DNA of 64,000 nucleotides. It comes from Podarcis erhardii. Its lineage: Eukaryota. Every line of letters begins with the position of its first letter. The first letter of the stretch is position 1. Below are positions 1-64,000 of the stretch, piece after piece. Below the pieces are notes generated by a model. That model did not search any database and was not told the origin of the DNA. It was given only the letters and a program-made list of their open reading frames with translations. Both the position numbers and the translations under genes were made by a program. The DNA lies in assembly GCA_964252035.1 (NCBI GenBank), contig OZ176209.1; one strand, 5' to 3'.

Positions 1-83
1 CCAGTTTTTGTTAACAATAGGTATTGCAATAGTACTAGCAAGGAGCACAAACTTTATTAGTGTGTTTTAAAAATAATAATATA

Positions 84-325
84 CAGTGGTACCTCGGGTT
101 AAGTACTTAATTCGTTCCAGAGGTCCGTACTTAACCTGAAACTGTTCTTAACCTGAAGCACCACTTTAGCTAATGGGGCCTCCTGCTGCTGCCGCACCGC
201 CGGAGCACAATTTCTGTTCTTATCCCGAAGCAAAGTTCTTAACCTGAAGCACTATTTCTGGGTTAACGGAGTCTGTAACCTGAAGCATATGTAACCTGAA
301 GTGTATGTAACCCAAGGTACCACTG
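84..325 (+). mobile_element. Tc1/mariner (Tigger/Tc2-like) MITE, family A
   Basis: TIRs cagtggtacc...ggtaccactg flanked by TA dinucleotides (82-83, 326-327); five more near-identical copies in the window. Confidence 0.85.
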
Positions 326-550
326 TAGTACTAAATATCTAAATACCTTCTACAGATCACAAGATTTGAGAGATTTGAATTCTAACTAGGACATTTATGT
401 AGAGGCAGAAAATAATAACAACCCCCCCCTTCAGTCCAGTTTAAAATTAATCCCGTAAAGCCTGATTAACTACCTGGACATGCAGGGAATGTCCAGAAAT
501 TAACCTATCTCTCCCCACAAAATTGCAATCTGGCTATTTAGGCCCCTTTT

Positions 551-1052
551 TGTCATGACCCCAGAGTCCAGCAGAGCAAGACTCTGAGTAAGAGGCTGTA
601 GAGTCTCCAGCTAAGGAGCAAGACCCGGTCCAAGCTTCTAAGTCTCCTGCTGGAGATCAGGAGGCAACTAATCCTGTTACATATCATCTTGGGACATCCC
701 AGAATGATCAAAATGAGCTCCAAGGAAAATGGGCACAGTTCCCTAAGGAACCTAGTGCCTCCCACTGTTCCTCACTGGATCAGCAATGCCAGGGATGTGC
801 CAGGATGGAGGCTATGGAATTGAGGAGTCTTCATTTTTACTCCAGAATGTTGGCCATTTAAGGCTCTAAAGTAATCCACAAGATAGTGAACCCTGAGAAG
901 AGAGAGCCTGGGGGCAGGTTCTTAAAACGACCCCGACTGCTCTCAAGCTTCATCAGGGCAAGTTACTCACTCAGAGCTATCCATGGTCCTGCAACGTCTG
1001 ACCTGCCTTTCCATCTTCTCCAAGGAATCTGGCATCAGACCTAAATGTAACA
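551..1052. mobile_element. Possible solo LTR remnant
   Basis: starts tgtcatga, ends tgtaaca, GC-richer than the flanks; no clean target-site duplication. Confidence 0.3.
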
Positions 1053-1179
1053 CATTTGTACAAACTAAACTATCTTACTGGGCACTGGTAAGAGCACAGT
1101 GCAATGTGGGTCCTCCTTGCCATCCGTCACTCATTAGTTTGTTTGTTTATTGTTGTTTATTATTTATTTATTTATCTGC

Positions 1180-1323
1180 CTTGGTAGCTCAGTCACTAGA
1201 GCATGAGACTCTTAGGGTTGTGTGTTCAAGCCCCATGTTGGACAGAATATTCCTGCATTTCAGGGGATTGGACTAGATGATACTTGTGGTCCCTTCCAAC
1301 TCTACAATTCTATGATTCTATGA
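1180..1323 (+). mobile_element. tRNA-derived SINE with CR1-like 3' tail
   Basis: A-box ggtagctcagtc and B-box gttcaagcc; tail ggactagatgat...cccttccaactctacaattctatgattctatga. Confidence 0.6.
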
Positions 1324-1593
1324 CTATTATACTCTGCCTACTAAGTGAAGTTTTTGAAGTAGTTTCCAGTATGTTGAAAATACAGCACCAGATGTTAATT
1401 CCTTAACAGCCCAGAGGCCCCGCACCGGGCTGCTGTTGATGTTTCTCGCAAGTCTCCTCCATCCTCCAGTGTTCTAGCTACTGCTCTGCAGCTGAATCTC
1501 CTTGCCAGGAATTAGTCCCAGATGTTAGTCCCTCACAAGTCAGATGTTAGCCTGGGTTTCTTCATTGGGCTGCTGCTAATGTCTACGTGTCAG

Positions 1594-1962
1594 TGGGTGG
1601 TTTTGCTCTAAACCACTGAGCCTCTTGGGCTTGCCGATCAGAAGGTCAGCAGTTCAAATCCCCATGATGGGGTGAGCTTCCATTGCTCAGTCCAAGCTCC
1701 TGCCAACCTAGCAGTTCAAAAGCATGCCAGTGTAAGTAGATAAATGGGTACCACTGCGGCGGGAAGGTAGACAGCATTTCCGTGCGCTCTGGTTTCCATC
1801 ACAGTGTTCCATTGCACCAGAAGTTGTTTAGTCATGCTGGCCACATGACACTGAAAGCTGTCTGTGGACAAACACCAGCTCCCTCAGCCTCAAAGTGAGA
1901 TGAGCACCACATCCCATAGTCACCTTTGACTGGACTTAACCGTCCAGGGGTCCTTTACCTTT
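1594..1962 (+). mobile_element. Sauria SINE (Squam1-type)
   Basis: aaaccactgagcc...cctagcagttcaaaagca...agtagataaatgggtacc...caggggtcctttacctt, shared with five other copies. Confidence 0.85.
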
Positions 1963-3399
1963 CCCCCCCCCCCCCTTTACGTGTCAGAGGAGGGGAGATA
2001 GTGTGAAAAAGTGCTTGTAGGTTCCCAAAAGACAGTGGCTGCTCCTGTTTGTGGGCAACTTATTCAGGGTGGCTGGGCACTGTGGGAACTTCCAGGCATA
2101 TATGTCAGGGAGAAACATTTGAGGAATCTGAGGGATGAGAAAATCCAAAGTTTTAGTAAGGCACTTGCATTTATTGGGATGTGGGGAAGTCCTGTTCATC
2201 TCTACTTAAATACTGACTTTCCTTAAGTGTCACATACATTATATATAAACCACTTTGAGGTTTCATTACAATCAACTGGCATGTAAATGTTTGCAAAGCT
2301 AGCTTTCACTTTCAAAGCAAGATGATATTCAGGCGTGCTTCTCCTTCCTCTTCCATACAAATTCACCCACTCTTCTCATCAGCATTGCCTACGTGGCATT
2401 ATGCAGATGCTGACAGTAATGCTAATTGTGGTTACTTTTTACCTGGTTTTGTAAATCAACTTCAGCCCTGGGTAAAAGAATCTGTGGTGCAGCTGGCAAT
2501 TGTGTAGAATAAGTGGTTTTCACTGAGATTTCGTTCCACGGTTCTTCTAGGAAGAGTGTCTGCTGGAACTCTATCTGAGATGGAATCCTTTGTTTTTAAA
2601 GTTGAAGTAGAGAGAAAGAAACCCATTTTGGGTAGAAAGGTGCTTTATAGCATCCTTTCACCTAAGAAGAGGATGAAAAGGGCTTTGTGGTTGCTGAAAG
2701 CAACATCCCAAACCAGTTTTTGAAACTCTGAAAGGCCTTTTCTTCTGCCTTTTGTTCCCTTAAAGTGCAACTTGCACTAGTGATAAATGCCATATAAAGC
2801 CGTCCTTACTGCAACGTAGCGTCTTCCTGTGGCTGAAAATATTTTGATTGCCTTTTCACAACACAGATGCCATATATGTGCTATTAAACGAATAACAGAT
2901 CGAAGAAGTAGACCCCCTGCTGTTGAGAATGGGAAATCTTGAGTGCTTCAGCATTCAAGCCATCTCTTCTGCCTTAACCTCATCATTTAACCTAAGGTGT
3001 CCACCCCCACCCCCCCCCACACATAATATTAAAGTAGTTTGTGGGGAATTTCTGCATGTTGGTTAACAGAATCAGAATTTTAAAAGGTTCTCTTGCTTTA
3101 GCTTCCTATCACATCGAAGCAGCACACATTAAACTGCAGGTTCTCATTAACACTGCATTCATTTGCATTGCAATTATGAAGGCAATGGAGGAAGCAGTTC
3201 AAACTTGTTTGCGAAGCTTGAAATGGGAAGGGGTTCACAAATTGGACAAATACAGTATGTAAAGAAATAAACTTCACTGAATTTGGCATGTTCCATCACT
3301 GACTAAGAAAGTAGGCATTTACAATTTTCTGGCAAGATGGTGTAGCCACAGCCTGTATACCATTGAGTTGTGATGCAATCTATCTGAGAAAATATTATA

Positions 3400-3627
3400 C
3401 AGTAATATCTCCTCAAACGTCCACCCTGTTGACCGTCCATTTTGGCGAATGTCCGCTGCAAACCTGGAAGTACCGGAACGGGTTACTTCCATGTTTGCTG
3501 CTCGTGGATGCGCAGAAGCGCACACCACTCTGCGTGTGTGCGCAGAGCGTCCCTTTCATCGAGCGTCCCTTTTGTCAAGTGTCCGGGGCTCCAGAACGGA
3601 TCCCGGACTCAAAACAAGGTACCACTG
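3400..3627. mobile_element. Tigger-like MITE, family B
   Basis: TA-cagtaatatc...ggtaccactg-TA; internal aaacctggaagtaccggaacgggttacttcc shared with 50747-51006. Confidence 0.7.
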
Positions 3628-3925
3628 TACATGTTACTTTTGCATCAGGTATGTAGCCATTTAAGCATCATATCAGCCTATGATTATGACCATAAGCTAT
3701 CATTTGGCAAGTTGACTCTCAACCAAAGAACAAAGGCAAGATATGTTCTATTCTGGCCCCAAGGTTGCCACCATAAATGGCATCCCATGGCAATTTCCAA
3801 CCTAAAATATATAGAACATCTTATTGATATAAAAATCTTAGGTTTCGGTTCTGGCAAACTGATGGTAATCAATTTTCTTGAAAATCCAATTGTCTTTGCA
3901 CACATATTTAAGAACAATAATGAAC

Positions 3926-4283
3926 AATAATTTTATTACTTGTACCCTGTCCATCTGACTGGGCTGCCCCAGCCACTCTGGGCAGCTTCCAGCATTTACA
4001 GAAACATAATAAAACATCAAACATTAAAAACTTCCCTATACAGGGCTGCCTTCTGATGTCTTCTAAAAGTCATATTTTTAAAATTTCCTTGACATGTGAA
4101 GGTAGAGTGTTCCACAGGGTGGGTGCCACTACTGAGAAGGCCCTCTGCCTGGTTCCCTGTAACCTCACTTTTCCCAGTGAGGGAACCACCAGAAGGCCCT
4201 CAGAGGTGGATCTCAGTGTCCGGTCTGAACAACGGAGATGGAGATGCTCCTTCAGGTATACAAGGCCAAGGCTCTTTAAATGT
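3926..4283 (-). mobile_element. L2-type LINE 3' end fragment
   Basis: ccatctgactgggctgccccagccactctggg...gagaaggccctctgcctggttccctgt, homologous to 7228-7490 and 27872-28210. Confidence 0.75.
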
Positions 4284-4689
4284 AAGATATCCCTGTTAGA
4301 TATTCAAACAAAAGTAGGCTATTTATCTAAATAAAAATAATGTATATTTATTTAGATTTTAAAACCCCACCAATTCTAAATATATATCTTTTAAACTGGA
4401 TGTATAAGCAGGCACCCTATTTTTAAGTGAGAAGGTGGTGACTAATCAGATTAGAAATGAATGAAACCACACTAGGAGCTGGAGAATTATTGTTATTATT
4501 CAGAAGGCTTGAGTATAATTTGTACCTAGAACTCAGGAATAGAAATTGAGCAAGCAGGCTGTATCTTAAATGCCAAATATAATTTATTTGCATTTATTCT
4601 GTCTTCATTATAGTCTTTGCTTACAGAATCATAACATTTTATCTTACTTAGCTTATATCCAAGCACACCATCACACTATGCTTTGTGCC

Positions 4690-4995
4690 GTGAATTTTGC
4701 ATTGCAGTTCTCCAGTGAAGTCAGTTGTACCAAAATGCATATACTTGCATAAAGTGTGCATATACATGCATATATTAGTGGAAATAATATGCAAAAGCAC
4801 ATTATGCATACAAACTGCACCCAAGCAAGTGTGTAGTAAGAGAAATTTGCACTAAAATGCTGGTGGATTTTAATGAAGACTTTAAAAATAAAGGATGGCA
4901 AACTGTTTTGGAAACATGGGCAACCAAACTTAAAATTGGGGGGGGGGGGAATGAGAAACTGAGAGAAATAAAAATGGACAGATTTTCTTATCCCC
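4690..4995. repeat. Degenerate squamate interspersed repeat (probable non-autonomous DNA transposon)
   Basis: gaattttgcattgcagttctcc...aaactgagagaaataaaaatggacagat resembles a common squamate repeat; recognised from memory only. Confidence 0.4.
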
Positions 4996-5614
4996 AATTG
5001 TGACGTGTGAATGTGGTCGTTTTGCATTGTTTGCTTAATACATGGCGGTCACAAAGCTGGCAAAATCTACATTTTTACATAAGCTTATCTTCCAAAGACA
5101 AAGGGGATCCTTCTTATCCCAGCTTCCTCTCAAGATTTTGTTTGACTAGTATAGAATTGAACATATGTGGATAGATGCTTTCTCAATTATCTGGCTCTTC
5201 AAGGCTTTAGATGCAAGATGGAGGTCTGACACAAGACATTTTATTTAGCATTGGCATCTGTGTAGAAGAAATCTGTTCCTAAGAAGGGTAAGAAGGAAGC
5301 CTGATTTTGAATACTGTTTGCTGCAGTGAAACAAATATAGTTTCCCACTAGATTTTTAATAGGATGTGGAACATCTGTTTGTAAATGTTAAAGTTGTTAC
5401 AGTTTGTCTGGAAAACAAGCTTGAGTGATTAAAGGTTAAGAGAATTTGGTGCGGGAGGTGAGAATGAAACCATTGACAGGAAATATTCTGTTATGCTGGG
5501 GTACCATGCCAGGGCTTTCCTGGGGAGGGGGGGTATCCTGATTCAGGTTGCACACAGATCAGAGCAGCAAGACATCAACAGGGGCAATCTAAGATGTAAA
5601 GTCAAGTAGAAGTC

Positions 5615-5731
5615 AATAATAATAATAATTATAATAATATTTCATTTATACCCCGCCCATCTGACTGGGTTACCCAAGCCACTGTGGGTAGCTTCCAAGA
5701 CATAAAAACATAATAAAACATCAAACATTAA
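5615..5731 (-). mobile_element. L2-type LINE 3' tail with (AAT)n
   Basis: (aat)n followed by tataccccgcccatctgactggg...gcttcc. Confidence 0.7.
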
Positions 5732-5951
5732 TAGTAACAATCTGTTCCAGCATAAAAGTCACGCTAACTTTAAAATAACATATCAAACAAAGCAACATTC
5801 AACAATCCATCAGAATCTAATAGTAAACAGCAAATAACAAACAGTTCAACCACAATAAAGAATTGCCAATCTATAACCAATAAAAGTAACAACAAATCAC
5901 AATGCATAAAATACCACAAAACATACAAAACCATGTAAAACAGTAGTGACC

Positions 5952-6046
5952 TAACTTGACCCTCCAGCTGTTTTTAGACTACAACTCTCATCATCCCTAG
6001 CTAACAGGACCAGTGGTCAGGGGTGATTGGAATTGTAGTCCCAAAA
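5952..6046. mobile_element. Short palindromic MITE fragment
   Basis: ttttagactacaactctcatcatccct / aggggtgattggaattgtagtcccaaaa form an imperfect inverted repeat. Confidence 0.6.
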
Positions 6047-6100
6047 TTCACACACATATACACACACACATATATAAATACATACATATATATATACACA
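6047..6100. repeat. Mixed (CA)/(TA) microsatellite
   Basis: cacacacatatacacacacacatatata... read directly. Confidence 0.85.
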
Positions 6101-6310
6101 CAGTGGTACCTCGGGTTAAGAATTTAATTCGTTCTGGAGGTCCGCTCTTAAACTGAAACTGTTTTTAACCTGAGGTACCACTTTAGCTAATGGGCCTCCC
6201 GCTGCTGCCGCACAATTTCTGTTCGCATCCTGAAGCAAAGTTCTTAACCCGAGGTACTATTTCTGGGTTAGCGGAGTAACCTGAAGCGTCTGTAACCCGA
6301 GGTACCACTG
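6101..6310 (+). mobile_element. Tigger-like MITE, family A
   Basis: same TIRs and body as 84-325. Confidence 0.85.
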
Positions 6311-6321
6311 TGTTTGTGTGT

Positions 6322-6685
6322 GGCACACGGGTGGCACTGTGGTCTAAACCACTAAGCCTAGGGCTTGGTGATCGGAAGGTCAGCAGTTCAAATCCGTGCA
6401 ATGGGGTGAGCTCCCGTTGCTCGGTCCCTGCTCCTGCCAACCTAGCAGTTTGAAAGCACGTCAAAGTGCAAGTAGATAAATAGGTACCGCTCCGGCGGGA
6501 AGGTAAATGGCATTTCCGTGCGCTGCTCTGGTTTCACCAGAAGCAGCATAGTCGTGCTGGCCACAAGACCTGGGAAAACTGTCTGTGGACAAATGGCGGC
6601 TCCCTCGGCCAGTAAAGAGAGATGAGCGCTGCAACCCCAGAGTCATTTGTGACTGGACTTAACTGTCAGGGGTCCTTTACCTTTA
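6322..6685 (+). mobile_element. Sauria SINE
   Basis: full-length, with A/B boxes and a caggggtcctttacctt tail. Confidence 0.88.
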
Positions 6686-7227
6686 TATATGTATATGTCC
6701 AGTGGCTGCTGCTGCTCCTCCTGCTGTTCTCAAAGTCATAGTCTGCTGAAAGGCTAGGTGGGGCAAGGCAGGTGTAAATGCTATTGCCTGCTGAGGAACA
6801 GAAAGTCTCTCTCCTCTCACTGGGGCAACCCAAGAAGCAAGGTTCAGAAACAGTCAGAGGTTCAAACATGGCAAGCTCGGTGAACACCTAGGTGGCAGTG
6901 ACCCATGAGTCAGGAAGCTGGCACAAAGATGTTCTGGTACTCTATGCCTGCAACTGAAGGCTTTTAGATCTCCACCCAGAAGACAGCAACAAGGCACCCA
7001 TGTTGCTTACAGATTTGGTCTTCTGCAATGACTAGCTTCCTCACGAGTATTCGTCACCCGGCACTTTAGAATCTGGTAGCCAACGGAGCCTGTATCTTGA
7101 GGCAGCTGTGGTCCCTAGGGCTTGGTGGCTGCTCAGTATCTGTCTCTGAATCTGAAAAAGGGAAAGTCAGATTGCCAGTTTCCCTGAGGGCCCTGGGCGC
7201 TTAACACAGGGTGTTCCTCTGAGAGCC

Positions 7228-7490
7228 CTAGGTCAGCCTCGGCCCAGTATACTTGAAGGAGTGTCTCCACCCCCATCGTTCTGCCCGGACACTGAGGTTC
7301 AGCTTTGAGGGCCTTCTGGTGGTTCCCTCACTACGAGAAGTGAAGTTACAGGGAACCAGGTAGAGGGCCTTCTCGGTAGTGGTGCCCACCCTATGGAACA
7401 CCCTCCCATCAGATGTCAAGGAAATAAACAATTATCTGACTTTTAGAAGACACCTGAAGGCAGCCCTGTTTAGGGAAGCTTTTAATATTT
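7228..7490 (+). mobile_element. L2-type LINE 3' fragment
   Basis: reverse complement of the 3926-4283 and 27872-28210 family. Confidence 0.75.
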
Positions 7491-7504
7491 GCTGAATCAT
7501 TGTA

Positions 7505-7730
7505 CAGTGGTACCTCGGGTTACATACGCTTCAGGTTACAGACTCCACTAACCCAGAAATAGTGCTTCAGGTTAAGAACTTTGCTTTAGGATGAGAACAG
7601 AAATAGTGCTCCGGCAGCACGGCAGCAGCGGGAAGCCCCATTAGCTAAAGTGGTGCTTCAGGTTCAGAACAGTTTCAGGTTAAGTACGGACCTCCGGAAC
7701 GAATTAAGTACTTAACCTGAGGTACCACTG
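7505..7730 (-). mobile_element. Tigger-like MITE, family A (opposite orientation)
   Basis: TA-cagtggtacctcgggttacat...ggtaccactg; body is the reverse complement of 84-325. Confidence 0.85.
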
Positions 7731-10587
7731 CATTTTAATAATCTGCTGGAATTATTCTTATTATCCTCCAAAGAAGATCCAACCGGGGCATGACTGGGGG
7801 ATGTGGGGTCCCATTGGCTTCATCTCTTCCCTGACTCCTTCTCTTCCTGATGACGATACCCCCAATGTTTTTGTTCTGCCACTAAAATTTAGCAGTAGCA
7901 GTGCCAGCAATGCCTCATGTTCTAGGAAGGGAGGTGGTGGCGAGCCTCACTGGGTGGGCAGGAAGTGGCAGGGCTGTTGGTTGTGGCTGCAGGTGCCAAG
8001 CACAGTCCCTGCCCCCACCCCCTGCAAAGAACCCACAGGGCATAGTGTGGATGCCACTATTCGCTTTTCCTAGATACACCATTTTGCAGAGCAAATACTT
8101 GTACTTTTGGTTTTCCTTTAAATAAGAAGGAAAGCATATTTTTGCCCCAAGAAAAAAAGAACTGCAAATTAACAGGAGAGGCGAGATAAGGTGTTTTCAA
8201 ATGTTATACACACCTGACAAACCTCCTCTGAAAATAGACCTTGACCTCTTTACATTTTTACTATACTGTTAATTAAATTAAGCCCTTTTAGTACATCCTA
8301 GACAAGTGATTGAATTGGAAGCAAATTACAATCAAGATAATTAGACTGACATAATTTAATCCGTTTTGCTGACTGATGTTTTTAAATGCAAGGAACATTA
8401 AGGAAAAAAAACAGCATTGGATTTCCCTTGGATAAGAAGCCGATCTATATCATTGCCATGTCTGCTTTTAATAATCAGCCACCACTGTATATAATTTCTT
8501 TTATTTATTTCTGTTCCATAAAGTAAATGCATAATGTATAATGCGGAGACTGAAATCTTTATTATAGTGAAAGAGGAAAGACCTTGGTTTGGGGAATAGG
8601 TTCTTTCTCTTCCATCCAGCTCATTGGGGGTCACAGTACTTTGGCCCAGCCACTAATCTTTACTCCCCGCCCCCCCAACCTCAGGTGTAAAGCAGATGGG
8701 TGTGGCTTGTCCATAACAGCTTCATGGGCTAAATGGACTGGCCCAGAGTTTCCCCACCCTCTCTAACAGCATTATATTTTCTTTCCATTTCCCTCCATTT
8801 TTGCATTTTGATTGTTTCTTTTATTTTTTGGCTAAGGCTTAAGGAAGTTCTAATATTTGGCCTCCTGGTGAAAGAGCAGGTTGGTGCCTGATAAATTTTC
8901 CTTAAAGGCATATTTCGCTCTGCCTGTGTTGTGTTTCAGCATGGGCCAGCAAGTATAGTTCAGAGACACAAGTATATGCACAGAAACCAACCTGGATTTC
9001 TGTTTTCAAGTGTGGACCATGATATCCTCTGGAAATTAAGTTAATGGAAACACACCAATTTAATTTAGGGGTCCAATAGGTAGGTGTTGTTTATGCCCAT
9101 TGTAGCTTTTATTTCTATGACTCTTTTAAGATAAATGAACTATCTGTATTCCAGGTGGGTGTAAAACAAATGTGAACCTTTTCCTATTAATTTTGGGCTG
9201 TTTCTGTTTCAGAGCAAATGAAATGGAAGTGTGTTTTTGTTACTTAGCTCAGAATTACATTATGGCTGCATCAGAGCAGAAGGTCTCTGTTCCATTTCAT
9301 AGATCCCCCACCAAGTCTAATAATGATTTCTACAGCCTCTGATTCTTAGTTGAGCAATGTGACCAGTCACTTTAGATATCCACCCTGCTGTGCAACATTT
9401 AAGCAACCCACTTTTTTATTTTATTAATCCCTTGAGCTGTGAAATGGTTGCATGTAATGGCATGTTACATTATGAATGTATTGTGTCCAATTTATTTCTC
9501 TCTTAGATCTTTTCTGCTTTGGATAAAAAGCGATAAAGACAGTTTATAAATAAATAACATGTATCATTACCATCGGAATTTCATGCTCACCAAAATGAAT
9601 AAGAGCTCATCTGGCATAGATTCCTTTACCATTTCCCAGTATTATTATTTTTTACTGTTATCATTGCAGCTAAAATGCCTAGACACACTTTGTGATCAAA
9701 ACTGAGGCAGTGATTCAGCACAATTCAAACATTGCCCTTTGTTGTCTTTCTATATCCTTTATAATGTGAGTATTTCCTTTTCTAGAAAAAGAAAGGGTAT
9801 AAGGAGCTTCCTTACAGTTAGATCTAAATTGTGTATGACAGCAACAGTGTGGACATCACTTCCCCCACTTCTGTCACCACATCCCAGTAATGCCAAACTA
9901 AGTGTGATGTGTAATGTGACATTGTGATACTCTACTTTCCCCCACCTCCCTTCCTCCTCATTGGCTGCCACTTGCAGGGGTTCAGGACCAATTAGGTTGT
10001 GTCATGCAAGTTGCTTACTTAGACATTGGCAGGCAGTTTTGAGTTGGCAGATGCTACAGCCCTCTTCAGGTATGGCACCCATGATGGCACTATGGGAGGA
10101 AAAAAGGGATTCAGGCAGTGCTTTTTTCGGGTGGGGGGCACAGGGGTACGCATACCCTTAAACCTGAATCTGGCAGGAGAAGAAACTTAAAAACTTTTTT
10201 AAAAAATTAGTTTATTCTCTAGCACGGTGAATCGTCAGTTCCACCCCCAATTGGCTGCCTTTTGTCCATTTACTGTATTTATTTTTCTGATTTTCCCGAT
10301 TGGTGATTTTCTTGAGTCAAAATGAGAGTACCCCTAACCTTTTTTTAAGGAAAAAAAAAAGTGCTGGATTTAGGACTATGTCTTTTAGCCTGATGACTCA
10401 AGCCAGCTACCCTGTATTCTGTTATAACTGCTGCAGTGGGGAACCATTTTTAAACATATCCTCAGTTGTGCAAGGAACCCCCCCAAAGTGGAACAAGTTA
10501 TCTGAGAATATGGAAAGACAACAGTGAGGGAATGCATGGCCCCACAGCCTATTTAAGCTGGGTTTGCTGCTTTGTGGTTGTAATGTA

Positions 10588-10820
10588 CAGTGGTACCTTG
10601 GGTTACAGACACTTCAGGTTACAGACGCTTCAGGTTACAGACTCCGCTAACCCAGAAATATTACCTCGAGTTAAGAACTTTGTTCGGGATGAGAACAGAA
10701 ATCGTGCAGCAGCGGCAGCAGGAGGTCCCATTAGCTAAAGTGGTGCTTCAGGTTAAGAACAGTTTCAGGTTAAAAACAGACCTCTAGAACGAATTAAGTT
10801 CTTAACCTGAGGTACCACTG
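10588..10820 (-). mobile_element. Tigger-like MITE, family A (opposite orientation)
   Basis: TIRs with TA on both sides (10586-87, 10821-22). Confidence 0.85.
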
Positions 10821-11188
10821 TATGAAGAAGGCATATGTGTCCCATAGCATAATCCAGTACTGCTCTTCTAACCCAATAAGGATGTGTCCCAACTGGTAGA
10901 AATCAATGGATGTTATTGCTTCATCACCCCCACTGCACAGTTAAATACAATTTTTGAAAAATATAGAGCTATTTTGGAAATTGAAGTTCTGTTCACATCT
11001 GTTAGAAGCAACCTTGTGTAAAACTTGTACTGAGTGATCTTGCTGATCTGAGTGTCTATGAGATCAAACGATTTCAATCTACATATACTATTTTTTTTTC
11101 CCTCTGAGTATTAGTCTTACGAACAGAAATTGGGATGCTGAAGTAAAACCATGCTGGCTTCTGTGCTTTTTGAGGGGTGTGTTCTCTA

Positions 11189-11498
11189 CAGGGCTGTCTT
11201 AAGTATATGCATCGCCAGGGTGCAAAGATCTGCCTGGCGCCTCCTCCCCAGGTTGCCCAGTCCCAGGCACGCAGGAGAGCGGAGCCAGCCAGCCGCCTCA
11301 GCTTCTTGCTGGCTCGGTCACCCCCGAACTCATGGCACAGAGCCACCCGCAGCAGAAGAGCCCGCTGCAGTGCTCCGACCGACAGGCGGGCTCATCCCCA
11401 GACTCAACTCTCAGGCCCCGGACTCTCAGCCTGGCGCCCCTGAGAGCCCTGCGCCTGGGTGCCCTGCACCCTTAGCTCCTATGGATAAGATGGCCCTG
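11189..11498. mobile_element. hAT-superfamily MITE
   Basis: TIRs cagggctgtctta / taagatggccctg; perfect 8-bp TSD gttctcta (11181-88, 11499-506); GC-rich. Confidence 0.85.
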
Positions 11499-12154
11499 GT
11501 TCTCTAGTATTGTAAAGTGCAGTATCATTAACAATTTTGCTGATAAACCTATTAGGCTGCTGGTGTGCTCTATTCTCTTAAAGGGTTTGATTTCATCTCT
11601 TCCCTTTACAAAGCATAGCTGTGTGGGAAGGAGGGTGTCCTCAATTAGGATTATGGTACAGAGAAGATGAGTTACCCCTCTTTGCTCTCTTTTCCTTTTG
11701 GAAATGGCCCCTCAATGCAAATGTTTCCCCCAATTGATAACTTATTGTTAAAAACTCTCCCTGACCATGGTCTTGATCCATATCAGCTCCCCCACTGACT
11801 GTGGGTGCATTTTAAGAGAGGAAAAATATGTTGCAAGTTCCAATCATGGAACTGCTGCATCACGCTTAGTTTGACCTTTCATAATCACATAAACTAGTTC
11901 TTTCAAATGCATAGCTGATAAAGGCTTGAAGGAAGATATAAAATGATAGCATTTAAGGGTGGTGAAGAAAGATGATAACAAGAGACACCATCTTTAAATA
12001 TTTTTCCACATTTAGATTTGTAGCATATTGATACAATGTGGAGAATAATGTTAAAATGTTGTCACATTACTGCTTAGAATGCTGTGTATTTGTGCTCAAG
12101 AAATGAAATTCTTACTTGCTGTTTGTTCTGACCTTAATCTTAATTCTTTTCTAG

Positions 12155-12271
12155 ATTCTAGCTTTGCGTGAACAAAATGCACACATTCAAAGGAAAATGG
12201 CATCAGGAGAGGGTCCTACTGACTCAGAGCTTATTAAAGGAATGGAGCCTGGACAAAAAGTTCATGAAAAG
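12155..12271 (+). CDS. PPFIA2: PPFIA2 exon (117 nt, phase 0-0): ILALREQNAHIQRKMASGEGPTDSELIKGMEPGQKVHEK
   Basis: ttttctag|ATT ... AAG|gtataa; not in the ORF track; joins in frame to the next exon. Confidence 0.93.
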
Positions 12272-12539
12272 GTATAAAGTAACAGCTTCCCTTTGAGAGT
12301 CTTCGTCATTTGAAAAGTTCAAATCAAAGCCCACTGCTCTAAGCTCCCAAATCCATTTCTGCCTTCTAAGATGAACTTAATGTGATGAATAAAACCTGGC
12401 ACCTATGCAAGATGAGTCGCTAGTGTATTCTGAATCAATGCCTTGAGCAGTCTCTTTTGTTTATGCCCTCCTACAGAAATTAAAGCTGCTTCTTTCTAAT
12501 TAAGATAGTAGTGAAGAAGTTTCATACAGCATCAGGTTG

Positions 12540-13350
12540 CATGGCGAGGCCCCGAGCCCCACCCCCATTTCTTTGATAATGAAACACACAGACACCAGTA
12601 TTTTGGGTTAATGGGATAAATAAGGCCACAACTTTATTGGTTGCAGATGTGAGCAGTATTGGCTTAGGCACTGGAACTGCACCGACTATATCAGACTCCT
12701 GCCCATCATGCAGGTAGTCTCATAAAGGTCAACTACCAGTAGGGGGAGTTCCTGTTGTTGTACATTAACTGTGAGCTCCCCCAGGGTCCCCGATGGGGTC
12801 GTGGCATGGCCCTAACCCTTACCCAGGTTTCAAACAGAATCTACACACCCGGATCCCTTTAACGGAATATCCTTAAAGAGGAGGGGCAGGTGAAGGCCAC
12901 AACCTCCCCTCCCATAAACCAGGTTTACCAATGCCTAACCGCCAAACCTTACTAGGTTTTGACGATTACTACAAGGCAGGCGAAAATCACATGGCTGGTG
13001 CTATTTGCCAAGTGGGAAAATTCCTACCTGGCCCCCTCAACAGGTGACCAACCGTGGTCCATAGCAAGGCCAAGATGAGAAACGCATGAAAACAGGGCGG
13101 GAGGGCGGGAGATCCGAAGCAGGAGGAGAAGAGGAGACTGAGCCCTGGCTGCGAGGATGTTTAAATCGGGTAAACCACGCCCCCGGTCGACCAGATTGGT
13201 CGGCTGTGGGGTGTGATGCAGCTGGAACTCCCAATGACATAGGCGGCATTGCCACGCCCCCCACTGTACACGGGATGTGCTTGTGGCCAGCCTGCAACTC
13301 TGCCCCCCTGGGAATGTGAGCGGTTCTATAGGAACCTCAGGCATAAATGA
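12540..13350 (-). mobile_element. LTR-like element, antisense to PPFIA2
   Basis: on the minus strand: GC boxes, CCAAT, TTTAAA, later AATAAAGTTGTGGCC; homologous to 43879-44522; ends and TSD not resolved. Confidence 0.55.
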
Positions 13351-14703
13351 ACCTCATGACCTCATTAAGCTACAGAATTGATCTATTGTGATCCAAGTGC
13401 TGACGCTGCAAACCATTTCGATATTCTAAAGTCAGTGCTAGGAAAATCAGCCTTAACGTGTGGGGTTTGCAAACGGTCCCTCAAAAGGGTTCTGCCAATA
13501 GGCCTTAAACTGAAGCTTTTTAGCAGTAGGTCTAATACAACATCAATGTGTGAGATTTTCAGCTGTTCTTTATTCCAAACGTATTTTAGAAAAAAATAAA
13601 ATTCTTAGCAGCCAAAAGACAATTTTAACATTCCTCACAAGCAAATCTAGGGATGGAAGGTGATAGAAACAATTCTACTTGCACTTCTTATAGCGGTGAT
13701 GTAAAAAAAATAATAATCAAAGCTGTTTTGTAGCAGCTTGTCATCTTAGCAGCTTCTACTGCCTTTTGTAACTTTCTAGTTTCACTTTTGATATCCACTT
13801 CTTGTCATGTGTAGATAATTTATGATGCAAGAATGAAGCTCTTCAACCAGGCTGGAAAGCTCTTTTTCAAGTTAATCATCTGCATATTTTTATGCAAGGA
13901 AGTTACAGAGTTGTTTCCAGCATTAGTGTTTCTGTGTTAATAGCATGCAATACTTTGAAACGATGACAAACAACTGTGGAGTCTTTCTTTGAAAGACAGT
14001 GCAAGGCAGTTCAGGGAAGAGACATATAGGGAGCTATCACTGACCTTCAGAGGTTGATTATAACTTGGAGAAAATTTGCTTCAAGGAACTGATGCTATAA
14101 TTTTGTGGTTTATTAAATATAGTCATTATGCTTGATGTGTAAAACATAGGTCAAAGGCTTGATCCTTGCCCTCCGAGGATTTACATTCTCAACTAGAAAA
14201 TCAATACAATTCTAGCCCAAAATGTAGCTGTTCATAACAATATGGTTTAGTCTAAGAAGCAACGCATACACTGCCTGTGTTTTCGAATTCTTTACTTCGT
14301 TCAGTGGGTGATTATTGATAGACTTTACTGGAAAAACTATGTGTGCATGGAATTTGATCAAAACATCTGCTTGTTTGGCACATAAGATAAGCAAAAGGAC
14401 TTACAAGGAATGCAAAATGGACAAAGGAGAGGTAAGGAGTCCCAGGTGTAAGAGGCATTGGATGGGGAGAGGATGAAAGCATCTGAGAATTATTTTGTTA
14501 AGTTAAATCTGAAGCAATAATGTGAATAGTCCACAGAGAGATGTGTGTGGAATGAGATGTGTAGCTGTCTTGATATGTACGTTGTGAATTGTGGGCATGG
14601 AAAAGATACAATGTGGTCTAGTAATACATTTTTAAGCTTAGCAATTATAGTGGACTGTAGAGAAGACTGGAATGATTTATTTAGTCGCACAATCTTACCA
14701 TCT

Positions 14704-14872
14704 TGGGAAGGGCTGTGGCTCAGTGGGTAGAGCATCTGCTTTGCATGCAAAAATTTCCAGGTTCAGTCCTTAGCATATCCTGGTAGGGCTGGGAGAGAGC
14801 CCAGTCTGAAATCCTGGAGAGCTGCTGAGCTAAATAAAGTAAAGATCTGGCTCAATACAAGGCAGTTTTTCT
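14704..14872 (+). mobile_element. tRNA-derived SINE (Squam3-like), internally deleted
   Basis: gggaagggctgtggctcagtgggtagagcatctgctttgcatgca head; ggtagggctgggag...ctggagagctgctg body. Confidence 0.65.
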
Positions 14873-17354
14873 ATTTTCTATTCATGATGCTTTGTCATCT
14901 CTGCACTCTTCAGTTTGGAAGACAAGTGGTGTTGGTTTATGTGCTTTAAGACAAAAATGATAATTGTATTTCATTTTCATTTTGGTTGGCTTGCAGTGTT
15001 TCTCTTGTTAGCCTCCTAAAACTCTTAAATTCGAGAGAGAGAATAATATTTTACTTTCTAGATGACTGTTCCAGGAACAGGAGATATAGCCTCCATTTGG
15101 TTGGGTGTTTTATAATGTTCACATTTACACATGTTAAAGGTTAAATAGATTGAGATATTAACCTCAAGGCCATAATGCCAGGCTGTTGAAGGATTAAATG
15201 TTTATCCAACAAAATAAAATAAAAAGTACATGATTATAAAATAGTGGAAAGTTCATTAACACCGTGTCTCTTGATGCAGATGGTATTTGTAAGTTTTAAG
15301 GTTTGAGAATCTTAGCAGGAATATGAGAATCCAGAGATGGGAGAATAACTAAGAACCTCTGGAGAACTGAGCATATATAATGCATCCCAGTCTTATGATC
15401 AGTTAAATCTTATTTCCAGCTCAGGTAAGCATGCATAGGATTGCAGCCTTAATATTATGGCAGCTTTATTCACTTTTATTCACCCTGTAAAGCATTGCCA
15501 AGTCATAAATATGTTTAAACAAATTTAGGAAGTATAGTCATATGCAAGAAAATACAGATCAGACACTATAGACAAATAGAAATGCCAGTCTTGCAGTTCA
15601 TGAACCTGAAATATCACTGCTTTATCCTCATCTAGAATTTTTCTCCCATTACATTGCTAATATCTCCAATTCCTAGCTCTCTCTTCCCTGGCATGTTTAA
15701 TTTTAATTTCTTATTATCCAATGACATTCTTGCTCATTTTGATAGGTAATTGGGGGCTGCAAAAGAAATTTTACCTATATACCGGTAAGTCCATATATTA
15801 AGCCTCCCTCTGATTGCAGATACATTGTCTCTGCAGACACCAGTTTGCAGTTGCTGCTGTGTTTTGATCTAGGGAGAGAGGGGAGAAATAGCACATTATC
15901 GGTGTGACTTTCCTTTTCTGGCAATTTAGGAAGGGAAGACCATGATCATGCTTTCCTCTTCTTCTCTTCTCTTACAAACCAGTCTCAGTTTGATAGCGTG
16001 TGCTGGTTGTTTCCCCCCTGGACCTCTTCCACATTTAATCTCCATTGCGCTTTGTGGCACAAGTTCCCACAGGGTATTTTTGAACTTTGATTTTCTCCAT
16101 GGCCTGCCTGCTTTGTTGTAGCTAATACCATCACTGATATCAGATTTGCTTGATAACACTTTCATCTCTCTCTTTCTCCCCCGGGTGATTACTACTATAT
16201 TTGGACAGCTATTAAAGCTCTTTTCCAACAAAGAACTCGGCTGTGGTTCCACCATATATGGGTGCTGATTTCAGAGATGCACCACATTCTTGAGACTTGC
16301 TGCTGCTTTTTAGGGTGACTTAGAAAGGGGGGGGGATTGGCATGATGAAAGTGGCTCCCTTTCCCCTTTTTAAGCATTTAACCAGCAAAATTCTTGTCAG
16401 TATGATGAGTGGGAGTGTGTAGTAATATGAAGCCCACAAATCGCAGACTATTGCGCTCCCCAAAGTGGTACACATATTTATGACACACAGCTGGAATTTC
16501 TCTGTGTAGGCAGTGCCTAACTTCCTAACAATGCTACTCTTTTCATAAAACGTTTACTCTTTTTTCCTGTTTTTATCAATCATACCATTTTAAATTGTGT
16601 TATTATAAGCTGCCTTGCACATTTCCTGGAAAGGCAGTATATGAATATTAAAATAAATAAATCCATAATATGCTGATACAGCATAAATGGTGGCCTGTAA
16701 TCTTCTCAAGGTGAGGTCTTCGTATAACTCTTTGACTGGGACCACATGTGCTGTAGATTGTTACAGTAAAGTCTTGTGAGAGTAAAATTGCCTGTACCAC
16801 TTCAGATTGCAACCAGAGGAATGACTACACACATACACATAAACACACAAACACACACAGTCACATATGAGTTGTTAACATGCATAATAACCACCCATTG
16901 TGCACCAGGAGAATGTGCACATATTCCTTCCATGAAGAAAAGAATGTGCATATTAACCAGTCATTATGCATAATCTCCAACATGCCTTGGGGAATATGCA
17001 TATCTCAACACCATTTTCTATATTATCCAGGCAATATGCACATTCTTTGTTCAGTAGGCATAGAAACATGCCTCTTTTTTTATTTCTTGTTAAGGCATCT
17101 TCAATTTGTACTCCCCAGACTGCTTCTGGCCAGGGCCGGATTTAGGTATGATGAGGCCCTAAGCTACTGAAGGTAATGGGGCTCTTTATATGTTCAGCTG
17201 TCCTTTGTCAACAACTGTTTTTTGTGTTCAATATCTGCTATATGGTAATTTTGGATCTAATAGGTATCTAAAGCCATTTGCACATAACAAAATATGAATT
17301 TTATCAAAGTAATTGTTGAACTGAAATACAATTAAGAAAAAGTATATTAATAGT

Positions 17355-17498
17355 TCCAGTTACAGATAGGTAGCCGTGTTGGTCTGCCATAGTCAAAACA
17401 AAACAAATTCCTTCCAGTAGCACCTTAAAGACCAACTAAGTCAGTTCTTGGTATGAGCTTTCGTGTGCATGCAGGTGCTACTGGAAGGAATTTGTTTT
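17355..17498 (-). mobile_element. Penelope-like (PLE) terminal fragment with inversion, nested in the hAT element
   Basis: ggtagccgtgttggtctgcc...gtatgagctttcgtgtgcatgca, then a 25-nt inverted copy of its own sequence; flanked by tatattaatagt direct repeats. Confidence 0.7.
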
Positions 17499-17696
17499 AT
17501 ATTAATAGTGAAATACAATTAAGAAGTAGTATATTAATAGTGAAATAATTATTAAGCATAAATAATTATTAGTGAAGTTTAATTATTAAACTTAAAATGA
17601 TTTTTATATGATTATTGCTTTCATTTTATGGATCAGTGGTCTTATTAGATGGTAAAATTAATATTAAATTGCTGTTTTAGGGGTTGTTTTTAAAAG

Positions 17697-17818
17697 TCTG
17701 TAACGGATTAATCCATTTTGCATTACTTTCTATGGGAAAGCACGCCTTGGTTTTGGAATACTTTGGTATAGGAACAGACTTCCGAAATGGATTAAGTTTG
17801 AGAACCAAGGTACCACTG
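17697..17818. mobile_element. Tigger-like MITE, one end only
   Basis: ends in ccaaggtaccactg-TA. Confidence 0.6.
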
Positions 17819-20225
17819 TATATAGAAATGAGCAAACCAGTGATATTTTAGGGAGCAGGCTAGCAGGTGGGGCCCATTACTTACATCATAGGAGCCTACA
17901 CAACACCAAACAAAACACTGTTGCTGTATGTAGGTTTTATTTTATTTGTTATCTTATATTTTGGAAATGTACATCCAGGTTTTTTCCCTTAAAATTTTTT
18001 TGGGGGCCCCAAGAAAGTGGGGCCCTAAGCTTTAGCTTGTTTAGCTTATATGGAAATCTGGCACTGCTTCTGGCCCACTACCTAATTTTACATAGCCCAC
18101 AATATATACCACCACCCTCAATCAGTGAAACAGCAAGAAACACTTTTTGTCACTTGGTCACTCCGGTCTTCTGACATGCATACAACCCATAAAGCGGCCA
18201 GGAGAACACACCACACTGAAAACCCAGGATGCTGAAAAGATACATAGTCAGATTTGATTTTTGTATATGAAGTACTAGGGTGCTGATTTTTTTTTAAGTG
18301 GAGGTCAATGAAAAACTGTATATAAAGCATTATTAATCCACAGACAAGTACAAATAAAATGAACTGGACTCACAATCTGACACAGCCGTTCTTTTTCTTC
18401 CCTATAAGCAGTATTAAGTGGCTTTTAGCCAACATACAATCATATACAAGATCACAGGCTCTTCCAAGTGTCATAACTGAATGGGCAACACAAAAAGCAG
18501 CAAAAGTAAGCCAGACTTTCACCAGTAAGAGGAATCTACTCAGCTCACTTGGCCTATTCTGAGAGACACCCAGTCAGCTTTGAAAGACTCAGTTAACCAT
18601 CTCTTCTTCCAGCTAGGGGGTCTCATAGAGGCAAACTGTTTAACACTGTGCTATTAGGGACATTGGAAAATCAACATGGAGTGATGGAATGCATGTAAGA
18701 CATTTAAATTATAAGTTGATTAGTTAATGTGTTTTACCGTCTTTGGTAGCTTTGAAAAATAAGTGATTCACTGTGGTAGGTGTGCTTGTTTGAATGCCAA
18801 ATTATTAAAAGTGCTTGCCTAGGCTCTTAAAAAAAACCTTAATTTAACAAAGCTAGTACTACATCATCAAGTCTCCACCAAGTGTTATAGTCATTTAATT
18901 AACTGTTTGCATGGCTCAGCATATCCTTTGAAAGAAAAAAAATGTGCTTCATTTGAAGACCAAATTAGCTGGCACTGGTCTACAGCAAATCCATCCCACT
19001 GCTGCCTGTCACCCTAGTTGGCCAGCTGGGGCTATTGTAGGGCAACATGTAGACATTGGCCATGCTGATTCATAAACAGGTTCCCTTTAACAGGACAGCA
19101 GCATAGACTGTAGTCATGTGCCCATGTTGGCTGTAAAGGTTGGTATGGTACCCCCTTGTTAAAGCTCCCTCCCTTGGTCAGAAGGGGCCACTGCAGCAAG
19201 CTCATGGAAGTCATGGTGGCAGCCTTCGTGAGTGTGATATCTTTGGAATATGGAAATACTGCTCAAAGAAGCTGCAGCTATGTGTTCCTCAGTATCTTTA
19301 CCACACAAATGGATCATTCATGAAAGCAGTTATTTGTGAAAATGAGCTGATGGATATACCGTATGAACCGGCTCCAAAACTGAATGATAGAATTTTCAGC
19401 TTTAGCTATTATCATTACACAATATTCGTGTGATGGTAGGTGGGGATTTATTATATTAATTTGCAAATAGAGCTTAGTTCGGTTCTGTACTTCACATAAT
19501 ATAATTCCAGTGTTTGTGTGTTTCTAAGCTAATGAATCTCAGACTCTAGAAAAAAAAATTATCTATTACAGCTAACATGAATGTGCCTATCAGTTTTATC
19601 AGCAGCTGTAAAAAAAAAGAAAAAATATTTTAATGCATGTGCAGACATCTATATTTTTAATTGGATTAAAGCAAATAGTAAGTTGAATAGAAAAAATACT
19701 GCAAAGACAAAGCAAGACTCATACTGTTATTTCCTGCGGCATCACTCAACCGTTACAATGACTGGGAGCTGTACAGCAAATATAAGCTTTCAAATGTAGA
19801 CTTACCAGAGGTAAGAGAATAAAAGAGACTAGATCTTTCACAGGTTCTTTTCACAGTGTTCTGTCATTCTGAGGGTCATATAAATTGAGCAAGATTTATA
19901 ACACAGACAGAATGCTATGTGTGCAATTACTCGTATTTGGAGCATATAAGCAACTATGTCCTCTTGTAGTTACACACAATCCAGAACACAAGTGATGACT
20001 GCTACAGAAAGCAACATAACTCCATGCTTTTCCCCCACTAAAATGTTGGGGGAGGAATATATGAACAGCTCAGTTGCCAGGTGTGTACTTGCCCTCCCTA
20101 TTGCCTGTGATGCTTTTGTTGTTGTTGCAACAAGACACCATGAGAAAATACTATAAGGAGCTAAGTTCAGAAATGGGAAAAGTCACTGAGGATAGACATT
20201 TGAACATTGTTGTGTGAGAGTTTTC

Positions 20226-20790
20226 CTTTATTTAAATTAGGTTTGGAGTGCTGCCGTTTTAGGCACCTGGTCTCTCTTTCTGATAAAGGATTCACAGCTT
20301 TGTGTTTTCAGTGTATGCCCTCCGCCTATCTAACAGGAAGATTTAATAATACCCCTGTGTACCAAAGACTCTGCATCTGTAAGTCGGGAGACGTGGAGGA
20401 CATTCAACACTATTTGCTATGATGCCCTTTATATACATCCCCTAGACAAAAATTCATCAATTACATCCTTTGTTCTTTTTCCAGCTGACCTCCCCTTGAG
20501 CAAATCTCTATTTTGCTAGCTGGCAATAATGTATTTATTACTGCACTAGTTGCAAAATTTGCTTTGTCTGCAAGTAAGTTGAGAACTAGGTACCAAGACA
20601 AGTATCATAATGGGGAGTAAAGTTCTTAACTTATACAGGTGTGATTTTGCATTTTGGTAAGTCTGTTTTCCTGTTGCTGTTGTTCAGTTTTGATTCAATT
20701 ATTTGTATCCCATGCACTGTGACCATTTCCCAACTTGTGTCGAATTGTGATGGCTTATAGCTTTTAGCAATAAAGATTTCATTCATTCTT
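20226..20790 (+). mobile_element. Non-LTR retrotransposon 3' remnant with a C-terminal zinc-knuckle-like motif
   Basis: translation ...PSAYLTGRF...RLCICKSGDVEDIQHYLL*CPLY...; ends AATAAAG followed by (TTCA)n; clade uncertain. Confidence 0.55.
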
Positions 20791-20967
20791 TTTCTGATAA
20801 GCAGTAGCAATCTATTTTGAAGACCTGACCACTGTAGAAATCTGAATCATATGGAAAAGTGCCAACAGTATATTCCTGTTGATTTCATACACTTTGCTCC
20901 GTTTCTTCACTAAGTTGGTGAAAGTAGGCTAATGTGAGTGGTCTATGGTTTGTTTGTTTCTTAATAG

Positions 20968-21189
20968 CGTCTGTCAAATGGCTCCATAGACTCAAATGAT
21001 GAGACCAGCCAATTGGTGGAACTGCAGGAACTTCTTGAAAAGCAAAATTATGAAATGGCACAGATGAAGGACCGCTTGGCTGGATTGTCTTCCAGAGTCG
21101 GGGAGGTAGAGCAAGATGCAGAGACAGCTAGGAAAGACCTCATTAAAACTGAAGAACTGAACAGCAAATATCAGAGGGACATTAGGGAG
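20968..21189 (+). CDS. PPFIA2: PPFIA2 exon (222 nt, phase 0-0): RLSNGSIDSNDETSQLVELQELLEKQNYEMAQMKDRLAGLSSRVGEVEQDAETARKDLIKTEELNSKYQRDIRE
   Basis: ttaatag|CGT ... GAG|gtaaaa; overlaps ORF 21013..21279. Confidence 0.96.
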
Positions 21190-21372
21190 GTAAAAAAAAA
21201 TTCCACCTCCATTTGTTTTCGTTCATCTGTACATTCATTCATTCCTTTTGAAGCTGGTACATCTCAAAGTCAAGTTTAGATTATAAGCCATCTAATGACC
21301 TCCTGCTAGCTACATGAATATTGGCAGCGATTGTAAATTGTAGTCTTTTGATGTATTGTTTGTTCTTTTAAG

Positions 21373-21519
21373 GCAATGGCTCAGAAGGAAGACATGGAAG
21401 AAAGGATCACTACCCTTGAAAAGCGTTACCTAAGTGCTCAGAGGGAATCCACCTCCATACATGACATGAATGATAAGCTGGAAAATGAGCTGGCAAACAA
21501 GGAAGCTCTCCTGCGTCAG
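21373..21519 (+). CDS. PPFIA2: PPFIA2 exon (147 nt, phase 0-0): [49 protein letters not shown]
   Basis: ttttaag|GCA ... CAG|gttcag; overlaps ORF 21376..21558. Confidence 0.96.
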
Positions 21520-22062
21520 GTTCAGTATCTGGGATCACTGCTAAGAGACTCTTCATAAGTGTCCTCTCATCATTTAGCTGAAAAGAAAGGCAAATGTGTG
21601 TTCTTGCTATGATCTTACTCTGCCATCCAAATACTGCTAGATTTGGATCAAAAGGGAATGAGGACTTTTCTTTCCAGCAAGAGAAGTCAAAGATAGATCA
21701 GATTTGGGCCCAGATCTAATTTTTCCAGAGCTAAGATGTTCAAGACAAGGCTAGAACATATCTGATTGTCAAACCTGGCTCTTATCAAGTCAGGGTGGCA
21801 AGATTCTGGGAGTGAATCCAGATTGGGTGAGATGAAGGAAAATCAAGGTAAGCTAGAAAGGGAAAGTATGACAGGTTTATAGCAGCAAGCTGAGCTACAC
21901 ATGAACTATACAGACTGGATCATAAACTTTAACCATCAGTAGATTTTGGGAGAGGGTGAATGATGTGCAGTGCCAGCCAGGAAAGTATCTATGACTGCAG
22001 CATGCAAGCTATGTTTGCTAATATAAAACAGCCTAAAATAGTGGGAAACTAAGAGCGTGCTA

Positions 22063-22082
22063 AAAAAAAAAAAAAAAAAAAA
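22063..22082. repeat. Poly(A) run, about 20 nt
   Basis: read directly. Confidence 0.9.
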
Positions 22083-22458
22083 GGTTTGAACTTGCCATAG
22101 GAAGTTTCTTACTCATAAAAGTAAGAAACCACTTGAAGGTGATATGTCTTGGTTCATGAGAGCATGGGACAAGTTACTGATTGCTCCTATTTATATGTTT
22201 TATTAACTTTCCAGTTTGTTGTAGCGTTCATTCATATTAATGCCTTTTCAGTACATCTCTCTATATTAACACTTCTTCAGTGCATCTCTATATGAATCAT
22301 TACATGCTTCATCGGTTGGGTTTGAGAAAGTGAGGAAGATTTGCTCTTTGAGAGCCAACCAGGATGAACCATTGGAAGTCCAATCCCCTGAGAACGGCAG
22401 CAATTTCCTGATCCGGCCTTTTATTTATTTATTTAACCATCTCATTTCTGGGTTTCAG

Positions 22459-22593
22459 ATGGAAGACAAAAATAGACAGCTGCAGGAACGGCTTGAACTA
22501 GCTGAGCAAAAGCTGCAACAAACAATGCGGAAAGCTGAAACGTTGCCTGAAGTGGAAGCTGAACTGGCTCAGAGAATCGCAGCCCTGACTAAG
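22459..22593 (+). CDS. PPFIA2: PPFIA2 exon (135 nt, phase 0-0): [45 protein letters not shown]
   Basis: gtttcag|ATG ... AAG|gtattg; inside ORF 22330..22608. Confidence 0.96.
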
Positions 22594-23560
22594 GTATTGT
22601 ACACTTGAAAGCAGGTGAATTTCAGAAACACGTTTTCCTTTAACATTGATTTTCATCCCTTTTCCCTTCCTTCAGCACCATCAGCAGCAATAAAACCCTG
22701 TTTTGGAGTGGACAAGATGATTCTACTTATTGGCACCGTAAATAAATACTAATTACACATACGACGTTATTTGCTTTAGCTTAATTTAATGGCAGAGGTA
22801 TTGCTTCGTATTTCTTGTATGGCTTGAGTCCATTTCTCCCAAAATCCCAAAGGAGTTTATTTTATAATACTTCGTATTATAAAAGAGTTATGATTAATCC
22901 AATTCAGCTAAAAATCATGAACTTTATTTGCCATCGAATTTTTTCCATGATTTCCCACATCACATTAATTCAAAGAAACACGGTGATCACTTTCATTAAA
23001 ACAGACCAAAAGAAAATAGACACTTTATTTTCCAGGCTCAAATGAATCAGGGTTGCATGAGAGCATAAGATGGATAGGAGAAATACCCAGTGGATTGTTC
23101 CTATAGGAAGTAGTATCACACAAGTTTCATGCAGATATACAAGTTGCCAGTTTCGATGATACACAAGTTCAAAAAGAAAAGGCACATGTCAATCACATAT
23201 ATTCTGCTGGCTCTTCTTTATAATGCCTAAAACCACTCTTGTCTTGCCTCCCTGCCCCCCACCCCTGTGGACTTAGGCTCCATTTCTATGCACACTTTGT
23301 TGGAAGTCCATTCCTCACTGAACTGATTGGCACTCAATATCTGAATAGGGTGCAAATGCATTTACAGAAGTATTCTGGAACACAGTAATAAAATCTTTGA
23401 TGGAATGTTAAGAGAGAGAGAGATTTTTCATCAGTAACTCAGAAAAGTCACCAAAAATTGGAGGGTTTCTTTTAATGCTTCTCGGGTTTCTTTTAAAAAA
23501 CAAACCAAAAGACAATGGCTCATTCCTGTGGGTATCTGTTGTAATGCTTTTTGGATGTGC

Positions 23561-23891
23561 ACAGAGCCTAGGGCTTGCCGATCGGAAGGTTGGCGGTTTG
23601 AATCCCTGCGACGGGGTGAGCTCCCATTGTTCAGTCCCAGCTCCTGCCCACCTAGCAGTTCGAAAGCGCGTCAAGTGCAAGTAGATAAATTGGTACTGCT
23701 CCGGCGGGAAGGTAAATGGCGATGCCGTGCACTGCTCTGGTTCGCCAGAAGTGGCTTAGTCATGCTGGCCACATGACCCGGAAGCTGTCTGCAGACAAAC
23801 GCCGGCTCCCTCGGCCTATAGAGTGAGGTGAGCACTGCAACCCAAGAGTCGTCCGCGACTGGACCTAACGGTCAGGGTTACTTTTACCTTT
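23561..23891 (+). mobile_element. Sauria SINE, 5'-truncated
   Basis: gagcctagggcttgccgatcggaagg...ggtcagggttacttttacctt. Confidence 0.85.
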
Positions 23892-26259
23892 TTAAAGTAG
23901 TTTCATGGGTGAATATCTTCTTCCTTCATTAAGATTCCTTGTAAAGTTCAGAAAAAGTCACACCAAGCTAACAAAGTGATGTGTGAATGGGCCCTCCAAT
24001 GCACACAGGTGGTTATTTATTTATTTATTAAGTATTTTCTGTACAGTGAGCAGCTCAGCATGTGGGAAGAAAACTATTAGATGTGTTTTCCTCCCACTCC
24101 CTCCACGGAACAAATGGAGAAATCGCCGTGCAAAGCAGCTCCAAAATGGAGCACGCACAATGCTGAAGTGTTTATGTGTCCTGTAGTCAGCTAATATAAG
24201 AGCTACTGTAAGTGACATTAGGAAAGGAAGGTTGCCATGTTCATCCATTGGGTGGGTGGAGAGAAGACCAAAATAATAATAATAATGCAGTATAGTTACC
24301 ACTCTGTGATTATAAGTTGCATAGGTTTCTAGCCTGTTTGAATGATCATTTCTGTACTGAGGAGGAGAAGAAATGGGGGAAAAAATCCTCATTCATAGGA
24401 ATCCCAGCCCTTCTGTGTCTTTTCAGTTCTGTTCCTGTTAACTAGATATATATGGTCTGTGTGTTCCATCCAGATTGTGTTGTGCAATTTATATCAGGAA
24501 CTGAGTGAGACAGAATGTATATGTTACTTAATTGAGGGCAAAACTACTATTTGGACAACAAGATCACAAGCAATGCAGCCAAACATAGCCAAAAATACAT
24601 CTGTAGCCATTGATGGCACTAGTGACCTCCTCTTTTGAATGCCAAGCAAGAGCCTACTTGGTCTCTGCAAAGCCAGTCAGGGGACCTTGTTTGCACTGCC
24701 TAGTGTGTGGGGAGGGAGTCAGAGGCAAGTTACACTCTACATCTCAACTGAGTCAAGGCCCTTAACCCACTGCTAACTTCTCCCCAAATAGTTTTCTGGC
24801 CAACTCAGTTGCCAGCTTCATTGAAGCCAGCAGAGAGGGCAGAATCAGGGGAAATCAAGGGTCCTAATGTATTACTGTTATTATGTTTTAAGTTTAAGCA
24901 AGCTAATCAACATAACTGACTTCTTTCCTAAAAACAGTGGATAAAAGTGAGAATAGACTTTACTGAAACCCTCCCCACAATTCGCTCTACTAAAAAGATG
25001 CTTAATGTATTGGGCACAGAAATCCAGATTTTTTACTTCTGACACATTATTTTCTGTTTATCAATTTGTATAAGATTTCAAGTGTTACATAGCAAGAAGA
25101 AAACTAACATCAATTTAAACTGGTCTAACACACATGAAATCTGAAATCTTGTTTTTCCCTCTGGTGCGATCAACAGTTCTTAGGTGATCACACTTACCCA
25201 CTGATTACAGTTTTGGGGGCCGCCTTGATGTGGATACGGAAGAGATGTGTATGCAGTTTTGCCACTGATACTGAAGTCAATGGAGGAGTCCTTGAATATT
25301 GGGTGGGAGTTCACATAAGCACCTCCTTTACTAGGAAGTATTGGTAATCTGGTAAAACTATAGCCATGTTATAAATCTTTTCGTCTTATAACTACTCTAT
25401 AGTAGGCTTGTGTTGTTCATAACATTGTGTTTCAAATAATAATAAATATAAATGAATGAACAATTCTAATTCAACTAAAGTAAACCTATTCTGCACCCCT
25501 AAATTTAAATATATATTGGATTGGATCTTGACTTAGTCATGCTTGAAGCAGCTTGAAGCACATCTTAAGTGCACTGGTTTTTAATGAGTCTGTCTAAGCA
25601 TGATTAAGTCTGGAGCCAACTCGTTCTTGGTATATTTTTGGAAGTTGCTTGCGACCAGTTTCTCAGTGAGTTCCAGGGAAAGGGAGTTCCTGAACGAAGA
25701 AGCAATAGTGCAACAAAACAAAAACAAGGAAGCATCCAATGGAAAAGACAAAAAAAGTATCAAAGATGCTGAAGAGAAATGCACTTTTTATTAGTGCCCA
25801 ACATGTTTCAGCCCACTATATCAAGGGATTTTATGTTTTCATGTAAACAGCTCAAAAACATCCACATTGAAATTGCTGCAAGGCAAAACTCCTCAAGAGT
25901 TCTTCCAAGGTTCCAGAGGGAGGGAATCATCATGTCTAGGATAGTGTTTCCTCCTTTTTTGCTACAATCAGAGCGAAATTGCTAGGATACAAAAGGGATG
26001 AGTTACGCAGCTTGCCAGACTGGCACCTCCTTCCTCCTGCCTGCCTACTTTGTTTTTATCTCAATACCAGCAGTTTGGTTGCTCCTTCATAGTATCAATT
26101 TCATATTATTAATGCAGTCGCATTGAAGAGGAATGTCAATTTACAGACTATGTACCTCCTTTTTCAAGCAAGCAGTTCTCCCTAAATCAAAGCAAAAGCC
26201 AGTCATGAGGCCTAGCTTCTGATCTAGATGCATGCATAGTGGATAACAGATTTCAGTCT

Positions 26260-26588
26260 CATACCCTCCAACTTCTCTCTGATGAAAATAGGGACGTCCC
26301 ATTCCATAATGATAATTTTACTATTTATACTCCACATATCTTACTCGGTTGCCCCAGCCACTCTGGACAGCTTCCAACATATATAAAAACATTATTAAAA
26401 AACCTTTCCTATACAGGTTCACCTTCAAACAGCTTGGGGGTCTGATAACTCCATACCCTCCAACATTTTTCCAATGAAAATAGGGACATCCTAAATAAAA
26501 GTGGGACATTCTGGGATCAAATCAGAAACTGGGACGGCTTCTCCAAATTAGTGATGTCCCTGGAAAATAGGGACACTTGGAGGATCTG
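26260..26588. mobile_element. Composite: short TIR element interrupted by an L2 3' tail
   Basis: cataccctccaa...tgaaaatagggac occurs at 26260 and 26452; right end ttggaggatctg; L2 tail gccccagccactctgg lies between the two. Confidence 0.5.
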
Positions 26589-27239
26589 CAGTCTTCTTCA
26601 TGTCCTGGGGAGGCTGTTAAACTTCCCCACTCTGAGAGAGAAGGAGACAACACAGAAACTGAGTTTTTGGAAAATGATCAGGAGATTAAAAATTGTGGGA
26701 TAAGCAAATTATTAATGGGAAGATATGTAAACACCAGCAAATGCAGAATGAATGCTCTTTGTCATATAACCACCCCATAAACAAATCGGAATGAATGTTC
26801 AATAAAGACTGGACATAGTCTAACCACCACAAACTTTTGCAACAAATCAGGATGAATCCTGAATAAATAGGCTATCTGGAGGAACCCTAGTACTCAGTGT
26901 GATCCCTAATTTCAAAATGAGAATATTTTCAGCACTTTGCAGCAAAATAACATCAACTCAATCAGCAAAGGAAACTGTTGAAGAAATATGCTCTGAAATT
27001 GTTGTGTTACTTAAGGATAGTTTTTGTTCAACTCCAAAAATGAAGTTTCTGTCTAGACACTAGAAGATAGTGCCAGATATCTGCTGAACTTATACAAAGT
27101 GCCCTAAAGGCATTCAAGGACTAATTAAATGGGACTCCAAAGAAGGAAGACAATCTAGACATTTTAACCCTAGAGAAGCTCAGTCATTGCATTAAAAACA
27201 GATGAGAGCAAAGTTTTCATCCTGAAGTGATAACATCTA

Positions 27240-27465
27240 CAGTGGTACCTCGGGTTAAGTACTTAATTCATTCCGGAGGTCTGTACTTAACCTGAAACTG
27301 TTCTTAACCTAAAGCATCACTTTAGCTAATGGGGCCTCCTGCTGCCGCCACGCCGCTGAAGCATGATTTCTGTTCTCATCCTGAAACAAAGTTCTCAACC
27401 TGAAGCACTATTTCTGGGTTAGCGGAGTCTGTAACCTGAAGCGTATGTAACCCAAGGTACCACTG
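27240..27465 (+). mobile_element. Tigger-like MITE, family A
   Basis: TIRs with TA on both sides. Confidence 0.87.
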
Positions 27466-27871
27466 TATAAGCATTTCAGAAGTATATTTCATCCTATCCA
27501 GCTGCAGCCTCAACCCCAGGAAGCATTTTTGCATTGTTAATGCAACTCAGTATTGAGTGTTTTCAAGTAGCCAACCCTGTGGATATTCTTGATGTGGCCT
27601 TAGTGTCACACTTCGGCCTACAAAATATGATTCTATTTTTGAAACCTACCCAAATTATACCTTTGTTGACTTTTACCCAGGAATGAAGGAAAGAATGATG
27701 TTCAGTTGTGTCTTGCCTAAATAAAAAAACAGCACTTCATTGTCAGCCTGACTAAGAGGTCTTTTCCTCCCATCCAAAGACTAGAAATGCAGTATCCATA
27801 ACATAAGTGATAGCAAGGAAGCTGACCAGGGTTGGCCAGGAATAGTTCTTATGTGCTAGTCAGTCTAGGAA

Positions 27872-28210
27872 TGATAATAATAATAATAATTTATTATTTG
27901 TACCCCGCCCATCTGGCTGGGTTTCCCCAGCCACTCTGGGCAGCTTCCATAAAAACCAAAAATACACTAAAATATCACAGATTAAAAACTTCCCTGAACA
28001 GGGCTGCCTTAAGATGTCTTCTGAATGTCAGGTAGTTATTTATCGCTTTGACATCTGATGGGAGGGCGTTCCACAGGGCAGGCGCCACTACCGAGAAGGC
28101 CCTCTGCCTGGTTCCCTGTAGCTTTGCTTCTCGCAATGAGGGAACCGCCAGAAGGCCCTTGGCGCTGGACCTCAGCGTCCGGGCAGAACGATGGGGGTGG
28201 AGACGCTCCT
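27872..28210 (-). mobile_element. L2-type LINE 3' end with (AAT)n tail
   Basis: aataataat...taccccgcccatctggctgggtttccccagccactctggg...gggggtggagacgctcc. Confidence 0.8.
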
Positions 28211-30672
28211 GACAAGAAATGAATGGTCAGGACTCCACAGAGATACATGAGATCTTTCATGCTCCAACAGGATGCCATCAAGGCCCATAGCCAAGGTAGA
28301 AGAAGATTTATTTGCATTTCGCCTAATGTCCCTGGTGGAAATAAAGTTAGCAGACTGGATCAGGTGACCAGTAGGCTTCCAACTGTGCAGGGTGAATGCT
28401 TCATTTTAAGGTAATCAAGTATTAAGTTTCAACCAATCAATATAAAGTGCCAATCCTACCCATGATCCAGAAGATCACAGAGTGCAGAATGATGTAAATC
28501 AAGAACTGAAATGGTTCGGTCATTATTGGATTTTACCTCAAAATGCAATATCACTATATCACTATAGTGTTAGAAAGGACCCTAGTGGTCACCAAGTCCA
28601 AGTCCCTGCAATGCAGTTACCTCAACTTGCAGTCTCCCATCCAATCTGAAACCAGACCAGACCTGGCTTAGCCTTTGCAAATGTGCTAGCAGTTTTACTG
28701 CTATACCACTATGTCTACTTTATCTGCAATTTTGGTAATCAAAATCTTTTAGATGCAGTTTCTTGTGGCTGTTGCTTTTGCCTGTAGGTTTTCAGCGTTG
28801 CCATCAATAAGGGCCTATATGCCTTTGCTAAGGACAAAGAAATGTTGAGCCTCACCCTTTCTTCATCCTTAAAGTAAATTTCTTCTGTAAGCTTCAGGGG
28901 GTATTTTTCTTTGTTCTTACTTAAACCATTTCTCCTCAAGGGAAAAAAAGTTGCACATATTGACCTTACATGATCAAGCCTTGGTGAGCCTTTGGTTCAT
29001 GTGATTTCCCCTCAGCCCACCTGTTCTCCTCTTCCGGCTACAAAGAGGCGAAAAGAAGCTGTTGCTTCTGTTTTTAACTAACCACTGTTTAGCATTATAT
29101 CCAGTCCCAAACAAACTGTGCTTAACTTTGAGTATGGTTTACTAAGACAGCCCAATTTCTGGCTTGTTTCAATAAACCATTGATAAGATTAATCACAACT
29201 TTGAGTTCAGACTAAACTTACTGCTGTCCTGCAGTAAATTGTAATGGAGATGATGTCTGATGTTTTCCTTGGAAGGAGGAATAGGGAAGGGGGACCAAGG
29301 TGCATTCTATGTTAAACCATGGTTTAGCGTTACAACTGAATGAGGCAACTGTGGGCTTGTAGAGCTCTTAACATTTTACCTGAATTTACACCTCTCAGGC
29401 AATTTACAGGTAAGAAAAAAGTCCACTGTCAAACAAATTATCAGCTTCATTTTATGCTTGGAAAGGTGTTGAATCGTTGGATGAGCCTTTATTATTAATA
29501 TTAAATATTCATGTTGATCTGAGTACTCTTTTTATCTTGTAGCATATACTGACACATTATAAAGAGTGTCTTCTCTTAATTTTGACTTTGGTCTTGTGAG
29601 CCACCAAGCCAAATGCAGCCCATCAGCTACATATGGTCGTCTGCCCAGGGTACTGATAATCCTTCTGCTTTTGCGGCCTGCCTGGGACTGCAAAACAAAA
29701 ACGGGAATTGCCAAAGACCTGGAAGACCCTAGTCCAGGTGGGCTGCATATGGCTGGATAGGGTTGCAGGTTGTGTCCTAAAATGTTTGCAATGAACTTTA
29801 ATTTGGGCTGAAAGGGGTTAACTAGTCCAAAATCCAGAATTGGTCATACTCAGAATAGGCCCATTAAAATCAGTAGGCCTAAGTCAGTAATGTTCATTTA
29901 TTTCAGTGGGTCTACTCTGAGTATGGCTAACAGGGATACAACCCATTATTCATTCTGTTTAAATAATTCACATTGACTTTTTTTAGAAGTCCATGGTGTG
30001 TGTTAATGGGACATGCAGTAAACATAGGATCCATTGTGATACATTACCTAACTGAGCATTTGTCCAGATCGTTGTTCACTAAACTAAAGAGTGGCATAGC
30101 AAGACATAATGTGAGCAGCTTGTGGAACGACCAGACACCTGCTTTGCATTCACCACAAACTCAGTAACACTTTCATAGTAAGCCCGGGAGAGTTATGATA
30201 TTTCCTTTAGTTATATGCTTTCATATCTCTTAGGCAACCTACCATAACATTATTCTAGAGATGACTAACCCATTTGGTTTAGTATATTCTGTAACATAAT
30301 ATACATTGTTTTTGTTATGATAAGATTGTAGGATGGTCTATTTAAAAAAATAATAATAATTCTGGCATTGGCTCCTCAAAGTTGTGTTCTGGTCTTGTGT
30401 TTATCCAAATTCCAATCAGGCTTTATATTTGCCATAATTGCTTTGAGATCCCTCTATAGAGGAAGAGTAATTCTTACCAGCCAGCCATCACTAACCTGAA
30501 ATTTCCATACCTAGGTTGTTAGCTTTTTTAGCATCACATTGTTTTTAGTTCATCCGCATCAACTGCCTCATGTCACCCTATTGTAAGTGTGGTTTATTCT
30601 ACATAAAATTCTGTCAGTTAAAGTATTAAATTTGCAATCACACTTTTCTTTTGAGCATTCTGTGCTGTGTTC

Positions 30673-30884
30673 NNNNNNNNNNNNNNNNNNNNNNNNNNNN
30701 NNNNNNNNNNNNNNNNNNNNNNNNNNNNNNNNNNNNNNNNNNNNNNNNNNNNNNNNNNNNNNNNNNNNNNNNNNNNNNNNNNNNNNNNNNNNNNNNNNNN
30801 NNNNNNNNNNNNNNNNNNNNNNNNNNNNNNNNNNNNNNNNNNNNNNNNNNNNNNNNNNNNNNNNNNNNNNNNNNNNNNNNNNNN
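30673..30884. other. Assembly gap (212 N)
   Basis: run of N. Confidence 1.
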
Positions 30885-30972
30885 CTTATTTTTAAGAACT
30901 CTTTTTTAAAAATTTATGTATTTCTTTTATTGATAATCAACCATTGTGTGGTTCAGTGCTTAAAGAGCTTAC

Positions 30973-31145
30973 NNNNNNNNNNNNNNNNNNNNNNNNNNNN
31001 NNNNNNNNNNNNNNNNNNNNNNNNNNNNNNNNNNNNNNNNNNNNNNNNNNNNNNNNNNNNNNNNNNNNNNNNNNNNNNNNNNNNNNNNNNNNNNNNNNNN
31101 NNNNNNNNNNNNNNNNNNNNNNNNNNNNNNNNNNNNNNNNNNNNN
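30973..31145. other. Assembly gap (173 N)
   Basis: run of N. Confidence 1.
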
Positions 31146-31269
31146 ATTTTTGAAAACTAAGTTTGCAGTTAGCAGTAGCTTGCTTTACATTTTCTTTAAA
31201 ACAAATTGAGATTTTGGCTCAGAAAGCTCTTTAAGTTTCAAAGAAGTGTGTTTATTTATTTTTATATAG

Positions 31270-31353
31270 GCAGAAGAAAGGCATGGCAACATTGAAGAGC
31301 GCATGAGGCACTTGGAGGCCCAACTGGAGGAGAAGAACCAGGAGCTTCAAAGA
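31270..31353 (+). CDS. PPFIA2: PPFIA2 exon (84 nt, phase 0-0): [28 protein letters not shown]
   Basis: tatatag|GCA ... AGA|gtatgt. Confidence 0.95.
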
Positions 31354-31444
31354 GTATGTGTATTGTTGATCATTTGATTTATAGTTTGACTCGTCTAAGC
31401 TAAATGCATCACACTGTTACACATAGTCCCCCTTATACCTAAAA

Positions 31445-31495
31445 AATGAGTCTCATGTCTAGAAGCTCAACTGGAAGAGAAGAATTGGAATTTCC
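31445..31495 (+). pseudogene. Degenerate partial duplicate of exon 31270-31353 (pseudo-exon)
   Basis: 31459-31485 encodes LEAQLEEKN, identical to the exon peptide; flanks are frameshifted and no donor is present. Confidence 0.7.
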
Positions 31496-31661
31496 CCCAA
31501 ATTGCTTCCATTATTTTTTTTTGACTTTTTTTTGATGAATATGAACTGAACGATTATCAGGTATTGAATGTGCGCAAATGTTTGATTCAGCAGTAGTGCT
31601 AATAAATTTTATCCTCTGGCAGTATTTGTTTTTGCTGTGCGCTACTGTACCACGGGTACTG

Positions 31662-32017
31662 TGACACGGGTGGCACTGTGGTCTAAAACACAGAGCCTAG
31701 GGCTTGCCAATTGGAAGGTCGGCGGTTTGAACCCCCATGATGGGGTGAGCTCCCATTGCTCAGTCCCAGCTCCTGCCAACCTAGCAGTTCGAAAGCACGT
31801 CAAAGTGCAAGTAGATAAATAGGTACCACACCAGCGGGAAGGTAAACAGCATTTCCGTGCGCTGCTCTGGTTCGCCAGAAGTGACTTAGTCATGCTGGCC
31901 ACATGACCCAGAAGGTGTACGCCAGCTCCCTCGCCCAATAAAGCGAGATGAGCGCCATAACCCCAGAGTCATCCACAACTGGACCTAATGATCAGGGGTC
32001 CCTTTACCTTTACCTTT
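31662..32017 (+). mobile_element. Sauria SINE
   Basis: full-length; imperfect TSD ctgtacca(c)gggta on both sides. Confidence 0.88.
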
Positions 32018-32140
32018 GCTGTACCAGGGTATCATTACTGTGATTTCAGTTACAATAATCCACCACTCGTGTTTCACTAATGATAACGTTTTAGATAATT
32101 TTGGAACCGCCCATTTTGTTTCCTTGATACTTTACCGAAG

Positions 32141-32272
32141 GCAAGGCAAAGAGAAAAAATGAATGAAGAGCACAACAAGAGATTATCAGATACTGTGGAC
32201 AGACTTTTGACAGAATCTAATGAGCGCCTGCAGCTACATTTAAAAGAGAGAATGGCAGCATTGGAAGAAAAG
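32141..32272 (+). CDS. PPFIA2: PPFIA2 exon (132 nt, phase 0-0): [44 protein letters not shown]
   Basis: taccgaag|GCA ... AAG|gtaaaa. Confidence 0.95.
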
Positions 32273-32884
32273 GTAAAATGAGCAAAACAAATGGTTCATA
32301 TCCAATGGTAGTCATGCTCAGAACAGAATCAATGGATCAGCTTAAGAAGAAATGTACTAAGCTGCCTTTTGCTTAGGTATTGGTCCATCTAGCTCAATAC
32401 ACTCTGAGTGTATGACCCAATTGAGGATTGTCCCATACTTACCTTGATTTGTATTTTTTTTGGGGGGGTTGTGTTCTTGATACTATGGGGGGAAAGCAAA
32501 TAAATACTTAAGGCTTGATCCCTTGTCCATCAAATCTTCCCGTTCCTTTCCTGTATGTGAAATCCTCACTGACTTTCCTTCCTGCCAGCTTTCTTCAAAA
32601 CCCAAAGGAGCTACTCATGTACTCAGGGGGTATTTGCAGTACACAGACTGGGCCATGTGCTTAATGTTTAAAATGTCAATCCTATGTTGATGGAAAAATG
32701 TCAGTCCAAAATTGATGCTGTCCGATAGCTATCAGTGTTAATAGTATAACTTTTAACATATTCATAAAAGGATAGTCAATACTTGTTATTACAATGGGAA
32801 GCGTGGAAAAAATTGCAGATTCTGCAGAAATGTGTTTTATTTTGCTGTAATTTTTCTCTACTTTTGATCTTTTCTCTTTCTTAG

Positions 32885-32947
32885 AATGTTTTAATACAAG
32901 AATCAGAAAGCTTTAGGAAGAACTTGGAAGAATCATTACATGATAAG
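32885..32947 (+). CDS. PPFIA2: PPFIA2 exon (63 nt, phase 0-0): NVLIQESESFRKNLEESLHDK
   Basis: ctttcttag|AAT ... AAG|gtattc. Confidence 0.94.
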
Positions 32948-33155
32948 GTATTCGTTCTTTCCTACCTGCATTCACCTTTATTTTAAAAAGCAACTGATTA
33001 CCAAAAAAGAAGTAGTAGTCTTCGGAATTCAAAACCTGAAAATGTTCCTAAAGATAATGGAACCTAGGGTTGTATCCAACTAAGGGTTGTATCCAACTAA
33101 GACTCTGCAAGAGGAACAACTTCTACTTGTGCAAGGGATTCTCTCTTTCCACGCC

Positions 33156-33875
33156 CAGTGGCGTCACAACGGGGAGTGGGGGGCGGTACGCCCCTGGTTC
33201 CATGTCTGCGGGGGTGACAAGAAGTCACCCTGTGGGGGCTTGTGACGGCACAAGCAGCCATCGCACCACCGCAGCAGCATGTGGAGGATCCTCCATTCGC
33301 TGCTGCAGCCGTGAGCAGAGCATCCCAGCGCCAGCGGCAAACCACTAAGTACATCGCATGTGCAGTGCCACATGCATGTGCTGTATAGCAGTTTGTAGCC
33401 AGCACCATTCCAGCACTGTACGGACAGTGCCAGGATCCCTCCTTCGCTGCTACAGCTGCGAACTGAAGAATGGGATTTTCCATTCGTGGCTGCAGCTGCG
33501 AGCAGAGGATCCCAGCACCGTCGTACGGTGCTGGAGCGGCGCCGGCGGCAAACCGCTATACAGCACATGCACAGTGTCACACACAAGCGCTGTACGTAGT
33601 GACGCCACCCATGCGCTGTATAGCAGTTTGTCGCTGGAGCTGCTCCAGCGTCATATGGACAGTGGCAGGGTCGTCTGCTTGTGGCTGCAGCTGCAAATGG
33701 AGGATCCTCCATTCGCGGCTGTAGCAGCAACGAAGGGATGCCGGCACTGTACATACGGCACTGGAGTGGCGCCGGCGGCAAACCACTATACAGGATATGT
33801 GCAGCGCCGCTTTGTATGGCGCATGCGCCATATGTAGCAACGCTGCACATGTGCCCTACATCATGACAGCCACTC
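33156..33875. mobile_element. GC/CpG-rich non-autonomous DNA-transposon-like element with internal alternating inverted repeats
   Basis: left end cagtggcgtcac; internal gtgacgccacc near 33599; right end tgacagccact; about five 70-100-nt units in alternating orientation. Confidence 0.55.
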
Positions 33876-35228
33876 CGGGTACTACAGCACCTTCCTTCAC
33901 CCCTGCCCACACCTCCCTTTGTGTGCCCCTTGCACCCCCTCTATATCTGATATGGAGTTCCCTCAACCCTCCAAATCAGATTGCAGGGGGTGCAATGGAA
34001 GGAGAAGGTGGAGAAGTTTCATTGTGTGAGCAATTAAACTGGACAGTGCTATTGTTCACACATCCAAGTGAAGATATGAGAGAGCTACATGCCGCACAGC
34101 ATCAACATTTAGCCATACACTAGAGAACCCGCACCTCTGTAGGCTGCAATCCTTGGCACATTTCTCTGGGAGTGAGCCCCATTGAATGCAACTTACTTCC
34201 AAATTGGGCTGTACACTTCAAGTAGTGTTCATTGGCCTGCTGATAATATTTATGGACCCTAGTGCTGGCATGAATTGCCCCCATAAAATATGTGGGCTGG
34301 ATACATTTGGTTGAATGAAAGACTTTCCTCCAAACTGCCACATTCTTATGCAAATACCTCCTTCCCCACTCTAGAGATGCATTTTGATTGCTCTGCTTCC
34401 ATAGAATGCTCAAGTCTGGGTGGTCAATGGCCAGAAACTTATTGAGGACATGAGTCTTGAGCTTTCAGCCCCACATCTACCCAATCCTGACAGTCATATT
34501 AAAAATAGCATCAAAATTGCCCTTTGCAAGTCAACACAGCTTAACCCATGTACCATTGATTTAATGAACCAGTCAAATTCATTACAAACATTTATAACAA
34601 ATGCCATTTTTCTAATTCTTTACCAACCTACAGCCAGTAGATAACATAAATTCAACCAATCATATTTAAGTAAGCAGAAAGTAATTTTGCTAGGTATCAG
34701 ATTAAATAGAAATAGAAGGAGTGGAATGGGAAAGAATTGTGGCTGAGCCCTGAGTCTAGGGGCAAAATAACTGTTAATACGTGATATCGGAACCAAACAT
34801 GAAGGGAATACATTGTAGACAAATACATTTTTTAATTTGGCTGCCATTTGTTCCTAAAAAGAGAATTTCCAGAAGGAATGGATGGGATTAGACTTCCTGA
34901 CTATGACTCATGAGCTCCTTGTTGCTTCATTTGTTTATTTTAATAATTTGTTGGCCACATTCTGTTCCAAAGAATGGTACCCGAAGCAGTGTGCTTCCTT
35001 CCAATTATGCTTATCCCCATATTTTGTCTATACTTGTTGTCAGGAAGAGACTGAATCTTTTTTTGTGTGGGGGGGGGAGAATGTCATATTTAGCATTTAT
35101 GGAATGTAAATAGCTGTTGCCTATATGTATTTTGAGCAGTTGAAAAATATGTTTCCAGAATTTGTTTTTGATTTACTGCATTTATAGCTTCTCTCCCCCC
35201 CCCCCGAAGAGCTTAAGACATGCTTGCC

Positions 35229-35382
35229 CCATGTTTTGTCCTCCTAACAACCCAGTGAGCTAGGATAGGCCAAGAGAGAGTGGATGTCCCAAGATTCTTC
35301 AGTTTTCTTCTTGTCCTGAGTTGGGATTTGAACTGGAGTCTTCCTAGCCCTAGTCTGACACTCTAACCACCATACCATGCTA
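35229..35382 (-). mobile_element. MIR-like ancient SINE fragment
   Basis: ttttgtcctcctaacaacccagtgag...gggatttgaactggagtc...ctctaaccaccatacc. Confidence 0.55.
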
Positions 35383-36104
35383 GCCCCCCCTTTTTTTACA
35401 TTTTCTTAGCTAAAAGTACAGAATAAGTGGCACACCAGAAGGATACTATGATTCTTCCTGATACCAAGAACAAGTGGGGGCAGGTTTCACGGGAAGAAGG
35501 TAGATCCTCTTTTCCCAACATGAAACCCTCCAGATGTTTCATACAACAATTTCCACCAGTCAATGCAGCACAGCCATGATAGCTGCTCCTTAAGGGAGTT
35601 CTATGAGCTGGATCTGGACCTATTCGTACTTAGAGTAGAATACTCAAGTCAATTCTTTTAAAAGGACTATTCCAAACCTAAATCTGGATCCGAGCCAAAT
35701 GATTTCGTATATAAAATCCTGTGCATTTTTCTTTGACTGCTTTCGTTGAAAATTTGAGCTGCATTTTTTTCCCCGATAGAGAAGTGTCTAGATTCCTGTT
35801 GTTGTTGTTGTTGTTGTTACTATATTAATTTAGGAATAGTTTCTTGCTTATGCAGTTCACCCCTGTTCACTGAGGGCTAGTGGTTTTATCATGCTAAACT
35901 GAGCTCAAACTGCTGTACTCGACCTTTTAAAAAAATTAGGGGAAGTGTTCTTTGTCCTCGATCCTGTTATTTGTGACTGACCCATAAGAACAAGTAAGAA
36001 ACAATTGATTCAAATCTGATGGTTTTCAGTGTGCCTCAATGACAACTAACGTTAGCTGGATTTATGTATTTGTTGCAAAGTGTTATTCTTTTAAGAACTC
36101 TGTG

Positions 36105-36326
36105 CGGTCAAACCCCGATTCTTGAACTTAATCCATTCTGGAAGCCCGTTCGGCTTCTGAAATGTTCAACAATTGAGGCATGGCTTCCGTTTGGTTGCAA
36201 GGCTTCCTCCACTCAAGCAGGAAGCTGCATTGGACATTTGGCTTCTGAGCATTTACTTTCAGGTTTTCAGCATTTGGAAGCCAAAACGTTCCAAAACGGA
36301 GGAGTTCAGGAGCTGAGGTTTGACTG
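36105..36326. mobile_element. Tigger-like MITE, family C
   Basis: TIRs cggtcaaacc / ggtttgactg-TA. Confidence 0.65.
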
Positions 36327-36811
36327 TATAAACTTTAAAACAGCAAAGAAGGAATGCAAAATTGGTGAAAACTGGAATCTTTGGAATGTATTTATAATCT
36401 TCCATTTGTTATGTCTGGCATCACTAAAAACCACCAATGATTAGTTTGTCTAGCTGACAAAGGAATTTTTTTCTACAATTCTCCTGTTAATAATTTATTT
36501 TTCATATTGTAAAAATATCTATAGACATGCTTTGTTGGGCTGTTTAAAATGATTAGTTGGTTTGTTGCAACTTTAACCTTAATAAGTAATGCTAGTCAAT
36601 AAGTAATGAGTCTAACAAATTACTTATTTAACAAATATTAGTTTTAATGAAAATAATATTTTTACAACCCCTTGCTAGGCTGATACAATGTAAGTTGGTA
36701 CTTAGTTGCCAAGAAGCTTAATGTTGTTCACTGATATTAATTTTGATAAATGTAAGTTTTGATATAAAAACACTGTTGACTTCTTATTTTTGTCATTATT
36801 ATTATTTTCAG

Positions 36812-36903
36812 GAAAGATTGGCAGATGAAATAGACAAGCTGAGAGTTGAACTTGACCAATTGAAAATAAGAGCAGGTTCTTTAATTGATCCCACGTTGTC
36901 AAG
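36812..36903 (+). CDS. PPFIA2: PPFIA2 exon (92 nt, phase 0-2): ERLADEIDKLRVELDQLKIRAGSLIDPTLS(R)
   Basis: ttttcag|GAA ... AG|gtagcc. Confidence 0.93.
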
Positions 36904-37617
36904 GTAGCCTAAGAAAACCATAATATTTTCTTAATTTTAATACATTTAAAATCATACTATGTTGAAAATACTGTTTGCAGTTCACCATCCACCATGTGTT
37001 GCAAGCAGCCTTTGAAAATGTTATCATTTTAATCATCGTCATTTTCTAAGGTACTGGGTGAAGCGCTTCCTTTCATAACTGCCAATGGGAAATCTGCTTT
37101 AGGCATTTATAGGTTGTTTTGCGTGGGTTTTGGGAAAGTGTTGGCAGGAAGAGGAATGGACAAATAAGTCCATGATTAAATTCAGATGTGATGAATATTG
37201 CATTAGTTCTCCTGATTATAATGCTAGCACATCTGTCCCATTTTCTAATGTTCCTTTCACGTTGCAGTACCTGTTGCATTAGGGAACCTGTAGCATTTAG
37301 TGCTACCGTTCGTTCACACCAGTGGTCATGGTGTGACACACAGTGAATGTCACTGGATGAGGTTGATGCTCCCCCATTCATCCTTTCACATGTGTGCTTC
37401 TGTTTCTCCATTACGTCCCCATGAAAACAGTAGGAAAGAACTGTATGCCAATGTACCACCCCCAATTTTGTCCCTTCCATGAGTTTCTGGGTTAAGGGGC
37501 TGCAAAGTTATTTTTTTCTAGTAACAGGTAGGTAGCCGTGTTGGTCTGCCGTAGTCGAAACAATATTTAAAAAAATCCTTCCAGTAGCAGCTTAGAGACC
37601 AACTAAGTTTGTTCTTC

Positions 37618-37655
37618 GTATGAGCTTTCGTGTGCATGCACACTTCTTCAGATAC
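37618..37655 (-). ncRNA. Minimal type-I hammerhead ribozyme motif (PLE-type)
   Basis: minus strand reads GTAT-CTGAAGA-A-GTGTGCATGCACAC-GAAA-GC-TC-ATAC. Confidence 0.75.
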
Positions 37656-37784
37656 ATTGAAACAAAAGTCACAGAGGGTGGGGAAGGGTATTGCTCAGAA
37701 GGTTGGTGGGGATGGGTGGTTGGCTGATAGGTTTGGTAAACCAGTTGACAACTGCAATTGGTCGTACAGGAAAAAGCAAGGGGT

Positions 37785-37862
37785 GAGATGGATTCTTATC
37801 TCATTATACATGAGATGGATCTTTATCTCATTATACATGTGGATTCTTCTCTCATTATACAT
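37785..37862. repeat. Three tandem copies of a 24-27-nt unit (gagatggattcttatctcattatacat)
   Basis: units at 37785-37811, 37812-37838 and 37839-37862. Confidence 0.9.
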
Positions 37863-38044
37863 GATAAAGCTATTTTTAGCCATCTCACCCCTTGCTTTTT
37901 CCTGTAAGACCAATTGCAGTCGTTAATAGTCGTCAACAGGATTACCACACCTATCAGCCAATCACCCATTCCCACCACCCTTCTGAGCAATACCCCTCCC
38001 CACCCTCTCACTATATATAAGGGTCTGGTGACTTCTGTTGCAGT

Positions 38045-38082
38045 GTATCTGAAGAAGTGTGCATGCACACGAAAGCTCATAC
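38045..38082 (+). ncRNA. Minimal type-I hammerhead ribozyme motif (PLE-type), sense to the PPFIA2 pre-mRNA
   Basis: GTAT-CTGAAGA-A-GTGTGCATGCACAC-GAAA-GC-TC-ATAC: intact CUGANGA and GAAA, palindromic stem II, stem I GUAU/AUAC. Confidence 0.78.
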
Positions 38083-38877
38083 CAATAACAAACTTAGTTG
38101 GTCACTAAAGAGCTGCTGGAAGGATTCCCCCCCCCCCCAAATCAAATAACATGGAAGTGAGCACTAAACATGCATCATATACCACTGGTTTTCAGGAAAT
38201 GGCTATTATGTCATGTGACAGCTCACATGCAATTCAGAAATTAACAATTAGGGAAATGGAATAAACTTCATGTAAATGCAGCCTGTTTCTGATTTGTATG
38301 ACTTTTATATACAGTTACCCATAAGTCTGTTCTGCTTCATCTCCACGTTAAGTTTTATTTCAATCTGGGGGAGGGGAAAAGATCACATTTCAAGTGTATA
38401 TTTAAGTGTGTCTTTTAAAATGTATCTTTTCTCAAAATGCACCCTTGTAAATGATGAAACGTTTGAGCTGAGAATTATGCAGAAACATTTGGGAAGTGCA
38501 AAAGCTAGTGGGAAACTTAAGCTTCATCCAAGAGTTGTTCATTTGGTCTTGAATCCTGGTTGATTTCAACCCAAGTTTTGCCAGTTCAAGTTTCATTGCT
38601 GTCTCCACACCACACTGACTCTCAGGAAAACGTGTCATTTTGAGTTTTACTGCTTATTTCTAGTTTCCATTCAGATACATCACAGAGCTTTATTACCCTT
38701 GTAGTATTTCAGGAAACCACCCAAAATTGTTTTCTTTATGTATAGAATGAGATTTCATAGGATGAACGTCTCTGCACATTGTAAAACAGTTGATAAATTG
38801 TTGATTTTTTATTTATTTTTTACGGTTTGGCTTATTTATTTGCATCTGCTAATTCGTGTGCTGCAACTGTTTTTCAG

Positions 38878-39013
38878 ACCACATCTTGATTCATCAGCAG
38901 AGCTGAGGTACTCTGTGAGCTCCCTAGTTGATAGCCAACCAGATTATAGGTCTACTAAGGTGATAAGAAGACCTAGAAGAGGCCGTATGGGAATCCGGAG
39001 AGACGAACCAAAG
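38878..39013 (+). CDS. PPFIA2: PPFIA2 exon (136 nt, phase 2-0): (R)PHLDSSAELRYSVSSLVDSQPDYRSTKVIRRPRRGRMGIRRDEPK
   Basis: ttttcag|A ... AAG|gtttat; inside ORF 38738..39058. Confidence 0.95.
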
Positions 39014-39362
39014 GTTTATCTTGTTCTTTGTTTATTAAAAGCAGTGCTCCTATTATAGTAATGGAAATGGATAGGTTTTAGCCATAGTGGTCCAAGGAGT
39101 CTAGATGTTCAGTGACAGAGGCACAACATTCACTGCTGCTCAGGAAGATTGGCTTGGTAAGGAGGAACTGTAGTCCAGCCAAGCCCTGCCTCAAGGCCAT
39201 TCCTCTTTCTGGAAAGTGACTCTTGTACAAGTGGCCTGAGAAAACTAAAAGGTGTTAATCAATGCCAACAGTGTTTCAATGTACTAGGCTTTCTGTTTTT
39301 AATTTCTCTCAAAATTAACATTTGGAATGAGGCTGATCGGGTATGCATTTCTTTCCAATTAG

Positions 39363-39583
39363 GTGAAATCCCTTGGAGATCATGAATGGAGCAGAAGTCA
39401 ACCGATGGGTGTTCTGAGCAGCCATCATTTTGAGAGTGACACTGAAATGTCTGACATTGATGATGACGACAGAGATACAATATTTAGCTCCATGGATCTT
39501 CTGTCGCCAAGTGGACATTCTGATGCCCAAACCCTTGCTATGATGCTTCAGGAACAACTGGATGCAATCAACAAAGAAATCAG
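39363..39583 (+). CDS. PPFIA2: PPFIA2 exon (221 nt, phase 0-2): VKSLGDHEWSRSQPMGVLSSHHFESDTEMSDIDDDDRDTIFSSMDLLSPSGHSDAQTLAMMLQEQLDAINKEI(R)
   Basis: ccaattag|GTG ... AG|gtactt; contains the liprin-alpha motif DAQTLAMMLQEQLDAINKEIR. Confidence 0.96.
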
Positions 39584-40106
39584 GTACTTGTACATCACTA
39601 AAAAGCAAGAGCTTTCTCATCCCAGGCAACAAATCGTGGAAATGCTTGCAATAAATAAAATGAGTTTATTCACATGCATCTGGCTGGTCTCTGAGGGAAG
39701 CAGAACAACCAACTTAGGTGGAATTTTATTCATATTAGCAGTGCAATCCTGAAACAACTATTACGTATTTTTCAAAAGAAAAGGCAAATGTGTACATTTG
39801 TTTAAGAGAATTTGTATACCACTTTATTGTCAGCAAAACCAGTAAGCATTTAATGTCTCCCCAAAAGTAGAGCCTTTAGTTCAGCTATGTTCATGTAATA
39901 TACAGCCATAAGAGACAACTACGCAATACCTCTCAGGCCCCTTAACATTTCAACTGTTTGTTGTGTAGGTTTTCCACCTTTCAAGGTGGAATGTTTCAGC
40001 TGTGGTGAACCTTTGAAGTCATTTAAGCAACTGATTCTACAAAATTGCTAAATCAATTGAAATAGATGCTTTGACTACAGTGTACATCATTATAATATTT
40101 GACATT

Positions 40107-40211
40107 ATATATATATATATATATATATATTGCTGGAAGCCACCCAGAGTGGCTGGGGAAACCCAGCCAGATGGGCGGAGGTATAAATAATAAAATTATT
40201 ATTATTACTAT
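40107..40211 (+). mobile_element. (TA)n microsatellite plus L2-type 3' tail
   Basis: tatatata... then ggaagccacccagagtggctggggaaacccagccagatgggcgg and (att)n. Confidence 0.75.
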
Positions 40212-40336
40212 TATCTTCTTATTTAAAGCTCACCGATGGGTCTCCAACATGATGTACTGGTGAAGCCTATATCATTTGTGAAAAGCACCTTATTAAACTG
40301 TTGCCAGGGATCAGGGCAAGGAAGCAATTCGCTGTA

Positions 40337-40563
40337 CAGTGGTACCTCTGGTTACGAACGCTTCTGGTTAGGAACGCTTCAGGTTACAAGCTCTGCTAAC
40401 CCGGAAGTAGCTGCTCCTGGTTGCAAACTTTGCCCCAGGATGTGAACGGAAAAAGCGCACGCAGCAGGAGGCCCCATTAGCAAAAGCATGCCTCAGGATA
40501 AGAACATTTTACCTTAAGACAGACCTCTGGAATGAATTAAATTCATAACCAGAGGTACCACTG
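40337..40563 (-). mobile_element. Tigger-like MITE, diverged family A copy
   Basis: TA-cagtggtacctctgg...ccagaggtaccactg-TA. Confidence 0.8.
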
Positions 40564-40629
40564 TATTGGAATACCACTCACATGACATTAGCTGTTTTAA
40601 TTCTGCTGCCTCCCAATTCGTGTTTATAG

Positions 40630-40867
40630 GTTAATCCAAGAGGAAAAAGAATCAACGGAATTGCGTGCTGAAGAAATAGAAAATAGAGTAGCCAGTGTAA
40701 GCCTAGAAGGCTTAAACCTGGCCAGGGTCCATCCTGGCACATCCATTACTGGCTCCATTACAGCTTCCTCCCTTGCAAGTTCTTCTCCTCCAAGTGGGCA
40801 TTCTACTCCAAAACTCACTCCCCGCAGCCCAGCCAGGGAGATGGATCGTATGGGCATCATGACACTG
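40630..40867 (+). CDS. PPFIA2: PPFIA2 exon (238 nt, phase 2-0): (R)[79 protein letters not shown]
   Basis: tttatag|G ... CTG|gtaaga; overlaps ORF 40661..40900. Confidence 0.96.
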
Positions 40868-41586
40868 GTAAGAAAATGTACAAATACAGTTTTGTGCTGA
40901 TCGTTTCACTTATTTTATTACTTCTCTAAATAAGATTTTTTTTCTATAGCTTGTTTCTTTTCCTGCTCATTTATTTATTTGCCTATTATTATGTTTTTGT
41001 CTGTAGTAGAATCACGTTAACCATTAATACAAAATGCAATAAGACTTCATATAGGGCCATTGCCAGTGTTACACAAGATACAGTAAACAATAAAAAATAG
41101 TAATGAAATGAATTTGTGGGTTGCTGGGATAAGCACTCTTCATTATGTTTCCAGTCAGTGCTCCAGAAAGCTGTTTAGGATACCAAACAATGAAAAGTTT
41201 TGTGGCCCTTTAAAGACTTAACAAATTTATGATGGCATTCGTGTGAGAATCCTTAAGTGCTTTTCCTAATAAAAGGACTTCTCAGATATATCGTGTCTGT
41301 TTGCACAGTGTAAGGAGGCAAAATCTGGTGCTGTAAAAAGACTATAGGGCAGGGAGACCAGCTGAAGCTAATGGAAGGCACCCCACGCCACTGAGGTCAC
41401 CTGAGCCTCAAGTGACAACAACGAATCCAGAAATATCCCTAATCTGTGAACCTGCCCCTTCAGGGGGAGTGTAACCCTATCAAGAGGAGGCAACCTTCTA
41501 GCCATCCCAGTCTAGGGAACTGCTCACTAACAGTGCCTCAGTCTTAACTGGATTTAGCTTCAGTTTGTTGGCTCTTATCCAGTCCA

Positions 41587-42370
41587 TTACCAATGATCCA
41601 GCACATCCACTCTCTCACCTGCAGATATATAGGAGAAATAGAGTTGTATGTCATCAGTGTATTGCTGACAGCATACTCCAAGCCTATCGATAACCCCACT
41701 CAGCAGTTTCATGTAGACGTTAAACAGCATAGGGGATAAAATCAAACCCTGAGGAACCCCACATTGAAGGCTCCATGGGGCTGGAGAATCCTCCACAAGC
41801 AACACCCTCTGGAAACAACTATCCAAGTAGGACCAGAACCACAGCAAAGTGGTGCCACCCACCCCCAACTCGGACAGCTGCTCCAGAAGGATACCATCGT
41901 CAAAGGTATCGAAAGCTGCTGAGGGCTTGAGGAGAATTAACAGGGGCACATTTCCCTGTCTCTCTCCCAACAGAGGTCATCATACAGGGCGACCGAAGTA
42001 GTTTCTGTACCCAAACCAGTCCTAAACCCTGACTGAAATCGATCTAGAAAATCAGTTTCCTCCAAGAGTACCTGGATCTGGTCTGTGAGCACCTGTTCAA
42101 GAACGTTGCCCAAGAAGAAGATATTAGCAGTAGTTACTTAGGTTTTCTGAATCCAGGGAGGGTTTCCTGAGGAATGGTTTTACCACTGCCTCCCTCAAGC
42201 AGGCAGGGACCACCCCCTCTCACAAGGAGACATTAATCACCTCCCTAGCCCAGCCTGCTGTCCCCTCCCTCCTAGATATTACCAGCTCAGGGTCTAGGGT
42301 GCTAGTGGTCACCCTGACCAATCCAAACACCTTGTCCACATCCCCAAGCCTTACTAACTGAAAGGCATTG
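41587..42370 (-). mobile_element. L2 LINE reverse-transcriptase remnant (degenerate ORF2)
   Basis: minus-strand translation has FQSGFRTGLGTET, SAAFDT, GVPQGLILSPMLFNVYM and QQYTDDIQLY (decayed YADD motif). Confidence 0.88.
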
Positions 42371-43292
42371 CATGTATGAACTTCCATTTACAAGTTTGAT
42401 ACAAGATTCCCAACTCTGGTTTGCAAGGGGTTATTCAAGCCATAGTTTGCCAGTTTGGATATCATGGCCAACTATGGTTTGTCAAAAGTCAGGAAGTTAC
42501 TATTAAAGTAGAATGCATGGGAGAAGAAAGGGCAGGGAAAGGAGGTGGAAGCCTACTACAGAGTTCATTCATGACATCCAAATCAACTCCTGGTGTTGCA
42601 ACAGCAAAACAGAGTCACAAGAAGACTGGTGGGGTGGTACCAGGGCTTTTCTTCAGCTGCAACTCACCAGGATTCAGTTCCAGCACCTCTCAGGTGGGCA
42701 CCATTGCTATCATAATAGAACAAGGAAGATGATGAGTTCTAGAAAAATAGCACTGGGTGGTACTACATAGGGACAGAACTTAATTTGCTGCATGGCAACA
42801 AATGCGACTTAAGGCAGCCCTGCTTTTCCTGCTGCAGTTAAAATAGCAGCATAGGATCTAACTGCAAATTAAAAGATTCAAGTATGTTTGTGGAGTTGGT
42901 TCCAGAGAAAACTAAGCAGAATTCTCATCATACAGTGGGACTTTCCTGAGTCCTTCCCCCATCTACCACAGAGCCCATAATCTCCGAAAAGCCTTCTGAG
43001 GCTCAACATACTACCTTGAACAATCTTGGATGAGGCTAGTGGAGTTGCAGCAATATGGGGAAACGGGGAGATTTCATGGGGCTGCTTTGCATAAGTGGGA
43101 GTGCTTTTCACCTTGCACAAGTTAACTCTAGATCCAAGCCATAGTATTTTACTTGAAGTTTTGCAGTTTCCAAAACATTGATTTTCCGGTTTGATGTTGA
43201 AAAATGGAAATGGATAGGATATCAGTATCTTTTATTTTACCTACACGGCTTTGATCATTCCCCTTTCTTCTTTCCTTTGTTTTCAACTCCAG

Positions 43293-43322
43293 CCGAGTGA
43301 TCTCAGGAAGCACCGGAGAAAG
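43293..43322 (+). CDS. PPFIA2: PPFIA2 30-nt mini-exon (phase 0-0): PSDLRKHRRK
   Basis: long pyrimidine tract, caactccag|CCG ... AAG|gtatgc; supplies the liprin PSDLRKHRRK motif expected between the flanking exons. Confidence 0.92.
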
Positions 43323-43878
43323 GTATGCATACTTTTCTCTCTCTTTTAGCATGCTGCTGTGAATTTTCTCCCATGTGCACTTAAAACTCAGTTTAACCGG
43401 ATTTTTCCCACAGGTTTTTTAAAGTAATTTTGCAAAATGAATTTTTGCATTTGTAATTGGAACTTGAGAACATCTAAAATCAGGCCTCAGCTCTTGAAAC
43501 TCACAAAGATGATTTGTGTCATCTTTGAAATTTGATGTGTAACTCATTGTGAATCATAACTTTGCATATTAGTTTATAAAGCTGCAGAAAACTTCTCATT
43601 ATTCTTCTAAATAGTAAAGCACCCTGAATGTTATAGCAATACATGACACAAGCATATATGAAACTACCAGAAGTTGTCATTACTTCCAGCTTATTAAGCA
43701 GAACCCTGGTAATTCTGTACTGATACATAATTTTGATCTTGCTTTGATATGTATCCAGTTGTAACTTTGGCTATGTATGTGGGATTAATGAAACAATGGT
43801 GGCATGCATCAAATTACACAGATGAGTCAATATCTGAGGCCTGTCTTTTGCTGGTCTCAATTTTATACACTTCTTTAG

Positions 43879-44522
43879 TGGCAGAGCGTGTCCTCCCTAA
43901 AAGAGGGCACGTGTTGCGGTGAGACCTGGAGACTGACTTTCTGGTTGTGGGTGGGTATACTTCTCCCTATATTTAGGGCATTTTTGCAATTGACCTTGCT
44001 ATGCCGTCATGTGTCATCTGTCTTTGGGACAGGGGCACAGCAGGAATTTTCCCCACTTGCTGATTGGCTGTTGCCATTTGGGTTTTGTCTGCTGCATAGC
44101 AAATCGTCACAACTTCTAAGGTTGCGGATAGGCAGTGGTTCAGGTGATAGGGATGGGAGAACAGTCTCGCCATCCCTATGTGAAGGGTATTCTGTTAAAG
44201 GAATCCAGGGACTCAACTTGGTTTGGCCAACCCCCAAAAGGGGATTGTTCCCATGCCTGAGTCCAGGGGAGCATCTGGGGAGTGGGCATAGTCTGTTCCC
44301 AGGCTTTCTACCTACCTCAGGTGTTCACCCTTGGCTGACCTATGATAGAGCTCTGGGTCAGCACTACCTGCAAGGGTGCAGGGAGCTAGTCGAACCAGAG
44401 CCTATGCAACCACTCATTTTCTGTAATCAATAAAGTTGTGGCCTAAATTCTGCCAAAAACCAAAACTAAAATTTGAGTCAATTGTGTTTTTATTTGGGGG
44501 GGGGTCTCTGGGTCTGAACACA
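43879..44522 (+). mobile_element. LTR-like element, sense to PPFIA2
   Basis: shares ccttgctatg, ggaattttcc(c)cacttg, aatcgtca, ttccgttaaagg/ttctgttaaagg and aataaagttgtggcct with the reverse complement of 12540-13350. Confidence 0.55.
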
Positions 44523-45719
44523 CAATTGGTTTCCTCCCTGAATCTACTTTGAATACTGAAGAGTATTTTGAGCTAGAATATCCATTGTATGTTCATATAA
44601 ATTAGCCAGGCTTTGCAAACATGGAGTGTGAGAAGACACAGCATGTGTAAGCAACACAGTCCTATCAACCTGTTCTGTACTGGGTCCATATAAAGTTAAT
44701 TAAATGATGCCCGAGGTCCAAACATTACAGTAAGCTAATTACTGGCCCCATCCACTCTTGGTTTTTCTTTATACACAGTTGGGAGGGTAGAATCTTGAAC
44801 AGGGCCATGGAGGTAGTTGAGGGCATTTAACTTGACCATCACTATGGTCCAGATACAGATTGCCCTGCATCTGCAGTTGCTGTTTAGAAAACAAACATGG
44901 AAGGGCCAATCATGTGTGTGGTTTATTTATAGTTTTTATTATGCTTTTGATTATTTTATATACAAAAAAAAAAAGGCTAATCACAAGCAAAAAAAGCAAC
45001 ACAGAGTTGCAATAAACATTAATAGTGAAAAGAAAAGAAATTAACCAAAAACCCCCCACAATAATTATGTATCTATGTCAAGAGGATGGGGTGTGGAATT
45101 ATGTTACCAGCCCAAACTTGCTCAGTATTCTTTGTTTGTGCAACCCTGTGTAGGGTGTCGATATAGCCAAGAATCTTCCACTCCTTTTCTGAATAAAGAG
45201 GTTCACTTTCTTGAAATTCCTCAGTTGTGTCATGTCTTCCATCCATTGTATATTTGAGGGTGGAAACTTTCCATCCAGTATGGAAACATAGGCATTTAGC
45301 CCCCATGGGTGCCTACAGTGGATTACAAAGAGTTGGTACATAATTCCACAAGCTGTTGACACCATTTGACACCATGTTGCCTGGGTGCTCACCATAGTGC
45401 CAGCACTGACCTGTGCTTGATATGTTTTATGGCCAGTTGTGTGCTCATTTGGGCCAGTTTGGGCCTCAGAGATTGGAAAATGGGACTTGAATGGCTCTCT
45501 GTAGGGCCATGATCATATCCGATTATCTCCTTGGCGTTTTTCTTCTGTTACTTTTGCGTCCCACGAATGGAATGTGGTTTTTATGTAAGCCCTTATGCTT
45601 GCTTGGAAAGTATGGTGAATTCCAAACAGTTTGCCTACTGCACAATTTGAATTATTTCTTGCAAATAACTTAGGAAGTTGGTTTCTAAGCTGCCTTTTAT
45701 GGACATGGTTTGTTTGTAG

Positions 45720-45850
45720 ATCGCAGTCGTCGAAGAAGATGGGCATGAAGACAAAGCCACAATAAAATGTGAAACCTCCCCTCCTCCAACACCTAGAGCC
45801 ATTAGAATGACTCATACTCTACCTTCTTCATACCACAATGATGCTAGAAG
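45720..45850 (+). CDS. PPFIA2: PPFIA2 exon (131 nt, phase 0-2): IAVVEEDGHEDKATIKCETSPPPTPRAIRMTHTLPSSYHNDAR(S)
   Basis: tttgtag|ATC ... AG|gtaaga; KCETSPP motif. Confidence 0.95.
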
Positions 45851-47691
45851 GTAAGAAGCTCATTGCTTCAGACAGTAATTCACAACTTGAATGTGCTGTG
45901 TTCTTTTTATAATGCACCCATTCATATGACTTCTAGGTGAACTTCCACATAACTTCCAATGTATTCTATTTATCTGGAAATGCAGACTGCTGGGGGGGTT
46001 TTCCACCCTGTGATGGCTTTTCTTTTTTTCACCACTTCATGTCAGGATCCATGAGAAGTAGCTTATCTGAAGGAGAAACTGGACAAGTTTCTTTGTGAAA
46101 GAGTGGCTTTCATTGCATTGATCGTGCTTGCCCTGCTTGCATTGATTGTTTTAGTTCCTAGCTCACCCAGGCCTCTTATATGGTCCAAATGTAGTTCTCC
46201 AAGAGTAATTGTTTCTTAATTAAAAATTTGTACATCATCACCAAGGTGGGAATTAACTCTTACAACTTGACTCCTTGAATTCCAGTCTGATTTGGATGTC
46301 TGGTCTCCCATTTTGTAGCCCCTTTAGATCAAACGTGAGCAGAAGTCAGATCTAGATCTACTGGTAGATCTTTTGGTAATTTGTGGTATATGAGCAAGGA
46401 TTCCGACTTCCAGCTGCTTAGAGATGGCGGATACAAGATCACCCCCTGCCCTGTATTACATTGCTGAAATGAAGAAAGCTGTGGATAACCAAAAGTGGAT
46501 TTTGGTGTGGAAGGACATTGAGCTCCTCAAAATAAGTTCCTGGGTTCAGAATGCTATAATTCTAAGGGTATGTTGTTTGGCCCAGGCTCCAGTTGTAGAT
46601 CTCAGGGTTCTAGTAAAAATCAAGACAGACCACACAAGCCTGAAGTCTACCCTCTTGTGTTTTAAGTAATTGAGGTGGAGCAAAATGGTATATTTTTGTG
46701 GTTGCTCTTACTGCCTTGCTGTTGGCTCTCTATAAGTGAACTAAGGAGAAGGCAACGCTCACAACAATGATTAAAATGAAAAATCCATATTGGATTCAGT
46801 GATGGGGTTTGATATTTGTGTGCAGAAATGCAACTAATACAACCAATAACTTGAATCTTGGCTGACCTGTGCAAGGAGACCAGTGAAGGACTGCAATTTT
46901 TGACAAGACCACTACTAACCTTTTGAACCCCATATTGCAAAATTCTTGACAATTTCAATTAGGACAACCAACTTTTTTCCCCATTGAGCTCTTCCTCCTA
47001 GATGTAGTTTTCCTATAACATTGTTCGGAATATGCAGAGTGGGCATTTGCAAAGCCTTGGTAATATTGCGTCCCATGGAATAAGAGTCACTTCAAGTCCA
47101 GCAGTGCCCTCCAGGTGCCCACTGGGACACAGATAAGGTAGGGGGTGGAGGCAGTGAGGTCAAGGGAACTCTGGGTTGGTGATATCAGCATCCTGCAGGT
47201 GCAGGCACACCTGTGAGGTCACCACCACCAACTCGGAGCTCCCAGCCTAGCCACCACTTCACCCCATTCCTAGTTTGCATGCTTTTGCCACTGTTGATCT
47301 GCCCCCTCACACATAGCTAATGTTCAAATCACCACCAAGTAGGACATAGCATGCCAATTCTGTATAGCTTGTTACTCTGATAATATCACTTGTATGTGTT
47401 TGTTTTATGCTAGGAATCTGAGCTTGATCACATTACATAATTTGCAAGCTCTCTTTTTTTTCATGGAAAGTGCCCTCCACATAGGAGTTTGAAGGGTTTC
47501 CAGAGTATGTTGAGTACACTTCTAAAGGCTTTTATTACTATGGGGCAAAATGCCCTTGTAAGAATCGTGTCTTTGTTCTTATGGTGTGGAGCAGGAAGAC
47601 GGATCATTTGCGGGGAAATTAAGTATCTCTGGAATTGGAAGCTGGAACAGTTTTGCTGACTACATCTAGGCAGAGATCCTAGAATCATCAT

Positions 47692-47737
47692 TTTCCCAAG
47701 ACCTAGTTTCCCAAGACCCTGTTTCCCAAGACCCTAG
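47692..47737. repeat. Three tandem copies of a ~15-nt unit (tttcccaagacc(c)t)
   Basis: read directly. Confidence 0.8.
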
Positions 47738-48705
47738 GATCAAGCAATATCTACCTTCTGAATCGGAATGCAATGCAATGGCAGGATTAATGGCTCAAAA
47801 CCTTGAAATCCAGTTTACATTTATGCTATTCCAGACTTTCTGTATCACCAGCTATACCTCTGTTCAGCAGCAAATGAGCAAAAGTCAAAAGACAAGTCTT
47901 AGCTCACCTTCCCATGGTCGAGAGCTCTCTTACAAGCCAGAGTTCATACACGAGAGCACTCTTCAGGTGCTCTGATGCCATGTACGAAAATAGCAAGGCT
48001 AACATGCCCCTCCCTATAGCCCTACCCCTTTGCATGATCACAATGCATGACATCAAAACACCTGAAGAGAGATTAGATCTACCTGCAGCAGATACAAGCC
48101 CAGCTATAGAGCAGGGAATCTTTCTCAGAAGCCTATCACCACCACCACCACCACCACCTCCAGTCAGTGTCATGGCTGTTGGTTGCTTTTTGGAACTTAT
48201 AGGACTCATTCTCTGGATACGCTCAGAAATACTGCTCTGCATCTATGCCTAGTAGGAGGAAAATACCTTTCACTAGGTTTTCACCCTGTTCCTGCTCAGA
48301 ATAGAAATTTCTCAGGTAAGATTTTTAAAAATCCCATTTTGGGTTGAAAACAATGTTGTCACAACTCAGATTTGTTTGGTTCTTCTCAACACATATTTCT
48401 CTGAACTTTCCAGCCAAAAAATATATTAATAGGGCTTTGATGAATTATATCTCCTTTCTGTCACTTTTTGTTAGATTGAATCATCTTGATCAGCATTAGT
48501 GAGACATGAAAATTAGCCATTGTGCTGTTCTAAATATTATTATGATGCAGGAAAGAAGCCATCAGAACCTGATTAATGTTTCCAATTATGAAGACACTCT
48601 TATTAGATTCCAGATAATTTGTTTGCACAGCTGCTTAGGAGGGGATGGGCACAGGACCTCATAAGGGCAATAATGTATTATCTATCTTTTGTGTGTATTT
48701 TATAG

Positions 48706-48860
48706 TAGCTTGCCTGCATCCTTGGAGCCAGAAAGCATTGGTCTTGGCAGTGTCAGTAGCAGCCAGGATTCCCTACACAAAGCTCCCAAGAAGAAAGGAA
48801 TCAAGTCTTCAATAGGACGTTTGTTCGGTAAAAAAGAGAAGGCTCGACTTGGACAGCTCA
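48706..48860 (+). CDS. PPFIA2: PPFIA2 exon (155 nt, phase 2-1): (S)[51 protein letters not shown](R)
   Basis: ttttatag|T ... CTCA|gtaagg; [18 protein letters not shown] liprin motif. Confidence 0.95.
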
Positions 48861-50351
48861 GTAAGGAATTAGTTGTACCAGGCTCGGGTCGCTGTTTTTC
48901 AGTATTTTTTTTTTAATGGTTTTGGCTTCTTTTTCAGTTTCATTTTGCTTTTCCAAACATTCATTTCTCTTCTAAACTGGTGGGATCTTTTCCACATAAT
49001 TCTGTTATACCATAACTAGTATTGACTGTCACATCGTTCACTGTGTTTTTCTAAATGAGCAGGGGGGATAGGATGAGATTCCTTTACTTAATTCTGCTGC
49101 CTTTACAGAATTACGAAAGTGTAACTTTGCTAACACTTACACAGTTTAAAAAACCTTGACAGCAAACATATGAATCTGTTGACTTGGCTAAAAGGCCCCT
49201 TTCCACAACCACCATCACCGTCCTTTTTCAGTTTTGTTTAGCATCCAACTTGACAGAAGACTTGGCTAGCAGAAAACTCAAAGTGGCATTGGTTCCCATG
49301 CTTTTGCTCCTATTATGAATGTAGTTGCTTTTAGCCTTCGTTTGCTTGCCATGAATCCCCTCCTGGATTCTTTTCCAGTCTTCATAGCACAAGGCTCCTA
49401 TCTGTTTTGATCTTATACTCAGATAGATTATAAGACACAAAAGTATCCATACACTGGCAGAGCTATGCTAACTGCCTGCCTATGCCACTGTGGTTTGCAG
49501 AGCCACTAGGACATTTGTAGCCAGCCACTCACAGCAGCAAAAGGGGAGGCAGGCAACTCTGGCCCCAATCCTGCTGCTGCTGACTTAGTAAAAGTGACTA
49601 ATAGTTGTAATTCTATTCATTTCAATAAAACTACACCTTTTAGTGGCTTTGCTAAGTTGCCATTTGTAAAAACAAAACAAAGATTTAGGTAACTGTCATT
49701 TGAAACAGATGGCCGGAACATATTGGTGATTATGGATCCTGTTAGAATATGAAGAATTTCCACAGTGTCTTACAGTTCGTATTTAATATCTTCATATCAT
49801 TGTCCATTTACGTTATTCAGGGGCAACACTTTAGGTAAGTTTTATCCTGAATCATTTCATTCAAATAAAATTGGAAACTTCCACTTCTCAGTTTCCACAT
49901 CCCTATTGACAAGAAAGAGCAAGGAAACAAATATTTAACCTAAATATTTAGGATATTTAGTGAGCAGCCCCAGTTTACTCTGGGGCAAGCAAATAGTGAA
50001 TACAGCCTGCCTAACCCCCATATTTTTAACTTTTCATGTAAAATATTGTACATTCTGAAATATAGTGTATATAAACAAAAAATAAATAGGTTGATAATTA
50101 GCTTAGTGCAGAATGGTCACTTTTCTCATTATTAGTAACATTCTAGTTCAGACCGTCCTTTCATCTAGCATTGGGGGAAATGAGGTGATTTGGTTTTTTT
50201 TAATATGGTACATTCAATATATTTCACAATCAATTTAATGATGAGCCCTTTGACACAAACTAGATGTTCCCATCTGCACAGACTAAAAGCTTAATATCTG
50301 TTCCATGGCTTATTCATTGTCAGTTAAATTAATCAAGATCCATTTTATTGA

Positions 50352-50387
50352 TATTGGCATACTAAATACTATTGGCATACTAAATAC
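50352..50387. repeat. Perfect 18-nt tandem duplication (tattggcatactaaatac x2)
   Basis: read directly. Confidence 0.85.
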
Positions 50388-50746
50388 TATTACGTCTGAT
50401 TATCTTCTTCTTCTTCTTTAGTAAGTTGAAGGCCCCAGGAATCAAGATATAATAAATGCATTCATATCCATTATGCTCTTTAGAACAGAATAGAGATGTC
50501 AACCTGTAAAAGCTGCCCTGGGGGCAATATTAGTTGCCCAATGTGCTACCCCCTCCCCATGACTGTAACCCACCACAACATCATAACTGCATAATTGGAT
50601 GAAAATCCATTCATAGTTCTGAAGAAGTACTTGAAGTAAATCACTGCCAAATGTTTGTAACAAACAGGGGTTTTCATTTCCACCTTAGTTCAACCAAAGC
50701 AGTAGTACATTCAAAAGTAAAATATGCAACCAATATTAATAAAATA

Positions 50747-51006
50747 CAGTCATACCTTGGGATACAGAAACTTCAGGTTGCATTTTTTCGGGTTGTGGAC
50801 CGCCGAAACCTGGAAGTACCAGAATGGGTTACTTCCAGGTTTCGGCGGTCACACATGCGCAGAAGCGCTAAATCACACTTTGCGCATGCGCAGACGCACC
50901 AAATTGCAACCCACGCGTGCGCAGGCGTGCTGCTGTGGGTTTCGGATGCTGTGGGTTGTGAACGTGCCTCCCGCACGGATCACGTTCGCAACCCAAACGT
51001 CCACTG
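50747..51006. mobile_element. Tigger-like MITE, family B
   Basis: TA-cagtcatacc...cgtccactg-TA; core shared with 3400-3627. Confidence 0.7.
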
Positions 51007-51204
51007 TATATTCTGCAGAATACCTGTTCCCCTTTTTTAAAAAAAAGTGTGAGAGCAATGGCAGGAAAAAGATTGGCTTTCCATTTGCATGCTTCTGGAA
51101 TGGAAAGCCCACAACTGATGCTCACAATGATCCTTCATAACTTGTATAACCTGTATTTTGAGCTATCTGTAGTCAAACATGAAGTACTTCGTAAGAAGGC
51201 GAAC

Positions 51205-51275
51205 TCTAGCTATCTAGAACCTCCATATCTCTAGCTATCTAGCTATCTAGAACCTCTATCTAGAACCTCCATACA
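51205..51275. repeat. Complex short tandem repeat (tctagctatctagaacctc variants)
   Basis: read directly. Confidence 0.75.
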
Positions 51276-53418
51276 ATGGGAGAGAGCCATTGCCTTCAAG
51301 TCCTTCTTCCTGGAGGCATCTACAGTACTTGCTGGTCTAGATCAACCTCTAATCTAATGCCTTCTGATAGGGATTTGTGCTCTTGTATATGGCAGCAATT
51401 ATAACATTGGAAACAGTGTCATTTGGTTTCTTTTTGTCCTGTGTCACAATAGGACTTCTTTTTTCTTTTCTTTTTGAATGAGAAAAGTTGCTTCAACCAT
51501 GCTGCATCTTCTCCGGTCCATGATCATTATCAAAGATTTTCTTTCAGAAAACCATGGTGGTCCTTTCTGTAGTCTTGGTTTCCATAGCTTTCCACTTCTG
51601 ATGATTAGCTAGGATCAAGTCACCTAATGTGTTAAAGAGATCTAGTTTAGTGTTGTTGTTTTCTAATTCTTCGACCCAAAAAACCTGACTCAACGATACA
51701 TATTTAAGATTGAGAGTAGGGAACTCTTTCTCTCTTTTTTCCCTTCTTTATCCTTTGAACTTGCTGTCCTTTTGTCGTCTCATTGACTCTCTCTGCAGTC
51801 TTCCAGCATGCTTTTGAAACATCAACTTTTGTTTGTGTTCTCTATTGTTGGATCTGTGATGTCTTTTCTTAAATTCAAATAATGTATCACATTGGTTGGC
51901 AAGAACAGGGTCCCTCCACCCCATCTAATTGGAGATGGAGAAAACATGTGAAAATGTTTAAGAATATGACTTGTGTAACCACCCAGTTACCTTGTGGTAT
52001 TGCTTTTAATTTAAAATAGCACAATGGTACACTATAGCTCATGCCAATGTTTCAAGCTCAAAGTCGCTTAAATATGATCCATAACAGAATGCATGTCCTA
52101 ACTGTGCTTGGTCAGATGATGGTACAGCTGAACAAGAGGAGATTTACTGACTCTGATATACTATATCTTAGGCAGTGATCCTGCATGTACATCTTTCATC
52201 TGTCTGTGCAAACAGTCTATATTGCTGGTGGCATGCTCTGTGTGTTTGTGTGTGTCTCCAGACTCGAAGGTGTCTGAAAGAGGGATGTGTATAATCATCT
52301 TACTCCTGCCTCCAGTAAGCAAGTGCTTTTGTCTTGTTTCAAAAACGTGCAAAACCTGCATGACTAGAGGCAACAGCGAGCAGAAGAAAGGCTTAATGGG
52401 AACTGATACCTCTAAAAAAAACCCAACCCATTTTCAACCACCTTTAAAACTATTGGTTGTATTCATAAGTAAGGAGGTTGGAAGGCCACTCATGCAAAGG
52501 AACATTCCTGGCCCCAGTTCCTCACTACCGCACCCCACACAACCAATATTTGTTGGTATTTTAAGGTTGTATTTTGCTGCTTGGTATGGTTTTAACTCCA
52601 TTTTATAATTCTTTCCCATGCTGTTTTTTTTTTATTTTGTTGCTGTTGACTTTTGTGAGTTTGTTTTCTGTACATATTCTTTTCCCTTTTTGTGTGATTC
52701 CAAGAGAGATCAATAGCAACTGGGCATCTAATAAATGCATTAAATAAAAAATGAAGCCTCTTGGCAGCTGAGGAGTCCTCAAGAAAGGTTTTGGTAGGAT
52801 GTAGTGCCCCTAGAAGACACTTTTAAGAGGCCCAGGAGGCTGTATTAGGAAAAGGAGGAGTGTGGACAAGCCCTTCTCCATACATATATTCCACTCCCAT
52901 AACTTCTGGCTACAGCCCATTTTCTGTTTTCATTCTGTTTAGAGGCAGCTCTAGGGAAAAACCCAGCTAATTTCATACTTTCTCCAAAGCATTAGGAAAC
53001 TACAGTTTCCTACACACAGGGGACTCTGTTTTTATCCTGTAGTGCTATGCAGTCATCAGTACATAATGACTCGCCTCCATATTGAACAGTCCTGCAGTCA
53101 GCAGACATTTCCCATACCTCACAGGAAACCTTGAACAAGACCTTTAGTGACTGTATATTAATAATCTGCTGTTGAGGTACCTGTGGCTTTTGCTGCTTCT
53201 TTTTCTAAGTCGTTGAGACCATCCTACAAATGATTTCCTTGTTGTTAGTTCTTATATGTCCCAACGGATAGTGAGGAAGTAGCTTCTGGATTTAGGTATC
53301 TTGCTTTGTTTTCCACCCCAGAAGACAGACTTTAGAATTTCACAGACCAAATGCTAAACTAATAGAGCTGCTTGAAAAGAATGTCAATGGAGAAAATCTA
53401 TTTGCTGTTTTGACACAG

Positions 53419-53512
53419 GAGGTTACATGGAAACAGAAGCTGCAGCACAGGAATCTCTGGGATTAGGCAAACTGGGAACTCAGGCAGAGAAAGACCGAAG
53501 ACTAAAGAAAAA
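53419..53512 (+). CDS. PPFIA2: PPFIA2 exon (94 nt, phase 1-2): (R)GYMETEAAAQESLGLGKLGTQAEKDRRLKK(K)
   Basis: tgacacag|GA ... AA|gtaggt. Confidence 0.95.
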
Positions 53513-54824
53513 GTAGGTTGCTTATTCATGCTCCTTTTATCCTGTCATCCATCTGTAGTGCATTTCCTTGATCCTTTACTTATGCTCAGCATGGATTGCA
53601 CCTGCTTGGAATATCCAGTAGGTATTTGTTTTCTATTTAAATATATTTGATTAGCAACACTCAGTACAATTTACAAACATATAATTTATCAAAATAGTGC
53701 AATAGCTTGCAAAAATAAAACAAGTTTTATTGGCACTTAAAGCAGCATTAAAAAAAAAACCCTAAAGGATTGTGTCCATTTCTCTATGTGGATTTCAGTA
53801 AAGAAGGTCAAGAGGAAAGGCTGTTTGTATTTATGAGCAGCCTATTATAAAATGCAAATGTTCTCCTTTGACTCTATTTTCTCCTTAGGAGGGGGGCAAC
53901 CTAGAGTTTTGTGTATATGAATTATAGGATAATTATATGCTTTCACCCACTGCATTTACTTGGAAGTTAAATTCAGCAGCTGCTATGATTCAGGACACAT
54001 AGGCTTTGATAAACTGTAATTACTACTGCTTCTCAATACCTGCTATGCTCCGTTTGGAAACAGATTATTTAAAAAAAAAAAACAAAGGGGGGAAAAACTT
54101 ATAGGGGGAATAAGACTATTCAGTGTTTTGAAGCAGTGTTGTGAAGTTTTGCTGTTGCTTCTCATGGTATGACTTTGGAAATTTCCTTAAAGTTTTCTCA
54201 CTCAACTTACTTCTGCTGATCCTTTCCTCAAAAGTTTCCTGCTTAATATTGTCAGTTTCTTCATAGGTGTGTTCCAACATTTGACTCTTTGTTTGTAGAG
54301 TGCATATTAACCATGTTTTCTATGCCACGTATGACTGTGAGAAAATATATTTTCACCGTTCACTGTTCATTGTTCAACCTGGTTGTTCACCCTATGAAAA
54401 TCCTGATGCAGCAATCCAAAGCTACAATCAACAGAATTATTCTGCCAGTTTTATCTTTTCCATGCTATTTACTAGAATCCTTACCTGATTTCTTATCTGA
54501 GCTATGACTGTATAGAAGAAGCAGAGAACCAGACTGGAATTTGTATCATGCTGCCAAGCTAGCCATTAGATTTAGAAGAAAATATCAGATAAGAGGTTTC
54601 TGACTATAAATGGTATAAAATCATTACTGAGGATTTCAGGAATAACTTCTGGTTATAACTTCTGTAGTATTTTAAAATTTTATTTCTGGCTTCCCATTCC
54701 TAAATATTTGTAATGAATAGCACTTGAAATCCTTACCCCAGTTGCCTAGTAGAAAGCCCCATGGAATTCAGTAAGATTTACTTATGAGTAGGCATGGATA
54801 GGATTGCACTGATAACATCCGAAA

Positions 54825-55180
54825 GGGACACGGGTGGTGCTGTGGTCTAAACCACTAAGACTCCTCGGCTTGTTGATCAGAAGGTCGGCGGTTCAAATTC
54901 ACATGACGGTGAGCTCCTGTTGCTCTGTCCCAGCTAACTTAGCAATTCGAAAGCACACCAGTGCAAGTAGATAAATAGGTACCACTGCAAAGGGAAGGTT
55001 ACGCTCTGGTTTTTGTCATGGTGTTCCCTTGTGCCAGAAGCGGTTTAGTCATGCTGGCCACATGACCTGGAAAGATGTCTGTGGACAAATGCCAGCTCCT
55101 TCAGCCTGACAGCGAGATGAGCGCCACACCCCATAGTCACCTTTGACTGAACATAACCATCCAGGGGTCCTTTACCTTTA
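54825..55180 (+). mobile_element. Sauria SINE
   Basis: gggacacgggtggtgctgtggtctaaacc...ccaggggtcctttaccttta. Confidence 0.87.
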
Positions 55181-58025
55181 ACTCTACCCTACATTTTAAC
55201 ATCCTAGAAAAACTAACGTAATATTATTAGAATACCTGTATAACACATGATGATGGTGTAGTATGAAATCAGTCACTGTCGCCCATCATATGTATAAGCA
55301 ACAGAAGTAAACAAAAAATGGCTTTGGGGTTGGAATAGAAATCTTTGTTCATTAAAAGAGTCTAATAATTTATATAAAATTTTGCTAGAGACTTTAGTCC
55401 TGCCTTTCACCTTTGTCCTTTGTCTCATTCGTTGGTGGTTTGGTATTCTTTATGTTTGCTGGATTTCTTGTTTCTGGTAATTGCATCTTGTGGTTAGCCT
55501 CTGAAAAAGAAGCAGTAACATATAATTTGATGACCTCCTTCTGGTTACAGTGTGGCTTAGGAAAGCTCCAATGTCTATTTATTTAACAGAGCCTTGCCCA
55601 ACCCAGTGCCCTATAACTCCCATCAGCCCCAGCCAGCACTATACTCTGTTTAACACCATCCCTCATATAATAGGGCCCCTGCCCCAAATATGCTTACAAT
55701 CTAAAAGGGGACTAGGGGAATGGGAGCAGAGGTGAGCAGGGTAAGACTATATGATTACTTCAACTACTATCCTTTTGTTTAGTTGCAACTGGGGTTGGAG
55801 ATTGCTGGAGTTCTGCCTACTCCTTACTAGAAAGAACAATGGTGAATGTATGAAAGGGAACAAGCAAGGATTATGCAGTTTAATGCAAGTCAGAGAGGCA
55901 AGGAATTAGTTTTTATTGGTCCTACCACCAATTTCCTTTTCAGCCTTAAATGTTTCCTATCTTCCTCTATTAAATCTGTAATTTCATGTTGCCTGTAGGG
56001 TGTTTTGCTTTCTTTAAGTTAAATGTTTAACTATCCTACAATGAATTTGCAAATTTTAGTGATAGGATACATGTTTTAGAGACCAGTATTTTCACACCGG
56101 TGTCTTTATTTGCTTGTTCATTTTGATTCCCCTTTATTCCATCTGTTTGCTTTACAAAATCAATCAAGCAGCTTTTAAAGAAATCTCGGGTGAATAGTAT
56201 CTGGCCCATTGACTTCTCATGTCTTGATTTTGATTGTCAACTGAATACAGTCTGCTGCCAAAAATGTCTGCCGCACAAGAAATTCCTGGGGCTCTGAATT
56301 TTGCAGACATTGTGTTTGAGACTTGCCCATGGAATCTTTCCCTGCTACTTATCTGTGTATAGATCTTAGCCCTGTTCAAATGGCACTTTTGGGTCAGAGA
56401 TGGTAAAAAAGCAAGAGGGGTTAATTCACCTAATCTTCAGACCCACACCAGTTGTTTGTGCAGGAGCTACTCTTTGTATTTTTTCAGGGTACAGATCACA
56501 TGGAAAGATTGTAGGTTCATGCAGTTTGTAGACACATAATCTCTGGACAATAGATTGACTTAATTCATAAAGATTGCCAATAGGGCCAACAGGCATCATT
56601 TTAAACGTGTCCCAGCCAAATTGCTGTCTGCACAGCACCCTGGCTGTTTAGATATCAAGGCAACTGGCCTTCTACTAGATATTACACGGGAGATCATTCT
56701 GCTAAGACAGGAAACCTCACAGGGTACCAGTAAATTTAAAGCGCCCATGTACCACAGTTATATGATGGGCCAGACTTTCAAACTAATTGTTTGAAAGATG
56801 GTTTTTATTACAGTAGAGCTGTAGGAAGTGGTACCTTCTCAGAAGTAGTGGGTCCAACCTTGTTGCTTCAACAGAAGGTTTATAACTTAATACATATTTT
56901 TGTATGCTCACTAAAAATGCAAATGACATGCAGTGTCTCGGACAAATGTGTGTCTAGCAGCTATTAAAATGTGAACATGTTTCCCATTTCAGTGGTTTCA
57001 TGGTTCATAAATCTAATACATCTATAGTAGTTTTCACATGCTAACTCACTGAGGTCTACATGGGCTTAATTTGTCAAAAATGCAATCAAAAGCAAATAGT
57101 TTAAAATGCGGAATATATATACCGTATATTGCTCAGATTGAAACTGTACCCATCTAAGTCACATCTTCAATTACTACCGTCGGCTGTGCATGTTTGTAAA
57201 ATAAGTTTTACAAATGCAAAGTGAAAGCTTAATTGTGATTTTACAATGTCATTTGGATGATGATGTAATTGGAATAATAATGTAATTTGAAGGGATGTTT
57301 AGTTATCCTATACAAATGCTATACTCTCTATATATATGTATCAAGAAGCATCTCCAATAATCATCTAAATTTGGAGCATTTAAATTGCATGTTAGTTTGG
57401 GATGCAATTGGCCCATATCCAGAACTGAAAATCTTTTTCTGTGTCTTTCAAATAAGTCTCTACTTTCCTTTGCTTTCTTGCCCCATACCACCTGTCTCAA
57501 CAAAGTGCATTAATATTAGCTCAGCAAGGCTGGGAATATGTTCCCTGCCTAGCTAGTCTCGGAAAGAATTAAGTATATATGCTGTCTATTTTTGATTACT
57601 CCATAGATTTCAGGCTTTGGAAAGCTACAAGGTTAGAATCAACTGTTTGAACTTTCACACTATCATCCCTGCCCCATCACCATCCTCCTTGGTATTGGCT
57701 GACCATATTCCAATGCATTACTAGTGCATTGTGATAAACACTGTTAATTAACAAGCCATTCAAGAACTCTAAACTGCAGTGGGTATAAGCTGTGACCAGG
57801 GTTGAAAGAAGCCTGGTTTTCTCTCTTCTCAGCAATTCTTAAGGATAAGCCACCCCACAAATTATCAGAGTCCTCTATATAATGCAACTACCTCTTCCCT
57901 CGAGTCACTGACAAAATTACCACACTGACACTGACAAATTCCTTCTGCCGCTTACCAAATTTGTCACTTGCAGCATTTCAGCCTCTGGCAAGGATGCCTT
58001 TGCACCTGAATTTAGTGCTACCTTA

Positions 58026-58192
58026 CAGATAGGTAGCCGTGTTGGTCTGCCATGGTCAAAACAAAATAAAAAAATTCCTTCCAGTAGCACCTTAAAGACC
58101 AACTGAGTTAGTTCTAGGTATGAGCTTTCGTGTGCATGCACACTTCTTCAGATTTCGTGTGCATGCACACTTCTTCACACTTCTTCAGATGA
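58026..58192 (-). mobile_element. Penelope-like short insertion with hammerhead core (58118-58153) and partial tandem duplication
   Basis: 14-bp TSD ttagtgctacctta (58012-25, 58193-206); same terminus as 17355 and 37522. Confidence 0.8.
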
Positions 58193-58760
58193 TTAGTGCT
58201 ACCTTATTATCACCAGTAACAAAGAGCGATAATTTGAGGGGGGAGAACTGACAGCTTTGTTTGCATTTGCTCAGTATCAAAGGGGATCTGAATGCACAAG
58301 TTCTCCCTAATTCTTAATGCTTATTTTCAAACGGTACAGTATATGGCTCCAAGCTGGGTGTAAGGACACAGGCAAGCCAACAAACCGTATTATGCTCCCA
58401 GATGGAGAATCTTATTGGAGTATCTCCCGAAGTGCTTTCTTGCTGCTGCAAGGAGTATCATGAGCTACAGAGAGAGGGTGTGACAGCTCTGTACGGCCAT
58501 TCAGCCACACCTTGGATTAGGAAAAGGTCATTTAGGAGGCAGAGAAAGGGATGACAGACTGTTTGGTACTTTTATCCAGCTGCGGGATGATGCACATACC
58601 AACCCATGGGAAATCTACTGGTGCAGCAGGCACTATGAAGATCAACATTTCTGCAAAAGCACCCACTTAGTGGGATGAAGTAATCAGTGCTGGTTTGATA
58701 GGGGGAATCAGTCTTTCTGCTTTTTGTGTAGGTGTGGAAAGTCAGTGAAGATGGTCTTAC

Positions 58761-58890
58761 ATAAGAACTTCAGAAGAGCCTTGTAGATCAGACCAACGGC
58801 CCATCTCATCCAGCATCCTGTTCTCACAATGGTCAACAAGATGCCTGTGGGAGACCCGCAAGCAGGAACTGAGCACAAGAGCCCTCTCTT
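58761..58890 (-). mobile_element. LINE (CR1/L2 clade) 3' end fragment
   Basis: ataagaacttcagaagagcc...cccatctcatccagcatcctgttctcaca resembles a common squamate LINE tail; recognised from memory. Confidence 0.5.
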
Positions 58891-59235
58891 GACTGCACTT
58901 AGACCCCACCTTTCAGAGAAGTCTACCTGGTTCTCCCCTTGCTCTGTTTTATCCTCACATTAACTCTGTGAGGTTGAGCTGAGGCTGATAATTAGCACCT
59001 TGGCCAGTGCAGCCACTAGTTGCTCCTGTTCTGTAGCTTGGTGTTCTTTCATTCATTCATTTAAAAGTGTCCTGAAATCCATATATTACAATATGTGGAT
59101 GACTTCTGGTATTCTGTATCATTGGATTTCCCATCATCAAGCAGTGCTGAGGAACCTTAGGCCTGGGAAGCTGAATTAGGTTTTCCAGGCCTCAGAACTC
59201 TCCTCAGGCCACACACACCCCCACTGGCCTGAGTT

Positions 59236-59612
59236 GGGAGTGGGTGGCGCTGTAGTCTAAACCATGGAGCCTTTTGGGTTTGCCAATCGGAAGGTCAGCG
59301 GTTTGAATCCCCACTATGGGGTGAGCTCCCGTTGCTTTGTCCCAGCTCCTGCCAACCTAGCAGTTCGAAAGCACACCAGTGCAAGTAGATAAATAGGTAC
59401 CACTGTGGTGGGAAGGTAAACGGCATTTCCATGCACTCTGACTTCTGTCACAGTGTTCTGTTGCACCAAAAGTGGTTTAGGCATGCTGGACACATGACCT
59501 GGAAAAGCTGTCTGTGGACAAACGCCAGCTCCCTCAGCCTGAAGCAAGATTAGCACCACACCTCTGAGTTGCCTTTGAATGGACTTAGCTATCCAGGGGT
59601 CCTTTACCTTTA
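59236..59612 (+). mobile_element. Sauria SINE
   Basis: full-length family match. Confidence 0.86.
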
Positions 59613-61308
59613 ACACCTTGAGGTTTTTTGCCTGGCTGGAATGTGCCTTTGGAACTCTTAATAATGTCTTTTGCTTGTTTGAATGGAGAATAGCAGGGGA
59701 GGGGGAGGTCTCTCTGTGTGTACAAACTTCCTTACTGTTTAGAGGTAAAATTTTAAAAGCACCGAAACCATAATTTTAAAAGCACTGAAAATAAGTGCTG
59801 GAAGAATTCAGTCCTGCATCACTCTAGGGGCAAAATACTGAAGCCCTTACAGGACTATCCCATTACCAAGCTTTCTTCCACACTAGCCATTTCATCTGAA
59901 ATGGACGCCATTTGTTCTCTCAGCTTTTTCCTGAATAATCCAAATGAGACTGTTGCTAATGTGCTGTATTCTGGTGTTTTTAGCCATCCTTCTCCTGCTT
60001 TTCTACACTTTTGATTTGTGGCTCTCTTTCTTTAAACTGTTAAAATGCAACTGCAGCCCAGCCCAGCGAAGTGCTTTTGAGGCATCCCAGGGCTAATGTT
60101 CCCATTAATTTTCCTCCTAGTGCCCTTTTTAAAAAGTGACTTCCGCTTCTCAGCTTCTGCCACCTTAATTAGTTTCTTCCTATTCTCTGCTGGCATTTTT
60201 GAATTGGTTCATAACTAGGCAGTTCGTATATAGGGGGAGCCCTTAAAGTCCTCTTTTCCTCCTTGTAGCCATAGCAATTGCTTATTAGTTAACCCTGCTC
60301 TTTCATTTTACAGTTGGAATTTCTTTGAGTTGATTTCTTAAATAAGTTTAAACCGACATTTTATTTTAAATTTTCTTATGCAATGGAATGGAAGGGGAAA
60401 GAAAAATCATAATGCCTCAAATTACCTTTCTTGGAGATGGCAGGTGTATTATTTATATACTTGTTTAGATTCATTTCTGATCCTGCGGCTCCTCTTTTTA
60501 GAGACAAACATTCTTAAAACTGGCAATATTATACAATGCAGTATTAGTTTCTGAATAACATACAGACTTTAATAAATCGTAATCGTGCTTAATTTAGGTG
60601 CTTTTGCAATCTGGTCCAGTTTTAGGTATCTACTTAATGCTGATAACATGCATTATATATATACATATATATAGTTTTATTTAGGTGGATAAAATATTAA
60701 GCATTGGGTTGGCAGTTATAGTGTTGCTGCTTTCAGAAACTTTTGTGACTGATTACACCTGTCTTGTGGTATGTAAAGTTGTCGTGTCTTGTTTGCAGTA
60801 TGTATCATGCCGTGAGTGTTTGTCTCCTGTTTTCCAACTCAGGAATTCCGTGATAGATTGGCACATTGTCCTACTCATGTGATATGTGTAAACATTACAT
60901 TCAGTTCACATGGGACATAGCTTGGGTGCAAGTTATTGGTCCTCCAGGGCGGTTTGCAGGGTGCCCATTCTTGTGAAGACAGTCCCAGTGTTCTTTTCCT
61001 CTGTGTTTTCAGTCAAAGTTCTGACACAAGGGGAGAGAGTTGGCTTGACCCAAGCAGATGTCCATGTTCAGAAAGGGCAGGCATGGCAATGAAAGTTTTG
61101 TTTTCCATTTCATGGCAAACTCTGCTTGACATAGTTTTTTTAAAAAGGGGACATGGTTGACAACAGAAAAAATATATATCGGCAGATCGCTTAAGATTGC
61201 ACAGGAGCAAACAACATACACAAGACTTGTTAGGAGCAAACAACAGTACAGCTCAGTTCCTAATAATATTTCCATATGCACTAGACACTGAAAGCATATT
61301 GAAAGCAT

Positions 61309-61440
61309 GCAGCCCTTCCCCCTGAATCTTGGGAACTGTCGTTTGTTAAGGGTGCAATGAATTGTTACTTTTTGGTGGGTAAACTACAGCTTTCAGGATT
61401 CTTTGTTCGGTGGGGGGATGTGCTATAAATGCATGCTGTT
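61309..61440. mobile_element. Short palindromic MITE remnant
   Basis: gaatcttgggaactgtcgttt / aaactacagctttcaggattc imperfect inverted repeat. Confidence 0.5.
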
Positions 61441-63628
61441 AACACAGTAGGTGTAACCTTCAGACCTGGCCTTAGATTTGAAAGTAGAAAAAAAAATCCC
61501 ATCAGTCTTTAGCAAATGTATTGTTACAAATTGTACACTAGTTGTTTCATGGGGCGGGGGATTAATTCTGTCCCAATATATAAACATGTACAACTACTTA
61601 GCTTCAGTTTATAGATCTGTAAAGGCAGTAGATCTTGACCCTTCCAGATCACACTGAAGAGATTGCCGATGAGAGGGGAAAAGCAATCCCTAGGCTGGCC
61701 TCCTTCCCAAAATGGAACTAGGATTGGTGGCAGCTGAATGTATTGATCTCAGGAATAGGAGCTTCTCCGTGCCAAGCTATTGGGTGTAGGAAATTCTAAC
61801 TACAGCATTTCCTGTCTGCGTGTAAAGATCTATTTCCCAAATTGATCCATCCTTTGTTATCATCAGGGCCTTTTTAATTTAGTTGAGTGTTTAATTATAT
61901 TAGTTTGGCTTGCTCATCTTTAACTAAAAATAATAAGTTTGCTCATTGTCATATACACAATATTGCCTCTAATGAGCCTAGTAATTAAGTGCAATTTAAA
62001 ACAAAACAAAAAACTGAATTAATTGCTTTCCATCTATTTTTTTCTGATTCTTATTGCTAGAAAAAAAACCCCATTAATTTAGCCACTAAGGGTGTATGCT
62101 TTTGTTTAGCCCTTCGGAATACTTAATTATTATCTAACTCTTAATTATTTATAATTGCCCATTATTGACTAAATCTATGTTTGCCTCTTCTTTTTGTGTC
62201 AGGACCCATAAGAAATCATTATATATTAATATATCTCTGAGCTGACGCACAAACTTCCGCCTCCCTCCACAAATAATTTTTTCTTATATATAGTTGTTGC
62301 AACGCCATACCTACGCTCTCCGGAAAAGAGAAAGGACAATATTCAGTGATTTTAGCAAAGGCAAAGGTAATTCTTTTAGATTAGGTAGTTGGTTTTTTTA
62401 CCAAAGCAGTGTGAGAAGGGTCAGATTTTAGGATCTTTGCTACTCAGCTAATAGTAAACCTTCAGTCCCTTGCAGATGCCCTAGCAGAAGATAAATAAGA
62501 GATCTGTTCTGGCAAATGGGGCACTGCCCCACCAATCTCGGGTTGCCCTCAGCCAGCTCCCACCTGCCTGCCATCTTGAGGCAGTCATGGGTGGCTCTGC
62601 CTGCCTTCCATTCTGGCTCCCCCTACTGCTGGTCTGTCTCCCTGCCATCTGCGCCACCAGGCCCAGTGGAAATGAATCAGCCCTGTTGAAGCATAAACAT
62701 TATGAACCACCTCCCAGCTCAAGCCATTGCATCTATCTCTACGGACCAGTTCGCTCAGTCACAATCTTTCTTCATATACAACACAGTGTCTCCAGGGATG
62801 CACTCATATGGAGAGCATAAAATATGACGTGGGTCCATTTTATTCACACAGTGTGACCTTGCATTGGTGATTTCCCCCTGAAACAAACCACCGGTACACA
62901 ATGGGGAACAGGATCAGAACCATGGAGAAGAGATGTAAGCCCTTGCTCCCATAGCAGCCCCAAGCAGAATTAGGCCCTCCTCCCTTGTGCCTGCTCTTCT
63001 CAGTGGGACCTGCGAAGTATGCTGCCAATTGTGGCTGCATGAAATCTCCATTAGGAAGTTGCTTCTGTATTTATGGGAAGCCTGGATCAGACATCCCAGT
63101 TTACCCCATCCTAGATTGTACACCAGTTTGTTCATTCTTCAGGGGAAAGCCTATTTAGATGAGGGTATGAATGGCTCCTAGGTAAGGAACTGTATCATTA
63201 ATGGATGTGGATAAATTATAAGGAAAATTGTTATAATGGTTCAGGGAGTTGATGTTGCAAATCTGATGAACTGTAAGGAAGGCAAATGTATGTTTTTTCT
63301 TACGTGTTGACTGAGGCTAGTTCTGTTGTGATTGTAATCCATTTTGTATGTTCTACATTCAAGTGCCTTTAATTCAAGGTTAAGCTTGAATAATTTGCAT
63401 TTCTTTATCAGGGAAATTAGTGCTATCTAAATGTATTTACTCTGTAGAGGGTTATCTATTTAATTTAGCTAAAGCAAGAGAGATCGGTTTTAATTTTAAA
63501 AAATCATACTTCTATGCTGCTTCTTTAATTTTTTATTCTATCATATGATTTCTTTTATGGATTGACATATATACATTAATATTTGTGTGCTTTTCTTTTC
63601 CATCCATCTCTCTTCATCTCATGAAAAG

Positions 63629-63637
63629 CACATCTGG
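63629..63637 (+). CDS. PPFIA2: Putative 9-nt PPFIA2 microexon CACATCTGG (phase 2-2; converts K to NTSG)
   Basis: 144 nt free of AG (63483-63626), then aaag|CACATCTGG|gtaagt; phase matches the upstream exon ending in AA. Confidence 0.72.
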
Positions 63638-64000
63638 GTAAGTTAAACCACAATGGTTGCTGATCATATTCATTTTCAGCACCATATTTGGATTTCTTCT
63701 TTTATTTCCTCTTATTATATTTTTTAATTTCTATATAACCACTTTAATTTGCAGATCTATGTGGAGAGTTGAACCAAAATCAAACTTTAAAATATTCTAA
63801 ACTTGGGCAACATTGGAGACCTTTTCAAGGTCTACTCCTGTTTGTTCTCAACTTGTGGATATATGAATATATTTTCATATGAACTGAGTGAAATTCTAGA
63901 TGAGCTGAAATAAATGACAAAAAAACTTGTGCTCTACCTCTGTGGTAAACTGTTTCACTGGTATTTCACTCATTCATTTGTTCATTCACTTGTTCTATAT

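What the first reader, a model, noticed from the sequence alone, without database searches (positions are those of the whole stretch)
63483..63685. Hidden 9-nt microexon just before the SAM region (K to NTSG), in a neural-splicing-type context
Seen: no AG for 144 nt (63483-63626), a long pyrimidine tract, then aaag|CACATCTGG|gtaagt with a perfect donor. The last traced exon ends in phase 2 (AAA AA|), so inclusion gives AAC ACA TCT GG, i.e. KKNTSG, in frame with no stop. This assumes the next exon starts with G, as KHELLEE requires. YCAY motifs cluster upstream (ccatccatctctcttcatctcat, 63600-63622) and downstream (tcat..tcat..ccat, 63663-63685). Known: 3n microexons with long AG-exclusion zones are typical neural microexons, and YCAY clusters are NOVA sites. 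I recall a K-to-NTSG liprin-alpha isoform, but this is unverified memory. Inference: a regulated neuronal isoform that short-exon-blind annotation would miss. Alternative reading: ATG AAA AGC ACA TCT GG| (63621) as an alternative first coding exon giving a SAM-only protein.
Basis: partly seen in the sequence, partly recalled or inferred. Interest (0 to 1): 0.75.

Follow-up and report, generated by a model that had tools for sequence, protein, structure and literature searches.

The report
Conserved nine-base liprin-alpha-2 microexon
The nine bases are a genuine, very old alternative mini-exon of the synaptic scaffold gene PPFIA2 (liprin-alpha-2) that replaces one lysine with Asn-Thr-Ser-Gly just before the SAM domains. 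It is conserved with its flanking intron from gar to mammals and is already in public gene models, so it is real but not new.

Summary
An AG sits at 63627-28, CACATCTGG at 63629-37 and gtaagt at 63638-43, after a 144-nt AG-free zone, the longest N-free one in the window. The upstream exon (53419-53512) ends in phase 2 and is liprin-alpha-2.

The reading is supported. The same K-to-NTSG change at the same junction is annotated in Lacerta agilis (isoform X14), python, chimpanzee, a monkey, colugo, sloth and naked mole-rat. Birds, alligator and a turtle have NISG, and a caecilian has NTLG.

Genomic DNA of turtle, finch, colugo and gar carries the exon inside a roughly 130-nt conserved block. Lizard versus colugo is 89% identical there, higher than any coding exon compared. 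Gar differs only by two synonymous changes.

A mouse catalogue lists a 9-nt Ppfia2 cassette exon that differs between neuron classes, probably this one.

Not shown: expression in this lizard (two RNA runs had no reads on the gene) and which splicing factors control it.

Two conserved hairpins flank the exon, and one buries the acceptor. They are suggestive but unproven.

Verdict: a real, conserved, already-known microexon. The scan had not noted it before on other DNA.

The parts
53419..53512 (+). Upstream constitutive PPFIA2 exon (...GKLGTQAEKDRRLKK + AA), ending in phase 2
   Evidence: PDB 3TAC/3TAD liprin-alpha-2 constructs start GKLGTQAEKDRRLKK; tblastn with P0014. It is 91% identical to turtle and 83% to colugo.
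63483..63626 (+). AG-exclusion zone upstream of the acceptor
   Evidence: Long AG-free zones are also present in turtle (122 nt), finch (114), colugo (89) and gar (68).
63549..63685 (+). Conserved block around the microexon (lizard versus colugo 89% over 137 nt; lizard versus turtle 63531-63720 at 87%)
   Evidence: It is the only conserved non-coding-size block in the 10-kb intron.
63574..63580 (+). Candidate distal branch point CATTAAT (A at 63579, position -50), invariant as CATTAA[TC] in five species
   Evidence: Alignment A3. Its role as a branch point is inferred from the yUnAy consensus, not tested.
63585..63595 (+). GU-rich/UGC element (TGC at 63588-90, position -41), which is also the 5' arm of hairpin 1
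   Evidence: A TGC at -40 to -46 is present in all five species.
63591..63622 (+). Polypyrimidine tract carrying the YCAY cluster and CU-rich (PTB-like) motifs; it forms the loop of hairpin 1
   Evidence: It is 100% identical between lizard and turtle.
63623..63633 (+). 3' arm of hairpin 1, covering the acceptor AG (63627-28) and the first 5 nt of the exon
   Evidence: MFE, z = -2.4; RNAalifold finds the same stem. Only GC-to-GU changes are seen and there is no covariation.
63629..63637 (+). 9-nt cassette microexon CACATCTGG. With the flanking phases it reads AAC ACA TCT GGn, so K is replaced by N-T-S-G.
63638..63643 (+). Consensus donor GTAAGT, invariant in five species
63653..63685 (+). Hairpin 2: 63653-63663 pairs with 63676-63685 (10 bp, one bulge). 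The arms are conserved and the 12-nt loop varies.
   Evidence: Gar has five changed pairs that all still pair, one of them compensatory. The result is not significant with five sequences (96 of 500 shuffles).

Best explanation
Positions 63629-63637 are the lizard orthologue of an ancient alternatively spliced 9-nt cassette microexon of PPFIA2 (liprin-alpha-2). When it is spliced between the exon ending at 53512 and the first SAM-region exon (beyond the window), the junction lysine of ...DRRLKK-K-HELLEE... becomes N-T-S-G. This adds three residues at the boundary between a basic patch and the helix that leads into SAM1.

Shown here: the sequence anatomy, the orthology and coding constraint, and deep conservation of the flanking intron.

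Inferred: inclusion is regulated in neurons through the conserved intronic block. That block holds a distal branch point near -50, a UGC/GU element at -41, a pyrimidine tract with a YCAY cluster, a strong donor, and possibly two hairpins. The inserted Ser, which lies in a K-x-x-S context and is kept in NTSG and NISG forms, may tune SAM123-mediated interactions or add a phosphorylation site.
For: (1) Gene identity. The upstream exon matches liprin-alpha-2. The window carries PPFIA2 residues about 216-910.

(2) Same insertion in public proteins. NTSG occurs in chimpanzee (P0005, P0147), Lacerta agilis X14, Python, Galeopterus, Choloepus, Cercocebus and Heterocephalus. NISG occurs in five birds, Alligator and Platysternon. 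NTLG occurs in a caecilian.

(3) Chance estimate. Only 48 of 262,144 nine-mers encode N-T-S-G in this phase, and the window has 4 AG-N9-GTRAGT sites, so the chance is below 1e-3 (my arithmetic).

(4) Genomic orthologues. They are turtle L001:78547, colugo L002:38437, finch L003:5187 and gar L004:12410. The 47 nt upstream are identical between lizard and turtle. The lizard-colugo block is 89% identical, against 80-89% for the coding exons.

(5) Coding constraint. The gar exon TACATCAGG differs at two positions, both synonymous.

(6) Shared architecture. AG-free zones of 68-144 nt, a TGC at -40 to -46 and 3-5 upstream YCAY are present in all five species.

(7) Mouse. A 9-nt Ppfia2 cassette exon has PSI 0.04 versus 0.40 between neuron classes (PMC7821500 supplement). 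The only recurrent 3-residue cassette among 127 mammalian PPFIA2 models is this one.
Against: There is no transcript evidence from this species. Two raw RNA runs gave 0 reads on the upstream exon, and the two contig runs were unspliced and DNA-like.

Most models (80 of 104; 125 of 126) have the plain K form, so inclusion is probably minor or tissue-restricted.

The identity of the mouse 9-nt event with this exon is inferred, not verified.

The nearest UGC is at -41, whereas nSR100-dependent microexons are reported to have UGC within the first several nucleotides upstream (PMC4387716). SRRM4 dependence is therefore uncertain.

The functional effect on the protein is pure inference.
Confidence: 0.92

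Rival explanations
1. Alternative first coding exon. Transcription would start in the intron and translation at ATG 63621 (ATG AAA AGC ACA TCT GG), giving a SAM-only liprin-alpha-2 that begins MKSTSG-HELLEE.
For: A 299-aa Phyllostomus discolor model (P0154, KAF6121167.1) starts MKSTSGHELLEE. The ATG is conserved and in frame in lizard, turtle, finch and colugo. In lizard there is an in-frame stop 25 codons upstream with no intervening in-frame ATG.
Against: This is a single automated model. In gar five extra A's between the ATG and the exon put the ATG out of frame, yet the exon still encodes NTSG in the cassette frame. The conserved block has acceptor architecture (AG-free zone, pyrimidine tract, branch-point-like motif), not promoter features. 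The TATA-like string in lizard and turtle is not conserved in colugo. An ORF caller would pick this ATG on any partial or unspliced cDNA.
Confidence: 0.05
2. The conserved block is primarily a non-splicing element, such as an intronic enhancer or structured RNA. Exon-like use would then be incidental or an annotation artefact propagated by homology.
For: The flanks are more conserved than the coding exons. Two stable hairpins are predicted.
Against: Both gar differences in the 9 nt are synonymous, and the splice dinucleotides and GTAAGT are invariant. Independent pipelines include the exon: RefSeq Gnomon in many taxa, the chimpanzee assembly annotation and a turtle project. A mouse RNA-seq catalogue reports a 9-nt cassette in the gene.
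Confidence: 0.02
3. Chance pseudo-exon: an AG-N9-GTAAGT match with no function.
For: Eleven AG-(3n)-GTRAGT patterns occur on the + strand of the window.
Against: Everything under the best explanation argues against it, in particular identity of the peptide and the flanks across more than 300 million years.
Confidence: 0.01

Closest known systems
PPFIA2 'K to NTSG/NISG' isoforms in public gene models (e.g. Lacerta agilis liprin-alpha-2 isoform X14; Pan troglodytes PPFIA2 isoforms 26/27, PNI59417.1/PNI59418.1; Geospiza fortis X1/X3; Platysternon TFK11288.1)
   Same: Same gene, same exon junction (after ...DRRLKK, before HELLEE), same phase and same 9-nt length. The peptide is identical (NTSG) or differs by one residue (NISG). 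The flanking intron is homologous in the three tetrapod loci and the gar locus that were fetched.
   Different: Nothing of substance; this is the orthologue. Whether this particular lizard's own annotation lists it could not be checked.
Mouse Ppfia2 9-nt cassette microexon chr10:106882736-106882744 (MicroExonator, PMC7821500, supplementary file 8)
   Same: Same gene and same length. It is a cassette type, with different inclusion between neuron classes (PSI 0.04 versus 0.40). The only recurrent 3-residue cassette in 127 mammalian PPFIA2 models is the NTSG exon.
   Different: Identity is inferred, because no mouse DNA was available to confirm the nine bases.
nSR100/SRRM4- (and SRRM3-) dependent neural microexon programme (PMC4387716 lists Ppfia2 among genes with nSR100-regulated microexons)
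   Same: The exon is a 3n microexon of 27 nt or less in a synaptic scaffold gene. Its intronic flanks are ultra-conserved, its donor is strong, and it lies next to an interaction domain.
   Different: The nearest upstream UGC is at -41, not within the first few nucleotides. The paper gives no coordinates, so the regulated Ppfia2 exon may be a different one, for example the 30-nt exon at 43293-43322.
NOVA-regulated exons with intronic YCAY clusters
   Same: Four YCAY lie within 24 nt upstream, conserved in five species. Further YCAY lie downstream.
   Different: No CLIP or knockout evidence exists here. The densest cluster abuts the acceptor, a position associated with repression rather than activation (my recall of the NOVA RNA map). 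The downstream YCAY lie in the loop and 3' arm of hairpin 2 and are only partly conserved.
Shorter and longer versions at the same junction in fishes: teleost ppfia2 K to NG (3-nt exon) and teleost liprin-alpha-1 K to NPTTG/NPKTG/NPMTG (12-nt exon)
   Same: Same junction and phase, and an N...G frame produced by the same split codons. The halosaur locus keeps the upstream GTGTGCTTTTG...CCCATCATC element.
   Different: The exon length differs (3 or 12 nt). The 12-nt forms are in a paralogue. Homology of the liprin-alpha-1 exon was not tested at the DNA level.

Membership tests
Orthologue of the annotated PPFIA2 K-to-NTSG cassette exon | Lies in the intron between the exon ending ...DRRLKK(AA) and the exon starting (G)CAT GAA.. 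HELLEE, on the sense strand | tested here: met
   (turtle order: 62505-62594, 78547, 87155).
Orthologue of the annotated PPFIA2 K-to-NTSG cassette exon | 9 nt, phase 2 in and phase 2 out, encoding N-T/I-S-G | tested here: met
Orthologue of the annotated PPFIA2 K-to-NTSG cassette exon | Flanking intron homologous to that of species where the exon is annotated | tested here: met
   Turtle (model includes the exon) and colugo (model includes the exon).
Orthologue of the annotated PPFIA2 K-to-NTSG cassette exon | Spliced into mRNA in this species | tested here: inconclusive
   0 reads in two RNA runs and unspliced contigs in two others.
Neural microexon programme (SRRM4/SRRM3-dependent) | Length 3-27 nt and frame-preserving | tested here: met
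   9 nt and in frame.
Neural microexon programme (SRRM4/SRRM3-dependent) | High conservation of the exon and flanking introns | tested here: met
Neural microexon programme (SRRM4/SRRM3-dependent) | UGC motif close upstream of the acceptor | tested here: inconclusive
   A single TGC lies at -41 (-40 to -46 in five species). The paper describes enrichment in the first several nucleotides.
Neural microexon programme (SRRM4/SRRM3-dependent) | Neuron-enriched inclusion that falls on loss of SRRM4/SRRM3 | not testable with these tools
   Only indirect evidence is available: the mouse 9-nt Ppfia2 event differs between neuron classes, and Ppfia2 is named among nSR100 targets without coordinates.
NOVA target exon | Cluster of at least 3 YCAY within about 45 nt near the regulated exon | tested here: met
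   Four lie in 63600-63622, which is in the top 0.26% of 30-nt windows. They are conserved.
NOVA target exon | NOVA binding (CLIP) and NOVA-dependent inclusion | not testable with these tools
   No data were available.

The most novel reading that the evidence does not exclude
The two conserved hairpins may act as a structural switch for this microexon. Hairpin 1 (63585-95 with 63623-33) buries the acceptor AG and the first five exon bases, and it displays the YCAY/CU-rich tract as a 27-nt loop. Hairpin 2 (63653-63 with 63676-85) sits 15 nt past the donor. Binding of a neuronal factor to the 5' arm (UGUGUGC) or to the loop would open the acceptor. This would be a conserved RNA-structure mechanism for recognising an exon too short for exon definition.
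Probability: 0.2. Interest if true: 0.45.

Novelty: already known. Interest (0 to 1): 0.25.

Why it matters
That makes it a useful positive control.

Biologically the exon is an old, tightly constrained alternative form of a presynaptic active-zone scaffold, placed directly before the SAM123 module that binds CASK, liprin-beta and LAR-type phosphatases. The reviews I read (PMC8044993, PMC13311821) do not discuss it, so its function is open.

The five-species alignment gives a compact, testable map of the cis-elements: branch point, UGC/GU element, YCAY loop and two hairpins. It adds nothing categorically new.

Tried and rejected
(1) Read laying on 53300-53650 with two raw RNA runs and two contig runs. 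The RNA runs had no reads, so tissue or expression is unsuitable. The contigs read straight through both exon borders. This is no test of splicing, and the cap is now used.

Exons were searched singly, by reference.

(3) A word search with the K-form protein P0014 was saturated by 120 identical K-form hits and showed nothing. Re-querying with proteins that carry the insertion (P0005, P0206) solved this.

(4) An exact 23-mer scan of metagenome contigs found no hit. I did not use the second scan.

(5) The look-up of encoding contigs gave nothing usable for several proteins. The bat, two teleosts and the seahorse were not on record. The python and alligator gene ranges were too long.

(6) Zurner & Schoch 2009 and Irimia 2014 are not held.

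(7) A TATA-like string upstream of the ATG, considered as a promoter hint, is rejected because it is not conserved in colugo.

(8) Covariation tests of both hairpins are not significant with five sequences.

No human DNA contig was fetched or compared. Some protein clusters carry human names because the sequences are shared with apes, and these were used only as rows in a protein isoform survey.

Full report
**Observation**

- The upstream exon runs 53419-53512 and ends AAA AA| before gtaggt.
- In the next intron the last AG before the candidate acceptor is at 63481-82, which leaves 63483-63626 free of AG.
- This AG-to-AG gap of 146 is the third longest of 4245 in the window, and the two longer ones contain runs of N.
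- The acceptor AG is at 63627-28, the exon CACATCTGG at 63629-37 and the donor GTAAGT at 63638-43.
- The 35 nt before the purine spacer are 83% pyrimidine.
- Four YCAY lie in 63600-63622; 0.26% of 30-nt windows reach that count.
- The downstream YCAY count is ordinary.
- The pattern AG-N9-GTRAGT occurs four times on the + strand, so the pattern alone is weak evidence.

**Gene**

The upstream exon translates to GYMETEAAAQESLGLGKLGTQAEKDRRLKK. The crystallised liprin-alpha-2 SAM123 constructs 3TAC and 3TAD begin at GKLGTQAEKDRRLKK. tblastn with a full-length liprin-alpha-2 (P0014) places 14 exons, covering residues about 216-910, along the + strand of the window. At protein level the window is closest to lacertid lizards: Podarcis 99.2% and Lacerta 98.2%.

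**The predicted isoform exists**

A search of protein representatives with the 30-residue exon returned a chimpanzee fragment, 'PPFIA2 isoform 26, partial'. It reads ...AEKDRRLKKNTSGHELLEEARRKG.... That is exactly the K-to-NTSG change that inclusion of 63629-37 predicts.

A cluster look-up then turned up a turtle model with NISG at the same place. I used that turtle protein as the query so that insertion-bearing proteins would rank first. The results were:

| Insertion | Where found |
|---|---|
| NTSG | Lacerta agilis isoform X14, Python bivittatus, Galeopterus, Choloepus, Cercocebus, Heterocephalus |
| NISG | Five birds, Alligator sinensis |
| NTLG | A caecilian |
| NG | A teleost liprin-alpha-2 |
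| NPTTG / NPKTG / NPMTG | Teleost liprin-alpha-1 |
| Plain K | 80 models in the same list |

Only 48 of 262,144 nine-mers encode N-T-S-G in this phase. With four candidate sites in the window, a chance match has probability below 1e-3.

**DNA-level orthology**

Four genomic loci could be fetched: turtle L001, colugo L002, finch L003 and gar L004. Each carries the exon with AG and GTAAGT, at L001:78547, L002:38437, L003:5187 and L004:12410.

- **Lizard versus turtle.** In the 11 kb from 53000 to 64000, only two blocks align: the upstream coding exon and a 190-nt block around the microexon. The 47 nt before the exon are identical.
- **Lizard versus colugo.** The block 63549-63685 is 89% identical. 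That is more than any of the five coding exons compared, which are 80-89% identical and have at most 19 nt of conserved flank.
- **Gar.** The exon is TACATCAGG. Both differences from the lizard are synonymous, so it still encodes NTSG.
- **Turtle and birds.** They carry ACA to ATA (T to I). The finch assembly also has TCT to CCT.
- **All five species.** Each keeps a long AG-free zone (68-144 nt), a TGC at -40 to -46, and 3-5 YCAY in the last 60 nt.

The exon is therefore at least as old as bony vertebrates. It is under both coding and regulatory constraint.

**Regulation**

What is shown is limited.
- MicroExonator's supplement lists a mouse Ppfia2 cassette exon of exactly 9 nt (chr10:106882736-106882744). 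Its PSI is 0.04 versus 0.40 between two neuron classes.
- Among 127 mammalian PPFIA2 models, the only recurrent 3-residue cassette is the TSG insertion at this junction. The mouse event is therefore probably this exon, but I could not verify the bases.
- Quesnel-Vallieres et al. name Ppfia2 among genes with nSR100-regulated microexons, without coordinates.
[quoted passage not shown] Here the nearest UGC is at -41, so SRRM4 dependence is open.
- The YCAY cluster and the CU-rich tract are compatible with NOVA and PTBP binding. This is motif inference only.

**RNA structure**

Folding 63560-63700 gives two hairpins (z = -2.4). RNAalifold finds both on the five-species alignment.

- **Hairpin 1** pairs 63585-95 (GUGUGCUUUUC) with 63623-33 (GAAAAGCACAU). 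It covers the acceptor and five exon bases and loops out the pyrimidine/YCAY tract. Across species only GC-to-GU changes occur. Nineteen Watson-Crick stems of 10 bp or more with short loops occur in the 64 kb, so one lying on this acceptor by chance has a probability of roughly 1-2%.
- **Hairpin 2** pairs 63653-63 with 63676-85. In gar five pairs differ and all still pair, one by a double change. The loop varies. With five sequences this is not significant (96 of 500 shuffles).

I treat both hairpins as hypotheses.

**The alternative start reading**

A bat model (P0154) begins MKSTSGHELLEE, and the ATG at 63621 is in frame in all four amniotes. In gar five extra A's shift the ATG out of frame, while the cassette frame is preserved. 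The conserved block also looks like an acceptor region, not a promoter. I give this reading about 5%.

**Expression in this lizard**

This could not be tested. Two raw RNA runs of the same species label gave no reads on the upstream exon. Two contig runs were unspliced. No human contig was fetched.

**Verdict**

The feature is the orthologue of an already annotated, deeply conserved PPFIA2 microexon. Its novelty is low. The modest new content is the five-species map of cis-elements and the two candidate hairpins.

Noticed in passing
L005:17202-17204 (halosaur Aldrovandia affinis ppfia2 locus); related copy near L005:15850-15910: At the same junction the fish has ...catgactgtaag|TGG|gtaagt, an apparent 3-nt microexon giving K to NG. 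This matches the 'NG' isoform annotated in Anarrhichthys (P0263). The upstream GTGTGCTTTTG...CCCATCATC element is kept. The whole element is duplicated 1.3 kb upstream with TGA in place of TGG.
   Followed up: partly
window 48490-48703: The 214 nt of intron upstream of the exon 48704-48859 are conserved with turtle (81% over 448 nt including the exon), far more flank than at the other exons. Mammalian isoforms vary at this exon's start (SSLSVSLEPE present or absent), so this may be another regulated acceptor. The turtle assembly carries the block twice (L001:52398-52838 and 53881-54321).
   Followed up: no
window 30360-30672 and 30913-30972: Two non-exonic blocks are conserved with turtle (76-85%). 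They lie directly beside the N runs 30673-30884 and 30973-31145, just upstream of the exon 31270-31353.
   Followed up: no
window 43293-43322: A 30-nt exon (PSDLRKHRRK) is absent from 6 of 127 mammalian PPFIA2 models. It is a second small alternative exon in the window and a candidate for the nSR100-regulated Ppfia2 event in the literature.
   Followed up: no
window 34554-34807, 50256-50374, 1263-1323: Further short non-exonic blocks align to the turtle locus (67-84% identity). Their function is unknown.
   Followed up: no
P0206 / L001 (Platysternon megacephalum TFK11288.1): The turtle protein named 'proline-rich protein 15-like protein' is in fact a partial liprin-alpha-2. Its C-terminus reads through into intron after ...VVAWLE.
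   Followed up: partly
window 50798-50850 and 58130-58170: Perfect inverted repeats of 21 bp and 14 bp with short loops. The first lies in a stretch whose ORFs recur elsewhere in the window, so it is likely a transposon.
   Followed up: no
runs X1-X14: Runs labelled 'RNA? (a guess)' hold 0.5-0.8 of the words of a stretch that is two-thirds intron. When laid, they read through both exon borders, so they behave like DNA (capture or low-coverage) libraries.
   Followed up: partly
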